Shown here: one piece after another, positions 1-12,851 of the stretch | Layout: the number at the start of each line of letters is the position of its first letter | Numbering within the stretch: the first letter of the stretch is position 1 | Source: a virus | Strand: one strand, 5' to 3' | Length of the DNA: 12,851 nucleotides | Virus genome (UHGV): UHGV-0102871 | Made by a program: the position numbers and the translations under genes | The notes under the pieces: generated by a model | Database searches by the model: none | Seen by the model: only the letters and a program-made list of their open reading frames with translations | Told to the model about the DNA's origin: nothing

Positions 1-131
1 CTTAACGAAAAGCAGGTGGCAGCATGAGATACGGATCTGTTTGCTGCGCAGCGCCGGTTCTTCTATGGGCATCGCCGCAGCTCCACTGCAAACAGATCCG
101 TATCTCATGCTGCCACCTGCTTTTCGTTAAG
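1..131. repeat. Perfect 44-bp inverted repeat (arms 1-44 and 88-131) around a 43-bp non-palindromic spacer; left arm touches the window edge
   Basis: Reverse complement of 1-44 is identical base-for-base to 88-131, checked manually. The right arm covers the 3' end and stop codon of the minus-strand 52-aa ORF. Confidence 0.85.
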
Positions 132-263
132 TTCTTCAGCCAGTCGTTGCGCCTTCAGTGGGTTGGTAACGACTTCACCCCACGGCAGCAACCATCCGTT
201 TTTCTCTTTGAGCCAGGGAAGGCGCACCGCGCCAACCCTGATGTCGTCGTGAGCGTGAGTCAT
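105..263 (-). CDS. Small hypothetical phage protein (52 aa), last gene seen in the leftward operon
   Basis: ATG at 263-261 overlaps the TGA stop of the upstream 142-aa gene (ATGA coupling). Manual translation gives MTHAHDDIRVGAVRLPWLKEKNGWLLPWGEVVTNPLKAQRLAEELNEKQVAA. Its 3' end lies inside the right arm of the inverted repeat. Below the ORF-track size cutoff; no homology recognised. Confidence 0.4.
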   Translation of the reverse strand: MTHAHDDIRVGAVRLPWLKEKNGWLLPWGEVVTNPLKAQRLAEELNEKQVAA

Positions 264-688
264 AGGATGGACTCCATTTCGTCGATGTAGAGGCCCTGAG
301 CAATCAGGCGGCTACGGCGGGCGGCACGGGCTATGCACTCCTGCCGTCTACCTTCCTGCGATTGCTCAATGGCGCGCCGGGTGAACAGGCGCGATTTGCC
401 CTGCGGCGTCACAACCTTCGGCTTCGTGACCAGGTCGAAAGTCCGGTCGCAGATGCCGTCCCCGTTGATCCACTTTTCCGACTCAACGATCTGCGCTATC
501 TGTCCGGAGCCGCGGGTAATACCGTTGGCTACCCGGTTAAACTCGATGAGCGTTACGCCAAACTTCTCAGCGATTTCGCTGCCGGTTACCGGGCGGCCGC
601 GCGTCTGAATCATCCAGATAACGCGCTCACGAAGGCCGGAGAATTGCCCGGTGCGCCCTGGCCTGCGGTAAAATGGTGTGCGTTTCAT
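260..688 (-). CDS. Hypothetical phage protein (142 aa), possible HTH DNA-binding protein
   Basis: ORF-track ORF. ATG at 688-686 overlaps the exo stop (ATGA). Basic protein with an HTH-like stretch (TGSEIAEKFGVTLIEFNRV). Function not recognised. Confidence 0.6.
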   Translation of the reverse strand: MKRTPFYRRPGRTGQFSGLRERVIWMIQTRGRPVTGSEIAEKFGVTLIEFNRVANGITRGSGQIAQIVESEKWINGDGICDRTFDLVTKPKVVTPQGKSRLFTRRAIEQSQEGRRQECIARAARRSRLIAQGLYIDEMESIL

Positions 689-1302
689 GCTGCACGCTCT
701 GTGATTTTCTGAATTTCCGATTCCAGATCTGCAAGGAAGCTCTTAACCTCAGATTCGATTTCGCGCGCCAGCTCTTCATCGAAATGAATCCGCTTCTTGA
801 AATAGGCGAGGTCAGGCGGCAGGCGATCATCGAAACTAACGAAATCACACCATTTCCGCCCGGTGCACATCATCTGTGCATGCATTTGCAGCATGTACTG
901 GCGCTTTGGCTCACCAGTTTTCAGCGTTTCAAGATGGGTCCAGGTGTTGGGGCATTTGATTTCGATAAGCCCGTCGTCGTTGACAAGTCCGTCCGGGCTG
1001 GCTGCGAATCCGGGTATGGTTGGGTGATCGATGAGCCCAACTTCAGTGATTGCCGCATTGAACTCATTCAGCGCGTACATTTCGCGTGCCACTGGCTCAA
1101 GTTCAGTGCCGCGCATCATCGCGGCATTCGAAAACCCTTCCTCCAGCTTCCCGGTCAGCCGTTGGCAAATCAGCTCGGCCATGTAGTTCTGGCGGCTGGT
1201 GGAGTAGCCCGACTTAGTCCGGGCCATGACATCAGCCAGGCGACTGGCTGTGACCTTGCCGCAGCGCGCAGCAAACCATTCAGGGGTGCGTTGCTCTATC
1301 AT
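685..1302 (-). CDS. exo: Lambda Exo / YqaJ-family 5'-3' exonuclease (205 aa)
   Basis: Translation carries YqaJ/lambda-Exo hallmarks (WFAARCGKVTASR; SPDGL...GLIEIKCP; YMLQMHAQMMC). Sits immediately downstream of bet with ATGA stop/start overlap, as in the lambda Red operon. Confidence 0.85.
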   Translation of the reverse strand: MIEQRTPEWFAARCGKVTASRLADVMARTKSGYSTSRQNYMAELICQRLTGKLEEGFSNAAMMRGTELEPVAREMYALNEFNAAITEVGLIDHPTIPGFAASPDGLVNDDGLIEIKCPNTWTHLETLKTGEPKRQYMLQMHAQMMCTGRKWCDFVSFDDRLPPDLAYFKKRIHFDEELAREIESEVKSFLADLESEIQKITERAA

Positions 1303-2045
1303 TCAGCCTCCGTCTCTGCGACATTGACAGGTTCGGCGTTGTCGACAGCAAGACTCATGTCATACATGCGTCGTTTCTCAACTGCGCCGATCACCTGTTT
1401 CTCTTCGGCGCTCAGCGCCACCCAGAACTCCTGATACTTAACGGTTCCAAGGCGCGCGGCGGACTCACCTTTTGCGATCAGTTCCGGGCGGCGGCTATCT
1501 GATTCATGGCCCGCATGAACCTCTGCCGTTGTTCCTTCAATTACTCGCTCTGCCTCGTCCTGGTCGAAGATGCCAGCGAAACCAAAGGCCAGACGCGCGC
1601 ACTGGATCAGCGTCTTGTGGCGAAGCATGCGGGTAGGGTGGGACTGCCATGGCTGAGTGTTGCGTTTGCACTCTCCCATGTACTCGGTGACGATGGTCGG
1701 GTGCTTACGGTCTTTGCGGTAAATCTTGCAGGTACACGCGCCTTCCTCCTTGTCGTAAGAGAACTCCATGCCGTCAAACTGAGGATGCTCGTTGATAATG
1801 CGAGCCCATCCATCAACGCCGACGACCGGGACAATCCCGCCTTTATCTGGGAATGCGTAAATCTCTTTGGTCCATGGGTTCAGGCCGTACTGGTTGGCGA
1901 CGATCAACAGGGCTGTAAACTGCTCGTCCGTGACGTTGCCACCTTTGAACGCTGTATTCTTCAGCGTATTCATCAGGTCTGTACCGGCATCCATGCCGAG
2001 GCGTGCGGCCAGTTTCCCGGCCATGGTGGAAAGTGCAGTACTCAT
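1299..2045 (-). CDS. bet: Bet (RecT/Red-beta family) single-strand annealing protein
   Basis: From the internal Met, MSTALSTMAGKLAARLGMD... LIVANQYGLNPWTKEIYAFPDK... PVVGVDGW... RMLRHKTLIQCARLAFGFAGI closely parallels lambda Bet as recalled. Start placed at ATG 2045-2043 with GAGGGA Shine-Dalgarno 7 nt upstream; the ORF-track ORF extends to 2060. Confidence 0.9.
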   Translation of the reverse strand: MSTALSTMAGKLAARLGMDAGTDLMNTLKNTAFKGGNVTDEQFTALLIVANQYGLNPWTKEIYAFPDKGGIVPVVGVDGWARIINEHPQFDGMEFSYDKEEGACTCKIYRKDRKHPTIVTEYMGECKRNTQPWQSHPTRMLRHKTLIQCARLAFGFAGIFDQDEAERVIEGTTAEVHAGHESDSRRPELIAKGESAARLGTVKYQEFWVALSAEEKQVIGAVEKRRMYDMSLAVDNAEPVNVAETEAE

Positions 2046-2063
2046 TGTTAAATCCCTCAAAAA

Positions 2064-2348
2064 TTAAAACGGGCAGCCGGTACGGTGTTCCCAGTCGTAT
2101 TCCGCCTGGGCGTAAGCAACTACCGAAATGAAATCGTTGTAGGCCTCGCCAGCTTTATCGCTGCGAAGCCCTTCGTATGGGCTGGAGTCTATCGGGATCG
2201 TGAAGTGGAAGAGGCCGGACGGCTCTTTAGGCATCATGTCGATGATTTTCTGCGCCCGGTCGTCGATCCACTTCTCTTTCTCGTCGGTGATCTGTTGCTC
2301 AGCCCAGCGCCGATCTTCGATGCGGTCGTAAGTGAGGTATGCGTTCAT
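2064..2348 (-). CDS. gam: Gam-like host-nuclease (RecBCD) inhibitor, short form (94 aa)
   Basis: N-terminus MNAYLTYDRIEDRRWAEQQ resembles the internal-start region of lambda Gam ([21 protein letters not shown], recalled). Position directly upstream of bet matches gam-bet-exo order. TGAGG Shine-Dalgarno upstream. Confidence 0.75.
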   Translation of the reverse strand: MNAYLTYDRIEDRRWAEQQITDEKEKWIDDRAQKIIDMMPKEPSGLFHFTIPIDSSPYEGLRSDKAGEAYNDFISVVAYAQAEYDWEHRTGCPF

Positions 2349-2355
2349 GGTTGCC

Positions 2356-3327
2356 TCAGTAATGAATTTTCGCGCAGGGGATCAGGTTATCTTTCAGAGC
2401 GGTAAGCACTTCGATAGCCTGCTCGCGGGTTAAGCTGGTTTGGCTGGTGAGCGCGTTAACGATGTTGGTGCCGACCGTCTTGCGGTGCTTAACGTCAGCT
2501 TCACGCTTTGCCTGCTCATCGGCGAGGCGCTTCTCTTCGGCCAGGCGGGCATCTTCGGCCTGTTTGGCCTTCAGGCGCTCGGCTTCAACCGCCGCGGCTT
2601 TTTCGCGTTCCGCCCGGGCTTCCGCTTCCTGCTTCTCGCGAGCTGCACGCTGTTCCGCTTCGACGCGCTGGCGCTCCGCCAGTTCAGCGCGGGCTTTCTC
2701 TTCGGCTTCACGGCGCGCTGCGGCTTCAATCTCCGCTTTGTGCTTCGCTTCGGCATCGCGGCGGGCTTGTTCTGCCGCTTCCTGTTTCAGCCGCTCATCA
2801 CGTTCACGCTGAGCCTGTTCCGCCAGACGGCGCTGCTCTTCGCGGTCACGGTCAAAATCCTTGTTCATCAGTAGAGCCATTTCGTGGTCCGCTTCGAACT
2901 TGGCAGCCAGCTCCTGATCGAACCTGATGTTCATCTCCAGCGCTTCGGCGTGCATCGCGTTCATGGCTTCTTCAGCCTTAATGCGTTCCTGCTCGGCTTC
3001 CCATTCGGTGAGTGGGCGGCGGGTCGCATCGCGCAGCTCGTCGCAGGCATCAACGAATCGCTTAATTTCGGCCTCAGCCGGACGCACAGCCTCTTTCAGG
3101 CGCTTCAGGTACTCACGGCCCGGCTTTTCGATTGCCGTCTTGCTGCGGGACACCTGCGCTGCCAGAGAGGCAACACGGTCACGGCCTTTCTTCGTGGACA
3201 GGTCCGGCACTTCGTTTACAGCCTGGCGGATTTGCTCAAGGTACGCGTCAAGGCCGCCCGCTACGTAAAGCACTGGGGCCTGTTCCGGCTTGATTTCGAT
3301 GACAGTTAAGTCCGTTACTTCGCTCAT
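2356..3327 (-). CDS. Hypothetical phage protein with long charged E/R/A/K-rich coiled-coil segment (323 aa)
   Basis: ORF-track ORF with AGGAGA Shine-Dalgarno before ATG 3327. Globular N-terminal ~110 aa, then ~160 aa of low-complexity heptad-like repeats (AEQAQRERDERLKQEAAEQARRDAEAKHKAEIEAAARREAEEKARAELAERQR...), then a ~50-aa C-terminus. The several plus-strand ORFs overlapping it are composition artefacts. Confidence 0.7.
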   Translation of the reverse strand: MSEVTDLTVIEIKPEQAPVLYVAGGLDAYLEQIRQAVNEVPDLSTKKGRDRVASLAAQVSRSKTAIEKPGREYLKRLKEAVRPAEAEIKRFVDACDELRDATRRPLTEWEAEQERIKAEEAMNAMHAEALEMNIRFDQELAAKFEADHEMALLMNKDFDRDREEQRRLAEQAQRERDERLKQEAAEQARRDAEAKHKAEIEAAARREAEEKARAELAERQRVEAEQRAAREKQEAEARAEREKAAAVEAERLKAKQAEDARLAEEKRLADEQAKREADVKHRKTVGTNIVNALTSQTSLTREQAIEVLTALKDNLIPCAKIHY

Positions 3328-3397
3328 GGTTTCTCCTGAAATTTGGATGTGCAGATCCCGCCCGCGTAATGCCAGGCCGATCGGTTGAATAGGGTGG

Positions 3398-3595
3398 TTA
3401 CTGCTGCGCGATGGATTTCGCCGGGAACTCGCCGTTGCGGATGATGCTTTCTACCGGCCAGCACTCAGCTGACACTTTCTGCTCTGTAGCTGCCAGGCTG
3501 CATTCCTGCTGGCTGTCGTAAACGCCGAGAATGACATCCTGATAATCACCGTTGGTCATTGCCACGGTCAGGACGAGTGCGAATAAAGTTTCCAT
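3398..3595 (-). CDS. Small hypothetical protein (65 aa) with hydrophobic N-terminus, in the kil-like position
   Basis: Internal ATG (3595-3593) of the 83-aa ORF-track ORF overlaps the stop of the upstream 42-aa ORF (TGATG coupling). Sequence METLFALVLTVAMTNGDYQ... has a hydrophobic N-terminus. The longer 3398-3649 form cannot be excluded. Confidence 0.45.
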   Translation of the reverse strand: METLFALVLTVAMTNGDYQDVILGVYDSQQECSLAATEQKVSAECWPVESIIRNGEFPAKSIAQQ

Positions 3596-3723
3596 CAGTG
3601 AAGAGTCCTCCCGATGGCGACGGCGTAAAGGCGTTTTGCTTCTTCCCACGCCGGAGCATTGCGATGGAGCACCGCGAACGACGCGAGCCGTTGGGCCTCT
3701 CTGATCTGCTGCTGGTTTACCAT
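3595..3723 (-). CDS. Small hypothetical protein (42 aa), in the cIII-like position
   Basis: Manual translation: MVNQQQIREAQRLASFAVLHRNAPAWEEAKRLYAVAIGRTLH. Strong Shine-Dalgarno (AAGAGGAA) 3-4 nt before the ATG; stop overlaps the next start. Not in the ORF track (below size cutoff). Function unknown. Confidence 0.4.
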   Translation of the reverse strand: MVNQQQIREAQRLASFAVLHRNAPAWEEAKRLYAVAIGRTLH

Positions 3724-3864
3724 GATTTCCTCTTGGCCTTATCGCGGCGAACGGAACGGTTAATACAAGACTTCAACGCATTTATTCAGTGTTTCAATGG
3801 GCGGTGGATGGCCGCCGGTTGTCATAAATGGGCAGACTCGAAAATCTGCCTATGTATGGCCGAT

Positions 3865-3884
3865 AAAAAACCCGCCGGAGCGGG
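3865..3884 (-). terminator. Candidate intrinsic terminator immediately after the 222-aa gene (minus-strand RNA CCCGCUCCGGCGGG + UUUUUU)
   Basis: Plus strand reads AAAAAA-CCCGCCGGAGCGGG-TCA, where TCA is the TGA stop of the 222-aa gene. On the minus strand this is a 5-bp GC stem with 4-nt loop followed by a U6 tract. Confidence 0.55.
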
Positions 3885-4553
3885 TCATTCATTCTTTGGT
3901 ATGCCGCAAAGGGCGTTTAGCGTTTCAACGGGAATGGCAAGTGCGGTGCTGGTCGCTTCACGGCGTTCCACCTCAGGCAAATATGGCACTGCCTCAGGCC
4001 ACATCTCAGCCAGTTTTTTAACAGTTGAGACTTTGGTTAGAGCACCTTTAACCTGCAATTGGAAGGCATCAACTTCATCGTAAAGAACGTTGATGGTTAC
4101 CGTCGATTCAGTGAGTCGGTCGTGTAATTTTCCAACTTTCTTCAGCGTGCTGTAACTTTCAGGAACGAAACCCGAATCAATTACAGGCGCGAAGGAAGCT
4201 CCGAAGAACAGGTCGCTTTCAAGATCGTGCTTACCAATATGTTTTCCACGGTGGCGATAGCGATGATCCAAACCGTTCCTGGCTAATTCGTGATACTCAC
4301 CATTAATAATGACCTTTAAAGTTGCAGTTTTAGCGCCGACCTGCATCTTGATGAAGGAGTTATCTTTGAAATCTTCCCGAGCCTTAGTTATTTGCTCATC
4401 GCTAGTGTTTTCCTGCTTGAGCAATGCCTGTCGAATTTCTTCAACAATTTTCGCCCTCTCATTAACCGCAGCTTTCGCTTTCTCAAACAATGGGGATGCG
4501 AGAAGCAGGTTATGGCATAGCTGATTTTTAATTTCGTTGTTAAGACGAATCAT
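3885..4553 (-). CDS. AT-rich orphan gene (222 aa), unknown function; first gene of the leftward operon, in the sieB/ral position
   Basis: ORF-track ORF with GAGGGT Shine-Dalgarno 7 nt before ATG 4553. Visibly lower GC than flanking genes (by eye, not computed). Soluble-looking, no recognised domain. Bracketed by a ~400-bp leader upstream and an intrinsic terminator downstream. Confidence 0.75.
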   Translation of the reverse strand: MIRLNNEIKNQLCHNLLLASPLFEKAKAAVNERAKIVEEIRQALLKQENTSDEQITKAREDFKDNSFIKMQVGAKTATLKVIINGEYHELARNGLDHRYRHRGKHIGKHDLESDLFFGASFAPVIDSGFVPESYSTLKKVGKLHDRLTESTVTINVLYDEVDAFQLQVKGALTKVSTVKKLAEMWPEAVPYLPEVERREATSTALAIPVETLNALCGIPKNE

Positions 4554-4969
4554 TGACTTACCCTCTGTCGTTACCCGCTGATGCGGGAGAAATGCTTTGG
4601 CGATGTGGTAGGTGGGAGACCCATTTCGACCCGATTCGGCCTACTTATCTTCGGCAATAGCTCCTCGGGCCTCGCCGCTTTACGTGCGACATATTCCCGT
4701 CCATGAACCCTTCACCACATCCCATAACATTCCCTGTATTGGTCAGCGCCAACTCCCTGCCAGTGTTGCCCGTTCTCACGCCGTTCTCGCTCTCGCGTGG
4801 GGATACTCTCTCACCGACCGGATCGCACCCGGTGATACAGCACGTTTACGTGTAGGGGTCTTAACAGGTCATTGACGCTGTAAATCTGCATGTTGTTAAA
4901 AAGCAGGCGACTTGCTGTCCGCCGCTGGCTAACTTCGCTCAGCTGTCGATGTTTCGTTTCGATGGGGTA

Positions 4970-5048
4970 AATTTAGCGTGATGCTAAATTATGCGCAATA
5001 GCAAAATGCTAAATTGTTGAATGGTTTTATTTAGCGTATTGATTAATA
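4970..5048 (-). promoter_or_regulatory. oL-like operator cluster and probable pL region: three sites with half-site ATTTAGC-N5-GCTAAAT
   Basis: 4970-4990 is a perfect 21-bp palindrome (AATTTAGCGTGATGCTAAATT). Two degenerate copies at ~4996-5015 (AATAGCAAAATGCTAAATT) and ~5028-5048 (ATTTAGCGTATTGATTAAT). Same half-site as the cI/cro intergenic operators. Exact -35/-10 not resolved. Confidence 0.55.
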
Positions 5049-5085
5049 AGCGATTAAAAATTTACAGCGAAGGAATTCGGGACGT

Positions 5086-5109
5086 AAAAAAGCCCGCGCG
5101 ATGGCGGGC
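5086..5109 (-). terminator. Intrinsic terminator downstream of the repressor gene (minus-strand GCCCGC-CAUCGC-GCGGGC + UUUUUU)
   Basis: Plus strand reads AAAAAA-GCCCGC-GCGATG-GCGGGC, 20 nt past the cI-like stop. On the minus strand this is a 6-bp GC stem followed by a U6 tract. Confidence 0.65.
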
Positions 5110-5129
5110 TTGAGGGGTTTTGCGTGAGG

Positions 5130-5807
5130 TTATGGGATGTTTAGTATTTTGGCATCAACCACAACGCCGATGATTTTGCAGTTTCCATTAATTTCTAGCA
5201 TTGGATATGCGGGGTTAAGGGGCTTTAGGAAGCGTCTGCCGGCATCGATTACAAGCTTCTTAAAGGTCGCTTCGTTATCGCCTTCTAGCTTCGCGACAAC
5301 CAGCTTTCCGTTGCGCGGCTCGACTTCAGGATCAACAAGTATCGCTGCTCCCTCGGGTATGCTCAGTCCAGCCGGGGAGGTCATAGAATCCCCTTTAACG
5401 TCCAGCCAGAATGAATCTTCTGAGCAGTCAACAGTCGTGTCATACCAGCGATCTATCGCTCTTCGGTGATAAGGTTCTACAGCTTCCATCCATTGCCCCG
5501 CGCTTACCCAGCTGATTACAGGATAACTTCCTTTTGTCTCGTTCAGTCCTCGAAATGCAACGTTCGAAGGTTCTTCACTGGCGTGTAAAACATCCATCCA
5601 GCCAAAAGGCAGATCAAGCGCAGTTTCAATTTTGCGAGCCATCTTATCGCCGATATTGCGATGAGGGTTTGGTCCCAGTAGCTGGCTAAGCGCAGCCGGA
5701 CTTGTCTCGATGAGCTCGGCAAACTGCGCTTTGGTCATTCCAGACTCGTGCTGACGCTTCTCGTACAGCGCTTCCAGGTTGGCTTTTCTGATTTCTTTAT
5801 TTTCCAT
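5130..5807 (-). CDS. cI: cI-like prophage repressor (HTH N-domain plus LexA/S24 peptidase C-domain), 225 aa
   Basis: C-terminal domain carries the S24 Ser/Lys dyad context (DVKGDSMTSPAG ... ATFKKLV) and LexA-like strands (GAAILVDPEVEPRNGKLVVAKL; KIIGVVVDAKI). N-terminus is HTH-like. Start set at the internal ATG 5807-5805 (MENKEIRK...) just left of the operators; the ORF-track ORF extends to 5924. Confidence 0.85.
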   Translation of the reverse strand: MENKEIRKANLEALYEKRQHESGMTKAQFAELIETSPAALSQLLGPNPHRNIGDKMARKIETALDLPFGWMDVLHASEEPSNVAFRGLNETKGSYPVISWVSAGQWMEAVEPYHRRAIDRWYDTTVDCSEDSFWLDVKGDSMTSPAGLSIPEGAAILVDPEVEPRNGKLVVAKLEGDNEATFKKLVIDAGRRFLKPLNPAYPMLEINGNCKIIGVVVDAKILNIP

Positions 5808-5824
5808 ACCTGCATTGTTACTGC

Positions 5825-5893
5825 TTTTAGCAAAATGATAAATGTGCAAATTGCTAAATGATGCTTGCGTAGTATTTAGCATAACGCTAAACT
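5825..5893. promoter_or_regulatory. oR-like operator cluster with divergent pR/pRM region between cI and cro
   Basis: Sites TTTTAGCAAAATGATAAAT (5825-5843) and ATTTAGCATAACGCTAAAC (5874-5892, 13/14 palindromic) share the oL half-site. Candidate pR: -35 TTGCGT (5865-5870), 17-bp spacer, -10 TAAACT (5888-5893); the stronger operator overlaps the spacer and -10. GGAGA Shine-Dalgarno precedes the cro-like ATG at 5924. Confidence 0.55.
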
Positions 5894-5923
5894 CCAAATC
5901 AAACGACTCACCCGGAGACACCA

Positions 5924-6157
5924 ATGAGCACTGAACTACACCGCTGGCGCAAGGCCGCCACTACCGACGAATGGGCGCAGCTCGCAAAGTTGGCTAACAC
6001 GACGCCAGGTTACCTGGACCAGATCGCCTACGGAAATCGCCGGGCATCTCCAGAAATGGCATCTGCTATCGAGAAAGGCACGAAGAATTTTCACCGCCAG
6101 GCTCCGGTCCTAAAAGAAAGCCTGGTATTCGCATCGCCGCGTGATACTGCGGCCTAA
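5924..6157 (+). CDS. Cro-like HTH regulator, YdaS-family (77 aa)
   Basis: Divergent from the repressor and first gene of the rightward operon. Motif GYLDQIAYGNRRASPEMASAIEKGT matches the YdaS-type Cro-like HTH pattern as recalled (YL.Q...G.R..SPEMA.AIEK.T). Confidence 0.7.
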   Translation: MSTELHRWRKAATTDEWAQLAKLANTTPGYLDQIAYGNRRASPEMASAIEKGTKNFHRQAPVLKESLVFASPRDTAA

Positions 6158-6174
6158 CCACGAAAGGGAAAGCA

Positions 6175-6717
6175 ATGCATTCACTTGCGTATCAACACAA
6201 TACCGGAATACACCCGGGAGCGATGATAAACCGCGCTCAAGCTAAAGCGACGCCGGACCACGAAAAGATCCGCGATGCGGTCCGTGCCTGGTCATCGGCG
6301 CTGGATAATCAGGACGTGGTGTCAGCGCTGATCATCAACGAATACCGGGAGCAGGGCGGGACCGCCATCAGCTTTCCGGACGACATCAGCCGGGCGCGCC
6401 AGAAGCTGTTCCGCTTCCTGGATAACCGCTTCGACTCTGAGCAGTACCGCGAGAACGTGCGCCAGCTGACGCCCGCAATCATGGCCGTTTTGCCGCTGGA
6501 GTATCGCCATCGACTTCTTCCAGAGGACAGTTTTATGTCCCGCTTAGCTCGACTTGAGAAAGAAACGAGCGAGGCGAAAGTGGCCGTTGCGATGAACGCC
6601 CCGCGTCACCAGAAGCTCAAGGAACTCAGTGAGGGGATTGTAGAGATGTTCCGTGTCGACCCGGATCTGACCGCGCCGCTGATGGCTATGGTCACTTCGA
6701 TGTTGGGGGTTATGTGA
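6175..6717 (+). CDS. YdaT-family protein (180 aa) in the cII-equivalent position
   Basis: AGGGAAAG Shine-Dalgarno upstream. Motifs IINEYREQGG... and TPAIMAVLPLEYRHRL resemble Rac prophage YdaT-family proteins as recalled. Follows the YdaS-like gene as in Rac. Confidence 0.6.
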   Translation: MHSLAYQHNTGIHPGAMINRAQAKATPDHEKIRDAVRAWSSALDNQDVVSALIINEYREQGGTAISFPDDISRARQKLFRFLDNRFDSEQYRENVRQLTPAIMAVLPLEYRHRLLPEDSFMSRLARLEKETSEAKVAVAMNAPRHQKLKELSEGIVEMFRVDPDLTAPLMAMVTSMLGVM

Positions 6718-6953
6718 TGGGAAGTTTCAAAAATGGCGAAAGCCAGTCTGCGCGAACAGAACTGGCCTTCAGATGCAAATCGTGTGCACTCATTGCAGGA
6801 GGAATAATGGCAAAAAATCCACGCTATTACCATACCTCTGTACATAAAAACATAACCCGCGACCGCTTCATCCGCTCGGTTAACCCGATTGTGGCAGAGA
6901 AGATGCGCGCCATCCTGGAAGAACTGAAACGTAAGGAGAGTGGCCGTGGGTAA
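6717..6953 (+). CDS. Small hypothetical protein (78 aa; possibly 48 aa from ATG 6807)
   Basis: ATG 6717 overlaps the YdaT-like stop (TGATG). An in-frame ATG at 6807 has a strong AGGAGG Shine-Dalgarno. The 3' end overlaps the start of the O-like gene. No recognised homology. Confidence 0.4.
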   Translation: MGSFKNGESQSARTELAFRCKSCALIAGGIMAKNPRYYHTSVHKNITRDRFIRSVNPIVAEKMRAILEELKRKESGRG

Positions 6954-7845
6954 CGTATCCAATTTAGCCGAAGCCAGAGAGGCCAGAAGGCTCCAGAAAC
7001 CGCGCACGAATGACGGTAAGGGGTTTGCCTTGCTGCACCGTAAAATTATGGATGTGCCGTTCTACAAGGACGCTGAGGCGGCTCATTTATGGGTTCACAT
7101 GCTCCTGCGTGCTAATCACGAACAGACACTGGTATCTACTGATGTTGGCGATGTGATCTGCGAGCGCGGAGAGTTCATCACCGGGCGAAACACACTGGCA
7201 ATGGAAACGGGTTTGACCGCTGATCGCGTTAAATCCCTTCTCCGTAAATTCCAGAATCTGGGCATGATCACCACCAAATCGAACAACCGTTTTACTGTTC
7301 TAAAAGTGGTCAAATATGACGAATATCAGTCAAATTTTTGTCCAGCAGATGTCCAGCCAGCGTCCAGCCCAAACATAGTCGTACCAATGCCTGCGGAGGT
7401 GGAGTGTCCAGCCGATGTCCAGCCAGTGTCCACAGATAACAATATATTAAATAACTTACTACCTAACGGTAGTAAGTATGTCGCAAATGACCAGAAACCC
7501 GCTGAAGAGAAAAAGTCTCGTTTGTCATGCGATGAAGTATGGCAATGCCTGAAAGACGAACTGCCTGAAGCACGGGGATGGAGATGCCTCACTGATGAGC
7601 GACGCAATCTGATCCGCACATTCTGGGGTAAGGCTAATAAGATTGCCCGCAACCTGGACGGCAAGCCGATGGATATGGACGGTTTCAGAAGCTATCTGCG
7701 TTACATCGCTCAGAACTGCCGCTGGATGCTTGAAGACCGACCAGACCAGAAGTCTGGGAAGACCTGGCGCCGCATGAAATTCGATAAGTTCCTGACCGAA
7801 AAGCTCTACATCGAAGTGCGCGAGGGGGATCGTGATGACCGCTGA
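6940..7845 (+). CDS. Replication initiator (lambda O-like, winged-helix N-domain) containing the candidate origin
   Basis: Directly upstream of and overlapping the DnaB-like helicase gene. Basic HTH-like N-terminus. Iterons and an AT-rich tract lie inside the coding sequence, as in lambda O. GTG start at 6940 or 6946 (AAGGAGA Shine-Dalgarno); exact start uncertain. Confidence 0.7.
   Translation: MAVGNVSNLAEAREARRLQKPRTNDGKGFALLHRKIMDVPFYKDAEAAHLWVHMLLRANHEQTLVSTDVGDVICERGEFITGRNTLAMETGLTADRVKSLLRKFQNLGMITTKSNNRFTVLKVVKYDEYQSNFCPADVQPASSPNIVVPMPAEVECPADVQPVSTDNNILNNLLPNGSKYVANDQKPAEEKKSRLSCDEVWQCLKDELPEARGWRCLTDERRNLIRTFWGKANKIARNLDGKPMDMDGFRSYLRYIAQNCRWMLEDRPDQKSGKTWRRMKFDKFLTEKLYIEVREGDRDDR
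7339..7435. repeat. Iteron array (GTCCAGC core; two ~31-bp units of three iterons at ~11-bp spacing) followed by an AT-rich tract 7437-7480: candidate replication origin
   Basis: GTCCAGC at 7340, 7351, 7362, 7406, 7417, plus degenerate GTCCACA at 7427. Unit 7339-7369 is near-identical to 7405-7435. Encodes the repeated peptide CPADVQPASSP / CPADVQPVSTD. Immediately followed by AATATATTAAATAACTTACTACCTAACGGTAGTAAGTAT. Confidence 0.6.
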
Positions 7846-9268
7846 TTTCATGGCTGTACCACAAAACCTCGAAGCAGAGCAGAGCGTTATCGGTGGCCTG
7901 CTGCTGGATGATGACAACAGCGAGCGAGTCCAGAAGGTTCTGGCGATGCTCAAGCCTGAATCGTTCTACAGCCGACCTCACCAGCTGATCTTTGCCGAGA
8001 TGCGCCAGATGTTCCGCGACAACAAGCCAGTCGATGGTCTGACATTGTTCGACGCGCTCGAAGGCAAAGGGCTCGCGGAGCAGGTAGGTGGCTTTGCTTA
8101 CCTGGCGGAGATCGCCAAGAACACTCCCAGCGCTGCAAACATCGTGGCATACGCTGCGTCAGTCCGGGAAGCCGCAATGGAGCGCTACGGTATCAGCCGC
8201 CTGACCGAAGCTACTGAGCTGCTGTATTCCCGCAATGGCATGAGCGCCACGCAGAAGTACGAGGCCATTCAGGGTATTTTCACCCAGCTCGCAGACCATT
8301 CAAAAACCGGTAGTCGCCGTGGGTTGCGGTCGTTCGGCGAGGTTATGGATGACTGGGTAGCAGATCTGGAGAAACGCTTTGCCCCTTCAGGCGAACAGCG
8401 CGGCATGAGCACCGGCATCCCGTCACTCGACCGGCTGCTGGCGCCGAAAGGTCTGGTTAAAGGCTCTCTGTTCGTGATTGGCGCAAGGCCAAAGATGGGC
8501 AAGACAACCCTGTACGGTCAGATGGCGATCAACTGCGCGGTTCGTGAGAAAAAGCCAGCGCTGATGTTCAGCCTCGAAATGCCGGGCGACCAGATCCTCG
8601 AAAAACTGGTTGGTCAGAAGTCTGGAGTTAACCCGAGCATTTTTTACATGCCAGCCACGGATGACGCCGATGACCAGTACCAGGGCGATTACGACGGCGA
8701 CTTTAAGAAGGCGATCGCCACCGCCGGGCGATTGAGTGAAATCGACATGCTGTACATCGACGATACTCCTGGCCTGTCACTGGCGCACATCGTTAGCGAA
8801 AGCCGCCGAATCAAGCGCGAGAAGGGCTGCGTAGGAATGATTTTGGTTGACTACCTGACTCTGATGACCGCCGAAAAAGCCGACCGTAATGACCTTGCCT
8901 ACGGGATGATCACCAAAGGGTTGAAGAACCTCGCTAAAGAGCTTGGCTGCGTCGTCGTGCTGCTGACCCAGCTCAACCGCGAACTGGAGAAGCGAGTGAA
9001 TAAACGCCCGTTACCGAGCGATTCCCGCGACACAGGACAGATTGAGCAGGACTGCGACTACTGGGTTGGTATCCACCGGGAAGGTGCTTTCGATGACAGC
9101 GTGCCGCCGGGAGAAACCGAGTTAATCCTGCGACTCAATCGCCACGGCAGTACCGGAACGGTTTATTGCAATCAGATCAACGGGGCAATTTACGACACAG
9201 ACCAGCAGGCCGCCGCCGCAGAACGCCGCGGGCGTGAGCAGCAGCCGAAAAAGAAAGGGGGATTCTGA
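7835..9268 (+). CDS. dnaB: Replicative DNA helicase, DnaB family (P22 gp12-like)
   Basis: DnaB N-terminal domain signature (LEAEQSVIGGLLLDD...) and Walker A motif GARPKMGKTTL. Length ~478 aa. Start overlaps the O-like gene's 3' end; start set at ATG 7835, with GTG 7832 also possible. Confidence 0.9.
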   Translation: MTADFMAVPQNLEAEQSVIGGLLLDDDNSERVQKVLAMLKPESFYSRPHQLIFAEMRQMFRDNKPVDGLTLFDALEGKGLAEQVGGFAYLAEIAKNTPSAANIVAYAASVREAAMERYGISRLTEATELLYSRNGMSATQKYEAIQGIFTQLADHSKTGSRRGLRSFGEVMDDWVADLEKRFAPSGEQRGMSTGIPSLDRLLAPKGLVKGSLFVIGARPKMGKTTLYGQMAINCAVREKKPALMFSLEMPGDQILEKLVGQKSGVNPSIFYMPATDDADDQYQGDYDGDFKKAIATAGRLSEIDMLYIDDTPGLSLAHIVSESRRIKREKGCVGMILVDYLTLMTAEKADRNDLAYGMITKGLKNLAKELGCVVVLLTQLNRELEKRVNKRPLPSDSRDTGQIEQDCDYWVGIHREGAFDDSVPPGETELILRLNRHGSTGTVYCNQINGAIYDTDQQAAAAERRGREQQPKKKGGF

Positions 9269-9612
9269 TGACCATAACAATCCGCGGGCAGATTCTTGCA
9301 GCCCTGCGTAACAACCCGGGCCTGAACAGTGCTCGTATTGCCAGCATGATCGGCATGACCACCAAAAAGATTTCCGGCCCGTTAAGTACGTTGTTTGCAG
9401 ACGGCCTGATCGAGTTCGAAGGCAAGCACGGACAGCGGCTTTATCGGCTGACCGATTACGGCATGAAATACGCACCAGAAACAATCCCGGCTATGCCGAA
9501 GGGAAATTCGAAGCTGGTGCAGCGTACAGAGGCAAACGTGATCTGCCAGGAGTGCCGCAACAGCGCGGCGATGAGAAGGGTATTGATGGTTTGGGGGAGG
9601 GTAGGGGTATGA
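9268..9612 (+). CDS. Hypothetical winged-helix DNA-binding protein (114 aa)
   Basis: ATG overlaps the helicase stop (TGATG). HTH-like segment SARIASMIGMTTKKISGPLSTL. Function unknown. Confidence 0.55.
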   Translation: MTITIRGQILAALRNNPGLNSARIASMIGMTTKKISGPLSTLFADGLIEFEGKHGQRLYRLTDYGMKYAPETIPAMPKGNSKLVQRTEANVICQECRNSAAMRRVLMVWGRVGV

Positions 9613-9806
9613 AAATCGAAGATATCAAAAACGTTGCGGTGTTCTTCAATATGAACGGCAAGACAGTAGCGTTACGAATGGATGCTGAGCAGAAGCGGAT
9701 CGTCGCATTAATGGCGCTTAACACGGCTGATGCTCGGGCAGAACTGATTGAAGTGCCGCACATGACTTTACCAGCAGACCCAGCCATGGAGGAGGCCGCC
9801 CAATGA
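9609..9806 (+). CDS. Small hypothetical protein (65 aa)
   Basis: Internal ATG 9609 overlaps the upstream stop (ATGA) and has a GGAGGG Shine-Dalgarno. The ORF-track ORF begins at 9552 but overlaps the upstream gene. Confidence 0.45.
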   Translation: MKIEDIKNVAVFFNMNGKTVALRMDAEQKRIVALMALNTADARAELIEVPHMTLPADPAMEEAAQ

Positions 9807-10090
9807 GCAACATCGACAAACAGGAGCTGCGCCTAACAGCAGAAAAGGCGAAAGATAACTTCATGCCGAACTTCATGGTACCAACTCGCGATTTACTGGC
9901 GCTGCTGGATGAGCTGGAAGCCGCAGAGAAGCGAATTGCTGAGCTGGAGGCGCTAGGGCGTTGCGTGAAGCAGTTCTCAGAGTTCCAGATTTGCCATTAC
10001 GGTGCCACTGAGGACTATGCGAAGGGCTATATCGACTGTCAGAACAATTACAACAAAGTGCTGTTCGCCGCAGCCGGTAAAGGAGAGTGA
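9803..10090 (+). CDS. Ea22-like family hypothetical protein (95 aa)
   Basis: ATGA coupling with the upstream gene and GGAGGAGG Shine-Dalgarno. N-terminal coiled-coil LLALLDELEAAEKRIAELEA is typical of ead/Ea22-like phage proteins (recalled). Confidence 0.55.
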   Translation: MSNIDKQELRLTAEKAKDNFMPNFMVPTRDLLALLDELEAAEKRIAELEALGRCVKQFSEFQICHYGATEDYAKGYIDCQNNYNKVLFAAAGKGE

Positions 10091-10092
10091 GC

Positions 10093-10380
10093 ATGTCAGT
10101 TGAACTCGAAGATAAACGCCGTAGTGGGCAGCGTATTCCCGGCCTCGGACTCGCTAATGGGACGTGGTTTGCAGTTCTGGATATTCCAGGCATGGGAAAG
10201 CTTATCAACAATCAGCATACCAATGACCCGCTTGATGTGACGCCAGCCAAAGCGAAAAAGATGGCAGAGATTGTCGAGGCATGGACACCACCGGATGGTT
10301 GGTCTGGCAGCGAGCAAGAAAAAATGAAGAGTTATATCGTCGAATTTCTTCGCGGTTGCAACGGTTTTAGGAGCTACTAA
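10093..10380 (+). CDS. Hypothetical phage protein (95 aa)
   Basis: ATG 10093 with AAGGAGAG Shine-Dalgarno ~7 nt upstream; the ORF-track ORF starts at GTG 10087. No recognised domain. Confidence 0.5.
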   Translation: MSVELEDKRRSGQRIPGLGLANGTWFAVLDIPGMGKLINNQHTNDPLDVTPAKAKKMAEIVEAWTPPDGWSGSEQEKMKSYIVEFLRGCNGFRSY

Positions 10381-10383
10381 CCC

Positions 10384-11022
10384 ATGACATTAACCAAAGA
10401 ATGGCTCCTGAAAACTATCGCGGAGCTTGAAGAAGAGCGCGCTGCTGTGCCCGGCGCTGTAAACGAAGATGCAGCACGGCCGCTGGCGGCGATGAAGTTG
10501 GCGCTGACATCGCTCGAAGCGGAGCCTGTGGCGTGTCCGAAATGCAATGATACTGGAATGGCTGATAGTGGAGGAGTTCAACCATGGGGGGAGCCAATAA
10601 GCGTCCCATGTGATTGCACCGCCCAGCCAGCGCTGGCAGTTGATGCTGATGATAATTTTTATTCATGGTTCGGTAGAGAATGGAATGATCATTATCAGCA
10701 AAACCAATACACCACGGCAGCTAAACAGATGCTTGGTGTTATGGCCGAATCTGCGTGGAAAGCTGGTCGGCGCGCCGCCATGCTTCAGGGTGCCGAACTT
10801 GTAAGTAATCGTGATGAGTTGCCGGATGGTTGGGTGGCTTGCAGTGAGCGGATGCCGGAGAAAACTGATGAAGTTTTGTGTGCCAAAGAATTCGATGGTC
10901 CAGGTGATTGGCGCCAAAAGGTTGGTTATTACTTAGCGGGGAAATGGACGGTGTATAGCGCATCATGGACGCCGACCCACTGGATGCCACTGCCAGCAGC
11001 ACCGCGGCAGGAGCTGAAGTGA
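10384..11022 (+). CDS. DUF551-domain phage protein with Ea22-like N-terminus (212 aa)
   Basis: N-terminal coiled-coil (WLLKTIAELEEERAA). C-terminal W-rich domain ending THWMPLPAAP, resembling DUF551 (recalled). Followed by an intrinsic terminator. Confidence 0.65.
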   Translation: MTLTKEWLLKTIAELEEERAAVPGAVNEDAARPLAAMKLALTSLEAEPVACPKCNDTGMADSGGVQPWGEPISVPCDCTAQPALAVDADDNFYSWFGREWNDHYQQNQYTTAAKQMLGVMAESAWKAGRRAAMLQGAELVSNRDELPDGWVACSERMPEKTDEVLCAKEFDGPGDWRQKVGYYLAGKWTVYSASWTPTHWMPLPAAPRQELK

Positions 11023-11058
11023 CGAACAAGATGACGAGAGTTACCATAGATATAAATC

Positions 11059-11083
11059 AAGGCCCTTAGGGGCCTTTTATTCT
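11059..11083 (+). terminator. Rho-independent terminator (AAGGCCC-TTAG-GGGCCTT + TTTTATTCT)
   Basis: Perfect 7-bp stem with 4-nt loop followed by a T-rich tract, 37 nt after the DUF551 gene stop. Confidence 0.65.
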
Positions 11084-11115
11084 ATGATAAACGGACTTTG
11101 TTTGAGAGTGACGCC

Positions 11116-11442
11116 ATGAAGTCCAAGAAGCTAAATGCTGAGCAGCAATACAAATTAGACCTTGAATTGGTCAAGAAGAAGCCTGCGAACCGGACCGAGG
11201 CAAAAGCCCATTTGGCCGCACAGTTACGAATCAGCAAGTACAAGACGCAGACCTCTTCCAAAATCCGCGTAGGCAGTTTTAAGGGGCGGAAGAAGGTACA
11301 TTTCAGTAAGGCGGAACAAGCAGCCAGGGCAGCACTAAATAAAGCAAATGCCATTAGATTTTCCGAAGGGGAGGTCGAGTCCGTCGATACGGATAGAATC
11401 TCAGAAAGTAACAAACGCTGGCGCGGGAGAACTGCTGACTAA
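11116..11442 (+). CDS. Highly basic Lys/Arg-rich hypothetical protein (108 aa); first gene of the accessory cassette
   Basis: ATG 11116 with weak GAGAG Shine-Dalgarno; the ORF track starts at TTG 11098. Very basic composition ([10 protein letters not shown]...[13 protein letters not shown]...[12 protein letters not shown]...[10 protein letters not shown]). No recognised family. Confidence 0.5.
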
Positions 11443-11696
11443 TGTCTGACTGGAATATTGCTGCAAAGCCGCAGGAAGAACGCGACAAGGTCAACGTTGA
11501 CCTGGCAGCCTCCGGCGTAGCCTACAAAGAGCGCCTGAACATGCCGGTTATCGCTGAGGTGGTGATGCGTGAGCAGCCCGAGCATTTGCGTGATTACTTC
11601 CTTGAGCGTCTGAAGTTTTATCGCGAGAAGTCGATAGATTTACCAAGGGCATCCGATCCGCGGTACATGGAAATGGCTGATTCTAATAAAAAATAA
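11442..11696 (+). CDS. Hypothetical protein (84 aa), translationally coupled to the basic protein
   Basis: TAATG stop/start overlap with the upstream gene. No recognised family. Confidence 0.5.
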
Positions 11697-11747
11697 GCCC
11701 TAACGTGTTGATGACCTTATCAGACCTAAACAGGAGGTTTTTCTAAA

Positions 11748-12287
11748 GTGATTAATATCATTGTTGATTCCAATGCTTGGAATTTTTTACATGTGAGTGG
11801 GATCTCCTTAAGCAACGAGCTTCTTAGCGATTATAACTTTCAGATAACATTAGAGGTGTCTCGTGAATTGCAGGAGTTAGTAGGCAAGGAAGGGAAGGAA
11901 GCTCTTTATGAATTCTTTGTAAGTGAGACTCAGTCGCTTGAAGAGCCCTTATGCTATTTTGGTTTTTACAATGAGTCAGTGCCTGCTGATGAACAGCGGT
12001 TTGGTGGATTTGGTGTTGGCGGGTTCGCATCTGTTCATCAAGATGATTATTTTCAGAAAACATTCCGCCAAATAAAATCATCAAAGCGTGGTATTTATTA
12101 TGGCAATGAAGCTGACATGCTGATCGGGTCAAGAGGAATTGGGAACACTTTCATACTAACAGAAGATAATAATAAGTCAGGCCCGATGAAAGAGGCTGAG
12201 AACACTATCTTTGTTTCAAGAAAATTTCCTATGACTGTGGAGCAGTTTAAGGAATATCTTGATCTTGAAACCTCAAAAACTCTTTAG
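11748..12287 (+). CDS. AT-rich PIN-like domain protein (179 aa), putative nuclease
   Basis: GTG start with AGGAGG Shine-Dalgarno ~10 nt upstream. Markedly AT-rich versus neighbours (by eye). N-terminal MINIIVDSNAWNFL, acidic E36/E40, D99/D100, and C-terminal NEADMLIGSRGIGNTFILTEDNN fit the four-acidic-residue PIN pattern (hDTN ... DalIAA ... lvTxD). Confidence 0.55.
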   Translation: MINIIVDSNAWNFLHVSGISLSNELLSDYNFQITLEVSRELQELVGKEGKEALYEFFVSETQSLEEPLCYFGFYNESVPADEQRFGGFGVGGFASVHQDDYFQKTFRQIKSSKRGIYYGNEADMLIGSRGIGNTFILTEDNNKSGPMKEAENTIFVSRKFPMTVEQFKEYLDLETSKTL

Positions 12288-12363
12288 TTACTGCGCTTTG
12301 ATTTTTCATAATCACTCCGCCATAATCATGTCATCGGAGCCTGAACAACTCCGGTGACTTCTT

Positions 12364-12387
12364 CGCATTTAAGGGGACTTAAATGCG
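12364..12387. promoter_or_regulatory. Perfect 10-bp inverted repeat with 4-nt loop (CGCATTTAAG-GGGA-CTTAAATGCG) upstream of the NinB-like gene
   Basis: Seen directly in the sequence. Not followed by a T-tract, so more likely a protein-binding site or RNA hairpin than an intrinsic terminator. Confidence 0.3.
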
Positions 12388-12474
12388 ACCACAATCTGAA
12401 CTCATCGCCTTGTCACAGATGCAGACATGCACCTGCGATTTTCTGCATTCTGCGGTTTCCGTCAAGGAGGCCGT

Positions 12475-12851
12475 ATGATTATCCCCAAAGACGGCATCAA
12501 GCTACACCGTGGAAATCTTGGTGCTATCACTCAGCATCTGAAGCCACTTCTCGAAAACGGTGAGTGCTTCCGGCTCCAACTCAAAGACTGGCGCGAGAAG
12601 AGAAGCCTTTCACAAAATAGTCTGAGCCACGTTTGGTACAAGGAAATAAGCGACTACCTGATCAAGTCTGGGCGCACTGACGCAACGCCTGCATGGGTAA
12701 AGCGAAACCTCAAAAAAACTTATCTGGGTTATGAAGAGGTTGAGTACACCGATTTCGTCACCGGAATTAAGACGATTGAATTAGAACTCCGCCACACGTC
12801 CGATCTGGACCTGCCAGTTTGCCGAACAGCACAACGCGGTGCCATTCAGTC
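12475..12851 (+). CDS. ninB: NinB/Orf-family recombination protein (putative), 3'-truncated by the window end
   Basis: AAGGAGG Shine-Dalgarno 4 nt before ATG 12475. Manual translation MIIPKDGIKLHRGNLGAITQHLKPLLENGECFRLQLKDWREKRSLSQNSLSHVWYKEISDYL... carries the RSLSQN...W motif resembling lambda NinB (RSLDQNRKLW, recalled). Open to the end of the window. Confidence 0.5.
   Translation, partial: MIIPKDGIKLHRGNLGAITQHLKPLLENGECFRLQLKDWREKRSLSQNSLSHVWYKEISDYLIKSGRTDATPAWVKRNLKKTYLGYEEVEYTDFVTGIKTIELELRHTSDLDLPVCRTAQRGAIQ

Follow-up and report, generated by a model that had tools for sequence, protein, structure and literature searches.

A perfect inverted repeat at one end of a phi80-like prophage contig is very probably a fold-back artefact

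The first 131 nucleotides of the virus genome UHGV-0102871 raise the question of whether a perfect inverted repeat found there belongs to the phage, as the trace of a duplicated gene end, an inversion or a functional hairpin, or was added to it during sequencing and assembly. We use "the window" for the whole stretch of DNA analysed, 12,851 nucleotides. As a preliminary description had reported, positions 1-44 are the exact reverse complement of positions 88-131, with a 43-nt spacer at 45-87:

Positions 1-44, no strand: the tail that we read as a fold-back; exact reverse complement of 88-131, with 1-42 foreign to the locus.
Positions 88-131, no strand: right arm; native sequence, the template or source of the fold-back.

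This repeat lies far beyond chance expectation. The next-longest inverted repeat in the window (at a spacing under 400 nt) is 11 nt, and across 30 shuffled windows the longest inverted repeat had a mean of 11 nt and a maximum of 15 nt; if mismatches are allowed, the arms reach 57 nt at 91% complementarity. Folded as single-stranded DNA, positions 1-131 have a predicted energy of -60.2 kcal/mol (z = -17), with none of 200 shuffles as good. The native sequence at 43-131 forms no unusual hairpin, its fold z-scores lying between +0.4 and +0.9 relative to shuffles, and the hairpin therefore depends entirely on the added 44 nt. The dinucleotide GC at 43-44 is common to the native sequence and the fold-back, constituting a junction microhomology of 2 nt. 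Also seen in the fold is a native 6-nt repeat, GCTGCG/CGCAGC, at 43-48 and 76-81.

The right arm spans the stop and last eight codons (LNEKQVAA*) of a minus-strand 52-aa open reading frame at 105-263, again as first described, such that the copied part amounts to only 8 codons, a stop and 17 nt. The left arm, read in frame 1 of the plus strand, translates as the same LNEKQVAA*. From this peptide, the preliminary description had deduced a plus-strand reading frame entering from outside the window; the peptide stands, and the entering reading frame falls away once the source of the sequence is considered. Tracing the rare window protein DUF551, which occurs on 13 contigs, we found that the window is the entire contig ena:ERZ1744965:NODE_607_length_12851_cov_199.300719 of ENA assembly ERZ1744965, with a name format that we take to be SPAdes or metaSPAdes style. 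The matching locus in our set (L021, NODE_607_length_12851) comprises 12,468 bases, all of which match window 384-12851, and its gene coordinates agree as well. Window position 1 is thus the end of a contig. As window and contig coincide, a plus-strand reading frame has no outside sequence from which to enter, and homology past 44 nt cannot be shown because the contig stops there.

The sequence beside the repeat is the immunity and early region of a phi80-like lambdoid E. coli prophage. Its leftward, minus-strand genes encode a LexA-family/S24 repressor, an Nmad5-family protein, a 323-aa agt-like protein, GamL, Bet/RecT, a lambda-type exonuclease, a 142-aa protein and the 52-aa DUF1317 protein, and its rightward genes a YdaT-like protein, a replication protein (299 aa), a DnaB-like helicase, DUF551, a DNA polymerase III theta homologue and a YbcN-like protein. 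Two native coding sequences meet at the repeat:

Positions 105-263, minus strand: DUF1317 family gene (PF07026), 52 aa, native; its last 8 codons and stop lie within the right arm.
Positions 43-108, minus strand: 5' end of dam (DNA adenine methylase, PF02086), native; codons 1-22, translated as MRYGSVCSGAAAMPIEEPALRS.

The dam start codon (108-106) overlaps the DUF1317 stop, and right-arm positions 88-108 together with the spacer make up the first 22 dam codons. This overlap, together with the identity of the window with a whole contig, goes beyond what had been noted before. The arrangement is a common one. Relatives annotate the 52-aa gene as "DUF1317 family protein", and contigs encoding the identical protein fall in 508 blocks of the collection; in 10/10 independent contigs that encode it, the overlap with dam is arranged in the same way. 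In NCTC9040 and EC2001, the dam start and the DUF1317 stop overlap as ATGA. In NCTC9040, 23AR0998, EC2001 and phage phi80, a DNA adenine methylase gene lies directly downstream of the block, followed by DUF4060, xis (in some relatives) and int, and relatives in general carry a 282-301-aa methylase, annotated or called, directly downstream of DUF1317. The underlying locus is an ordinary, well-populated phi80-like early-left operon.

The window departs from this pattern at position 43. To the left of it, every relative reads ...GGGCGCTGCCAGC, corresponding to dam codons 23 onward (WQRPFLKW...), while the window carries the reverse complement of the DUF1317 gene end instead. The native continuation into dam is spelled ...CTGCCAGC followed by TGCGCAG..., and the native join can also be written as ...GCTGCCAGC followed by TGCGCAGCG.... 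In the window, dam is cut after codon 22 and its frame then runs on as nonsense (...ALRS followed by KQIRISCCHLLFVK).

Base-by-base comparison places the boundary precisely. Window 43-131 is 100% identical to EC2001 and is identical in 7/11 of the loci compared in this way (L004, L005, L006, L008 and L012-L014), as well as in the further locus L027; among the remaining 4/11, three have one base difference, and in NCTC9040 the match begins only at position 92 because its dam 5' end is of another kind. In all 11/11 loci sharing the DUF1317 gene end, dam sequence is found left of 43. Locus L027 (GCA_054662655.1) is 99.85% identical over window 43-9621 (13 mismatches), and its collinearity with the window ends exactly at 43, the sequence beyond carrying an intact 294-aa dam, DUF4060, xis and int. 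Similarly, L006 and L014 are 99.9% identical over 43-3406 and both then continue into dam. The three most similar metagenome contigs (L016, L018 and L019) reach 99.92-99.99% identity over 12.4 kb; these were compared from window position 384 on, and the left flank was judged on L027, L006 and L014. Relatives have one DUF1317 gene, then dam, and neither the fold-back junction nor an inverted copy was found in any of 24 related E. coli and phage loci (L001-L014 and L026-L035).

The 5' end of dam is itself mosaic among these phages. The NCTC9040 methylase (301 aa) begins with MNYGFVSVCVEQFNEAVKLPPAHNPASRIWQRPF... (L001, 3900-4017) and the phi80 type found in the window (294 aa) with MRYGSVCSGAAAMPIEEPALRSWQRPF..., the mosaic breakpoint lying near window position 92. 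The annotation of phi80 itself lists dam as a frameshifted pseudogene. In strain 23AR0998, the place of DUF1317, flanked by dam and the 142-aa gene, is taken by a gene for a 354-aa "DGQHR domain-containing protein" (L002, 4063-5127), an exchange of cargo at the same mosaic joint. Loci L028 and L032 (approximately 3700-4100), in other respects nearly identical prophages, match the window only from 643, with L032 reaching 99.89% identity over window 643-12813; they are without dam, DUF1317 and the 142-aa gene, DUF4060 being followed directly by the exonuclease gene, and represent a natural deletion variant of the same region.

These comparisons bear directly on whether the hairpin could have a function, either as a terminator or regulatory stem-loop ending the leftward early operon or as the hairpin telomere of a linear phage. 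Its great predicted stability (-60 kcal/mol) and its place at the end of the sequence speak for such a role, but the left arm occurs in no relative, the native sequence folds no better than shuffles, and the stem-loop would lie inside two overlapping coding sequences. The stem-loop of an intrinsic terminator is conserved in relatives, a pattern that this locus does not show. A telomere fares no better, given that the relatives are integrated prophages with an integrase and that dam, DUF4060, xis and int lie beyond this point; furthermore, a 43-nt loop and a site inside dam are unlike a telomere-resolution site. Hairpin telomeres of the N15 type combine a terminal palindrome that has no or a minimal loop with a protelomerase, in contrast to the structure seen here, and no protelomerase-like gene is present among the genes called on the contig. 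We regard a functional hairpin of either kind as extremely improbable.

The junction was also sought in much larger collections. An exact 30-mer spanning positions 44 and 45 had no match in the genome, viral and metagenome contig collections. A shorter 20-mer across the junction, chosen to avoid a known T/G polymorphism, gave 21 matches, all of them in unrelated taxa with flanks only 25-30% identical and none in viral contigs; a scan of about 10^12 bases is expected to yield such matches by chance, and we regard them as such. Not one of the 5,426 complete E. coli genomes covers positions 1-131, whereas 73 of them match from position 43. Independent assemblies of this sequence, or of one nearly identical to it, thus do not share the junction.

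Such a distribution leaves little room for a heritable event, in which homologous or site-specific recombination would have duplicated the DUF1317 gene end, alone or within a larger segment, and placed the copy in inverted orientation to the left of the native one. The repeat itself is the only direct support for this possibility, to which may be added that phi80 has a Pin-type invertase elsewhere in its genome and that L006 has a resolvase-family gene. Against it, the contig ends 44 nt into the arm with no sign of a longer copy, dam is cut at codon 22, and the structure is absent from the 5,426 complete genomes and the 24 related loci, including lineages that are 99.85-99.9% identical. Moreover, no invertase or resolvase family is recorded for the genes called on the contig from position 384 onward, the 43 nt between the arms are too short for an invertible segment, and the arms flank only coding sequence. 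Hin, Gin and Pin systems pair an invertase with inverted sites and show both orientations among relatives, and a genuine inverted paralogue has a coding copy that extends beyond a few dozen bases and is kept in relatives; this locus shows neither pattern. A heritable duplication or inversion is hence very improbable.

Two of the three readings offered in the preliminary description are lost as a result. An inverted duplication of the gene's 3' end finds no paralogue or inverted copy in the 24 loci, the 5,426 genomes or the three collections, and a recombination or inversion junction is contradicted by its absence from relatives, genomes and collections and by the interruption of a conserved dam by the left arm. 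The comparison with related elements that had been proposed there found the structure in none of them, and the biological readings fail on it. An assembly artefact at a contig start, the third suggestion, is the sole reading to have gained support, position 1 being a contig end; the earlier interpretation thus holds in its artefact option and not in its duplication and inversion options.

The opposite end of the contig provides an independent view of how its termini were formed, as it too carries a short stretch of foreign sequence:

Positions 12811-12851, no strand: foreign tail, 41 nt of chromosomal ssb, attached by a blunt join (0-nt microhomology) within the phage ybcN-like gene.

Positions 12812-12851 are 100% identical to ssb1 in 5,413/5,426 E. 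coli genomes, while all other assemblies of the phage match the window only to about 12810-12813, within the ybcN-like gene. The join between ybcN and ssb occurs in none of the complete genomes searched. A whole-window search had "matched" nearly every E. coli genome, and it did so because of this ssb tail. We also considered a fold-back at the right end and rejected it, since no part of the window matches the reverse complement of the tail, which consists of ssb. An independent trans-chimera of similar size at the opposite end implies that the contig ends carry chimeric tails, and the two observations together show that both ends carry chimeric tails of approximately 40 nt.

We therefore consider it very probable that the left arm, positions 1-44, arose as a technical fold-back chimera, was retained where a contig from a short-read de Bruijn graph ends, and is not a feature of the phage genome. 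The geometry is that of a fold-back, running as the reverse complement of 131 to 88 and then as 45 to 131, and the arm sits at the physical end of an assembled contig. With regard to a paralogue, an inversion or a regulatory hairpin, the repeat almost certainly implies nothing biological.

Joins of this kind have been described in sequencing libraries. Sonication and enzymatic library preparation with end repair yield reads in which a sequence is fused to the inverted complement of a stretch close to it (PMC10908179). The left end of the contig resembles the cis-inverted (fold-back or strand-switch) chimeric reads of the PDSM model in that work, in which an original strand is joined to the adjacent inverted complement of the same locus, and it shares with them a short distance (the 43-nt loop), a read-sized extent (44 nt) and uniqueness. 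It differs in two respects: PDSM reads switch at pre-existing near-perfect inverted repeats or palindromes, whereas the switch point here shares only 2 nt, and the PDSM cases are reads, whereas the fold-back here is seen in an assembled contig (PMC10908179). The join between ybcN and ssb resembles the ligation chimeras of a second study (PMC3411829), having 0-nt microhomology and connecting loci for which 5,413 genomes show no linkage; artefacts of this class thus do occur in the contig. That study simulated trans ligation chimeras in silico and used a microhomology threshold to filter them out. Ligation chimeras join unrelated fragments, in contrast to the left-end event, which is intramolecular or inverted (PMC3411829).

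As to how the technical fold-back would have arisen, several origins may be envisaged. A strand with its 3' end at 43-45 could have snapped back at the GC of 88-89 and been filled in during end repair; the same strand end may instead have annealed at GC 88-89 to the opposite strand of a sister fragment before fill-in; or two fragments may have been ligated in inverted orientation. A snap-back primed at the 6-nt repeat GCTGCG/CGCAGC was rejected: it predicts a boundary at 48/76 and an A at 42, and the window has a T there, with arms ending at 44/88.

One or a few such chimeric library molecules would suffice to supply the junction k-mers, with the contig then extended into a dead-end tip. If the tails are shorter than k, no k-mer would lie wholly in the foreign part, so that the tip would neither merge back into the graph nor be recognised as a chimeric connection. 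The tail lengths of 44 and 41 nt and microhomologies of 2 and 0 nt are consistent with k = 55, which is the usual, default largest k of metaSPAdes and exceeds the length of either tail. The literature offered nothing directly relevant on SPAdes-specific hairpin ends, and the assembler-level step is one that we infer. SPAdes normally clips low-coverage tips, and the persistence of two tails on a contig with approximately 199x coverage speaks against the artefact reading. A second point against it is that template switching during replication also gives rise to fold-back joins of short microhomology in vivo, such that the junction molecule could predate the library.

This last point leads to the possibility that the junction records a real but rare molecule, produced in a minority of genomes when a nascent strand switched template at GC (43-44 and 88-89) during phage or prophage replication. 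Perfect arms, a 43-nt loop and a 2-nt microhomology match the geometry of template switching, the phage encodes recombination functions of its own (exo, bet/RecT and GamL), and the rate of spontaneous inversion in bacterial cultures is high enough to be measured (PMC3411829). In vivo fold-back inversions formed by template switching share this geometry, with an inverted duplication, a short unique spacer and microhomology of zero to a few nucleotides; they differ in being represented by many reads and inherited, whereas the structure here consists of the 44 terminal bases of one contig with a companion chimera. However, in vitro processes give the same geometry (PMC10908179), and in Salmonella, the inversions confirmed by experiment shared 12 bp or more at their junctions, far above the 2 nt of microhomology seen here, with shorter ones indistinguishable from ligation chimeras (PMC3411829). 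Furthermore, no replication model for this locus explains the blunt trans-chimera with ssb at the other end, and no related genome has kept the junction. We thus think such a rare molecule unlikely, and if it did exist, it would be a dead end with dam destroyed and not a genome feature. A version of the same event in which a microhomology-primed template switch in a replicating, induced phi80-like prophage gave inverted-dimer (palindromic) phage DNA centred in the dam 5' end and abundant enough for assembly at approximately 200x appears similarly unlikely.

A technical origin of the left arm, as preferred above, has consequences for quality control. Neither the 44-nt arm, nor the "plus-strand ORF entering from outside", nor the apparent truncation of dam should be annotated, or counted, as biology. 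The results further suggest that, in contigs of ERZ1744965 and of similar metaSPAdes assemblies, terminal stretches shorter than k are best trimmed or masked ahead of any scan for repeats at the termini, hairpins, att sites or fused genes.

Two genes further inside the window deserve mention in their own right. At 3885-4553 on the minus strand, between the repressor and the recombination genes, lies a gene for an Nmad5-family "putative nucleotide modification protein" (PF18757), which is present in only some relatives, with an N-antiterminator or other cargo found in its place elsewhere. On the plus strand, positions 11442-11696 encode the 84-aa homologue of DNA polymerase III theta (PF06440), which carries this name at NCBI and is found on 261 contigs.

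Follow-up and report, generated by a model that had tools for sequence, protein, structure and literature searches.

The stretch of DNA analysed here, hereafter the window, is 12,851 nucleotides of the virus genome UHGV-0102871. It comprises the immunity and early-left region of a lambdoid prophage of Escherichia coli, and matches E. coli strain NCTC9040 with 99% identity across 76% of its length. The gene under study, which we call agt after its orthologue in phage phi80, is a minus-strand open reading frame that opens with ATG, and its coordinates, length and composition are as given in a first-pass annotation of the window (Table 1). The neighbouring gam gene reported there is also present, in the form of gamL, followed by bet, whose start is placed by RefSeq at an ATG at 2045, and by a recombination exonuclease gene. 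The stop codon of agt and the start of gamL are separated by a gap of 7 nt, therefore translational coupling between the two genes is probable. The agt gene is transcribed together with gamL, bet and exo. A scan for sigma-70-like promoters on both strands, from cI to bet, found none, thus separate expression of agt in the lysogen is unsupported by such a simple scan. On the upstream side, the open reading frame previously described as kil-like encodes a DUF1482 protein in which no similarity to the Kil proteins of phi80 or HK639 was detectable, and as such the label could not be verified. We treat this gene as genomic context of agt and do not assign it to the system.

Table 1 Features of the agt locus and its surroundings in the window
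Feature	Position	Strand	Basis or remarks
YqaJ/lambda-Exo-type recombination exonuclease	685..1302	-	Pfam YqaJ E=1.1e-25; RefSeq 'lambda exonuclease family protein'
bet/recT single-strand annealing protein	1299..2060	-	Pfam RecT E=4.4e-28; phrog_252; RefSeq 'bet'
gamL, host nuclease inhibitor GamL	2064..2348	-	NF033500 phi80_GamL E=7.5e-45; phrog_1050; RefSeq 'host nuclease inhibitor GamL'
agt-like gene	2356..3327	-	323 aa + stop; orthologue of phi80 agt (PHI80_40); phrog_1376
agt C-terminal mini-domain, residues 284-323 + stop codon	2356..2478	-	family alignments
agt predicted ER/K-type single alpha-helix, residues 163-283	2479..2841	-	composition, charge-pair statistics, AlphaFold2
agt residues 113-162, amphipathic continuation of helix 1 + linker	2842..2991	-	AlphaFold2 model, alignment
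agt N-terminal domain, residues 1-112	2992..3327	-	family alignments, dN/dS, AlphaFold2
Shine-Dalgarno AGGAG	3333..3337	-	5 nt before agt ATG; read directly from sequence
DUF1482 gene, directly upstream of agt	3398..3649	-	PF07358 E=5.4e-24
Nmad5-family gene	3885-4553	-	farther upstream of DUF1482 gene
LexA-like cI repressor	5130-5924		minus-strand genes above read away from cI

The protein was at first taken not to be a recognised Red or Kil component, a view that is overturned by comparison with phi80. This phage was found by a tblastn search of phage genomes (Lula, record JX871397), and the product of its gene PHI80_40, named agt, is 81% identical to the window protein (BLASTP, E=1e-154), with identity of 98.8% over residues 1-160. 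The window protein also matches phrog_1376, a family of 'unknown function', along its full length (residues 1-323, E=4.7e-100), and the gene order agt-gamL-SSAP-exo, in which SSAP denotes the single-strand annealing protein, is common to the window and phi80. In the GenBank record of phi80, agt is described as 'anti-toxin for Gam; Mog (modifier of Gam)' and gamL as 'host RecBCD/SbcCD enzymes inhibitor; toxic without Mog'. Given this orthology to a named phi80 gene, the window gene has already been named and partly characterised genetically, and by sequence it is a known gene, not an unrecognised one. The abstract of the study by Rotman et al. 2012 in J Bacteriol reportedly states that the toxic gene gamL inhibits both RecBCD and SbcCD, that an antidote to gamL, agt, lies nearby, 'apparently encoding a modifier protein', and that a phi80 lysogen phenocopies recD and sbcCD. 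A literature search beyond that study found no discussion of agt. A 2025 survey of lambdoid recombination modules cites Rotman et al. for GamL, whose mechanism it calls unknown, and in its main text agt is absent, not being among the module genes given (Genome Res 2025, PMC12315714).

Relatives of Agt were found in large numbers. A HMMER scan with residues 1-160 returned 4,230 clusters at 50% identity with E<=0.001, and 1,236 with E<=1e-10, most members being 300-390 aa long, and despite these 4,230 clusters the family has neither a Pfam nor an NCBIfam model. The N-terminal domain carries the motif EVPDLsTkKGRxRvASLAAqVSrSKTAiEKPGReYLK...LRD..RrPLTEWE, in which family alignments show K63, G70 and K78 to be invariant and D42, T45, G48, S54, R103, P105 and E110 to be nearly so. 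Residues 113-162 are less conserved, with helix 1 continuing to residue 151 and giving way to a linker. Many relatives have one to three extra helical inserts of ~60 aa in the variable middle, before the ER/K helix. The ER/K character of the latter is kept though its sequence drifts (at least 60 such residues in 82 of 90 members, median 118). The C-terminal domain (~40 residues) has the consensus HR..iN......L...G.tEEqAK.vi.AIa.G.vp.v.I.Y and ends in a nearly invariant Tyr, Y323. DNA identity between the window and phi80 is 0.85-1.00 over the first 660 nt of the gene and 0.35-0.38 over the last 120 nt, i.e., the two share an N-domain and differ in the C-domain allele. Examples of such pairings are N-domains with 100% identity accompanied by C-domains with 26-31%, and N-domains with 71-73% accompanied by C-domains with 93-95%. 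The N- and C-domain alleles assort independently, therefore crossovers also occur in the helix-coding DNA.

The composition of the DNA was also considered. The agt region is GC-rich, as had been noted (0.64-0.65 vs ~0.53 for the window), and since GC3 of agt is 0.61 and not elevated, this richness is attributed to Ala, Arg and Glu codons. The description of the DNA as repetitive did not hold, as Tandem Repeats Finder returned no tandem repeats in the agt region and only short imperfect direct repeats are present (16-29 nt, 66-88% identity). Antisense to agt there are five plus-strand ORFs (113-144 aa), none of which matched a PHROG family, in agreement with their dismissal as spurious. These long antisense ORFs and the low complexity of the central region are the features that would fit a decaying or meaningless reading frame, an explanation to which we give practically no weight. 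The frame is intact in all 243 homologous loci looked at and in each of the 81 genes of the phi80-like clade, whose proteins are 276-363 aa long. In that clade dN/dS is lowest in the N-domain (0.08), intermediate in the middle (0.19) and the ER/K helix (0.18) and highest in the C-domain (0.32), and the indels are all in frame, with 298 of 309 indel cells falling in the ER/K helix. Furthermore, a strong ribosome-binding site precedes the gene, the N-domain is matched throughout the clusters described above, and it is the antisense ORFs that have no family matches. Taken on these comparisons, the agt reading frame is real, intact and under purifying selection. The first-pass annotation had named two findings that would tell against its own reading, clear homology to a known phage family and degeneration in relatives; the former was largely found, in the shape of phi80 agt, but every relative is intact.

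The central segment was previously described as a highly charged E/R/A/K coiled coil of ~160 residues. A long, very charged helix is indeed predicted, but the strict ER/K-type stretch covers ~121-134 residues, the helical part reaching ~178 residues if the less charged residues 106-162 are counted, and the coiled coil is contradicted by the composition. Residues 163-283 are 55% D/E/K/R, 26% Ala and 8% hydrophobic, and the best hydrophobic occupancy of heptad positions a/d is 11%. Opposite-charge pairs at i/i+4 number 37 vs 18 +/- 3.2 in shuffled sequences, and 0 of 2000 shuffles reach 37. This scarcity of heptad hydrophobics, combined with about twice the shuffled number of salt-bridge pairs, points to an ER/K single alpha-helix and not a coiled coil, and the charged segment is predicted to form such a helix of ~18 nm. 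Helix 46-151 is amphipathic, with an a/d occupancy of 37-45%, and could still pack or dimerise.

An AlphaFold2 model of the protein, built from a 90-sequence alignment, has a mean pLDDT of 88.8 and consists of a short N-terminal cap, a helix over residues 46-151 (~16 nm), a low-confidence linker (residues 152-162), one helix over residues 163-296 (pLDDT >90, ~20 nm) and a small C-terminal element. Within the N-domain (residues 1-112, pLDDT 91.7), two short helices cap the start of the long helix. The modelled helix runs unbroken through the conserved Pro-Gly at residues 69-70 and the conserved Pro105. In reality this domain may fold as a helical bundle or be an oligomer.

Scans of the protein against Pfam, NCBIfam and PADLOC found no family, and no enzyme domain was detected in these family scans. 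Similarly, a Pfam scan of 90 Agt relatives gave 0 matches, and the 10 longest relatives had no added domains. Sequence searches of the PDB with the protein and with family profiles of the N- and C-domains returned nothing significant, and word-indexed homology searches yielded only proteins up to ~2x the query length, mostly fragments, with no distant families gained. Individual candidates were considered and rejected. The best PDB match of the C-domain, to RuvA domain III/UBA-like folds (E=0.11), was taken as a generic helix-Gly-helix resemblance, the HU-like fold that headed the Foldseek results for this domain had an hhalign probability of 0.5%, and the N-terminal region of RecE (Rac RecE residues 1-587) had one of <1%. 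Overall, structure and profile searches of solved and predicted structures gave no functional clue to Agt.

Relatives elsewhere are labelled 'TolA protein', 'cell envelope biogenesis protein' or 'putative tail-fiber protein', and there is a weak match to a tape-measure PHROG (E=0.0015), from which it might be supposed that Agt is a structural protein of the envelope or virion, either TolA-like or tape-measure-like. This is very improbable, since neither a transmembrane segment nor a signal peptide is present in the protein (maximum 19-aa hydropathy 0.69), nor any TolA or other Pfam domain, while agt sits in the early-left recombination region, far from the structural genes. Such labels are what compositional matches to Ala/Glu/Lys-rich helices would give, and can be regarded as mislabelling. 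TolA and Agt do share a long Ala/Glu/Lys/Arg-rich helix, but identity with TolA was rejected, as Agt has neither a membrane anchor nor the C-terminal TolA domain and its context is that of cytoplasmic phage early genes. The envelope and virion readings, along with that of a junk reading frame, are effectively excluded.

The genomic context of agt was sampled in 80 viral contigs from each of three clades (phi80-like, Sf6 gp33-like and Pseudomonas D3 orf53-like), and downstream counts were restricted to loci with at least 2.5 kb of sequence 3' of agt (n=222). According to the GenBank annotation of phi80, the orthologue would neutralise the toxicity of GamL, an inhibitor of RecBCD and SbcCD. Agt could then be a dedicated antitoxin which binds GamL directly, like a type II antitoxin, and has no other role, in line with the terms 'anti-toxin for Gam' and 'toxic without Mog', with the 7-nt gap in the window and with the presence of GamL directly after agt in 46 of 67 phi80-clade loci. 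However, GamL follows agt in just 1 of 77 loci of the Sf6 clade and 0 of 78 of the D3 clade, and 176 of the 222 loci carry agt without GamL. Among 169 phage records with a match to the Agt N-domain, at least 104 come from host genera without any GamL match. The separation extends to close relatives of the window gene, as Agt proteins 75-97% identical to ours (up to 97.2%) adjoin Erf modules at which GamL is absent within 6 kb; of these loci, some carry Abc2 and others no recognised anti-RecBCD gene. Conversely, GamL occurs without Agt: in HK639 a GamL 92.6% identical to that of the window directly follows kil, and in Stx2a phages the order is kil, a 93-aa unknown, GamL and RecT, with no agt in either.

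Where the two genes do occur together they also appear to be freely exchanged. The same set of Agt alleles accompanies GamL types at 100% and at ~52-56% identity to the window GamL, and neither the N- nor the C-domain alleles co-vary with GamL type. As the same alleles are found with such different GamL proteins, Agt is most likely not a GamL-specific binder. Additionally, a DNA-binding domain for autoregulation is missing from Agt, whose 323 aa set it apart from typical small antitoxins. On the evidence of these genomes agt and gamL are separable modules with no sign of co-variation, and a dedicated antitoxin is an unlikely account of Agt. Their separability is compatible with two unrelated roles of Agt, or with an indirect antidote effect in phi80.

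In contrast to GamL, a gene for a single-strand annealing protein is an almost invariable neighbour. Across the three clades, its start lies within 1 kb of the agt-like stop codon in 209 of 222 loci, and these genes belong to at least eight SSAP families (Bet/RecT phrog_252, RecT phrog_148, phrog_2449, Erf phrog_1097, three Erf phrog_155 groups and Sak4). In the remaining 13 loci the genes after agt encode GamL, a 170-aa protein without known function (phrog_21613) and Exo, in that order. The linkage also extends to distant phages of alpha-, beta- and gamma-proteobacteria, where it was seen in 11 of the 12 inspected, namely Sf6, D3, Shewanella ZP9, Vibrio BT-1011, Sinorhizobium phiLM21, Serratia Eta, Iodobacter PhiPLPE, Alcaligenes Piluca, Aeromonas 62AhydR11PP, Pseudomonas PfDIW6 and Yersinia 21.09. 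In the remaining one, a weak Vibrio match, no annotated recombination genes were seen near the agt-like gene. A distant relation may exist to the DUF1351 (PF07083) and Sipho_Gp157 (PF05565) families of Firmicutes phages, which have a motif like that of Agt and a similar place upstream of the SSAP gene; example sequences were sought in phi11, TP901-1 and A118, with no obvious candidate. Part of the linkage to recombination modules could stem from the conserved order of genes in lambdoid early-left operons and not from function. The family accompanies all types of recombination module irrespective of GamL, and as such Agt is likelier to act on a constant target.

This adjacency can also be read as participation in recombination itself, with Agt serving as a DNA-end tether or scaffold for annealing recombination and the effect on GamL being secondary. 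Agt dimers joined via their C-domains would keep two DNA ends, or two complexes of SSAP with ssDNA, tens of nm apart, like the long arms of Rad50/SbcC. The two long predicted helices (~16 nm and 20 nm) and the conserved basic residues of the N-domain (K47, R49, K63, K78 and R103) are in keeping with such a role, as is the proximity of the SSAP gene. However, a DNA-binding fold or motif was not detected in the protein, the C-domain matches to RuvA domain III/UBA-like hairpins and to HU are not significant, and a tether would need to fit at least eight unrelated SSAP families. We rate the tether as somewhat less probable again than the dedicated antitoxin.

The most likely reading, ranked above that of a dedicated GamL antitoxin, is that of an accessory adaptor. 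With moderate confidence, we infer that Agt is a non-enzymatic, almost entirely alpha-helical and very elongated cytoplasmic adaptor of the recombination module, which in this prophage would temper GamL. Its target may be the host machinery that processes DNA ends (RecBCD, SbcCD or SSB) or the DNA ends themselves. The conserved N-domain would make contact with this target, the ER/K helix would act as a stiff spacer ~18 nm long, and the C-domain may provide self-association or a second contact. The outcome in this prophage would be a softening of the GamL block on host nucleases while annealing recombination of the phage proceeds. The earlier proposal of a structural spacer or scaffold, or of a protein that interacts with host recombination or division machinery, fits the ER/K architecture, the linkage to recombination genes and the phi80 record of GamL, although no link to cell division was found. 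More tentatively, and with rather less confidence than in the adaptor itself, the Agt family as a whole may be a core companion of recombination modules, widespread among temperate phages of alpha-, beta- and gamma-proteobacteria yet uncounted so far, that works as an ER/K-helix 'ruler'. Its conserved N-domain would act on the host DNA-end machinery or on DNA ends, and the GamL-antidote effect in phi80 would be only one local consequence of this activity.

For this window little changes, as the gene is the named phi80 gene agt beside its known partner gamL, and the value of the analysis is in better annotation and in a testable lead. Among complete E. coli genomes, 104 of 5,426 carry agt, and in the matches listed from those genomes the RefSeq label is 'hypothetical protein' in all 8 rows. 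The constant adjacency to many unrelated annealing recombinases suggests an accessory function in recombination or in the modulation of host nucleases, and with it a role broader than the one recorded for phi80. If this is true, Agt could be of relevance to recombineering toolkits and to our understanding of how phages manage RecBCD and SbcCD.

Agt can be compared with several known systems. Like the ER/K single alpha-helix domains of myosin VI and X, caldesmon and the central helix of TolA, its central segment is very highly charged, rich in i/i+4 Glu-Arg/Lys pairs and nearly devoid of hydrophobics, with a predicted unbroken helix of ~120-134 residues, the length of which varies among relatives as expected of a spacer. 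This likeness is one of composition and predicted structure only, with no homology. With type II toxin-antitoxin systems it shares, per the phi80 annotation, the arrangement of an upstream gene that neutralises the toxicity of the adjacent downstream gene. However, agt and gamL occur independently in most genomes, where obligate co-occurrence would be expected; furthermore, the 'toxin' inhibits host nucleases and plays a part in the phage life cycle, and the 'antitoxin' is large and without a DNA-binding domain. A further comparison is with abc1 and arf of P22 and orf of lambda, which are likewise non-catalytic, belong to the early-left recombination module or lie at its margin, and are believed to tune the ways in which phage recombination exploits or avoids host functions (PMC12315714). 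These have no similarity to Agt in sequence or fold, and Agt is much larger and dominated by long helices. Lastly, compared with phi80 itself, the last ~40 residues of the window protein are another C-domain allele (DNA identity there ~35%), its GamL is only 52% identical to phi80 GamL, its SSAP is of the Bet type (phrog_252) vs the RecT type in phi80, and neither a kil gene nor PHI80_41 lies between the upstream genes and agt. In both phages, however, Agt is an orthologue of near-equal length (322 aa in phi80 vs 323 aa in the window), encoded directly upstream of gamL, with the SSAP and then the exonuclease following.

The stop codon of agt, the orthologue of the phage phi80 'anti-toxin for Gam' gene, and the start of gamL are separated by a short spacer, TGAGGCAACCATG, and the sole GA-rich element at this junction overlaps the agt stop codon, which suggests that the two genes are translationally coupled. 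Further upstream in the early-left operon, a gene of the Nmad5 family ('nucleotide modification associated domain 5') separates cI from the recombination block. An intrinsic-terminator-like hairpin lies immediately 3' of this gene and upstream of the DUF1482-agt-gamL-bet-exo block, and no sigma-70-like promoter was found from the hairpin to bet. The DUF1482 gene upstream of agt is named 'cell division protein FtsZ' in RefSeq, a label that looks like a misnomer; similarity of its product to the Kil proteins of phi80 and HK639 was not detectable.

Coordinates of features in the window and in related loci (L-numbers)
Feature	Locus	Coordinates	Strand	Remark
agt stop/gamL start spacer	window	2349-2355		7 nt
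DUF1482 gene	window	3398-3649	(-)	upstream of agt
DUF1482 naming entry	L002	3807-4016		second coordinates
Terminator-like hairpin	window	3869-3886	(-)	strong, with T-run
Nmad5 gene	window	3885-4553	(-)	early-left operon
phrog_21613 gene	L049	7267-7779		example locus
RdgC-like gene, ZP9	L245	4480-5382
RdgC-like gene, PhiPLPE	L253	4564-5466
phrog_1635/GamL entry, no agt	L251	2699-2980		Stx2a-converting phage

Among the phi80-clade loci without a recognised annealing protein, 12 of 13 encode a 170-aa phrog_21613 protein between GamL and Exo, the exact slot usually taken by the annealing protein (besides the example in the table, L011, L018, L023, L033, L038, L053, L059, L060, L073, L077 and L078), and this protein may be an annealing protein of unrecognised type. 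The gene directly 3' of the agt-like gene is RdgC-like (phrog_724, 'exonuclease recombination-associated') in two phages, ZP9 of Shewanella and PhiPLPE of Iodobacter.

Agt itself varies in architecture: in P0257 (427 aa) the Agt N-domain is fused to an unrelated C-terminal half with a GSGKS P-loop-like motif, and in other members, such as P0197 and P0199, a ~60-aa helical insert (..W/FEEFE..A...K..AL) is present two or three times, alternating with ER/K stretches, the charged segments predicted to form single alpha-helices.

Stx2a-converting phages have no agt upstream of GamL; this position is occupied by Kil and a 93-aa phrog_1635 protein, which could be an alternative partner of GamL in these phages.

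Follow-up and report, generated by a model that had tools for sequence, protein, structure and literature searches.

The closest described systems to the locus studied here are the leftward early operons of phages phi80 and HK639. In phi80 the order is pL, nutL, N and the terminator tL1A, where N encodes a protein of 98 aa, while in HK639 it is pL, the antiterminator RNA putL, gene 45, gene 44 and terminators, where gene 44 encodes a protein of 149 aa. In the window, that is, the whole 12,851-nt stretch of virus genome UHGV-0102871 that was analysed, the corresponding place is taken by a 222-aa ORF unrelated to either protein. The leader, the nutL boxA and core and the ribosome-binding element are those of phi80, and the window and phi80 alike have a terminator at the stop codon, but the terminator hairpin of the window is of the HK639 type and not tL1A. 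Compared with HK639, the 5' hairpin and Shine-Dalgarno sequence are 95% identical and the 3' 86 nt are 100% identical, but in place of the putL RNA and the additional upstream gene 45 there is the nutL leader of phi80.

The 222-aa protein belongs to the Nmad5 family. Pfam and RefSeq both use a name that goes back to an analysis of gene neighbourhoods (Iyer et al., 2013, as cited in PMC11846954). In a Dhillonvirus, nmad5 K296E/K216E escapes Tmn whereas deletion of nmad5 does not; the phage is viable after the deletion, and the gene could not be cloned, for which the authors blame apparent toxicity (PMC11846954). In the M6-like phage SN1, Nmad5 adjoins aGPT-Pplase1, a kinase, an rSAM enzyme and a PLP enzyme (PMC9476957). 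Despite the functional family name, no demonstrated function of Nmad5 was reported in the papers found.

The Nmad5 gene and its family

An earlier note on this DNA, made from the letters alone, described the ORF as an orphan without a recognised domain, which is contradicted by profile searches. Pfam PF18757 (Nmad5) is the sole Pfam match of the protein and spans it at full length (residues 2-219 on model positions 1-206 of 206), with 108.5 bits against a cutoff of 27 and an E-value of 6.2e-31. PHROG 1965 matches with an E-value of 1.8e-49, the RefSeq name is 'Nmad5 family putative nucleotide modification protein', and a scan against NCBIfam matched no family. Judged by these matches, positions 3885-4553 encode a bona fide, already named member of PF18757. 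The C-terminal signature T-V-K-K-L-x3-W-P-E ... L-N-x2-C-G-[IL]-P is present, and its conserved Lys179 aligns with K296 of the Dhillonvirus protein. Among 88 homologues W185, P186 and N213 are invariant and the near-invariant residues are T, L and P (numbers count Met1, which the numbering of the 88-homologue alignment omits); no conserved catalytic-type residues were seen across this set. The gene is rare, being present in 8 of 5426 complete E. coli genomes, and a GTDB genome scan with the window protein returned one locus only, in Enterobacter genomosp. O at 99% identity. Most homologues belong to virulent phages (Dhillonvirus, Guernseyvirinae).

The 222-aa minus-strand gene proposed earlier is supported by its ATG and Shine-Dalgarno sequence and by comparison with orthologues, in which pN is 0.12-0.14 and pS 0.82-0.84. 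On this substitution pattern the ORF is a real coding gene under strong purifying selection. A truncated copy of 165 aa in a 99.9%-identical prophage suggests that selection on Nmad5 is perhaps weak in lysogens. The GC content had been said to lie below that of the neighbours, and it does: the gene has 45.1% GC and the window 52.7%, which places the gene at the 6.5th percentile of all 669-nt windows, and its GC3 is 45.3% compared with 66.4% for the other leftward genes (chi-square p=5e-9), though cI (47.8%) and the ORF at 11748-12287 (38.9%) are also low. The basic His/Arg cluster pointed out earlier, HRYRHRGKHIGKH, is present at residues 97-109, but it is restricted to the enterobacterial prophage clade and is no family-wide motif.

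The first-gene slot behind pL

The coordinates of the gene and its flanking elements are collected in the table below. The pL promoter was placed by homology to the annotated pL of phi80 (-10 at L002 3866-3871) and the 'putative pL' of HK639 (L133 2280-2308). Because it fits the consensus at only 8 of 12 positions, it was missed by a generic promoter scan; no sigma-70-like site was found in 3300-5300 by the scan that also missed pL. OL1 overlaps the -10 of pL, and the window holds six operator palindromes, three OL and three OR (5825-5892), against 0.55 expected by chance. Upstream, the cI transcript ends at its own strong terminator (5111-5090).

Table. Features of the Nmad5 locus (window coordinates)
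Feature	Position	Strand	Details
Nmad5-family protein gene	3885..4553	minus	222 aa, 25 kDa, pI 7.1, ATG start
Slot-junction element	4554..4603	minus	hairpin, TAACGACA, Shine-Dalgarno GAGGG (4565-4561) and ATG, in that order
Intrinsic terminator	3863..3886	minus	stem GACCCGC-TCCG-GCGGGTT (3886..3869) and T-run; tL1-equivalent of the slot
Two more conserved hairpins	3789..3850	minus	GGCAGA-N8-TCTGCC (3850-3831); GGCGG-CCATCCA-CCGCC (~3815-3799)
pL promoter	4970..4998	minus	-35 TTGCGC (4998-4993), 17-nt spacer, -10 TAAATT (4975-4970)
Three OL operator palindromes	4971-4989, 4996-5014, 5029-5047		ATTTAGC-N5-GCTAAAT type
pL leader, phi80 type	4554..4962	minus	~410 nt; by homology to phi80

With pL mapped in this way, the ORF is the first one downstream, as had been proposed. 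From the phi80 annotation, the nutL boxA of the leader was located at 4905-4897, where the boxA-like TGCTTTTTA stands, and the 'nutL core' at 4852-4841, where CACGTAAACGTG forms a hairpin. Phi80 (L002 3453-3866) and window 4557-4970 share 99.5% identity, which reaches to within 4 nt of the ATG and, in phi80, as far as the start codon of 'N'. The RNA fold of the leader has a z-score of -2.46, and a search of Rfam with window 3300-6300 at E<=1 gave sub-threshold chance matches only, with no known RNA element in the leader. A possible homologue of the leader in a Stx phage was also noted.

On its 5' side the gene is preceded by the hairpin CCCGC(4587-4583)-ATCA-GCGGG(4578-4574) and the Shine-Dalgarno sequence that end the leader, and on its 3' side a terminator abuts the stop codon, its stem overlapping the TGA (3887-3885). 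An exact 23-mer of the junction element, which is single copy in the window, is present in at least 120 IMG/VR contigs ahead of at least 46 unrelated ORF clusters. The element is also found in phi80, HK639, HK225, KO-TP1 and CobraSix, and in 112 of 5426 E. coli genomes. Tandem cassettes in the slot carry a duplicated junction element, and the 5' junction hairpin resembles the 3' terminator stem.

The terminator is 100% identical to that annotated in HK639 (L133 3495-3516), and window 3885-3800, the 86 nt from the stop codon, is identical throughout to L133 3494-3579, which there follows the unrelated gene 44. The same terminator core stands behind 33 of 114 slot ORFs and a similar hairpin behind 25 more, at 0-5 nt from the stop codons of unrelated ORFs. 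Of the two further hairpins, that at ~3815-3799 corresponds to the second terminator annotated in HK639 (L133 3562-3590), and window 3728-3827 is 99% identical to phi80. The earlier note had the gene bracketed by a long leader and a terminator of its own. Both elements exist, and the terminator does bound the gene directly, leaving it upstream of the first termination point, but leader and terminator are, on these comparisons, properties of the slot and not of the Nmad5 gene.

Across related prophages and phages the same slot holds dozens of unrelated small genes, the at least 46 ORF families including phi80 'N' and HK639 gene 44. The Nmad5 cassette itself stands behind at least five different leaders in several prophage backgrounds, and in IMG/VR contig L072 it lies in the exact HK639 context. 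Nmad5 fills, to exact ORF boundaries, an exchangeable first-gene slot in the leftward early operon of phi80/HK639-type lambdoid prophages. Most probably it does not represent a novel type of system but is one more interchangeable accessory gene of the immediate-early class. Its position is typical of accessory, host-directed genes, in line with the earlier note.

An ORF-precise exchange for phi80 N, as first gene after pL and behind a 99.5% identical leader with intact nutL, raises the question of whether Nmad5 functionally replaces the N antiterminator. The window is indeed without an N homologue, since no tblastn match to phi80 N, L005 N or HK225_041 had an E-value below 6 and Pfam found no N family in its 28 ORFs, and the diverged orthologue in L006 likewise lies directly behind the leader. 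However, in L005 a genuine N_peptide N gene precedes an 80%-identical orthologue, and the cassette stands behind an HK639-type putL antiterminator RNA in L072 and L018. The N-terminus, MIRLNNEIKNQLCHN, has no arginine-rich motif, the only Pfam match is Nmad5, and the slot that holds it is hypervariable. Because the gene coexists with N proteins and putL RNAs elsewhere, a role as N substitute is hardly credible and was rejected.

Possible roles of Nmad5

The AlphaFold (AF2) model of the protein has a pLDDT of 89.5 and a pTM of 0.83. In the predicted fold, two long antiparallel helical arms make a hairpin whose tip is a variable beta-hairpin, and the N-terminal helix together with the C-terminal signature motif makes up a conserved 'head'. 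The best fold matches in BFVD belong without exception to Nmad5 or 'conserved phage' proteins (TM 0.56-0.68); no solved structural relative of the model was found, no enzyme-like relative, and no DNA-binding or enzyme fold. Since only W, P and N are invariant over the 88 homologues, the modelled protein looks non-enzymatic.

In several unrelated phages, too, Nmad5 has a promoter-proximal or early-region position. In Salmonella phage W5_chr3 it is the first gene opposite an HTH regulator and in Klebsiella phage VLCpiS11a the second gene; it also occurs in early accessory regions beside NADAR, YAcAr, HD, RdgC and Kil genes. The Dhillonvirus gene stands by itself on the opposite strand, surrounded by head genes. 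Some of these contexts would fit a structural adaptor of the phage replication or recombination machinery that does not act on host immunity, with Gam/Bet/Exo as partners in the window and, in virulent siphoviruses, an exonuclease, an SSB-annealing protein and a DNA polymerase. The window gene shares its operon with gamL-bet-exo, VLCpiS11a, W5_chr3 and eiAU have Nmad5 beside helicase-primase, exonuclease, gp2.5-like SSB and DNA polymerase, RdgC adjoins it in L141, and its neighbours in Guernseyvirinae are genes for replication and recombination. Dozens of unrelated genes occur in the slot, however, so that lying next to the Red genes reflects the slot itself. The isolated position of the Dhillonvirus gene, the viability of the deletion phage (PMC11846954) and the lack of a detectable DNA-binding or enzyme fold in the model also make such an adaptor unlikely.

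A somewhat smaller chance is given to a non-catalytic part in a DNA base-modification pathway, for example targeting or scaffolding enzymes on DNA. The family name stems from a neighbourhood with thymidine-hypermodification genes, and adjacency to modification enzymes, reported for M6-like phages only, is real in SN1 (PMC9476957). In the window, however, no hydroxymethylase, aGPT-Pplase, 5-hmdU kinase, glycosyltransferase or methylase lies near Nmad5, and none of the related loci inspected has base-modification genes adjoining it; the nearest methylase genes, ~3.7 kb or more away, are in L006 and L141 only. The missing catalytic-type residues point the same way. The missing modification-gene neighbourhood bears on the functional label, not on homology to Nmad5. 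Because the gene is a single-gene cassette without nearby modification enzymes and conserves the lysine known from Tmn escape in Dhillonvirus, the 'nucleotide modification enzyme' label of recent literature is probably misleading.

The earlier note also suggested expression in lysogens and superinfection exclusion. A prophage defence gene of this kind, a sieB- or rex-like moron, would suit the low GC of a foreign cassette and a discrete unit ending at a terminator, and an NMAD-type domain, its NMAD family unspecified, is listed among defence systems (DefensePredictor; PMC13092281). Against this, the terminator belongs to the slot, and the gene lies behind an operator-controlled pL with no promoter of its own found by the scan that also missed pL; given the low sensitivity of that scan, an internal promoter active in lysogens is conceivable. 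A PADLOC search of the protein gave no match at E<=0.1, and defending a lysogen would make no sense for the virulent phages that carry most of the homologues. With the cI transcript ending at 5111-5090 as well, lysogen defence is disfavoured and appears distinctly improbable, more so than a part in base modification.

The reading that we prefer, at a rough probability of 45%, is that Nmad5 is an accessory protein of the immediate-early class that is not an enzyme and is directed at the host or its defences, its function being a hypothesis. Since operator-controlled pL is the only recognisable promoter and the gene precedes the first terminator, it is expected to be silent in the lysogen, and the overlap of OL operators with pL and the separate cI terminator are consistent with repressed early expression. 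The promoter-proximal or early-region places of Nmad5 in unrelated phages also favour this reading. Weighing against it are the thymidine-hypermodification neighbours in M6-like phages, the Dhillonvirus and Guernseyvirinae settings, the rarity of the gene in E. coli and the truncated copy in the 99.9%-identical prophage. On infection or induction it would be made at once, with no need for antitermination, as the positions of promoter, operators and terminator suggest; production of this kind would make the gene immediate-early. Early in infection, the protein may then bind a conserved component, either of the host or of its immunity, serving host takeover or counter-defence, and such binding is most likely to be its mode of action, ahead of modifying nucleotides itself. 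The earlier idea of a role in the conflict between phage and defence is plausible and has one link to the literature, the Tmn-escape substitutions that align to Lys179 (PMC11846954), but a defence or counter-defence factor is still a hypothesis, and no similarity in sequence or fold to known anti-defence proteins (Ocr, Ral, ArdA etc.) was found.

A bolder reading, which we regard as possible but doubtful, is that the slot is a dedicated lambdoid exchange hotspot stocking immediate-early counter-defence or host-takeover genes, and that Nmad5 proteins, instead of being DNA-modification factors, are non-enzymatic early effectors whose conserved C-terminal motif engages a conserved host or immune component, for example the Tmn KAP-NTPase. 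The slot's at least 46 families are nearly all uncharacterised, and the gene annotated as phi80 'N' is among them. The ORF-precise slot behind pL, with its mostly unannotated small proteins, could be mined for immediate-early anti-defence or host-takeover genes, and the window gene offers a tractable temperate-phage system for studying a widespread family.

Comparison with known systems

Within the family, the window protein shares its predicted fold with the BFVD Nmad5 models and has full-length homology to Dhillonvirus SM_S22 CDS6 (27% identity, E=9e-16). Both carry the same C-terminal signature, including the Tmn-escape lysine, and both are encoded by stand-alone accessory genes. The SM_S22 protein has an 80-aa N-terminal extension that is absent from the window protein, which in turn has the clade-specific basic tip. 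The locations also differ, as the window gene occupies a temperate lambdoid pL slot and the SM_S22 gene lies on the opposite strand among head genes.

Ral, sieB and Ocr, the last being the first gene expressed, are early accessory genes of lambda and T7. By analogy, Nmad5 resembles them in its promoter-proximal early position and dispensable accessory character, but it has no sequence or fold similarity to them. In addition, sieB has its own lysogenic promoter, whereas none was found for the window gene.

T4-type phages reportedly carry mobile regulatory cassettes termed PeSL, composed of an early promoter and a stem-loop. In both cases short conserved regulatory hairpins flank diverse small early ORFs and seemingly mediate their shuffling. 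In contrast to PeSL, the junction element of the window lacks a promoter, its 5' hairpin is like the 3' terminator stem, and the slot usually occurs once per genome, occasionally with two tandem cassettes.

The Nmad5 gene, its promoter and its family

The window is a lambdoid prophage early region with the gene order int end, exo, bet, gamL, a Mog-like 323-aa gene, DUF1482, Nmad5, cI (LexA/S24 type), cro, a YdaT/CII-like gene, O and DnaB, followed by others. The placement of pL makes Nmad5 the first ORF on the pL transcript, about 410 nt past its start site. Six matches to one operator pattern were found, against 0.55 expected. Those of the OR set overlap the 5' end of the annotated cI CDS (5130-5882), so that the real cI start is probably further downstream.

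Coordinates of features in the window
Feature	Position	Strand	Details
Nmad5 ORF	3885..4553	minus	ATG start, 222 aa, ~25 kDa, pI 7.1
Intrinsic terminator	stem 3886..3869 + T-run	minus	overlaps Nmad5 TGA stop codon
pL	-35 TTGCGC 4998-4993; -10 TAAATT 4975-4970		homology to annotated phi80 and HK639 promoters
OL operators	4971-5047		three ATTTAGC-N5-GCTAAAT, pattern match
OR operators	5825-5892		three matches, same pattern
Strong terminator of cI itself	5111-5090
DNA polymerase III theta subunit homologue	11442-11696	plus	PF06440, E=1e-34
Low-GC ORF	11748-12287	plus	179 aa, GC3 37%, nin-like region

The earlier note had described a GC-poor gene at the head of the leftward operon, with a long leader, a basic His/Arg cluster and a terminator at its stop codon; with composition, terminator and coding status verified, this descriptive part is correct. 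A Shine-Dalgarno sequence, GAGGG, lies 8 nt 5' of the ATG, and the basic cluster, HRYRHRGKHIGKH, occupies residues 97-109. Against orthologues of 80-84% amino-acid identity, pN is 0.12-0.14 and pS 0.82-0.84 (saturated), which by substitution pattern makes the ORF a selected protein-coding gene. Its GC content is 45.1% vs 52.7% for the window (6.5th percentile among equal-sized windows), and its GC3 is 45.3%, compared with 66.4% for the remaining leftward genes (chi-square p=5e-9) and 64.7% for the rightward ones (p=8e-8). Orthologues are also GC-poor (41-48% inside loci of 47-53%), which marks the low GC as a property of the gene itself. Low GC is also found elsewhere in the window, in cI (47.8%) and in ORF 11748-12287 (38.9%). 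The latter, a candidate for a second moron-like gene, matches PHROG 26388 (unknown function), and Pfam and PADLOC searches with it gave no match.

The protein is not the orphan without a recognised domain that it had been taken for. Pfam PF18757 (Nmad5, 'nucleotide modification associated domain 5') covers it over its full length with 108.5 bits (cutoff 27 bits; E=6e-31), PHROG 1965 (function not assigned) matches at E=2e-49, and the 99.9% identical copy in E. coli PEC422 carries the RefSeq name 'Nmad5 family putative nucleotide modification protein'. Among 1.8 billion representative proteins searched exhaustively with HMMER, 132 relatives were identified, almost all single-domain and about 180-250 aa long; by tblastn, 188 phage genomes contain distant relatives (<=33% identity), chiefly those of Dhillonvirus, Guernseyvirinae, and Vibrio and Edwardsiella phages. 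The close form is rare: 8 of 5426 complete E. coli genomes carry it, as does a single GTDB species representative, that of Enterobacter genomosp. O. The window protein adds a member to a family that is known but has no assigned function.

Structure, relatives and a tentative role

An AlphaFold2 model built on an 88-sequence alignment (numbered without Met1) is confident, with pLDDT 89.5 and pTM 0.83. Antiparallel helices at about 5-46 and 142-171 form a long hairpin, and its tip (about 77-135), a beta-hairpin with a loop, bears the clade-specific basic cluster; the remaining parts are a small helical region at the C-terminus and a tail of lower confidence. Foldseek against the PDB found no related solved structure (E>=3.7), HMM comparison with PDB sequences found no relative (E>=0.14), and the structural matches in BFVD were other Nmad5 proteins only. 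The conserved zones are the N-terminal helix and the C-terminal T-V-K-K-L-x3-W-P-E ... L-N-x2-C-G-[IL]-P. Only W185, P186 and N213 are invariant family-wide, with T, L and P near-invariant, and no enzyme-type constellation of acidic, His, Cys, Ser or Lys residues is conserved across the family. Judged from the alignment, this pattern is non-enzyme-like.

The adjacency behind the family name was reported for M6-like Pseudomonas phages (PMC9476957), and Nmad5 has been termed 'a DNA modification enzyme' (PMC11846954); nothing in the present analysis supports an enzymatic role. In the loci inspected, no thymidine-hypermodification or other base-modification genes lie beside Nmad5, and the only methylase genes, those of L006 and L141, are separated from it by at least about 3.7 kb. 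A non-catalytic partner in base modification is thus an improbable role. Among relatives, Nmad5 stands alone as an accessory gene, and its surroundings vary. It lies between head genes on the opposite strand in Dhillonvirus SM_S22, opens the early operon divergently from an HTH regulator in Salmonella phage W5_chr3, and is found in an early region crowded with small ORFs in Bas95. In Klebsiella phage VLCpiS11a it is the second gene, with exonuclease, SSB and polymerase downstream, and in L141 it adjoins RdgC and Kil. A role as a replication or recombination accessory is unlikely, if somewhat less so than that of a modification partner. In L139, a homologue (38% identical) directly follows HD_4, YAcAr and NADAR genes (3616-5657, early phage region), domains tied to NAD and ADP-ribose conflict systems.

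A single paper with experiments on Nmad5 was found (PMC11846954). Dhillonvirus mutants that escape Tmn, a KAP NTPase, carried nmad5 K296E (SM_S22) or K216E (SMA8); reversion brought Tmn sensitivity back, and deletion of nmad5 gave no escape (PMC11846954). The gene was not clonable, which the authors blame on apparent toxicity (PMC11846954). K296 of SM_S22 aligns with K179 of the window protein, the first Lys in the family signature TVKKL...WPE.

Operator-controlled pL is, by pattern and homology, the only recognisable promoter for Nmad5. The gene would be silent in the lysogen and, upon infection or induction, would be transcribed immediately, antitermination not being needed. Its conserved head would bind a conserved host or immune component for host takeover or counter-defence, and the variable tip would tune specificity. 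To this tentative reading we assign a probability of roughly 0.45; its demonstrated bases are family membership, the ORF-precise slot, pL, the position before the first terminator and the conservation pattern. Of the defence or counter-defence function proposed earlier, the counter-defence part is plausible, while a defence gene expressed in the lysogen is disfavoured and quite improbable. In the near-identical prophage L112 (an IMG/VR contig, 99.86% identical to window 43-9618), Nmad5 is cut to 165 aa by a premature stop codon, which suggests that a lysogen can do without it.

The exchangeable slot after pL

The slot architecture is a by-product of more interest than the Nmad5 gene itself. 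IMG/VR was scanned for exact matches to a 23-nt piece of the 5' element, TTTCTCCCGCATCAGCGGGTAAC, which comprises the hairpin CCCGC-ATCA-GCGGG and the beginning of the SD-bearing spacer. It was found in at least 120 contigs, and the 111 complete ORFs that follow it in the matches listed sort into at least 46 unrelated clusters; these slot counts are lower bounds skewed to close relatives, since an exact 23-mer was demanded. Among the matches listed, the ORF is phi80 N in 4 and Nmad5 in 5 of 120 contigs, and a CCCGC-N(3-5)-GCGGG-T-run hairpin follows the slot-ORF stop codon in 58 of 114. The exact window terminator core is present in 33 of these, starting 0-5 nt from the stop codon in 32. Pfam recognised DUF2528 alone among ten larger slot-ORF representatives. 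Cassettes can be stacked: L101 has the element, a 62-aa zinc-ribbon ORF, TAA, a second element copy and Nmad5, and E. coli L73 and 1218KP carry the same pair, 'ECs_2282 family zinc-binding protein' and Nmad5. These comparisons put Nmad5 in an early slot just after pL that is hypervariable and has sharp bounds, with the hairpin/SD element at its 5' edge (4554-4603) and a look-alike terminator hairpin at its 3' edge (3789-3886). The phi80 'N' (3153-3449 of that phage) sits in the same slot; it has no Pfam match, to an N family or otherwise, and no arginine-rich N-terminus.

No recognisable N gene is present in the window despite the retained phi80 nutL leader. The predicted fold of this leader has only a moderate advantage over shuffled sequence (z=-2.46), and the leader has no match in Rfam. 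The Nmad5 cassette (about 3796-4600) occurs downstream of several distinct leader contexts, namely a phi80-type nutL leader (window, L112, PEC422 and others), an HK639-type putL antiterminator RNA with gene 45 (IMG/VR contig L072, 93% identical to HK639), putL with a 51-aa ORF (L018) and two further leaders (L070 and Enterobacter L132). In L005, an 80%-identical orthologue lies three genes 3' of a genuine N_peptide-family N. Nmad5 as a substitute for N is very improbable in view of this coexistence with N (L005) and putL RNA (L072, L018).

The earlier note had credited the gene with regulatory signals of its own. Window 4557-4970 is 99.5% identical to the phi80 pL-nutL leader, the identity stopping only <=4 nt short of the gene N start codon, and phi80 homology picks up again at 3728-3827; the Nmad5 ORF thus replaces phi80 N exactly. 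Leader relatives with about 95% identity to window 4590-4906 are found in Stx-converting phages (phi346, 1501-1817), with another downstream gene set and a restriction-modification pair upstream. At the 3' edge, identity to HK639 is 100% over window 3885-3800, from the final base of the Nmad5 stop codon onwards; the HK639 counterpart is the 86 nt 3' of the gene 44 stop, with both annotated terminators included. The 5' hairpin and 3' terminator stems have the same sequence. HK639 gene 44 is unrelated to Nmad5, and the 42 nt upstream of the Nmad5 ATG are 95% identical to the stretch preceding gene 44. By homology to phi80 and HK639, leader and terminator, shared by unrelated ORFs, belong to the slot rather than to the Nmad5 gene.

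Follow-up and report, generated by a model that had tools for sequence, protein, structure and literature searches.

The locus raises the question of how a leftward early operon that holds an intrinsic terminator, and in which no N-like gene is found, is transcribed to its distal genes, and what part the long untranslated leader at its head may have in this. The window, meaning the whole stretch of 12,851 nucleotides analysed here (UHGV virus genome UHGV-0102871), is a mosaic lambdoid prophage of E. coli, and strain PEC422 is 99.9% identical to it over positions 3700-5130.

The leader and its phi80 counterpart

The region from the repressor gene to the first terminator of the operon contains the following features:

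5130-5804, minus strand: cI-type repressor gene (Peptidase_S24 and HTH domains, Pfam)
5090-5111: terminator closing the cI gene (terminator scan)
4970..5047, minus strand: oL operators and pL promoter (operator repeats and phi80 alignment)
4998-4993, minus strand: pL -35 box, TTGCGC
4975-4970, minus strand: pL -10 box, TAAATT, which aligns with the annotated phi80 pL -10
near 4963, minus strand: start of the pL transcript
3885..4553, minus strand: first sizeable gene, encoding a 222-aa Nmad5-family protein (Pfam PF18757, E = 6e-31)
3869-3886, minus strand: intrinsic terminator with a 7-bp stem and a T tail, the equivalent of phi80 tL1A (terminator scan)

Three operator-like repeats (16- to 19-mers at 4971-4989, 4999-5014 and 5029-5047) are common to oL and oR. 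As the pL -10 box lies at 4975-4970 and the ATG of the 222-aa gene at 4553, the untranslated leader on the minus strand between oL/pL and this gene measures about 410 nt, in agreement with the non-coding stretch of about 400 bp originally proposed for 4554-4969. An ORF-free run of some 400 nt on one strand is statistically unremarkable, the oddity being a gap of more than 400 nt within a phage operon. The leader had also been called GC-rich, which is only marginally so (0.548, peaking at 0.575, versus 0.527 for the window). As a whole, it folds better than its shuffled versions (z = -2.75).

The intrinsic terminator predicted to follow the first gene was confirmed at 3869-3886, between the Nmad5 gene and the kil/DUF1482/gam/recT/exo group, where the order past the terminator is kil, the DUF1482 gene, an agt-like gene, gamL, recT and the YqaJ exonuclease gene (Pfam, PHROGs). 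A promoter scan of 3300-6300 flagged nothing and missed even pL and pR, so that it is uninformative on internal promoters.

When compared with the pL-N leader of phage phi80, the leader was 99.5% identical over 414 nt. The homology begins exactly at the pL -10 box, ends 3 nt before the start codon and resumes past the stop codon of the first gene, where the tL1 region of phi80 is about 98-99% identical to window positions 3728-3885. The phi80 leader (M11919, X13065, JX871397; Tanaka and Matsushiro 1985; Rotman et al. 2012) thus has the same boxA, 'nut core' and tL1 region, whereas the immunity region here is of another type (operators and cI) and phi80 gene 40A is absent. In GenBank M11919 the 'nutL regulatory signal' corresponds to window positions 4942-4665, and JX871397 annotates 'nutL boxA' at 4905-4897 and 'nutL core' at 4852-4841 of the window, together with a Rho-dependent terminator, tL1B. 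The slot of the 98-aa phi80 N gene is held here by the Nmad5 gene, and phi80 N is absent from the window. Because the phi80 match flanks the first gene at two conserved joints, N has been swapped precisely for the Nmad5 gene. Judged by this identity, the window leader is the phi80 nutL leader, and is already known at that level.

The phi80 site has reportedly been carried as nutL since 1985 and is said to be N-dependent, with N acting there. The identity with phi80 nutL was missed in the original prediction; for this prophage, N-independence has to be deduced and is not a given.

boxA and the folded RNA domain

The central part of the leader contains a boxA, a hairpin just upstream of it and a multi-helix domain:

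4906..4923, minus strand: hairpin GGCGGACAGCAAGUCGCC abutting boxA (terminator-like scan)
4893..4905, minus strand: boxA UGCUUUUUAACAA, matching the rrn/P22-type consensus UGCUCUUUAACAA at 12 of 13 positions
4744..4880, minus strand: conserved multi-helix RNA domain of about 137 nt (conservation, covariation and MFE folds)
4880-4871 with 4753-4744, minus strand: helix P1a
4868-4862 with 4762-4756, minus strand: helix P1b
4858-4856 with 4771-4769, minus strand: helix P2
4852-4841, minus strand: hairpin Ha, CACG-UAAA-CGUG, the 'nut core' of the phi80 annotation
4840-4806, minus strand: hairpin H2
4800-4781, minus strand: hairpin H3
4780-4763, minus strand: invariant junction CGUGAGAACGGGCAACAC

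The boxA (TGCTTTTTAACAA, 4905-4893), overlooked in the original prediction, is the sole boxA-like site of the window and is presumed to be a loading site for NusB-NusE. No second boxA or nutR copy was found by scanning the window, nor with the covariance model R1 of the fold on the window and the right arm of phi80. A boxA is present in every member of the family described below, including 17 that were retrieved without requiring it, and is strictly kept at a fixed spacing from the fold, with a spacer of 12-17 nt. At position 4 of the consensus, the phi80-type boxA has a U; in the suhB boxA, a substitution there (C4A alone, or C4U combined with T6C) abolished function (PMC5725501). A hairpin ending no more than 6 nt from boxA was detected in 77% of 60 distinct upstream segments versus 37% of shuffles. 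On the other side of boxA, the 12-17-nt spacer is not GU-rich, and a GU-rich GGGAUGUGGUG occurs only past the core and is unconserved across the family.

In the domain, the long-range helices P1a/P1b and P2 close three hairpins, Ha, H2 and H3. Together, P1a and P1b make up 16-18 bp, interrupted by an internal loop of tandem G.A. The junctions UUUAGACCCC and GGG(C)AACACUGGCAG are invariant, as is the loop of H2. The direct repeats that had been noticed near 4770-4796 were found to be two copies of GAGAACGG, at 4788-4781 and 4777-4770, and both lie within this conserved core. With its many G.U pairs, the fold is specific to the leftward transcript.

The first check proposed with the original prediction, to fold the leader and look for covariation in related prophages, revealed a conserved structured RNA with covariation. 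The type I variants (n = 84) have a mean column identity above 91%, and among them H2 shows compensatory changes at 6 of its 12 pairs. When 24 distinct sequences were aligned to R1, 22 of the 42 pairs were compensated. With 98 distinct sequences the count rose to 29 of 42, with 81% of cells paired overall and 87-99% in P1b, P2, Ha, H2 and H3; such pairing is somewhat inflated in alignments fitted to R1, but neither the MAFFT alignment of type I nor the folds of single sequences were fitted to a model. None of 500 shuffles of the 98 sequences reached the observed values, and slid controls gave 7-15 pairs. Independent MFE folds returned the same architecture in 9 of 13 diverged members; those of HK225, Klebsiella L152, APSE-1 and e14-like sequences differed. 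P1a is the least constant helix: the type I pairing does not carry over column by column to the diverged type II (46% paired), whose members have a helix of their own there (GCACAC/GUGUGC), and HK225 lacks P1a pairing.

The stem of Ha covaries (CACG/CGUG, CACA/UGUG, CGC/GCG, CGCA/UGCG), and its loop varies in both sequence and length, being UAAA here and AAAA, AGAAA, AAAAA or UUCUAU in homologues. Variability of this kind is unlike a boxB specifying an N protein. RNAalifold paired the CACG at 4852-4849 with the distant CGUG at 4780-4777, a solution that was rejected since a double change in Kluyvera and the type II variants favour the local hairpin.

The same comparison bears on the coding potential of the leader. 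It had been stated that no minus-strand ORF exceeds about 25 codons; this holds for ATG starts in 4554-4969 (26 codons, 4811-4891) but not for TTG (28 codons) or GTG (44 codons, 4645-4779). As homologues differ by 1-nt indels inside these small ORFs, as in the loop series UAAA/AAAA/AGAAA/AAAAA, the frames are disrupted and the ORFs were rejected as genes. That one of these three sense-strand ORFs is a hidden gene for an N-like protein or a leader peptide is therefore scarcely credible: apart from the broken frames, they have no PHROGs match and no arginine-rich motif, and the substitutions are compensatory for RNA pairing instead of synonymous for coding. Antisense ORFs of 87 and 50 aa were also discarded, as they are conserved only because the core is.

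Rfam 15, searched with the window and with the leader alone at E values up to 10, gave no credible match in the leader; bxd_1, Pseudomon-groES and mir-43_2, the last at an unrelated inverted repeat, were regarded as chance matches. Searches of Rfam and of the accessible literature yielded no description of a covarying RNA family for the nutL core. As a conserved, covarying RNA family across N-less temperate phages, the nutL core thus appears to be new.

The put RNAs lack boxA and consist of two stems, about 70 nt in total; they need no protein factor for their activity, which mutations in the zinc-binding domain of RNAP beta-prime block. The original prediction had suggested an HK022 put-like element, and here the comparison was negative: neither sequence nor structure resembles putL of HK022 or HK639, boxA is present, and the proposed scan for put-type RNAs gave the same answer, as R1 misses HK022 and HK639 and no Rfam family matches. 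By blastn, nothing in the core could be aligned with either putL, and HK639 shares only the segment before put and a linker block. The shared segment is the following:

4920..4964, minus strand: 5' leader segment (CAUCGAAACGAAACAUCGACAGCUGAGCGAAGUUAGCCAGCGGCG), 95.7% identical to HK639 over 46 nt (blastn)

In HK639 this same segment is followed, at the equivalent position, by the known put-like antiterminator RNA. The likeness to HK022 putL/putR and HK639 putL therefore consists of the place directly after pL in a phage without N, the shared 5' start in HK639 and, in the outcome proposed below, a polymerase modified by its own nascent RNA. The difference is an unrelated core sequence and fold, a larger size, with three hairpins closed within a domain of about 137 nt, and a boxA. 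Membership of the put family is thus very improbable, even though the position is the same, the first 45 nt are shared with the HK639 leader and Stx-type variants have a put stem-I-like hairpin upstream of boxA. A weak motif resemblance to put stem II, GAACGG(G)CAA, was discarded, as it is unconserved in type II members.

Carriers of the core and the question of N

The core, taken from boxA to GTTGGCGCTG (163 nt, 4905-4744), was found in about 180 distinct variants in Escherichia, Klebsiella, Enterobacter, Salmonella, Kluyvera, Edwardsiella and the Hamiltonella APSE phages. It is present in 192 phage records, among them many Stx1a/Stx2a phages, including O104:H4-type ones, HK225, KO-TP1 and Enterobacter phages, in 249 of 5426 complete E. 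coli genomes, and in prophages of Enterobacter, Kluyvera and Salmonella. The diverged type II comprises other E. coli prophages, an e14-like element, a Klebsiella phage, Edwardsiella phage Edno5 and the Hamiltonella APSE phages, and IMG/VR adds 76 further distinct variants of this type.

All copies lie on the sense strand, directly after a cI-type gene and at the head of the early-left operon. R1 detects one copy per locus, and no match in the rightward operons of the window and phi80, in HK022 or in HK639. ORF clustering of 234 loci identified the cI gene as the sole near-universal neighbour (206 of 234) and no universal protein partner beyond this upstream gene. The first downstream gene comes in dozens of kinds (Nmad5, Rha-type regulators and an assortment of small proteins), and its distance from the core varies too; a transcript-wide role is therefore favoured over a gene-specific one.

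Stringent intrinsic terminators, counted as at least one per context within 2.5 kb downstream of the element, were found on the sense strand in 74 of 89 distinct contexts (83%) versus 4 of 89 on the antisense strand, and the excess of downstream intrinsic terminators on the sense strand is 23-fold. Terminators are embedded in this way in N- or put-controlled operons, and because they lie downstream of the element, expression from pL of kil, gam, recT and the genes onward must pass them.

N-type proteins are short and diverse, and searches could miss one. The absence of an N-like gene, as originally claimed, was borne out within the window by Pfam, PHROGs, an arginine-rich scan and phmmer. The operon genes have no N match in Pfam or PHROGs, the arginine-rich-motif scan of all frames gave no plausible ORF with such a motif at its N-terminus on the right strand, and phmmer with the N proteins of lambda, Edno5 and Erwinia found nothing in the window. 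An Arg-rich extension of the DUF1482 ORF was considered as N and dismissed, as it precedes the start of the Pfam domain and runs over kil in a different frame.

Among the carriers, about 11 of 121 type I loci (~10%) have phi80 N after the core, and the gene is present in 77 of the 249 core-bearing E. coli genomes, mostly laboratory strains with phi80 remnants. The protein belongs to phrog_25091 (unknown function) and lacks an arginine-rich motif. It was rejected as a universal partner of the RNA, since its homologues, in 22 phage records, are, phi80 apart, mostly in lytic or unrelated phages with no RNA, boxA or hairpin nearby; there they are found among the small early genes of Kagunavirus, Salmonella, Erwinia and Vibrio phages. 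A lambda-type N was not detected in 130 type I loci and was present in 3 of 97 type II loci, all of them Edno5-like; in Edwardsiella phage Edno5 itself it is the second gene (phrog_271, E = 2e-12). Carriers without N include viable or inducible phages, namely HK225, PA2, P13374 and KO-TP1. We know of no alternative to N proposed for the N-less Stx2a phages (P13374/Phi-191 of O104:H4, and the PA2-type of O157:H7 clade 8). In the Stx2a phages of the P13374/Phi-191 type N is absent, so that 'an alternative mechanism' must be at work (PMC4122784), and the PST2/PA2 phages are without recognisable early regulators (PMC4587872).

These data allow the leader to be weighed as an orphan, that is, an N-dependent nut site left inert when N was lost by gene replacement, in a defective prophage with a weakly expressed left operon. 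The annotation of the phi80 leader as nutL ahead of a gene called N, the pairing of a family member with a lambda-type N in the Edno5 branch, and the precise replacement of N, consistent with a single recent recombination event, would all fit this. However, N of any kind is missing from about 90% of type I carriers and from nearly all of type II, functional phages are among them, and phi80 N homologues otherwise occur in lytic phages without the RNA. As the fold is maintained through compensatory changes in N-less lineages, viable phages included (Stx-type C-G to U-A; variants of Salmonella, APSE and type II), an orphaned site is disfavoured, and we regard it as quite unlikely.

Antitermination and other possible roles of the leader

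The reading that we prefer, while putting it at a little under an even chance, is that the leader is a nut-like, boxA-dependent signal for processive antitermination that works here without N. About 58 nt past the transcript start, the small hairpin 4923-4906 and the near-consensus boxA would emerge and load host NusB-NusE, with NusA, NusG and SuhB. The domain of about 137 nt would fold 12 nt later and stay bound to the elongation complex, supplying what boxB-N gives lambda or put gives HK022. The polymerase modified in this way would resist Rho on the untranslated leader and read through the 3869-3886 terminator, so that kil, gam, recT, exo and the genes past them would be expressed. The steps that we infer are the loading of Nus factors, the binding to RNA polymerase and the N-free antitermination. 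Since there is no N here, the RNA would have to act with host factors alone or with an unrecognised phage factor. More tentatively, the boxA-linked RNA at 4905-4744 could represent an undescribed and widespread class in which host Nus factors and the RNA's own fold, with no N, would take the polymerase through intrinsic terminators.

The identity with phi80 nutL, the universal boxA, the conserved fold and its constant place at the head of the early-left operon after cI argue for the antitermination reading, as do the sense-strand terminators downstream, the rarity of N among carriers, the viable N-less phages and the put-like antiterminator that follows the same 5' segment in HK639. The suggestion of an N-independent, RNA-based antitermination is thus possibly right, and is backed by comparative evidence. 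On the other side, the case for a protein-free activity is a comparative one, made from sequences, for a site described in phi80 as N-dependent, and the N of Edno5 implies that some members may be ordinary N-utilisation sites. BoxA/Nus complexes alone counter Rho and are poor against strong intrinsic terminators. The U at position 4 of the boxA consensus and the viability of HK225 without P1a also weigh against the reading, the conservation among type I variants (>91%) could reflect recent spread by recombination, and an internal promoter past the terminator may exist.

Lambda-type nut sites, which consist of boxA and boxB and are bound by N and NusA/B/E/G, share with this element the promoter-proximal position of a cis-acting RNA in the early-left operon, a consensus-like boxA and terminators downstream, and a diverged relative, that of Edno5, coexists with a lambda-type N. 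They differ in that here there is no boxB hairpin with a GNRA-like pentaloop by boxA, the nearest conserved hairpin lying 40 nt 3', and in that a fold of about 137 nt is conserved instead of an N gene and a nutR copy.

The rrn leader (boxB, boxA, boxC) and the boxA of CRISPR arrays resemble the element in having a hairpin directly 5' of a consensus boxA and, in the reading proposed here, also in using no phage protein and in shielding a long untranslated RNA from Rho. With respect to the rrn signal, the element shows no clear boxC, has an extra multi-helix domain, and faces obstacles that are mostly intrinsic terminators. In another possible role, as in these systems, boxA alone would load the Nus complex and shield both the 410-nt leader and the operon against Rho; the intrinsic terminator would simply be leaky, and the fold would serve, for example, for co-transcriptional folding or insulation. 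Such N-independent, boxA-only antitermination against Rho has precedents in rrn and in Salmonella CRISPR arrays (PMC7665894, PMC4807359), the order of hairpin and then boxA is that of the rrn leader, and the tL1B annotated in phi80 is Rho-dependent. Nevertheless, this explanation is unlikely, as it accounts neither for the strong selection on the 137-nt fold nor for the 23-fold sense-strand excess of intrinsic terminators, and no boxC-like element is evident.

Under the antitermination reading, the element would explain how early genes are switched on in N-less temperate phages such as the Stx2a phages of the O104:H4 outbreak and of clade-8 O157, HK225 and the aphid-symbiont APSE phages. Early antitermination commits a lambdoid prophage to lytic development and, in Stx phages, stands upstream of toxin release; for N-less Stx2a phages, a concrete conserved candidate of about 160 nt is now at hand. 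If the RNA works without N, its mechanism would be intermediate between that of lambda nut, which combines boxA with a protein, and that of HK022 put, which is RNA only, and it would extend boxA/Nus biology past rRNA, suhB and CRISPR arrays. If a protein is needed, the partner would be worth finding, and the status of phi80 'N' would need to be revisited given its homologues in lytic phages. Either way, the element merits an Rfam family, and prophage annotation can make good use of it as a marker of pL.

Outside the core the leader is mosaic; the 5' start is that of HK639 and the 3' part exists in several unrelated versions. In the window, the 3' part is made up of two segments:

4588..4742, minus strand: distal leader, the 'type A' tail, predicted to form an extended irregular hairpin whose basal helix is about 20 bp long (MFE fold)
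4554..4604, minus strand: 3' linker block, with hairpin CCCGC-AUCA-GCGGG at 4587-4574 and Shine-Dalgarno GAGGG at 4565-4561

The type A tail is kept in phi80 and in PA2-type Stx phages and is replaced by unrelated sequence in other carriers. Its hairpin may, to judge from the modelled fold, be a processing site of the RNase III type. This raises the alternative of a post-transcriptional role for the leader, as a site for RNase III or another nuclease, an mRNA-stabilising 5' structure or the precursor of an sRNA, boxA being then incidental or protecting the leader. The N leader of lambda is a precedent, as it also pairs nutL with a large RNase III-sensitive structure in a long, structured untranslated stretch with extended helices between nutL and the first gene; the 16-18 bp of P1a plus P1b, the distal helix and the overall stability of the leader fold point the same way. 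Unlike in lambda, the conserved structure here lies right next to boxA, whatever the first gene is and however far downstream it starts, which makes control of the translation or stability of a single gene unlikely. Moreover, the invariant junctions and the H2 loop exceed what a nuclease site needs, boxA is strictly kept at its fixed spacing, and the terminator scan detected no terminator after the core to release an sRNA. A post-transcriptional role is consequently rather unlikely.

The 3' linker block is also found in phi80 and KO-TP1 and, within HK639, in an internal intergenic region (97% over 39 nt). On this comparison it is a portable joint, the place where first genes are exchanged.

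The first-gene slot and the phi80 'N' protein

Two genes were compared at the first position of the leftward operon, that of the window and that of phi80 (record L001):
Window 3885-4553, minus strand: Nmad5-family gene, the first pL gene
L001 3418-3714: phi80 N gene

The Nmad5-family gene, whose predicted domain is associated with nucleotide modification but has no known function, was found to fill the exact slot of phi80 N, bordered by the conserved Shine-Dalgarno linker and the tL1 terminator. In other prophages, the same slot was occupied by Rha-type regulators, zinc-binding proteins or small ORFs, and it behaves as a hot spot of cassette exchange.

The arginine-rich motif was absent from the phi80 'N' protein, and PHROGs lists it as a protein of unknown function. 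Its homologues (records L010-L013) were located within clusters of small genes in Kagunavirus, Salmonella, Erwinia, Hafnia and Vibrio phages, most of them lytic or unrelated, and Erwinia phage 59 carries both such a homologue and a separate lambda-type N. The labelling of phi80 'N' as an N-type antiterminator deserves re-examination.

An Arg-rich N-terminal extension, GRSKTPLRRRHRED, was also observed when the DUF1482 ORF was read from a GTG start (window 3398-3649 and 3595-3723). As this extension overlaps the end of kil in a different frame and the Pfam domain starts only at Met19, it is probably not translated and was rejected as an N analogue.

Modular composition of the leaders

The Stx-type leaders (L004 and L005) presented a hairpin, GUCGUACGGCGCGAC...CGCCG, about 40 nt upstream of boxA. 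This hairpin, placed just ahead of boxA, resembles stem I of the HK022 and HK639 put RNAs. The first 45 nt of the HK639 leader are also common to the phi80-type leaders. Stx-type, phi80-type and HK639 leaders are mosaics of antitermination modules. A recombinant leader was found in HK225 (record L006):
L006 2566-2735: HK225 leader, with a type I 5' half and a type II tail

The crossover between both parts lies at the invariant AACACTGGCAGG. Because a type I 5' half was joined to a type II tail, the P1a pairing is missing from this leader, although HK225 is a viable phage.

Elements outside the RNA core

In many leaders (L135, L137, L138 and L140, among others), a strong Shine-Dalgarno sequence and a three-codon mini-ORF, ATG AAG CAC TAA or ATG AAA CAG TAA, were detected directly 3' of the core and followed by a hairpin, which together could constitute a translational or Rho-related control element. 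The site corresponds to window position ~4742 onward, where the tail of the window itself is a different one.

In the PA2/P13374-type Stx phages (L004 ~3380-3420 and the equivalent in L005), the leader is separated from the Rha-type gene by a stretch with a promoter-like sequence, TTGACT-17 nt-TATATT, which may be an internal promoter of this lineage.

A large hairpin was also detected at the start of the window:
Window 6-124: inverted repeat with two perfectly complementary arms of ~33 nt each, separated by ~53 nt

This repeat produced an Rfam match to mir-43_2 (E = 9e-4) that was considered spurious, and is located downstream of the gene for a 142-aa protein (260-688, minus strand).

What the first reader, a model, noticed from the sequence alone, without database searches (positions are those of the whole stretch)
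4970..5893. Immunity region with operators sharing one half-site (ATTTAGC-N5-GCTAAAT) on both sides of cI, and a terminator between cI and oL
The perfect 21-bp palindrome at 4970-4990 and the near-perfect site at 5874-5892 share the same half-site, giving an oL/oR-like bipartite operator set for the cI-like repressor. The terminator at 5086-5109 means no rexAB-like genes are co-transcribed with cI. The operator sequence defines the immunity specificity of this prophage.
Basis: seen in the sequence. Interest (0 to 1): 0.45.

Follow-up and report, generated by a model that had tools for sequence, protein, structure and literature searches.

The report
Lambdoid prophage immunity switch operators
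This is the ordinary on/off switch of a lambda-like E. coli prophage: a repressor gene flanked by two clusters of three binding sites each. It is a previously uncharacterised relative of the switch of Shiga-toxin phage H-19B and is textbook in design.

Summary
The motif ATTTAGC-N5-GCTAAAT (up to 3 mismatches) occurs six times in the window, against 0.55 expected. All six lie in two clusters. OL is 4971-4989, 4996-5014 and 5029-5047. OR is 5825-5843, 5841-5859 and 5874-5892.

The clusters flank a 225-aa cI (5130-5807, minus strand). It has an HTH domain and a lambda-like S24 autocleavage domain with the Ala-Gly site, Ser and Lys intact. A divergent cro lies at 5924-6157.

An intrinsic terminator (5111->5090, minus strand) ends the cI transcript 43 bp before OL3. 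It is the analogue of lambda t_imm, and the rex slot is empty.

In 87 related loci the half-sites are about 99% conserved while DNA between the OL sites is 64% conserved. Repressors that share the C-terminal domain but carry another HTH lack the motif.

Comparison with phi80 and CobraSix bounds an exchangeable immunity module at 4971-~6148.

The closest characterised relative is H-19B: cI HTH domain 51% identical, Cro 61%, same site layout, half-site ATTTATC.

Comparative data support pR (TTGCGT/TAAACT), pL (TTGCGC/TAAATT) and a leaderless pRM.

Verdict: a new member of a known kind, of low interest. No binding was tested.

The parts
4971..4989 (.). OL1, ATTTAGC-GTGAT-GCTAAAT (0 mismatches). 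It covers the -10 and spacer of pL.
   Evidence: A perfect site lies just beyond cI in 83 of the 87 related loci scanned; in 2 of these it sits beyond inserted cargo. The other 4 loci show no perfect site, one being a short locus. Half-site columns are invariant and the spacer is variable.
4996..5014 (.). OL2, CAATAGC-AAAAT-GCTAAAT (3 mismatches), 25 bp centre-to-centre from OL1. Its weak half (GCTATTG on the minus strand) supplies the TTG of the pL -35.
   Evidence: H-19B has the identical CAATAGC-AAAAT half at the same spacing.
5029..5047 (.). OL3, ATTTAGC-GTATT-GATTAAT (2 mismatches), 33 bp from OL2. It is the least conserved of the six sites.
   Evidence: (it falls below the 3-mismatch threshold in about a dozen relatives).
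4970..4998 (-). Candidate pL: -35 TTGCGC (4998->4993), 17-bp spacer, -10 TAAATT (4975->4970). Transcription runs leftward into the phi80-type leader.
   Evidence: Read from the sequence. Its position matches the annotated phi80 pL, whose -10 lies on the first bases of OL1. TTG and TAAATT are conserved in L005-L008 and Chronis, and H-19B has TTGCCA-17-TAAAGT. This is an inference; the consensus scan did not call it.
5084..5111 (-). Intrinsic terminator of the cI transcript (analogue of lambda t_imm): AAGCCCGC-CATCGC-GCGGGCTT followed by TTTTTT.
   Evidence: Relatives keep a hairpin plus T-run at this place with different stem and loop sequences, for example Chronis ACCCGC/GCGGGT.
5130..5807 (-). 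cI repressor, 225 aa: N-terminal HTH_3 domain plus a lambda-like Peptidase_S24 domain. The Ala-Gly site (SAGQW), Ser (GDSM) and Lys (FKKL) are conserved.
   Evidence: The start at 5807 is supported by H-19B cI and by L024/L027, whose ORFs cannot extend upstream.
5814..5842 (-). Candidate pRM: -35 TTTATC (5842->5837), 17-bp spacer, -10 AACAAT (5819->5814). The start would be at or next to the cI ATG, giving a leaderless mRNA as in lambda.
   Evidence: An nAnnAT hexamer at -12..-7 of the ATG is kept in all 17 sequence variants, H-19B included, while neighbouring bases vary. No SD-like sequence is conserved at usable spacing. This is an inference.
5825..5843 (.). OR3, TTTTAGC-AAAAT-GATAAAT (2 mismatches). 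Its centre is at -27 of the inferred pRM start and it overlaps the pRM -35 and spacer.
   Evidence: It is nearly identical to H-19B OR3, ATTTAGC-AAATG-GATAAAT.
5841..5859 (.). OR2, AATGTGC-AAATT-GCTAAAT (3 mismatches). Its centre is at -43 of the inferred pRM start. It shares 3 bp with OR3, the two centres being 16 bp apart.
   Evidence: The strong half is invariant, and the weak half varies at 2 positions. The same overlap is present in L024, L027, Chronis and H-19B.
5874..5892 (.). OR1, ATTTAGC-ATAAC-GCTAAAC (1 mismatch), 33 bp from OR2. It covers the -10 and spacer of pR.
   Evidence: It lies at -85 in all 87 loci and is almost fully conserved.
5865..5893 (+). Candidate pR: -35 TTGCGT (5865-5870), 17-bp spacer, -10 TAAACT (5888-5893). 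The cro SD GGAG is at 5914-5917.
   Evidence: CAAG (= cTTG) is the only invariant stretch in the 14-bp OR1-OR2 gap. The -35 variants are TTGCGT, TTGATT, TTGCTT, TTGTGT, TTGCGC and TTGCGG. This is an inference; the match is 7 of 12 to consensus and the scan did not call it.
5924..6157 (+). Cro-like lytic repressor, 77 aa, HTH. It is 61% identical to H-19B Cro, with an identical GYLDQIAYG helix.
4971..6148 (.). Exchangeable immunity module: OL, terminator, cI, OR and cro.
   Evidence: Identity to phi80 (98.8-99.5%) stops at 4970 and resumes at 6149. Identity to CobraSix stops at 4971 and resumes at 6146.
4554..4969 (-). pL leader shared with phi80. It contains the sequences annotated in phi80 as nutL boxA (4905->4897, TGCTTTTTA) and nutL core (4852->4841, CACGTAAACGTG).

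Best explanation
The region is the immunity (lysis/lysogeny) switch of a lambdoid E. coli prophage.

Dimers of the cI repressor (HTH domain plus lambda-type S24 domain) would bind 19-bp operators with consensus ATTTAGC-N5-GCTAAAT. There are three operators left of cI (OL1-3) and three between cI and cro (OR1-3).

Occupation of OL1 and OR1 covers the -10 and spacer of the early promoters pL (TTGCGC-17-TAAATT, leftward) and pR (TTGCGT-17-TAAACT, rightward), which silences the lytic genes.

cI itself is made from a weak promoter, pRM (TTTATC-17-AACAAT), that starts at or next to its ATG. OR2 is centred near -43, where lambda cI activates. OR3 lies over the -35 and spacer, where it would shut pRM off at high repressor concentration.

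The cI transcript stops at an intrinsic terminator 19 bp after the stop codon. Lysogenic transcription therefore cannot read through OL into the pL operon, and no rex-like cargo is co-transcribed.

RecA-stimulated self-cleavage at Ala-Gly would induce the prophage. Cro, encoded in the same module, would bind the same sites.

Shown here: the site count and its statistics, conservation, the protein families, the terminator fold and the module boundaries. Inferred: binding, promoter positions, activation and repression logic, looping and SOS induction.
For: - Six motif sites were found against 0.55 expected, 0 of 200 shuffles reached six, and all six lie in the two clusters.
- cI matches Peptidase_S24 (1.9e-29) and HTH_3. 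Full-length lambda repressor 3bdn matches at E 5e-32, with Ala-Gly, Ser and Lys aligned.
- Cro is an HTH protein, followed by a phi80-type cII, O-like and DnaB genes on the right and Gam, Bet and Exo genes on the left.
- All 87 relatives have OR sites at -85, -52 and -36 from the cI ATG, and OL spacings of 25 and 33 bp are kept in most.
- Half-site columns are 98.6-98.7% conserved (68 of 81 invariant). DNA between sites is 64% conserved in OL and 86% in OR.
- The layout is kept at 53-54% cI identity (L024, L027) and in H-19B.
- 29 loci with the same C-terminal domain but other HTH domains lack the motif and carry other palindromes.
- Module junctions lie at 4970/4971 and 6146-6149 in two independent comparisons.
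- The terminator is confirmed.
- The promoter hexamers are conserved.
Against: - No binding, transcript-start or induction data exist for this repressor.
- The generic sigma-70 scan called no promoter in 4400-6300. pR and pL match consensus at only 7 of 12 positions.
- OR2 and OR3 overlap by 3 bp, with centres 16 bp apart. Simultaneous occupancy as in lambda is therefore doubtful, and OR2's inner half is poor (4 of 7).
- OL3 falls below the 3-mismatch threshold in about a dozen relatives.
- H-19B is reported to have four OR sites (PMC8065619, citing Shi and Friedman 2001). At the equivalent position the window has none, with 8 of 14 mismatches. The logic may therefore differ between relatives.
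Confidence: 0.88

Rival explanations
1. The switch is bipartite: only the two best palindromes (4971-4989 and 5874-5892) are functional operators, and the four weaker matches are A+T-rich remnants without function.
For: The four extra sites carry 2-3 mismatches. OR2's inner half is weak and variable, and OL3 is lost in some relatives. 933W is reported to have only two sites in OL (PMC8065619).
Against: All sites with at most 3 mismatches in 12.8 kb fall in the two clusters. The weaker sites keep position and half-site sequence in relatives down to 53% cI identity and in H-19B, while the surrounding DNA diverges.
Confidence: 0.07
2. The layout works differently from lambda. Because OR2 and OR3 overlap (centres 16 bp apart), they are alternative, mutually exclusive positions for one dimer. 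Autoregulation of cI would then arise from competition between an activating and a repressing register, not from sequential filling with pairwise cooperativity.
For: The 3-bp overlap and 16-bp offset are conserved from this group to H-19B. OR1-OR2 are 33 bp apart, not lambda's 24. phi80 also has 33 bp between OR1 and OR2. H-19B has a further candidate site in the same 16-17-bp register (my reading).
Against: This is purely geometric reasoning. If only the inner TTAGC-N5-GCTAA bases are contacted, the two sites do not overlap. No data exist on occupancy.
Confidence: 0.3
3. The palindromes are primarily Cro (or host-factor) sites, and cI recognises something else.
For: Cro's putative recognition helix GYLDQIAYG is identical in this prophage and in H-19B, and both operator sets share ATTTA.
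Against: The motif tracks the cI N-terminal domain: it is absent when the same C-terminal domain carries another HTH. No other repeated palindrome is present in OL or OR. OL has no adjacent cro. In all studied lambdoid phages cI and Cro share operators (established knowledge).
Confidence: 0.03

Closest known systems
Immunity region of Stx1 phage H-19B (cI, cro, OL, OR; Neely and Friedman 1998; Shi and Friedman 2001, neither paper readable here)
   Same: - The DNA-binding modules are homologous: the cI N-terminal domain is 51% identical and Cro is 61% identical, both Cro proteins being 77 aa.
- The operator length (7-N5-7) and layout are the same. OL1-OL2 are 25 bp apart, there is a 14-bp OR1-OR2 gap, and OR2 and OR3 overlap.
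- The promoter hexamer positions are the same.
- OL2's left half and spacer are identical, and OR3 is nearly identical.
   Different: - The H-19B half-site is ATTTATC, here ATTTAGC (G for T at position 6) in most half-sites of OL1, OL2, OR1 and OR2.
- The putative cI recognition helix reads SPAALSQLL against SPSQLTQVS.
- The C-terminal domain of H-19B cI is not lambda-like.
- H-19B has about 1.7 kb of cargo between cI and OL, and a reported fourth OR site (PMC8065619) that has no counterpart here.
Bacteriophage lambda immunity region (OL1-3, OR1-3, pRM/pR/pL, t_imm, cI-rexAB)
   Same: - The cI is homologous over its full length (E 5e-32), with the cleavage and catalytic residues conserved.
- Three operators lie on each side and cro is divergent.
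- O1 sites lie over the early promoters.
- cI mRNA is inferred to be leaderless, with OR2 near -43.
- A terminator lies before OL.
   Different: - The operators are 19 bp with a different sequence, against 17 bp in lambda (TATCACCGCCAGTGGTA type, from memory).
- Spacings are 16 and 33 bp in OR, against 23-24 bp in lambda.
- There are no rexAB genes.
- The OL-OR distance is about 0.9 kb, against 2.3 kb.
- The cII is of the phi80/YdaT type.
Phage phi80 immunity region
   Same: - The flanks are the same DNA: the pL leader with nutL is 98.8-99.5% identical up to the first base of OL1, and identity resumes at the end of cro.
- OR1-OR2 are 33 bp apart, the pL -10 lies on OL1, and the cII family is the same.
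   Different: - Operators, cI and cro are unrelated in sequence (phi80 sites are of the ACATCATGTGGATTT type).
- phi80 carries gene 40A between cI and OL.
Klebsiella phages KO-TP1 and vB_Kpn_Chronis
   Same: Both carry the same six operators and homologous cI and cro. The KO-TP1 region is 88% identical in DNA, and the Chronis cI N-terminal domain is 73% identical. They probably belong to the same immunity group.
   Different: They have different hosts and flanking genes. Neither record annotates operators, and I found no experimental work on them.

Membership tests
Lambdoid phage immunity region (cI / operators / cro switch) | Divergently transcribed repressor and cro genes separated by a short intergenic region that holds several copies of one palindromic operator | tested here: met
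   cI is at 5130-5807 (-) and cro at 5924-6157 (+). Three motif copies lie in the 116-bp gap between them.
Lambdoid phage immunity region (cI / operators / cro switch) | A second operator cluster (OL) beyond the repressor gene, at the head of the leftward early operon | tested here: met
   Three sites lie at 4971-5047. Next to them is the phi80 pL leader and a leftward operon that includes Gam, Bet and Exo genes.
Lambdoid phage immunity region (cI / operators / cro switch) | Operators, repressor and cro are exchanged together as one module between otherwise similar phages | tested here: met
   Junctions with phi80 and CobraSix lie at 4970/4971 and 6146-6149.
Lambdoid phage immunity region (cI / operators / cro switch) | The repressor and Cro bind the operators and repress pL and pR | not testable with these tools
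   Only comparative support is available: conservation, and tracking with the HTH domain.
LexA/lambda-cI type self-cleaving repressors (Peptidase S24) | N-terminal HTH plus a C-terminal S24 domain with an Ala-Gly cleavage site and a Ser/Lys dyad | tested here: met
   PF00717 matches at 1.9e-29 and PF01381 at 8.8e-05. The alignment to 3bdn shows SAGQW against QAGMF, GDSM against GNSM, and FKKL against FKKL.
LexA/lambda-cI type self-cleaving repressors (Peptidase S24) | RecA-stimulated autocleavage and SOS induction | not testable with these tools
   Inferred from the conserved residues only.
H-19B immunity group (same specificity as H-19B cI) | Near-identical DNA-binding domain and the same operator half-site (ATTTATC) | tested here: not met
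   The N-terminal domain is 51% identical. 10 of the 12 half-sites have G at position 6, where the H-19B consensus has T. The region is homologous but probably of a different specificity. Cross-immunity was not tested.
phi80 immunity group | phi80 cI and its operators | tested here: not met
   There is no DNA similarity between 4971 and 6148, and the phi80 operator sequences differ.
Intrinsic (rho-independent) terminator | G+C-rich hairpin directly followed by a U-run on the transcribed strand | tested here: met
   The stem has 8 bp with 6 G-C pairs and is followed by UUUUUU. Folding energy is -15.3 kcal/mol, z -3.6, and it is on the cI strand. Termination itself was not measured.

The most novel reading that the evidence does not exclude
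This immunity region may be a natural specificity variant of the H-19B switch.

- The operators that sit over or next to pL and pR (OL1, OL2, OR1, OR2) have changed one base pair per half-site (T to G at position 6), together with the cI recognition helix.
- OR3 stayed a hybrid site, with one half of each type.
- The Cro recognition helix stayed identical.

If this is right, cI would be hetero-immune while Cro (and OR3) would cross-react between this common commensal/UPEC prophage and Stx1 phages. That would give one-way regulatory cross-talk. It would also offer a compact natural system for studying how new immunity specificities arise. In addition, the conserved 16-bp OR2/OR3 overlap could mean an either/or register switch at pRM in place of lambda-style sequential filling.
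Probability: 0.25. Interest if true: 0.4.

Novelty: new member of a known kind. Interest (0 to 1): 0.2.

Why it matters
It gives a precise map (operators, promoters, terminator, module borders) for an immunity type found in about 0.5% of complete E. coli genomes. The same type occurs in Enterobacter, Citrobacter, Klebsiella, Atlantibacter and Phytobacter prophages. The map is useful for annotating prophages, predicting superinfection immunity groups and supplying orthogonal repressor/operator parts. It also corrects the annotated cI start.

Its kinship with the H-19B (Stx1 phage) switch raises a testable question about cross-immunity. Conceptually it adds nothing new to the lambda paradigm.

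Tried and rejected
- The generic promoter scan of 4400-6300 called no site. The promoters were therefore placed by homology and conservation instead.
- My first guess for pRM was -10 TATCAT (5841->5836) with a 22-nt leader and GCAGG as the SD. I dropped it because it has no usable -35, the 'SD' is only 2 nt from the ATG and is not conserved, and it would put OR2 over the core promoter. The nAnnAT at -12..-7 is the conserved element.
- I looked for a fourth OR site like the one reported for H-19B. The equivalent window positions have 8-10 mismatches of 14.
- I searched for a nutR copy of the phi80 boxA and boxB sequences in the window and found none beyond nutL.
- Rfam found no known RNA family in the window.
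- A literature search for the half-site gave only unrelated primers. Shi and Friedman 2001 and Tyler et al. 2004 are not held.
- A second viral-contig scan, with an alignment of N-terminal domains, returned the same close relatives and added nothing.
- I considered the longer 250/264-aa cI ORF. I rejected it because the extension is a translation of the operator DNA and is impossible in L024 and L027.
Full report
**What is in the sequence**

- 4970-4990 reads AATTTAGC-GTGAT-GCTAAATT: perfect 8-bp arms around a 5-bp spacer that is not itself palindromic.
- 5874-5892 reads ATTTAGC-ATAAC-GCTAAAC.

Searching ATTTAGC-N5-GCTAAAT with up to three mismatches gives six matches, not two.

| Site | Coordinates | Mismatches |
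|---|---|---|
| OL1 | 4971-4989 | 0 |
| OL2 | 4996-5014 | 3 |
| OL3 | 5029-5047 | 2 |
| OR3 | 5825-5843 | 2 |
| OR2 | 5841-5859 | 3 |
| OR1 | 5874-5892 | 1 |

The chance expectation is 0.55, and none of 200 dinucleotide shuffles reached six. Every match with at most three mismatches in the 12.8-kb window lies in these two clusters. The four 4-mismatch matches are scattered elsewhere.

The 12 half-sites give a strong 7-base consensus: A9 T10 T11 T10 A11 G10 C12 (counts out of 12). The spacers are A+T-rich.

**The genes around the sites**

- **cI.** The ORF between the clusters (5130-5807, minus strand, 225 aa) matches Peptidase_S24 (1.9e-29) and HTH_3. It aligns over nearly its whole length with lambda repressor (PDB 3bdn, E 5e-32). 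The Ala-Gly cleavage site (SAGQW against QAGMF), the catalytic Ser (GDSM) and the Lys (FKKL) are all conserved.
- **cro and the rightward genes.** Divergent from cI is a 77-aa HTH protein (5924-6157). It is followed by a phi80-type cII of the YdaT family (6175-6717), an O-like initiator and a DnaB helicase.
- **The leftward genes.** These include Gam-like, Bet/RecT and exonuclease genes.
- **YdaT as cII.** YdaT-family proteins have been shown experimentally to act as cII analogues in another lambdoid immunity region (PMC8630535).
- **Origin.** The window is an E. coli prophage. The immunity region is 99.8-100% identical in many E. coli chromosomes, and 27 of 5426 complete genomes carry at least 80% of it.

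**The terminator**

The hairpin AAGCCCGC-CATCGC-GCGGGCTT followed by TTTTTT reads on the minus strand (5111->5090), the strand of cI. It folds at -15.3 kcal/mol, z = -3.6.
- It starts 19 bp after the cI stop codon and its T-run ends 37 bp before OL3.
- It would end the lysogenic cI transcript before that transcript could run through OL into the pL operon. This is the role of t_imm in lambda.
- The 82-bp gap between cI and OL3 has no room for rex-like genes.
- In relatives the same slot holds cargo: a 137-aa lipoprotein in L076 and L107, gene 40A in phi80, and about 1.7 kb in H-19B.

**Comparative evidence that the sites are operators of this repressor**

I compared 87 loci that encode cI proteins 81-100% identical. 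They come from Enterobacter, Citrobacter, Atlantibacter and Phytobacter genomes and from IMG/VR viral contigs.
- All 87 have the three OR sites at -85, -52 and -36 from the cI ATG.
- Nearly all have OL1 as a perfect site, with OL2 25 bp away and usually OL3 33 bp further on.

Conservation by column type:

| Region | Distinct variants | Half-site columns | Spacer columns | Between sites | Flanks |
|---|---|---|---|---|---|
| OL | 66 | 98.6% (33/42 invariant) | 91% | 64% (0/20 invariant) | 77% |
| OR | 38 | 98.7% (35/39 invariant) | 96% | 86% | 81% |

In the OR1-OR2 gap the only invariant bases are CAAG, which is the TTG of the pR -35 read on the other strand.

The layout survives at 53-54% cI identity (Biostraticola L024, Pantoea L027) and in Klebsiella phages KO-TP1 and Chronis.

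Conversely, 29 loci have a repressor with the same lambda-like C-terminal domain but a different HTH domain. None has a cluster of this motif; only two isolated 2-mismatch matches occur among them. They carry other palindromes; L017, for example, has the P22-type ATTTAAG-N4-CTTAAAT. The motif therefore goes with the N-terminal domain.

**Module borders**

Identity to phi80 (98.8-99.5%) runs from 4549 to 4970 and stops at the first base of OL1. It resumes at 6149, in the last codons of cro. Identity to Enterobacter phage CobraSix stops at 4971 and resumes at 6146. Positions 4971 to about 6148 (OL, terminator, cI, OR, cro) are thus a classical exchangeable immunity region.

**Promoters (inferred)**

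- **pR.** The TTG is invariant and the next three bases vary among relatives. H-19B has TTGCGG-17-TAAAGT at the same place.
- **pL.** TTGCGC (4998->4993), 17-bp spacer, TAAATT (4975->4970). This matches the annotated phi80 pL, whose -10 lies on the first bases of OL1. The TTG comes from the weak half of OL2 (GCTATTG), which explains that half's departure from consensus.
- **pRM.** A hexamer of the form nAnnAT sits at -12..-7 of the cI ATG in all 17 sequence variants, H-19B included. The variants are AACAAT, GAAAAT, AAAAAT, GAGAAT, GATTAT, CAGTAT, GACAAT, GATCAT and GAGACT. The bases around it vary, and no SD is conserved at usable spacing.

This points to a leaderless cI mRNA, as in lambda and as shown for paaR2 (PMC8630535). 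On that reading OR2 is centred at -43, OR3 at -27 and OR1 at -76. This mirrors lambda, where cI at OR2 activates pRM and cI at OR3 represses it (established knowledge, positions from memory).

Caveat: the generic promoter scan called none of these sites. pR and pL match consensus at only 7 of 12 positions.

**Closest characterised relative**

The cI N-terminal domain is 51% identical to that of Stx1 phage H-19B, and Cro is 61% identical. The H-19B operator regions are visibly homologous:
- OL: CTTTATC-GGAAT-GATAAAT, 6 bp, CAATAGC-AAAAT-GATAAAT.
- OR: the same 14-bp OR1-OR2 gap and the same overlapping OR2/OR3.

The H-19B half-site is ATTTATC where this group has ATTTAGC. OR3 is a hybrid in both, with one half of each type. 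The putative Cro recognition helix, GYLDQIAYG, is identical in the two. The cI helix differs (SPAALSQLL against SPSQLTQVS).

H-19B is reported to have four sites in OR (PMC8065619, citing Shi and Friedman 2001, which I could not read). A candidate fourth site in H-19B lies between OR1 and OR2 in a 16-17-bp register. At that position the window has no match.

The C-terminal domains differ: lambda-like here, not lambda-like in H-19B. The repressor is therefore itself a domain mosaic.

**Differences from lambda**

- OR2 and OR3 share 3 bp, with centres 16 bp apart.
- OR1 and OR2 are 33 bp apart, as in phi80.

Lambda-style pairwise cooperativity between adjacent dimers may therefore not apply unchanged. 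I rate a mutually exclusive OR2/OR3 reading at about 0.3. OL and OR are about 0.9 kb apart. Looping through the lambda-like C-terminal domain is plausible but untested.

**Verdict**

The finding is a correct recognition of a textbook element, undercounted at two of six operators. It is a new, uncharacterised member of a known kind: a lambdoid immunity region of the H-19B operator family carrying a lambda-type cleavage domain. Interest is low. The only mildly novel angle is the possible cross-talk with H-19B and the evolution of its specificity.

Noticed in passing
window 3885-4553 (-) and leader 4554-4969: A 222-aa Nmad5-family gene (PF18757, E 6e-31) starts at the very ATG where phi80 gene N starts. 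The 410-nt upstream leader, with the sequences phi80 annotates as nutL boxA and core, is 98.8-99.5% identical to phi80. No N-like gene or nutR copy is in the window. Among 87 loci with the same immunity, 8 have phi80 N, 6 have Nmad5 and the rest have something else. How leftward antitermination works without N, or whether nutL is a relic, is open.
   Followed up: partly
window 5807 vs 5882 (cI start): RefSeq/PGAP (E. coli UPEC85) and the KO-TP1 record annotate the repressor as 250 aa, starting at the ATG inside OR1. The homologues L024 and L027 cannot extend upstream, and H-19B cI starts at MENKD. The true start is therefore 5807 (225 aa), and the extra 25 codons are translated operator DNA.
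   Followed up: yes
L076 and L107 (between cI and OL); L001 3295-4161; L131 ~700-2070: The cI-OL gap is a variable cargo slot. It is empty in the window, holds a 137-aa lipoprotein with a lipobox in two relatives, holds gene 40A in phi80, and holds about 1.7 kb in H-19B.
   Followed up: partly
L009-L039 (genome contigs): The same lambda-like S24 C-terminal domain (64-68% identical) is fused to at least five unrelated N-terminal HTH domains in Pantoea, Enterobacter, Citrobacter, Phytobacter, Erwinia and Edwardsiella prophages. Each has its own operator palindromes, which is a clear case of domain shuffling in phage repressors.
   Followed up: partly
window 4906-4923 (-): A terminator-like hairpin, GGCGGACAGCAAGTCGCC, runs straight into TGCTTTTTAA, the sequence phi80 annotates as nutL boxA. 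It lies about 40 nt into the pL transcript. It could attenuate pL transcription unless antiterminated.
   Followed up: no
window 6714-6953 (+): A 79-aa ORF between cII and the O-like gene matches phrog_1913, labelled 'tail protein', and weakly matches DUF2740. In this position the label is almost certainly a mis-annotation. CobraSix carries the same label on its gp55.
   Followed up: no

What the first reader, a model, noticed from the sequence alone, without database searches (positions are those of the whole stretch)
5924..6717. YdaS-like and YdaT-like pair in the cro/cII positions beside a lambda-type S24 repressor
The rightward operon opens with a YdaS-like Cro-type HTH and a YdaT-like protein, as in the Rac prophage, rather than lambda cro/cII. 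This combines a Rac-type early-right module with a lambda-type cI repressor and Red recombination module, a mosaic arrangement. The YdaS/YdaT pair has been discussed as a toxin-antitoxin-like or cell-division-affecting module; that attribution is from memory.
Basis: established knowledge. Interest (0 to 1): 0.4.

Follow-up and report, generated by a model that had tools for sequence, protein, structure and literature searches.

The report
Phi80-type cro/cII pair, already known
These two genes are the ordinary Cro-like and CII-like lysis/lysogeny regulators of a phi80-type lambdoid prophage, not a toxin-antitoxin pair or an unusual Rac/lambda hybrid, although the CII-like protein may have an unreported second DNA target further downstream.

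Summary
Both ORFs exist exactly as stated: 5924-6157 (77 aa) and 6175-6717 (180 aa). They lie beside an S24 repressor (5130-5807, minus strand).

- **CII-position protein.** It is a clear YdaT-family member (Pfam 94 bits against a cut-off of 21). Its model matches only the solved YdaT structures. It is 78% identical to the phage phi80 cII product but only 31% to Rac YdaT.
- **Cro-position protein.** It is a small HTH protein that fails the YdaS Pfam threshold (13 against 30 bits). Its best structural match is nevertheless CP-933P YdaS.
- **The "Rac module plus lambda repressor" reading.** This is misleading, because S24 cI + HTH cro + YdaT-type cII is the phi80 layout. In 73 viral loci the same cII follows seven unrelated Cro clusters, always beside an S24 repressor.
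- **Toxin-antitoxin reading.** Published work rejects it, and the free exchange of partners argues against it.

Three things go beyond the finding. A conserved hairpin and a stretch with almost no synonymous variation sit at the cro/cII joint. The cII gene is itself chimeric. A near-perfect YdaT box (12298-12315) overlaps a promoter in front of ybcN, the first gene of the nin block that leads to Q in related prophages.

Verdict: real, ordinary, already known.

The parts
4972..5046 (.). OL: three 17-bp operator-like dyads of the form TTTAGC-N5-GCTAAA, at 4972-4988, 4997-5013 and 5030-5046
   Evidence: Matches with 0-2 mismatches occur only here and at OR. In total there are 13 matches at <=3 mismatches against 5.4 expected.
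5090..5111 (-). Intrinsic terminator-like hairpin plus T-run just after the repressor gene
5130..5807 (-). cI-type repressor: HTH plus S24 autoprotease, 225 aa counted from the ATG at 5807
   Evidence: PF00717 scores 102 bits and HTH_3 is present. PHROG 4 gives 1.7e-49. Ala-Gly at 103-104, GDSM and FKK are present.
5826..5891 (.). OR: three operator-like dyads at 5826-5842, 5842-5858 and 5875-5891, lying between the divergent repressor and cro genes
5924..6157 (+). Cro-position gene: a 77-aa HTH protein, remotely YdaS-like
6136..6153 (+). GC hairpin GCCGC-N8-GCGGC at the 3' end of cro. It encodes the terminal Ala-Ala and is conserved in front of phi80-type cII genes.
   Evidence: 39 of 44 distinct upstream sequences
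6154..6240 (.). Conserved junction block: about 21 nt upstream of cII plus cII codons 1-22, with almost no synonymous variation. It contains a weak YdaT-box-like dyad, ATGATA-N6-GCTCAA, at 6223-6240. This is the candidate establishment-promoter region.
6175..6717 (+). cII-position gene: a 180-aa YdaT-family regulator of the phi80 cII type
6738..6770 (-). Strong minus-strand hairpin followed by a U-rich tract, in the same place as the annotated phi80 M3 (oop-like) RNA. Candidate antisense-RNA terminator.
6807..6953 (+). Small ORF of 48 aa (DUF2740 / PHROG 1913) between cII and the replication genes
6940..7845 (+). O-like replication initiator, marking the downstream boundary of the immunity region
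   Evidence: PHROG 345 gives 1.5e-67
12298..12326 (+). Promoter-like TTGATT-17-CATAAT. Its -35 and spacer form the dyad TTGATT-N6-AATCAC, which is one mismatch from the published YdaT box. It lies upstream of ybcN/nin.

Best explanation
The interval is the rightward half of the immunity (lysis/lysogeny decision) region of a phi80-like lambdoid prophage of Enterobacteriaceae.

**Repressor.** The S24 repressor (5130-5807, minus strand) is inferred to bind three 17-bp dyads (TTTAGC-N5-GCTAAA) at OR and three at OL. By analogy with lambda cI and LexA, it would be inactivated by RecA-stimulated self-cleavage.

**Cro analogue.** The 77-aa HTH protein is the first gene of the rightward operon. It is inferred to bind the same OR dyads and to turn down repressor maintenance transcription.

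**CII analogue.** The 180-aa protein has a disordered 25-residue N-terminal tail, a POU-like HTH domain that keeps the DNA-contacting arginine (R80), and C-terminal helices. By analogy with CP-933P and Rac YdaT, these helices would make a tetramer. After infection it is inferred to activate a leftward establishment promoter at the cro/cII joint. That would supply repressor and antisense-cro transcription.

**What is shown:** gene identities, family memberships, the operator repeats, the mosaic joint, and nucleotide-level conservation at the joint.

**What is inferred from homologues:** DNA binding, oligomerisation, promoter activation and the role in lysogeny.

**A weaker additional inference:** the CII-like protein may also bind the YdaT-box dyad at 12298-12315, which overlaps a promoter in front of the nin/Q block, and so delay late-gene activation.
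For: - **Family and fold of the CII-like protein.** Pfam PF06254 scores 94 bits and PHROG 163 gives 1e-59. The protein is 78% identical to phi80 cII, which GenBank records annotate as cII, and 99% identical to CobraSix gp54. The AF2 model matches only YdaT structures 3c4r and 8bt1, with target-normalised TM 0.68.
- **Recognition helix.** It reads QKLFRFLD, against QKIFRWLD in CP-933P YdaT, and the arginine is kept.
- **Cro-like protein.** Its best structural hits are CP-933P YdaS.
- **Operators.** Three dyads at OR and three at OL.
- **Published function of homologues.** YdaS and YdaT act as Cro and CII analogues, and YdaT activates a leftward promoter between ydaS and ydaT (PMC8630535, PMC9986795, PMC11879457).
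- **Junction conservation.** cII codons 1-22 show ten-fold lower synonymous variability than the rest of the gene (0.015 against 0.17, p=1.6e-8). Against phi80, 20 of 20 codons are identical there, compared with 67 of 113 elsewhere (p=9e-5). In lambda, pRE overlaps the cII 5' end (established knowledge).
- **The element works in a real phage.** The same cII, at 99% identity, occurs in the isolated phage CobraSix, and 494 relatives are found in IMG/VR.
Against: - No experiment exists for this Cro type or this operator sequence.
- The consensus scan finds no sigma-70-like promoter anywhere in 4850-7000, so pR, pRM and pRE are not located.
- The published YdaT box TTGATT-N6-AATCAA is absent from the cro/cII joint at <=3 mismatches. 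Only a weak, 3-mismatch dyad lies at 6223-6240.
- The low synonymous variation at the joint could instead reflect frequent homologous exchange at a module boundary.
- The Cro-like protein fails both the YdaS and the HTH_3 Pfam thresholds.
Confidence: 0.85

Rival explanations
1. The two genes form a toxin-antitoxin-like or toxin-repressor module. The YdaT-like protein would be a growth or division toxin, neutralised or repressed by its upstream partner or by the repressor.
For: Pfam and NCBI still name the families 'toxin YdaS/YdaT'. Ectopic expression of Rac YdaS or YdaT is toxic and causes filamentation (PMC5700377, PMC5700373, PMC11879457).
Against: - The same cII-like gene (96-100% identical) follows seven unrelated upstream gene clusters. 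There is therefore no partner fidelity, which a cognate toxin-antitoxin pair requires.
- The fold is a DNA-binding HTH plus helical bundle.
- No PADLOC hit was found.
- The literature rejects the toxin-antitoxin reading. CP-933P YdaT showed no toxicity. Rac toxicity is explained by activation of rcsA (PMC5917428, PMC8630535, PMC11879457).
Confidence: 0.03
2. The CII-like protein works mainly as a repressor or roadblock, not as an activator of repressor synthesis. Its principal target would be the dyad over the promoter at 12298-12326, through which it would gate nin/Q expression. Repressor establishment would then depend on something else.
For: - The only match to the YdaT box at <=1 mismatch in the window is at 12298-12315. 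It overlaps the -35 and spacer of TTGATT-17-CATAAT.
- The dyad is kept at the same place in phi80, HK639, 4A7, NCTC9040 and phage 82, with different 6-nt spacers and a compensatory change in both half-sites in phi80.
- All 25 full-length phage records with this region encode a YdaT-type CII, whereas only 42 of 50,697 phage records do so overall.
- Of 31 viral loci with >=7 kb upstream of the dyad, 21 encode such a CII.
- No strong box lies at the cro/cII joint.
Against: - At least one locus with the dyad carries a lambda-type CII instead (L110), and probably a second (L113).
- The association is confounded by linkage and by shared ancestry of phi80-like phages.
- phi80 cII is annotated as a lysogeny-decision gene, and CP-933P and Rac YdaT activate leftward promoters (PMC8630535, PMC11879457).
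- No binding data exist for this site.
Confidence: 0.1
3. The genes are inert remnants in a decaying cryptic prophage and have no current regulatory role.
For: No complete E. coli genome holds more than 76% of the window, so the element is highly mosaic. Rac and CP-933P, the characterised relatives, are both defective.
Against: - The ORFs, ribosome-binding sites, operators and catalytic residues of the repressor are all intact.
- Near-identical cII and replication genes are present in CobraSix, a phage isolated from raw sewage.
- The most similar prophages, which share 56-76% of the window, carry integrase, Q, and (in FDAARGOS_1250) lysis and head genes.
Confidence: 0.04

Closest known systems
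Phage phi80 immunity region (cI, gene 30, cII, M3 RNA)
   Same: - The gene order is the same: S24 cI, a divergent small HTH gene, a 180-aa cII, then replication genes.
- The cII product is 78% identical, and 92% identical (100 of 110) over residues 1-110.
- The first 66 nt of cII are identical and the 21-nt leader nearly so (one mismatch).
- The ~410-nt pL leader, including the annotated nutL, differs by one base.
- GamL is of the phi80 type.
- A hairpin lies where the M3 RNA is annotated in phi80.
   Different: - The repressor and Cro have a different immunity specificity. The Cro-like protein is 24% identical to gp30.
- The operators are 17-bp TTTAGC-N5-GCTAAA dyads here, against 19-bp sites annotated in phi80.
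- The C-terminal 70 residues of CII match phi80 at only 41 of 70 positions.
- Replication uses a DnaB-type helicase rather than a P-like loader.
- An Nmad5 gene sits where phi80 has N.
CP-933P YdaS/YdaT (E. coli O157:H7; PDB 8c7k, 8co2, 8bt1)
   Same: These are the best structural matches for both proteins. The recognition helix is very similar, QKLFRFLD against QKIFRWLD. The genes occupy the same positions, and their Cro/CII-analogue roles have been demonstrated (PMC8630535, PMC9986795).
   Different: - Identity is only about 27-30%.
- The repressor there is PaaR2, which comes with a ParE toxin-antitoxin system and is not an S24 protein.
- The strong TTGATT-N6-AATCAA box lies at the ydaS/ydaT joint there. 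Here it lies 6 kb downstream.
- The window protein has an extra 25-residue N-terminal tail and extra C-terminal helices.
Rac prophage RacR-YdaS-YdaT (E. coli K-12)
   Same: The second gene belongs to the same Pfam family, and the divergent layout is the same. The YdaT box is of the same form, and my scan recovers it as a positive control.
   Different: - Identity is 31% for YdaT and 29% for YdaS.
- RacR is a short repressor with no S24 domain.
- Rac YdaS passes PF15943 with 108 bits, whereas the window protein scores 13.
- Rac recombination genes are RecE/RecT, not Bet/Exo.
Lambda Cro and CII
   Same: The positions are the same, and the inferred logic is the same: one regulator competes with the repressor at OR and a second activates establishment. 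The cis-constrained 5' end of cII recalls pRE overlapping lambda cII (established knowledge).
   Different: There is no detectable sequence homology; no PF09048 or lambda CII family hit appears. YdaT-type proteins recognise inverted repeats as 222-symmetric tetramers, whereas lambda CII recognises TTGC direct repeats (PMC9986795). The TTGC-N6-TTGC motif is not enriched here.

Membership tests
YdaT family (Pfam PF06254; phi80 cII type) | Profile score above the curated threshold | tested here: met
   94.2 bits against a cut-off of 21. All 120 listed homologues carry PF06254.
YdaT family (Pfam PF06254; phi80 cII type) | POU-like HTH domain followed by a long helix, as in 8bt1 and 3c4r | tested here: met
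   The core of the AF2 model has pLDDT 84-90. Its only significant PDB matches are 3c4r and 8bt1, with target-normalised TM 0.68 and 30% identity over about 120 columns.
YdaT family (Pfam PF06254; phi80 cII type) | Conserved DNA-contacting arginine in the recognition helix (CP-933P R60, Rac R57) | tested here: met
   R80 is invariant in alignments with Rac YdaT and CP-933P YdaT.
YdaT family (Pfam PF06254; phi80 cII type) | Tetramer that binds a TTGATT-N6-AATCAA inverted repeat at the cro/cII joint and activates a leftward promoter | tested here: inconclusive
   No box at <=3 mismatches lies at the joint. A weak dyad at 6223-6240 is positionally conserved in four phages. A 1-mismatch box lies at 12298-12315. 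Oligomeric state and binding cannot be tested with these tools.
YdaS family (Pfam PF15943) | Profile score above the curated threshold | tested here: not met
   13.3 bits against a cut-off of 30. Among 26 family members the best E-value is 0.0017. Precomputed Pfam domains are '-' for all 49 homologues.
YdaS family (Pfam PF15943) | Fold like the solved CP-933P YdaS | tested here: met
   8c7k and 8co2 are the top hits, with TM 0.68-0.70 and rmsd 2.4-2.6 over 67 columns. The E-value is only 0.02-0.06, and other XRE-type HTH proteins follow closely.
Lambda Cro (PF09048) and lambda CII family | Detectable sequence homology | tested here: not met
   No hit appears at E<=0.1 for either protein. A true PF09048 Cro does precede the same cII in other loci.
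Type II toxin-antitoxin pair | Cognate, co-inherited two-gene pair | tested here: not met
   The same cII follows seven unrelated upstream gene clusters in 73 loci. The homology break lies at the cro stop codon.
Type II toxin-antitoxin pair | Toxin with growth-inhibiting activity that is neutralised by the partner protein | not testable with these tools
   Published work on the homologues argues against it (PMC5917428, PMC8630535).
Lambda-type (LexA-like) S24 phage repressor | N-terminal HTH plus an S24 domain with an Ala-Gly site and a Ser/Lys dyad | tested here: met
   PF00717 scores 102 bits. The motifs VSAG, GDSM and FKK are present.
Lambda Red-type recombination module | Bet annealing protein, lambda-type exonuclease and a nuclease inhibitor | tested here: met
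   TIGR01913 Bet scores 105.7 bits against 77. TIGR03033 scores 86.6 against 68. phi80 GamL scores 151 against 40.

The most novel reading that the evidence does not exclude
The YdaT-type CII of phi80-like phages may have a conserved, unreported second target. This is the dyad TTGATT-N6-AATCA(A/C), which forms the -35 and spacer of a promoter in front of ybcN/nin and Q (window 12298-12326). Binding there would let CII directly shut or gate expression of the late-gene activator. That would be a protein-operator counterpart of lambda's CII-paQ antisense route.

The conserved hairpin and the stretch of cII codons 1-22 with almost no synonymous variation would then be the establishment-promoter element. 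That hairpin also makes unrelated Cro proteins end in Ala-Ala.
Probability: 0.3. Interest if true: 0.45.

Novelty: already known. Interest (0 to 1): 0.2.

Why it matters
As stated, the finding adds nothing new. The layout is that of phage phi80, the family is annotated in PHROGs as a CII-like activator, and the Cro/CII-analogue function of YdaS/YdaT has been published.

It has practical value as a caution for annotation. NCBI and Pfam names still call this regulator a 'toxin', and PHROGs labels the small ORF after it a 'tail protein'.

The side observations could matter modestly. If the dyad in front of the nin/Q block is a real CII site, it would show how YdaT-type CII proteins delay lytic development. 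It would also explain why no strong box is found at the cro/cII joint in phi80-like phages.

Tried and rejected
- **Rfam scan of the whole window**. Only sub-threshold chance hits appeared, and no oop-like family.
- **NCBIfam for the two proteins**. Nothing meaningful.
- **PADLOC**. No defence-system hit.
- **Consensus promoter scan of 4850-7000**. It found no promoter, so pR, pRM and pRE could not be placed. My hand-picked hexamers were too weak to report as findings.
- **Lambda CII box TTGC-N6-TTGC**. There were fewer matches than chance. The one at the cII start codon is in the wrong orientation for the lambda analogy.
- **nutR search using the phi80 nutL boxA and core**. Only nutL itself was found, so the cro-end hairpin is not a copy of the annotated phi80 nut core.
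- **Short repeats inside the conserved joint**. Several 5-7 bp dyads and direct repeats turned up, but none was convincing.
- **Literature search for phi80 cII and pRE**. No open-access description of a phi80 pRE was found. The genetic definition of phi80 cII therefore rests on the GenBank annotations and on my memory of Ogawa et al. 1988.
- **Ala-Ala ends of the Cro proteins as a ClpXP degron.** I considered this but could not test it.

Full report
**What is there.** The window is the early region of a lambdoid prophage. The finding's interval is 99.9% identical to prophages in three complete E. coli genomes. No complete genome holds more than 76% of the whole window, so the element is mosaic.

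From left to right the genes are:
- a lambda-type exonuclease, Bet and phi80-type GamL;
- an Nmad5 protein;
- an S24 repressor at 5130-5807, on the minus strand;
- the two genes of the finding, at 5924-6157 and 6175-6717;
- a 48-aa DUF2740 ORF;
- an O-like initiator and a phage DnaB helicase.

Six 17-bp dyads of the form TTTAGC-N5-GCTAAA lie in two groups. Three sit between the repressor and the 77-aa gene, and three sit just beyond the repressor's terminator. This is the classical OR/OL pattern. The repressor has the Ala-Gly site, the GDSM serine and the lysine expected of a self-cleaving LexA-like repressor.

**The cII-position protein.** It is a secure YdaT-family member.
- Pfam PF06254 scores 94 bits against a cut-off of 21, and PHROG 163 ('CII-like transcriptional activator') gives 1e-59.
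- It has sequence hits to the solved YdaT structures 8bt1 and 3c4r.
- The core of its AF2 model matches only those two structures, with target-normalised TM 0.68.
- Its recognition helix, QKLFRFLD, is close to that of CP-933P YdaT, QKIFRWLD, and it keeps the DNA-contacting arginine.

The decisive point for interpretation is its nearest relative. It is 78% identical to the product of the phage phi80 cII gene and 99% identical to gp54 of the isolated phage CobraSix. It is only 31% identical to Rac YdaT. More than 900 protein clusters and 494 viral contigs carry close relatives, so this is a common gene.

**The cro-position protein.** It is a small HTH protein from a tight family of 77-aa proteins in Enterobacteriaceae. 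It fails the curated thresholds of both PF15943 YdaS (13.3 against 30 bits) and HTH_3 (18.2 against 23). The best structural matches of its model (pLDDT 80) are the two CP-933P YdaS structures, at TM 0.68-0.70 and 27% identity. Other XRE-type regulators follow closely behind. 'YdaS-like' is therefore acceptable as a description of a remote resemblance, but not as a family assignment.

**Is this a Rac-type module joined to a lambda-type repressor?** No. phi80 itself has an S24 cI, a divergent small HTH gene (gene 30), this cII and an antisense M3 RNA. The arrangement is therefore a known type.

The two genes are also not a unit.
- DNA homology with phi80, CobraSix and KO-TP1 begins within the last two codons of cro.
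- In 73 viral loci that carry this cII, the upstream gene falls into seven unrelated clusters. These include true PF15943 members, HTH_3 proteins and even a true lambda Cro (PF09048). The repressors form three clusters, each with the S24 GDSM motif in its representative.
- In Klebsiella relatives the same cII type sits beside short repressors that lack an S24 domain.

So cII is an independently exchanged cassette. This also argues directly against a cognate toxin-antitoxin pair.

The literature agrees. Jobling (PMC5917428), Jurenas et al. (PMC8630535) and Prolic-Kalinsek et al. [quoted passage not shown] The last of these papers notes the homology with phi80 CII. The toxicity of Rac YdaT is explained by activation of rcsA (PMC11879457).

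**Mechanism.** By homology, the 77-aa protein should compete with the repressor at OR. The 180-aa protein should tetramerise and activate a leftward establishment promoter at the cro/cII joint. I could not locate that promoter. The consensus scan finds no promoter anywhere in 4850-7000, and the published YdaT box is absent from the joint at up to three mismatches.

The joint does, however, carry a clear signature of constraint at the nucleotide level.
- Among 67 distinct cII sequences, codons 1-22 have a synonymous variability of 0.015, against 0.17 for the rest of the gene (p=1.6e-8).
- Against phi80, 20 of 20 codons encoding the same amino acid are identical there, against 67 of 113 elsewhere (p=9e-5). 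Against a relative with about 73% overall protein identity the figures are 14 of 15 and 55 of 108.
- These codons encode a tail that is predicted to be disordered.
- Just upstream, a GC hairpin carries the cro stop codon in or next to its loop. It is present in 39 of 44 distinct upstream sequences, behind unrelated cro genes. Nearly all of those cro genes therefore end in Ala-Ala.
- A weak dyad, ATGATA-N6-GCTCAA, lies at 6223-6240. It sits at the same offset in phi80, 4A7 and HK639.

This is compatible with an embedded promoter and operator, as in lambda where pRE overlaps the cII 5' end. It is equally compatible with a recombination linker that is kept uniform by frequent exchange. I cannot separate these two explanations computationally.

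**A lead outside the finding's coordinates.** The only match to the YdaT box at one mismatch or fewer in the window is TTGATT-TTTCAT-AATCAC at 12298-12315. About 0.07 such matches are expected by chance. It forms the -35 and spacer of a promoter-like TTGATT-17-CATAAT in front of ybcN and the nin block.

- The dyad recurs at the same place in phi80, HK639, 4A7, NCTC9040/FDAARGOS_1250 and phage 82. The 6-nt spacers differ, and in phi80 both half-sites carry a compensatory change, giving TTGATA and TATCAA.
- In the 40.8-kb locus around the FDAARGOS_1250 prophage it is the only hit.
- The same scan recovers the experimentally mapped Rac box, which serves as a positive control.
- Rac and CP-933P YdaT are only 30% identical, yet each binds the other's box and activates the same box-dependent promoter (PMC11879457). 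Conservation of specificity across the family is therefore plausible.
- These phages have different immunities, so the cognate regulator of the dyad cannot be cI or Cro.
- All 25 full-length phage records that share this region encode a YdaT-type CII, whereas only 42 of 50,697 records do so overall.
- Of 31 viral loci with at least 7 kb upstream of the dyad, 21 encode such a CII.

There is counter-evidence. At least one locus with the dyad has a lambda-type CII, and probably a second. The association is also confounded by linkage and by common descent. I rate this hypothesis at about 0.3. The papers I read do not mention such a site. The phage 82 record annotates the promoter as putative, and it marks a different downstream repeat as a possible regulator-binding site.

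**Further mosaicism.** The cII gene is itself chimeric. Residues 23-110 are closest to phi80 (78 of 88 identical). Residues 111-180 are closest to a Klebsiella prophage type (65 of 70) rather than to phi80 (41 of 70). This implies exchange at the hinge between the DNA-binding and oligomerisation parts of the protein.

**Verdict.** The interpretation needs correcting in four ways. This is a phi80-type immunity region, not a Rac/lambda hybrid. The pair is not a module. It is not a toxin-antitoxin system. The first gene is only remotely YdaS-like. The arrangement and the function class are already known, so interest is low. The side observations, namely the dyad at the nin promoter, the constrained joint and the hairpin, are modest and testable leads.

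Noticed in passing
window 12298-12326: A promoter-like TTGATT-17-CATAAT whose -35 and spacer form the dyad TTGATT-N6-AATCAC, one mismatch from the published YdaT box. It is conserved at the same place, upstream of ybcN/ninB, in phi80, HK639, 4A7, phage 82 and E. coli prophages. It mostly co-occurs with a YdaT-type cII.
   Followed up: yes
window 12330-12395: Two consecutive conserved hairpins lie in the leader downstream of that promoter: CATCGGAG...CTCCGGTG and GCATTTAAG-GGGA-CTTAAATGC. The second is annotated as IR4 in phi80 and as a 'possible regulator-binding site' in phage 82. Their function is unknown.
   Followed up: no
window 6136-6153: A GC hairpin at the very end of cro, conserved in front of phi80-type cII genes and behind unrelated cro genes (39 of 44 distinct sequences). 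The cro stop codon lies in or beside its loop, so unrelated Cro proteins end in Ala-Ala. It does not resemble the annotated phi80 nutL core.
   Followed up: partly
window 6175-6240: cII codons 1-22 show about ten-fold lower synonymous variation than the rest of the gene, and they encode a tail predicted to be disordered. A weak dyad, ATGATA-N6-GCTCAA, at 6223-6240 sits at the same offset in four diverged phages.
   Followed up: partly
window 6175-6717: The cII gene is chimeric. The DNA-binding part (aa 23-110) is closest to phi80. The C-terminal 70 residues are closest to a Klebsiella prophage type (65 of 70 identical) rather than to phi80 (41 of 70).
   Followed up: partly
window 4560-4960 (minus strand): The ~410-nt untranslated pL leader differs from that of phi80 by a single base and includes the annotated nutL boxA and core. 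The first gene after it is an Nmad5 protein (3885-4553) rather than phi80 N. No second nut-like copy is found in the rightward operon.
   Followed up: partly
window 6738-6770 (minus strand): A strong hairpin followed by a U-rich tract lies just beyond the cII stop, where phi80 and HK639 have an annotated M3 (oop-like) antisense RNA. The sequence is not conserved with phi80 and gives no Rfam match.
   Followed up: partly
window 1-131: A 57-nt inverted repeat, 91% complementary, with a 17-nt gap, lies at the left end of the window. It produced a spurious Rfam microRNA hit.
   Followed up: no
window 6807-6953: The 48-aa ORF between cII and the O-like gene matches DUF2740, and also PHROG 1913, which is labelled 'tail protein'. 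Given its position in the early operon, that label is almost certainly an annotation error.
   Followed up: no
window 5807-5924: RefSeq annotates the homologous repressor as 250 aa, with a start inside the OR operators. The ATG at 5807 (MENKEIRK...) gives 225 aa and leaves the operators intergenic, so it is the more likely start.
   Followed up: no

Follow-up and report, generated by a model that had tools for sequence, protein, structure and literature searches.

The window analysed here is the whole 12,851 nt stretch of the virus genome UHGV-0102871, to which all coordinates refer. The genes surrounding its replication initiator gene form the early-right operon of a lambdoid phage, with an S24-peptidase repressor and Cro-like HTH, YdaT-like and orf48-like proteins encoded upstream, and a DnaB-family helicase directly downstream. 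The initiator open reading frame runs from 6940 or 6946 to 7845, with the GTG at 6946 being the likely start, as annotated in the phages CobraSix and Chronis. The protein it encodes is matched along its whole length by phrog_345 ('replication initiation O-like'; E = 1.5e-67), while no Pfam family above threshold and no NCBIfam model was found for it. The helicase scores 548 bits against TIGR03600, for which the cut-off is 498.65, and its gene shares 11 nt with the end of the initiator gene if the start is set by analogy with Chronis gp47. The features of this region are as follows.

6946-7845, plus strand: initiator gene, O / gp18-like, of the HK022-HK620-Sf6 type (299 aa; phrog_345 match)
6946-7329, plus strand: N-terminal domain (residues 1-128), with a predicted winged helix at residues 43-121; presumed iteron-binding module
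7330-7518, plus strand: inter-domain linker (residues 129-191), predicted to be disordered; all of the cis elements lie within its coding stretch
7339-7368, plus strand: iteron triplet A, GTCCAGC at 7340, 7351 and 7362 with an 11-bp period
7369-7404, plus strand: inter-triplet spacer, of variable sequence and fixed length
7405-7434, plus strand: iteron triplet B, GTCCAGC at 7406 and 7417 and the degenerate GTCCACA at 7428
7435-7453, plus strand: AT tract, presumed DNA-unwinding element, GATAACAATATATTAAATA (19 bp, 89% A+T)
7454-7477, plus strand: perfect palindrome, ACTTACTACC-TAAC-GGTAGTAAGT (10-bp arms, 4-nt loop)
7519-7842, plus strand: C-terminal helical domain (residues 192-299), presumed helicase-recruiting module
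7835-9268, plus strand: phage DnaB-family replicative helicase gene (TIGR03600 phage_DnaB, Pfam DnaB and DnaB_C)

The original prediction, made from the sequence of the window, described five perfect GTCCAGC cores and one degenerate core, forming two near-identical units with a spacing of about 11 bp. These are indeed present at the positions listed, the array as a whole covering 7339-7434, and a repeat search recovered two 28-nt units (7339-7366 and 7405-7432) of 93% identity, with Tandem Repeats Finder reporting a period-11 array at 7405-7432. In triplet A each core is preceded by T or C, with a gap of 4 nt between successive cores. The step from core to core is exactly 11 bp within either triplet, and the starts of the triplets are 66 bp (6 × 11) apart, such that all six sites fall in a single helical phase; it is the fixed length of the spacer that keeps triplet B in this register. 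The repeats are direct only, as the repeat search found no inverted-repeat pairs within the iterons at 7339-7434. Such a concentration is not readily obtained by chance: five or more copies of any 7-mer within 100 bp were seen in none of 500 dinucleotide shuffles, the maximum being four, reached once. There are seven copies of GTCCAGC in the entire window, against an expectation of 1.78, a number reached in one of 200 shuffles. The copies outside the array, at 5366 and 5400, lie in the repressor gene, and their possible role as distal sites for the initiator was rejected; they match the chance expectation in number, are separated by 34 bp and so out of the 11-bp phase, and have no GTCCAGC counterpart at the corresponding positions in Chronis. 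They are taken to be chance occurrences.

Immediately beyond the array, an AT-rich tract of about 44 bp had been proposed. The composition stands, with 75% A+T over 7435-7478 compared with 47% for the window, but the stretch is composite, consisting of the 19 bp AT tract followed by the palindrome, which had been overlooked. Calculation of nearest-neighbour free energies locates the least stable duplex of the entire 12.85-kb window at positions starting between 7433 and 7442, whether stretches of 20, 30, 40 or 50 bp are used. Among the 42 more distant relatives listed (distinct and less than 95% identical), the A+T content of the tract ranges from 77 to 95%. The palindrome, folded as single-stranded DNA, has a free energy of -9.3 kcal/mol (z = -3.2), and its conservation is as strong as that of the iterons. 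Across 23 distinct relatives it occurs as 18 alleles, in which 97.8% of cells are able to pair; double compensatory changes are found at 10/10 pairs, with no one-sided changes. The lack of wobble intermediates is as expected of a DNA dyad or a DNA hairpin, rather than of an RNA stem.

The structure of the initiator was modelled with AlphaFold2 from a shallow alignment of 18 sequences, giving a mean pLDDT of 65.7 and a pTM of 0.37. The values for residues 43-121 (about 70-84) and 192-299 (81-92) are separated by those for the linker, residues 129-191, at about 27-36. This agrees with the earlier placement of the array in the linker-coding part of the gene, with a DnaB-type helicase gene next to it. 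Fold searches with the model returned generic winged-helix DNA-binding domains only, and no solved initiator. The N-terminal domain also matches phrog_2514, 'DnaD-like helicase loader', a family of replication proteins from phages of Gram-positive bacteria (E = 6e-23), and is 31-34% identical to staphylococcal phage proteins; the match of the initiator to Pfam Phage_rep_org_N was far below threshold (E = 0.18, 12.2 bits against a cut-off of 23.3). Numbered from the GTG at 6946, the peptide CPADVQP is present at residues 132-138 and again at 154-160, as had been noticed. The linker peptide as a whole is only 23-44% identical between relatives, even though the layout of the underlying DNA is kept.

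By sequence, the initiator belongs to the same family as HK022 O. In tblastn searches it is 51-52% identical to HK022 O and HK620 O over 100% of the query (E about 1e-94 to 1e-96), the range widening to 48-52% (E about 1e-84 to 1e-96, again full length) when the gp18 homologue of phage L is included with these two, and by blastp it is 51.7% identical to HK620 O (E = 7e-111). The similarity to Sf6 gp43 is weaker, at 42% over 91% of the query (tblastn, E = 3e-63). The GenBank records of HK620 (AF335538), Sf6 (AF547987) and phage L, of the ST64T type (MW013502), each place a replication origin, flagged as 'putative' or 'by similarity', within the O / gene 18-type gene. These features occupy gene offsets 393-488 in HK620, 397-473 in phage L and 386-481 in Sf6, while the array in the window occupies 394-489. 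Besides this offset, the three phages share with the window the two sets of three direct repeats at 11-bp intervals, the AT tract, a palindrome likewise made up of 10-bp arms and a 4-nt loop, and a DnaB-type helicase gene downstream. The two published phages that are nearly identical to the window, CobraSix (98% DNA identity) and Chronis (93%), carry no origin annotation in this region.

The conservation of this arrangement was surveyed in 119 loci encoding a relative of the N-terminal domain, drawn from phage records, viral contigs and bacterial genomes and representing 89 distinct origin segments. Two in-phase repeat triplets, an AT tract and a palindrome are found in 89/89 of the distinct segments, and the cores lie at offsets of 0, 11, 22, 66, 77 and 88 in 86 of the 89. 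The degeneracy of the sixth repeat is shared by nearly all relatives, in which this repeat reads CCAC or CCAT followed by A-rich sequence. The comparison of iterons between related phages, which the original prediction had called for, thus reveals a constant layout in which the core sequence changes with the class of the N-terminal domain: GTCCAGC in the class of the window, TACCAGC in that of HK620, TGCCAAC or TACCAAC in Yersinia and Klebsiella types, GTCCAAC(G) in L and Sf6, ATCCAAN in a further class and TTACCAA in a variant with 12-bp spacing. The central CCA is the sole part of the core common to all classes.

Selection on the array acts at the level of nucleotides. Successive copies of the 7-mer in a triplet are translated in different frames, three in all, as CPA, VQP and SS. 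Among 48 distinct close relatives (at least 95% identity), variable positions amount to 5/42 in the cores, 10/16 in the 4-nt gaps and 24/37 in the spacer (7369-7405), with none of the 19 positions of the AT tract and none of the 20 in the palindrome arms varying. Degenerate third-codon positions vary at 2/26 sites within the elements, compared with 17/36 elsewhere in the 190-nt segment (Fisher p = 8e-4).

The full-length homology to initiators for which a putative origin is annotated at the same gene offset, the layout kept in 119 loci, the constraint at the nucleotide level and the location of the least stable duplex at the AT tract all argue for the candidate phage origin originally proposed. 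It is therefore very probable that theta replication of a lambdoid prophage or phage, with replication of the HK022/HK620/Sf6/ST64T type, starts in this region, inside the phage's own initiator gene, a function inferred from these comparisons. With an iteron sequence of its own, the region adds a new member to an origin type recognised until now by annotation only: literature searches found no experimental study of an HK022/HK620/Sf6-type origin, and the replication specificity of ST64T is given as unstudied by Casjens and co-workers (PMC2629481).

An alternative, considered improbable, is that the true origin lies elsewhere and that the array serves in cis-regulation or copy control, or as a minus-strand terminator. 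The initiator might bind within the gene that encodes it, throttling rightward transcription or 'handcuffing' genomes, and in plasmids iterons are known to function in control as well as in initiation (PMC4980987). The palindrome and the T-rich minus strand could instead form an intrinsic terminator for leftward antisense transcripts: a simple consensus scan scores the palindrome followed by TATTTAATAT as terminator-like on the minus strand, and the phage L record has minus-strand 'terminators' annotated just downstream of the origin feature. However, only four of the ten stem pairs are G-C and the tail is a mixture of A and T, no promoter-like sites were found on either strand between 6600 and 8000, and a comparison with Rfam gave no match in any part of the window. 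The absence of one-sided changes of the G-U type from the covariation of the palindrome points to pairing in DNA rather than in RNA. The AT tract is the least stable duplex of the window, as an unwinding element should be, and the same order of three modules constitutes a functional origin in lambda (PMC7466680).

The modules are not always inherited together. Pairs of relatives were compared for this. Where the N-terminal domain is the same (above 90% identity) and the C-terminal domain different (below 70%), the iterons are the same in 62/62 pairs and the palindrome is different in 62/62; where the C-terminal domain is the same and the N-terminal domain different, the iterons differ in 20/20 pairs and the palindrome is the same in 13/20. 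Hence the C-terminal domain recombines independently of the N-terminal domain. Homologues from Izhakiella and Erwinia likewise keep GTCCAGC with N-terminal domains that are 82-90% identical to that of the window, their C-terminal domains being only 45-49% identical. The residues that distinguish one iteron class from another, while being fixed inside each, are clustered in helix 3 (96-104), in the wing (109-115) and at positions 55-64 and 72-73. Helix 3 and the wing are the usual DNA contacts of a winged helix. Both this clustering and the co-inheritance fit with recognition of the iterons by the N-terminal domain, although the pattern would also result from linkage alone, as the iterons adjoin the sequence encoding this domain. 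Inheritance of the palindrome with the C-terminal domain is also expected from simple physical linkage.

Such mosaicism raises the question of whether the AT tract and the sequences beside it are kept chiefly as a recombination 'boundary sequence' used in the exchange of lambdoid modules, a proposal regarded as highly unlikely. Mosaic breakpoints do fall between the sixth iteron and the palindrome: in loci L083-L090, iterons of the window type are joined to another kind of palindrome and C-terminal domain, L081 combines HK620-type iterons with the palindrome and C-terminal domain of the window type, and boundary sequences are annotated in Sf6. Nevertheless, the location of breakpoints at a conserved stretch is to be expected as a consequence of its conservation rather than the cause, and exchange of modules leaves the iterons, their phasing, the covariation of the palindrome and the extreme instability of the duplex unexplained. 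The idea that the repeats are selected as a duplicated CPADVQP linker peptide, for instance a cysteine- or proline-containing interaction motif, with the periodicity of the DNA as a by-product, can be rejected as extremely improbable, because, although the 66-bp unit distance is divisible by three, meaning that the peptide is truly duplicated, and P133, Q137, P155 and Q159 are invariant in a nine-sequence alignment, the 7-mer is read in three frames within a triplet, its degenerate third positions are frozen in the cores while varying nearby, the linker is predicted to be disordered, the peptide differs by class (CPADVQP, VPADYQQ, CPTDVQR, VPTECQQ) under a constant 11-bp phasing, and the invariant P and Q follow from the CCA present in every core.

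If the region is an origin, as favoured here, its resemblance to ori-lambda, the architecture that had been proposed for it, lies in the order of its modules. In lambda and Stx phages, iterons followed by an AT tract within O have been found experimentally to be an origin, with the AT tract of lambda being the unwinding element (PMC7466680). The window has the same succession of iterons, AT-rich tract and palindrome, lying mid-gene, where the linker that joins the N-terminal DNA-binding domain to the C-terminal recruiting domain is encoded; the lambda palindrome has arms of about 12 bp and a 4-nt loop, and in the origin sequences of both lambda and P22 a palindrome lies just to the right of the AT tract. 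The correspondence does not extend to the components themselves. Lambda O exists as a dimer and binds 19-bp imperfect inverted repeats (PMC7466680), its four iterons of 18/19 bp being dyad-symmetric, whereas the window has six 7-bp direct repeats in two groups of three with no internal dyad. Membership of the initiator in the lambda O family was rejected for lack of significant similarity: there was no blastp match to lambda O, Pfam Phage_rep_O was absent even at E <= 1, and comparison by hhalign of the family profile with lambda O and P22 gp18 gave a probability of 0.66% (E = 0.087). Furthermore, lambda O recruits the P-DnaB complex, while this phage encodes its own DnaB-type helicase instead of a lambda-P-type loader. 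As the type of iteron, the family of the N-terminal domain and the partner in helicase recruitment all differ, the origin is lambda-like in module order only.

P22 is similar in its gene order (orf48, initiator, DnaB-type helicase) and in having its origin within the initiator gene. The C-terminus of P22 gp18 also has weak similarity to the C-terminal domain of the initiator in the window (26% over 117 aa, E = 6e-4), which fits with both being paired with a DnaB-type helicase. By contrast, the N-terminal domain of gp18 is of the lambda type, with 43% identity to lambda O, and the P22 iterons are lambda-like dyads (GGTAAAAC...TTTACC), so that the N-terminal domain and iterons of the window are of a different class. 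Binding of 7+4-bp direct repeats head to tail by winged helices, with an 11-bp period, is characteristic of the pho boxes recognised by PhoB/OmpR-type proteins. These resemble the array in geometry only, namely a 7-bp core and a 4-bp variable gap every 11 bp; the protein family is unrelated and acts in transcription rather than replication. Direct repeats beside an AT-rich unwinding element are also found in oriL of SPP1, within the gene of the replisome organiser G38P, which binds these repeats, in a phage that uses a DnaB-family helicase of its own (PMC6316719). SPP1 has the separate loader G39P, whereas in the window there is no loader gene between the initiator and the overlapping helicase gene, an adjacency that is also annotated in Chronis, HK620, L and Sf6.

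In the mechanism proposed on this basis, the winged-helix N-terminal domain of the initiator would bind the six 7-bp cores, which, being in one phase at 11-bp steps, lie on one face of the helix. Initiator monomers might then bind head to tail, bending or wrapping the DNA, and on a supercoiled template the resulting strain could open the adjacent 19-bp AT tract. The C-terminal domain would recruit the DnaB-type helicase of the phage itself, encoded directly downstream, making a lambda-P-type loader unnecessary. The palindrome beside the AT tract is envisaged to work at the level of DNA, as an extruded hairpin or cruciform or as a dyad binding site, and might limit or stabilise the bubble or mark the entry point of the helicase.

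A more specific version, thought rather unlikely, is that the origin is a two-part lock, with the iterons being read by the N-terminal domain, and the palindrome adding a further, independent layer of specificity that matches the C-terminal domain and the phage's DnaB-type helicase. The palindrome may then be, for example, a hairpin or cruciform signal for helicase entry, with the two halves of the lock being swapped by recombination in the AT tract. Were this the case, the palindrome, which is also present in the origins of lambda and P22, would be a functional determinant of helicase loading rather than a passive neighbour.

The window differs from HK620, L and Sf6 in core (GTCCAGC, compared with TACCAGC in HK620 and TGTCCAACG in L and Sf6), in the allele of its palindrome and in the class-specific residues of helix 3 and the wing, and a different replication specificity from these three phages is therefore predicted. 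This locates the likely origin, and predicts the distinct GTCCAGC specificity, of prophages that are widespread in Enterobacter, Klebsiella, Salmonella and Kosakonia, and the same prediction covers the sequenced phages CobraSix and Chronis. More generally, the survey provides a specificity code in which six or more classes of core are each paired with putative recognition residues, located in helix 3 and in the wing. The origin type is common in lambdoid phages, including the Stx-converting phages of the VT2-Sakai group, and appears to be experimentally unstudied; none of these results overturns current understanding. Defence systems such as Lamassu are reported to target, or to be triggered by, phage origins and palindromes (PMC12663957), which gives maps of origins a practical use.

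Natural test cases are available in the N/C mosaics, in the variant with 12-bp spacing and in variants that have lost a triplet. The last of these are initiators of 277 aa, encoded on 20 contigs from Klebsiella and Salmonella prophages, in which a deletion of exactly 66 bp leaves one triplet while the AT tract, the palindrome and the helicase gene are kept. This implies either that the six sites are not all required, or that those prophages are replication-defective. In lambda, two iterons and the AT tract are enough in vitro (cited in PMC7466680), hence an origin with three sites may still work. The one-triplet variants occur in apparently intact Salmonella prophages. A single variant of 246 aa, without the AT tract, the palindrome and part of the C-terminal domain, is probably defective.

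The breakpoint of the mosaic initiators (related loci L083-L090, L095 and L081, compared with window 7430-7480) falls within or adjoining the conserved AT tract. Some of these mosaics have an ENT47670-type palindrome and C-domain attached to a window-type N-domain and iterons, and at L081 a window-type palindrome and C-domain are attached to iterons of the HK620 type.

The initiator is also observed to vary in length. Natural variants of the protein (P0002-P0008) are 277 aa long, with an exact 66-bp deletion in the gene that leaves a single iteron triplet, TGTCCAGCCGA TGTCCAGCCGG TGTCCACAG, as exemplified by a Salmonella enterica prophage (L124:6360-6520); the AT tract, the palindrome and the helicase gene are all retained intact. 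Such one-triplet variants are found on 20 contigs from Salmonella, and similar proteins are present in Klebsiella. A shorter deletion variant of 246 aa (P0026), found on one 2.3-kb contig, has triplet 2 fused directly to the C-domain (…VQPV|FTDERRN…). The AT tract, the palindrome and approximately 50 residues are thereby lost, and this copy is probably defective.

In Silvania hatchlandensis (L116) and a Leclercia MAG (L117), TTACCAA-type repeats positioned about 50-150 nt past the KYDEYQ codons are spaced at 12 bp rather than 11 bp, with the 3+3 arrangement retained and a triplet-to-triplet distance of 68 bp. In four HK620-type loci (L002, L100, L102 and L103), and likewise in L007, L108, L110, L111 and L113, the spacer between the triplets contains an additional in-phase CCA (e.g. 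AAGCCAGC) at an offset of +33; this may represent a seventh, degenerate iteron.

The DNA immediately to the left of the iterons (window 7312-7339) is AT-rich too, at 79% A+T, and the 50-bp segment starting at 7290 has the fourth-lowest duplex stability in the window. Hence DNA that melts readily borders the iteron array to the left as well as to the right.

Further upstream, the following features were identified:

Window 5366-5372 and 5400-5406: two more copies of GTCCAGC(C), 34 bp apart, inside the repressor gene
Window 5826-5842, 5842-5858 and 5875-5891: three operator-like sites, TTTAGC-N5-GCTAAA, in the region that separates the repressor gene from the divergently oriented cro-like gene
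Window 6175-6717: YdaT-family protein (Pfam YdaT_toxin, E 7e-27)
Window 6714-6953: orf48/hkaW-like small gene, upstream of the initiator

The two GTCCAGC(C) copies were rejected as candidate distal initiator sites, as their number equals the chance expectation and they are not in 11-bp phase; at the corresponding positions in the near-identical phage Chronis, GTCCAGC is absent. For the repressor, the probable start codon is the minus-strand ATG at 5807, rather than the TTG at 5924 given in the ORF list. The YdaT-family gene fills a slot occupied by cII/c1 in lambda and P22, and by different genes in Chronis and a Salmonella relative.

The orf48/hkaW-like gene is named 'tail protein' by PHROGs (phrog_1913) and several RefSeq records, a label that is doubtful because P22, HK022 and HK620 all carry the gene at this conserved position within their replication modules. 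Its 3' end is overlapped by the 5'-most ~150 nt of the initiator gene (window 6947-7098), a stretch with ~85% DNA identity to the O genes of HK620, HK022, mEp235 and Stx-phage. Beyond ~7098 this likeness falls off, in what looks like a mosaic boundary.

Follow-up and report, generated by a model that had tools for sequence, protein, structure and literature searches.

Three genes upstream of ninB in a lambdoid virus genome: a P1 HOT-type theta gene, its small basic neighbour and a PIN-like gene that need not belong with them

Between the Ea22/DUF551 block and ninB, the virus genome UHGV-0102871 carries three small genes in a row, and the question is whether they form one unit, acquired and working together, or whether neighbours of different origin merely share the interval. 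The original prediction described them as a single three-gene cassette of low GC content. The window in what follows is the whole stretch of DNA that was analysed, 12,851 nucleotides long. The features discussed below are:

11059 to 11083, plus strand: intrinsic-terminator-like hairpin and U-tract, 3' of the DUF551 gene
11116 to 11442 (alternative TTG start at 11098), plus strand: gene 1, encoding a very basic protein of 108 aa (phrog_14068)
11442 to 11696, plus strand: gene 2, encoding an 84-aa homologue of DNA polymerase III theta, a P1 HOT orthologue (phrog_1105)
11697 to 11747, plus strand: 51-nt spacer between gene 2 and gene 3, with AGGAGG 10 nt before the GTG
11697 to 12296: low-GC segment of 600 bp (GC 0.393), not in Klebsiella phage KO-TP1
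11748 to 12287, plus strand: gene 3, encoding a 179-aa protein with a predicted PIN fold (phrog_26388, no Pfam family)
12297 to 12474, plus strand: conserved lambdoid ninB-upstream element, the right boundary of the insertion
12475 to 12851, plus strand: ninB (YbcN family), continuing past the window end

The layout is as predicted. The three open reading frames are present on the plus strand (11098/11116-11442, 11442-11696 and 11748-12287), the stop codon of gene 1 overlaps the start codon of gene 2 in a TAATG, and the 51-nt spacer at 11697-11747 lies ahead of gene 3. The position between the Ea22/DUF551 block and ninB is also as described, with ninB starting at 12475 and with upstream Pfam matches to Ea22, DUF7739 and DUF551, that to Ea22 being barely at the Pfam cut-off (27.2 versus 27 bits). 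The terminator placed behind the DUF551 gene is present. A hairpin at 11059-11076 (7-bp stem with five G-C pairs, 4-nt loop, then TTATTCTATG) is indeed followed by UUUUAUUCU, and it folds with -12.9 kcal/mol (z -1.8); terminator-like matches in this region, however, are only about twice as frequent as in shuffled sequence (4 versus 2.3 expected). On the other side of the three genes, the ninB-upstream element is 80-96% identical to HK225, phi80, HK639 and lambda-like phages and contains a perfect 11-bp hairpin at 12363-12388 (-14.6 kcal/mol, z -4.7), which is the 'IR4' annotated in phage phi80. Scans of the window for Rfam families, tRNAs and tandem repeats gave nothing relevant, with no Rfam match.

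The original prediction recognised no lambdoid core function in any of the three genes, but gene 2 does belong to a known family. This gene is recognisable as theta/HOT above the cut-offs of both Pfam (PF06440, E 1.1e-34, 118.4 bits, cut-off 34.6) and NCBIfam (NF008207, 107.9 bits, cut-off 97). Over residues 1-77 it matches the HOT structures 1se7/2ido in the PDB with E 5.4e-35, it matches theta (1du2) with E 2e-21, and its protein is about 77% identical to P1 hot. By sequence it is thus a full-length orthologue of P1 HOT in the DNA polymerase III theta family. Pfam, NCBIfam and PDB profile searches found neither an antitoxin-type DNA-binding domain nor any extra domain in it. The DNA polymerase III of the host has an epsilon proofreading subunit, which HOT and theta are known to bind and stabilise (PMC2528190); gene 2 is likened to these two by its sequence. 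While gene 2 resembles P1 HOT and E. coli HolE in its full-length match and in exceeding the family cut-offs, it differs from P1 HOT in being placed in a lambdoid nin region and not in P1, and in being coupled to an upstream gene for a basic protein which has no tblastn match in phage records.

This upstream gene is very basic as predicted, with 27 lysine and arginine residues versus 12 aspartate and glutamate residues. Its homologues (43 clusters) are nearly all 108 aa long, which favours the ATG at 11116 over the TTG at 11098 as its start. Sequence searches of Pfam, NCBIfam, PADLOC and the PDB gave nothing above threshold for gene 1, tblastn gave zero matches in phage records, P1 included, and the AlphaFold model is poor (pLDDT 71.5, pTM 0.41). 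Many enterobacterial prophages without gene 3 have gene 1 together with this theta gene, and in six such loci, from Citrobacter, Klebsiella and Enterobacter prophages, it lies directly 5' of theta. Genes 1 and 2 are a pair in which the gene for a basic protein is translationally coupled to a theta gene of the P1 HOT type.

Composition sets gene 3 apart from this pair. The other fifteen genes of the window, taken as reference, have a GC content of 0.531 (sd 0.041). When GC was computed, gene 3 (GC 0.389, GC3 0.367) proved to be the sole outlier of the three, and of all 540-bp stretches in the window the one with the lowest GC starts at 11751. The compositional break is therefore real for this gene, but gene 1 (0.483) and gene 2 (0.502) are within the spread of the other genes, and the three together are not a low-GC cassette.

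The boundaries of the low-GC segment become evident by comparison with phage KO-TP1 (L030), in which 2456-2697 aligns to window 11439-11680 and 2718-2899 to window 12297-12478. The theta stop codon of that phage directly adjoins the ninB-upstream element, and the segment with gene 3 is a 600-bp indel with clean boundaries. The proposed horizontal acquisition can accordingly be retained for gene 3, given this indel, the aberrant GC and the fact that the gene is missing from most related prophages; it cannot be extended to the whole trio. Alignment to related prophages places mosaic breakpoints between each gene pair, which speaks against one three-gene cassette. The six Citrobacter, Klebsiella and Enterobacter prophage loci (L012-L017) have genes 1 and 2 but no gene 3, KO-TP1 and RothC have theta but neither of the other two genes, and in E. 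coli MLI104K1 another gene stands upstream of theta and gene 3. In two loci (L001 and L022) two copies of the ninB-upstream element flank gene 3. Since the genes occur in separate combinations, the indel boundaries are clean and aberrant GC is found in gene 3 only, the interval can be read as three nin-region modules of the lambdoid kind, each open to exchange independently of the others, gene 3 being a solitary PIN-fold insertion with a putative role in conflict, a reading for and against which we find the balance about even. The annotation would be corrected accordingly, from a three-gene cassette to a HOT/theta module plus an unrelated insertion.

Gene 3 is a solitary cargo of prophages and plasmids which travels alone. 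Its close homologues are found in nine different contexts, and homology between contexts is limited to the coding sequence, beginning 2 nt before the start codon. No conserved partner gene was found across the nine contexts compared. A full-length theta gene is missing beside gene 3 in four of the nine (L010, L018/L028, L021/L023 and L022), and other upstream neighbours include DUF1643, a DUF551-like protein and non-coding DNA. Another neighbour is a 677-aa ORF which we take to be DNA methyltransferase-like, judging by eye from its translation and not from a profile. Distant relatives are found in plasmid accessory regions and at prophage ends after tail-fibre genes, where a DinI gene precedes them at distances exceeding 200 nt. 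Gene 3 has a rare and patchy distribution, being present in 3 of 5,426 E. coli genomes and in 1 of 100,044 species representatives, and tblastn gave no match in 50,697 phage records. The near-identical E. coli copies differ by too few substitutions for dN/dS.

Such precise presence or absence of a predicted nuclease gene at conserved sequences recalls homing. Gene 3 would be a selfish, homing-endonuclease-like gene which cuts theta or the ninB-upstream sequence in phages without it and copies itself in, and the duplicated target flanks, consisting of the ninB-upstream element in L001 and L022 and of the theta 3' end in L008, would agree with this. We give this explanation next to no credence, as VapC-like PINs act on RNA, gene 3 sits at several unrelated sites, and the flanking duplications are the scar expected of out-of-register illegitimate recombination, not of double-strand-break repair. 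We know of no PIN-family homing endonuclease.

The PIN assignment itself comes from structure more than from profiles. The predicted GTG start of gene 3 is present and is supported by homologues beginning at the same position. Up to E 1 there was no match in Pfam, NCBIfam or PADLOC, nothing significant came from a fold search of BFVD, and the sole sequence-profile match in the PDB was the PIN protein 1o4w (E 0.076). Comparison of 58 relatives with the curated PIN-clan profiles gave marginal matches only (NYN, E 0.032; DUF4411, E 0.039; PIN_9, E 0.072). The fold search bore out the PIN-like fold that had been suspected from the pattern of acidic residues, in that the Foldseek list for the PDB consists mostly of PIN proteins, albeit with weak E-values of 0.03 or higher. 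The model is a three-layer alpha/beta/alpha arrangement with a parallel sheet, superposable on known PIN domains of the VapC-like kind.

Of the aspartates proposed as catalytic, D7 and D123 are conserved while D99/D100 are not. The conserved set consists of D7, E36/E40, D123 and D140, which are invariant in twenty close homologues; among 58 diverse relatives D7 is found in 57 of 57, E40 in 58 of 58, D123 in 56 of 58 and an acidic residue at position 140 in 54 of 58. In the secondary structure of the model D7 follows strand 1, E40 is in helix 2, D123 is at the start of the helix after strand 3 and D140 follows strand 4. As far as the model shows, four conserved acidic residues thus occupy the canonical PIN positions. 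The domain is split by a conserved insertion, at about residues 62-115, which is rich in glycine and phenylalanine and has the motif FGF...QR.GGFG.GGF. The product would be a metal-dependent endonuclease which, like the VapC-type PINs, most likely cuts RNA, and in a setting with no antitoxin it might be either restricted in its substrates or kept inactive by its own insertion. Autoinhibition by the insertion is a guess, because the model is uncertain exactly there (pLDDT below 50 at residues 71-92). The four acidic positions are conserved throughout a family of at least 182 sequence clusters at 50% identity.

A VapC-like fold behind a small gene is what one would expect of a type II toxin-antitoxin operon, and this was the original prediction: a toxin-antitoxin or abortive-infection cassette of all three genes, in which a VapC-like PIN toxin is neutralised by the upstream product. 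The low GC of the supposed toxin gene would fit, and so would the 4-bp overlap of the upstream gene with gene 3 in some loci. The upstream gene, however, is theta/HOT, which carries no DNA-binding domain of the antitoxin type. Genes 1 and 2 are commonly paired where gene 3 is missing, gene 3 moves alone between unconserved flanks and varying neighbours, it shows no co-variation or co-divergence with theta and it has no conserved partner, and the defence models of PADLOC are unmatched. Around gene 3 neither an adjacent DNA-binding antitoxin nor a conserved, co-varying two-gene pairing of the VapBC kind was found. A tandem-repeat RNA antitoxin of type III (ToxIN-like) is equally missing near gene 3, where the only repeat is a 9-nt unit present 2.2 times within the coding sequence. 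A toxin-antitoxin cassette at this locus is in our view very improbable.

Among the closest known systems, VapC-type PINs (Shigella and Salmonella VapC, Caulobacter VapC1, Haemophilus VapC-1) have acidic residues at the same topological positions as D7, E40, D123 and D140 of gene 3, but identity is 12-16% and the gene 3 protein has no PIN profile match, has its domain split by some 55 inserted residues that bear a conserved motif of their own, and is accompanied by neither a VapB-type antitoxin nor a conserved partner. Another is DS-3 of E. coli, found with DefensePredictor, a single protein with a PIN domain split by an insertion and no antitoxin, whose catalytic mutants lose defence (PMC13092281). 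Low GC is likewise a feature of defence genes (PMC13092281). Both DS-3 and gene 3 are one-gene systems with an interrupted PIN domain and no antitoxin, carried by some strains only. DS-3, however, is 340 aa long, about 220 residues of which form the insertion, and its defence is validated, whereas gene 3 is known from sequence and model. Homology was sought and rejected, hhalign giving for DS-3 (WP_022645725.1) a probability of 0.4% with 13 aligned columns covering short PIN motifs only, and for the PIN of DS-5 a probability of 1.1%. We infer that DS-3 is the closest functional analogy for gene 3, as an analogy and not a relative. Solitary PINs free of antitoxin having recently been shown to be anti-phage by the example of DS-3, the gene 3 family offers a small, clonable candidate, and also a test case for how a PIN nuclease stays harmless without a partner.

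There remains the recurrent company of theta, which a purely independent cargo gene does not explain. Theta homologues are present in just 37 of 50,697 phage records, yet in five of the nine contexts gene 3 has one upstream within about 1.2 kb. The theta stop and the gene 3 start share a 4-bp overlap in three groups of loci of the Pantoea type, and theta and gene 3 have moved jointly, as a block of 96.8% identity, into a different E. coli backbone. Remnants of the theta 3' end are found directly 5' of gene 3 in L005/L025 and L010, which have no full adjacent theta, and 3' of gene 3 in L008/L026/L027. The 51-nt spacer of the window was also considered as a degraded remnant of this kind, but its alignment is unconvincing, in contrast to L005 and L010, where the remnants are clear. 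A functional pair would account for both genes staying together at different prophage positions. In such a pair the nuclease would either be bound or regulated by the small theta-like protein, or would itself sense the epsilon-theta module of Pol III or act there.

We consider such a pair unlikely. Gene 3 occurs in the four contexts named above without full-length theta, theta often occurs without gene 3, and distant relatives of gene 3 follow a DinI gene instead. The two genes do not diverge together, the theta genes of L005 and L008 being 86% identical and their copies of gene 3 only 48%. The theta of the window is an ordinary orthologue of HOT and has gained no further domain, and out-of-register illegitimate recombination can account for the remnants, together with a ribosome binding site of gene 3 inside the last theta codons. 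Slightly more doubtful still is the claim that the link, with its overlap, its joint transfer and the remnants that remain with gene 3 after relocation, reflects function in the sense that the nuclease is under the control of the phage theta, or of the host epsilon-theta module which that theta binds, or is targeted by either; if true, this would amount to a nuclease switch linked to the replisome, so far undescribed.

When gene 3 is expressed bears on what it is for. The gene sits in the PR (delayed-early) operon, behind the terminator-like hairpin and before the ninB-upstream hairpin, and no sigma-70-like promoter was found in the 51-nt spacer, nor any promoter for expression of gene 3 in the lysogen. 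Lacking a promoter of its own and having a terminator upstream in the PR operon, gene 3 would be made mainly by antiterminated early transcription, and with no lysogen promoter found a role in the lytic phase fits better than prophage-encoded defence. We read gene 3 as a solitary cargo nuclease that is probably used in phage-host conflict; its service in conflict between phage and host or between phages could take the form of exclusion, defence or cleavage of host RNA.

A rival explanation makes gene 3 a lytic-cycle accessory nuclease in the service of the phage and not of the lysogen, translated from antiterminated PR transcripts and cleaving host or rival RNAs, be they tRNA, mRNA or RNA of a defence system. 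Its place inside a delayed-early operon, its lack of a separate promoter and its GTG start, which depends on a Shine-Dalgarno sequence, agree with this, as do other homologues in gene strings of the PL operon or the nin region in the same orientation, and the intact catalytic set suggests an active enzyme. The distant relatives at prophage ends 3' of DinI, with their long gaps, are by contrast typical of lysogen-expressed genes, and the rarity and patchiness of gene 3 show it to be dispensable for the lytic cycle. We therefore hold the lytic role as a possibility worth keeping, though not the one we would choose.

The gene 3 family, compact at about 180 aa, PIN-like, with no Pfam model, an apparently intact catalytic set and a strongly conserved insertion motif, is newly defined here. 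It is comparable in size and PIN-like layout to DUF4411 (PF14367), NYN and PIN_9, but the matches to these are marginal, not significant and confined to a few distant relatives, with none for the protein of the window. One of the distant relatives (P0221) bears in UniRef the label 'DUF4411 family protein'.

The DNA of the window corresponds to a lambdoid prophage's early region. Exonuclease and RecT-like genes lie on the minus strand together with a CI-type repressor gene. The plus strand encodes, in order, cro, a cII-like and an O-like replication gene, a DnaB-type helicase, Ea22, DUF7739 and DUF551; the three-gene stretch lies downstream of DUF551 and upstream of ninB. The layout features of the original prediction, i.e. 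the hairpin, the basic ORF, the TAATG overlap, the 51-nt spacer and the GTG start, are all present:

11059-11076: G+C-rich hairpin of 7 bp, followed by UUUUAUUCU
11116-11442 (+): gene 1, basic ORF, its ATG start at 11116 set by the 108-aa homologues
11442-11696 (+): gene 2, 84-codon ORF starting at 11442 in the TAATG overlap
11748-12287 (+): gene 3, 179-codon ORF with a GTG start, preceded by the 51-nt spacer with AGGAGG

The low GC predicted for all three genes holds for gene 3, with a GC of 0.389 and a GC3 of 0.367 against 0.531±0.041 and 0.588±0.081 in the other window genes (n = 15), but not for genes 1 and 2, whose GC of 0.483 and 0.502 is unremarkable. The lowest-GC 540-bp stretch in the whole window begins at 11751. 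The 1.2-kb stretch recurs at 99.8% identity in a prophage of E. coli strain L6-21. PGAP annotates the first and third genes there as hypothetical protein and the second as DNA polymerase III subunit theta; the next gene is labelled a YbcN-family (NinB) protein. The source of this chromosomal match was waterfowl manure. Most of the named gene 3 homologues come from Enterobacter, Raoultella, Scandinavium and Pantoea, so that, together with the E. coli match, the prophage module is seen to cross genera.

Gene 2 has a known function, DNA polymerase III theta/HOT, and is not an antitoxin-type protein. It matches Pfam DNA_pol3_theta (E 1e-34), exceeds the cut-off of NCBIfam NF008207, belongs by match to PHROG 1105, and aligns over its full length with the phage P1 HOT structure (E 5e-35); the match to host theta has E 2e-21. 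With approximately 77% identity to P1 hot, the window theta is an ordinary HOT orthologue. HOT can stand in for theta as a stabiliser of the epsilon proofreading subunit (PMC2528190).

Gene 1 accompanies theta, not gene 3. Its family comprises 43 clusters, nearly all of 108 aa and exclusively from Enterobacterales; it has no above-threshold match in Pfam, NCBIfam, PADLOC or PDB, and its AlphaFold model is poor. In six prophage loci of Citrobacter, Klebsiella and Enterobacter gene 1 overlaps the same theta gene with gene 3 absent, and 3' of theta lies an unrelated 84-aa ORF or nothing, then DUF1367. In E. coli MLI104K1 (locus L040, 3836-4018) its place is taken by a likewise theta-coupled 60-aa basic protein (phrog_16632 type), which has only the C-terminal motif ...RF...V..VD...K.RGRTAD* in common with gene 1. 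The nucleotides encoding this motif in L040 double as the source of the theta Shine-Dalgarno. In most gene 1 homologues the N-terminal helix (residues 11-18) reads QQYQLDLEL, in which QLDLEL resembles the QLxLxL form of the beta-clamp-binding motif. This is suggestive given the coupling of gene 1 to a Pol III theta homologue; against it, the window gene 1 carries K in place of the Q, and a helix is predicted for this segment.

In Klebsiella phage KO-TP1 the conserved lambdoid segment upstream of ninB starts one base past the theta stop codon, while in the window 600 bp (11697-12296, GC 0.393) intervene between the theta stop and this element (12297-12474), which bounds the gene 3 insertion on the right. 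Within the element is a perfect 11-bp hairpin (12363-12388, -14.6 kcal/mol, z -4.7) that lacks a following U-tract; the phage phi80 annotation calls it IR4, and in phage 82 a promoter and regulator sites are annotated there. Compared with distant gene 3 loci (L001, L022 and L023), nucleotide homology sets in 2-6 nt from the start codon and breaks off at the stop codon, indicating that the gene 3 coding sequence alone is the conserved unit. A breakpoint is also present between gene 1 and theta, and as breakpoints fall between each gene pair the three genes are three modules. On these alignments gene 3 is a single-gene insertion. Its proposed horizontal acquisition is thus upheld by the 600-bp insertion relative to KO-TP1 and the low GC; the proposed three-gene toxin-antitoxin or abortive-infection cassette is not upheld, since gene 2 is theta/HOT, gene 1 pairs with theta, and breakpoints separate all three.

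The PIN-like assignment of gene 3 was borne out by the fold of the model and the conserved acidic residues. The model, built from 20 homologues of 46-96% identity (pLDDT 78.8, pTM 0.78), is confident outside residues 71-92 and shows a predicted PIN fold; nearly all Foldseek matches are PIN proteins, with E >= 0.03, and the sole PDB sequence-profile match is the PIN protein 1o4w. The invariant acidic residues coincide with PIN catalytic positions: D7 at the end of strand 1 (IIVDSN), E36 and E40 within helix 2 (ITLEISRE), D123 at the start of the helix following strand 3 (NEAD) and D140 after strand 4 (ILTED). Among the catalytic aspartates originally proposed, D7 and D123 are conserved, but D99/D100 are not. 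Residues 62-115 are an insertion with the strongly conserved motif FGF...P..EQR.GGFG.GGF.S.

The gene 3 family is broader than first appeared and has no Pfam model. A word-indexed search found only 26 clusters, all Enterobacterales. Among 100,044 species-representative genomes one locus was found, and of 5,426 complete E. coli genomes 3 have the gene. When the family profile was run exhaustively with HMMER, it gave 182 clusters at E <= 1e-3, nearly all of 175-200 aa, the match spanning the insertion too. In 58 of these clusters, 20-59% identical to the window protein, acidic residues are retained (D7 57/57, E40 58/58, D123 56/58, an acidic position 140 in 54/58) and F71, G72, F73, R84 and G87 of the insertion are almost invariant. 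Pfam yields no significant match for any of the 58; the marginal touches are to NYN, DUF4411 and PIN_9, each PIN-like.

Close gene 3 homologues are found in nine gene arrangements.

Gene arrangements around close gene 3 homologues
1: gene 1, theta, gene 3, ninB (window, L019, L020)
2: gene 1, theta, 66-aa ORF, ninB-upstream element copy, 520 bp, gene 3, second element copy, ninB remnant
3: as 2, without theta
4: Pantoea; theta, 105-aa ORF, 74-aa ORF, gene 3
5: Pantoea, PL-type operon; theta and gene 3 overlapping by 4 bp, theta 3' fragment after gene 3
6: further locus with a theta-gene 3 overlap
7: DUF1643, gene 3
8: Phytobacter; putative 677-aa DNA methyltransferase-like ORF (from reading its translation), gene 3, ninB
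9: DUF551-like gene, gene 3, ninB-like gene

In Citrobacter and Leclercia prophages, relatives of 24-27% identity occupy the far end, past the tail-fibre genes and approximately 216 nt downstream of a DinI homologue (L032 4545-5558, L036 4544-5558, L037 479-1479). After theta, DinI is the second small DNA-metabolism gene of host origin to recur upstream of the family. On plasmids of Photobacterium and Nitrosospira, relatives of 30% identity stand alone, with DUF2971 and DUF262 genes nearby. Across the contexts examined gene 3 has no conserved neighbour, and a Pfam search of the small adjoining ORFs found nothing in common.

A theta homologue is present in only 37 of 50,697 phage records, yet upstream of gene 3 in five of the nine contexts, an association too frequent to ignore. 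In Pantoea-type loci the final ~50 nt of the theta gene lie directly 5' of gene 3 and hold its Shine-Dalgarno. The theta 3' end precedes gene 3 even without an adjacent full theta (L005/L025, L010), as remnants of the last 15-26 codons directly upstream (L005 5940-6000, L010 5945-6000), and a theta 3' fragment is found downstream of gene 3 in L008 (6600-6674), L026 and L027. The ninB-upstream element is likewise present on both sides of gene 3 in L001 (5303-5476 and ~6545-6720) and L022 (5299-5474 and ~6545-6720). Such partial duplications, of the theta 3' end in L008 and of the element in L001 and L022, are scars expected from out-of-register illegitimate recombination in mosaic phages. The two genes do not co-diverge (between L005 and L008 theta is 86% and gene 3 48% identical), and each is commonly found without the other. 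Given this, the ordinary HOT character of theta and these scars, we read the link as mostly historical, i.e. mostly a shared cargo slot with a ribosome-binding site embedded in theta. A functional link is the main novel possibility.

Gene 3 thus combines an acidic tetrad intact under long-term conservation, a conserved insertion, a solitary and mobile habit and low GC. Its product would be a metal-dependent endonuclease, probably of RNA, which without an antitoxin would need either a narrow specificity or some self-restraint, perhaps via the Gly/Phe-rich insertion, and which may be used in conflict among phage, host and rival elements. The nearest precedent is DS-3 of E. coli, a validated single-protein defence system with an insertion-split PIN, no antitoxin and required catalytic residues (PMC13092281); as gene 3 has no sequence relation to DS-3 or DS-5, the likeness is one of analogy, not membership. 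The strongest rival is that gene 3 is a lytic-cycle accessory: in the window it lies behind a terminator within the PR operon, no promoter is present between theta and gene 3, and the gene is no less likely to be expressed during lytic growth than in the lysogen. What is new is an uncharacterised, insertion-bearing PIN family without a Pfam model, which prophages carry as single-gene cargo, and the unexplained association of this family with theta genes.

Elsewhere in the window, a 114-aa ORF after the DnaB-type helicase (9268-9612), for which the PGAP annotation of E. coli L6-21 gives 'protein ren', has only weak winged-helix matches here (HTH_24, E 1.5e-4, just under the cut-off). A minus-strand gene (2356-3327) with the top GC of the window (0.60-0.65) and an extreme AT skew encodes a 323-aa protein with a long, highly charged A/E/R/K-rich repetitive stretch. 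A 222-aa minus-strand ORF (3885-4553) has a lowish GC (0.45), and between it and the repressor gene are ~575 bp without a substantial ORF and with strong GC-skew swings; the segment 3885-5130, which separates the PL operon from cI, is a possible further accessory slot.
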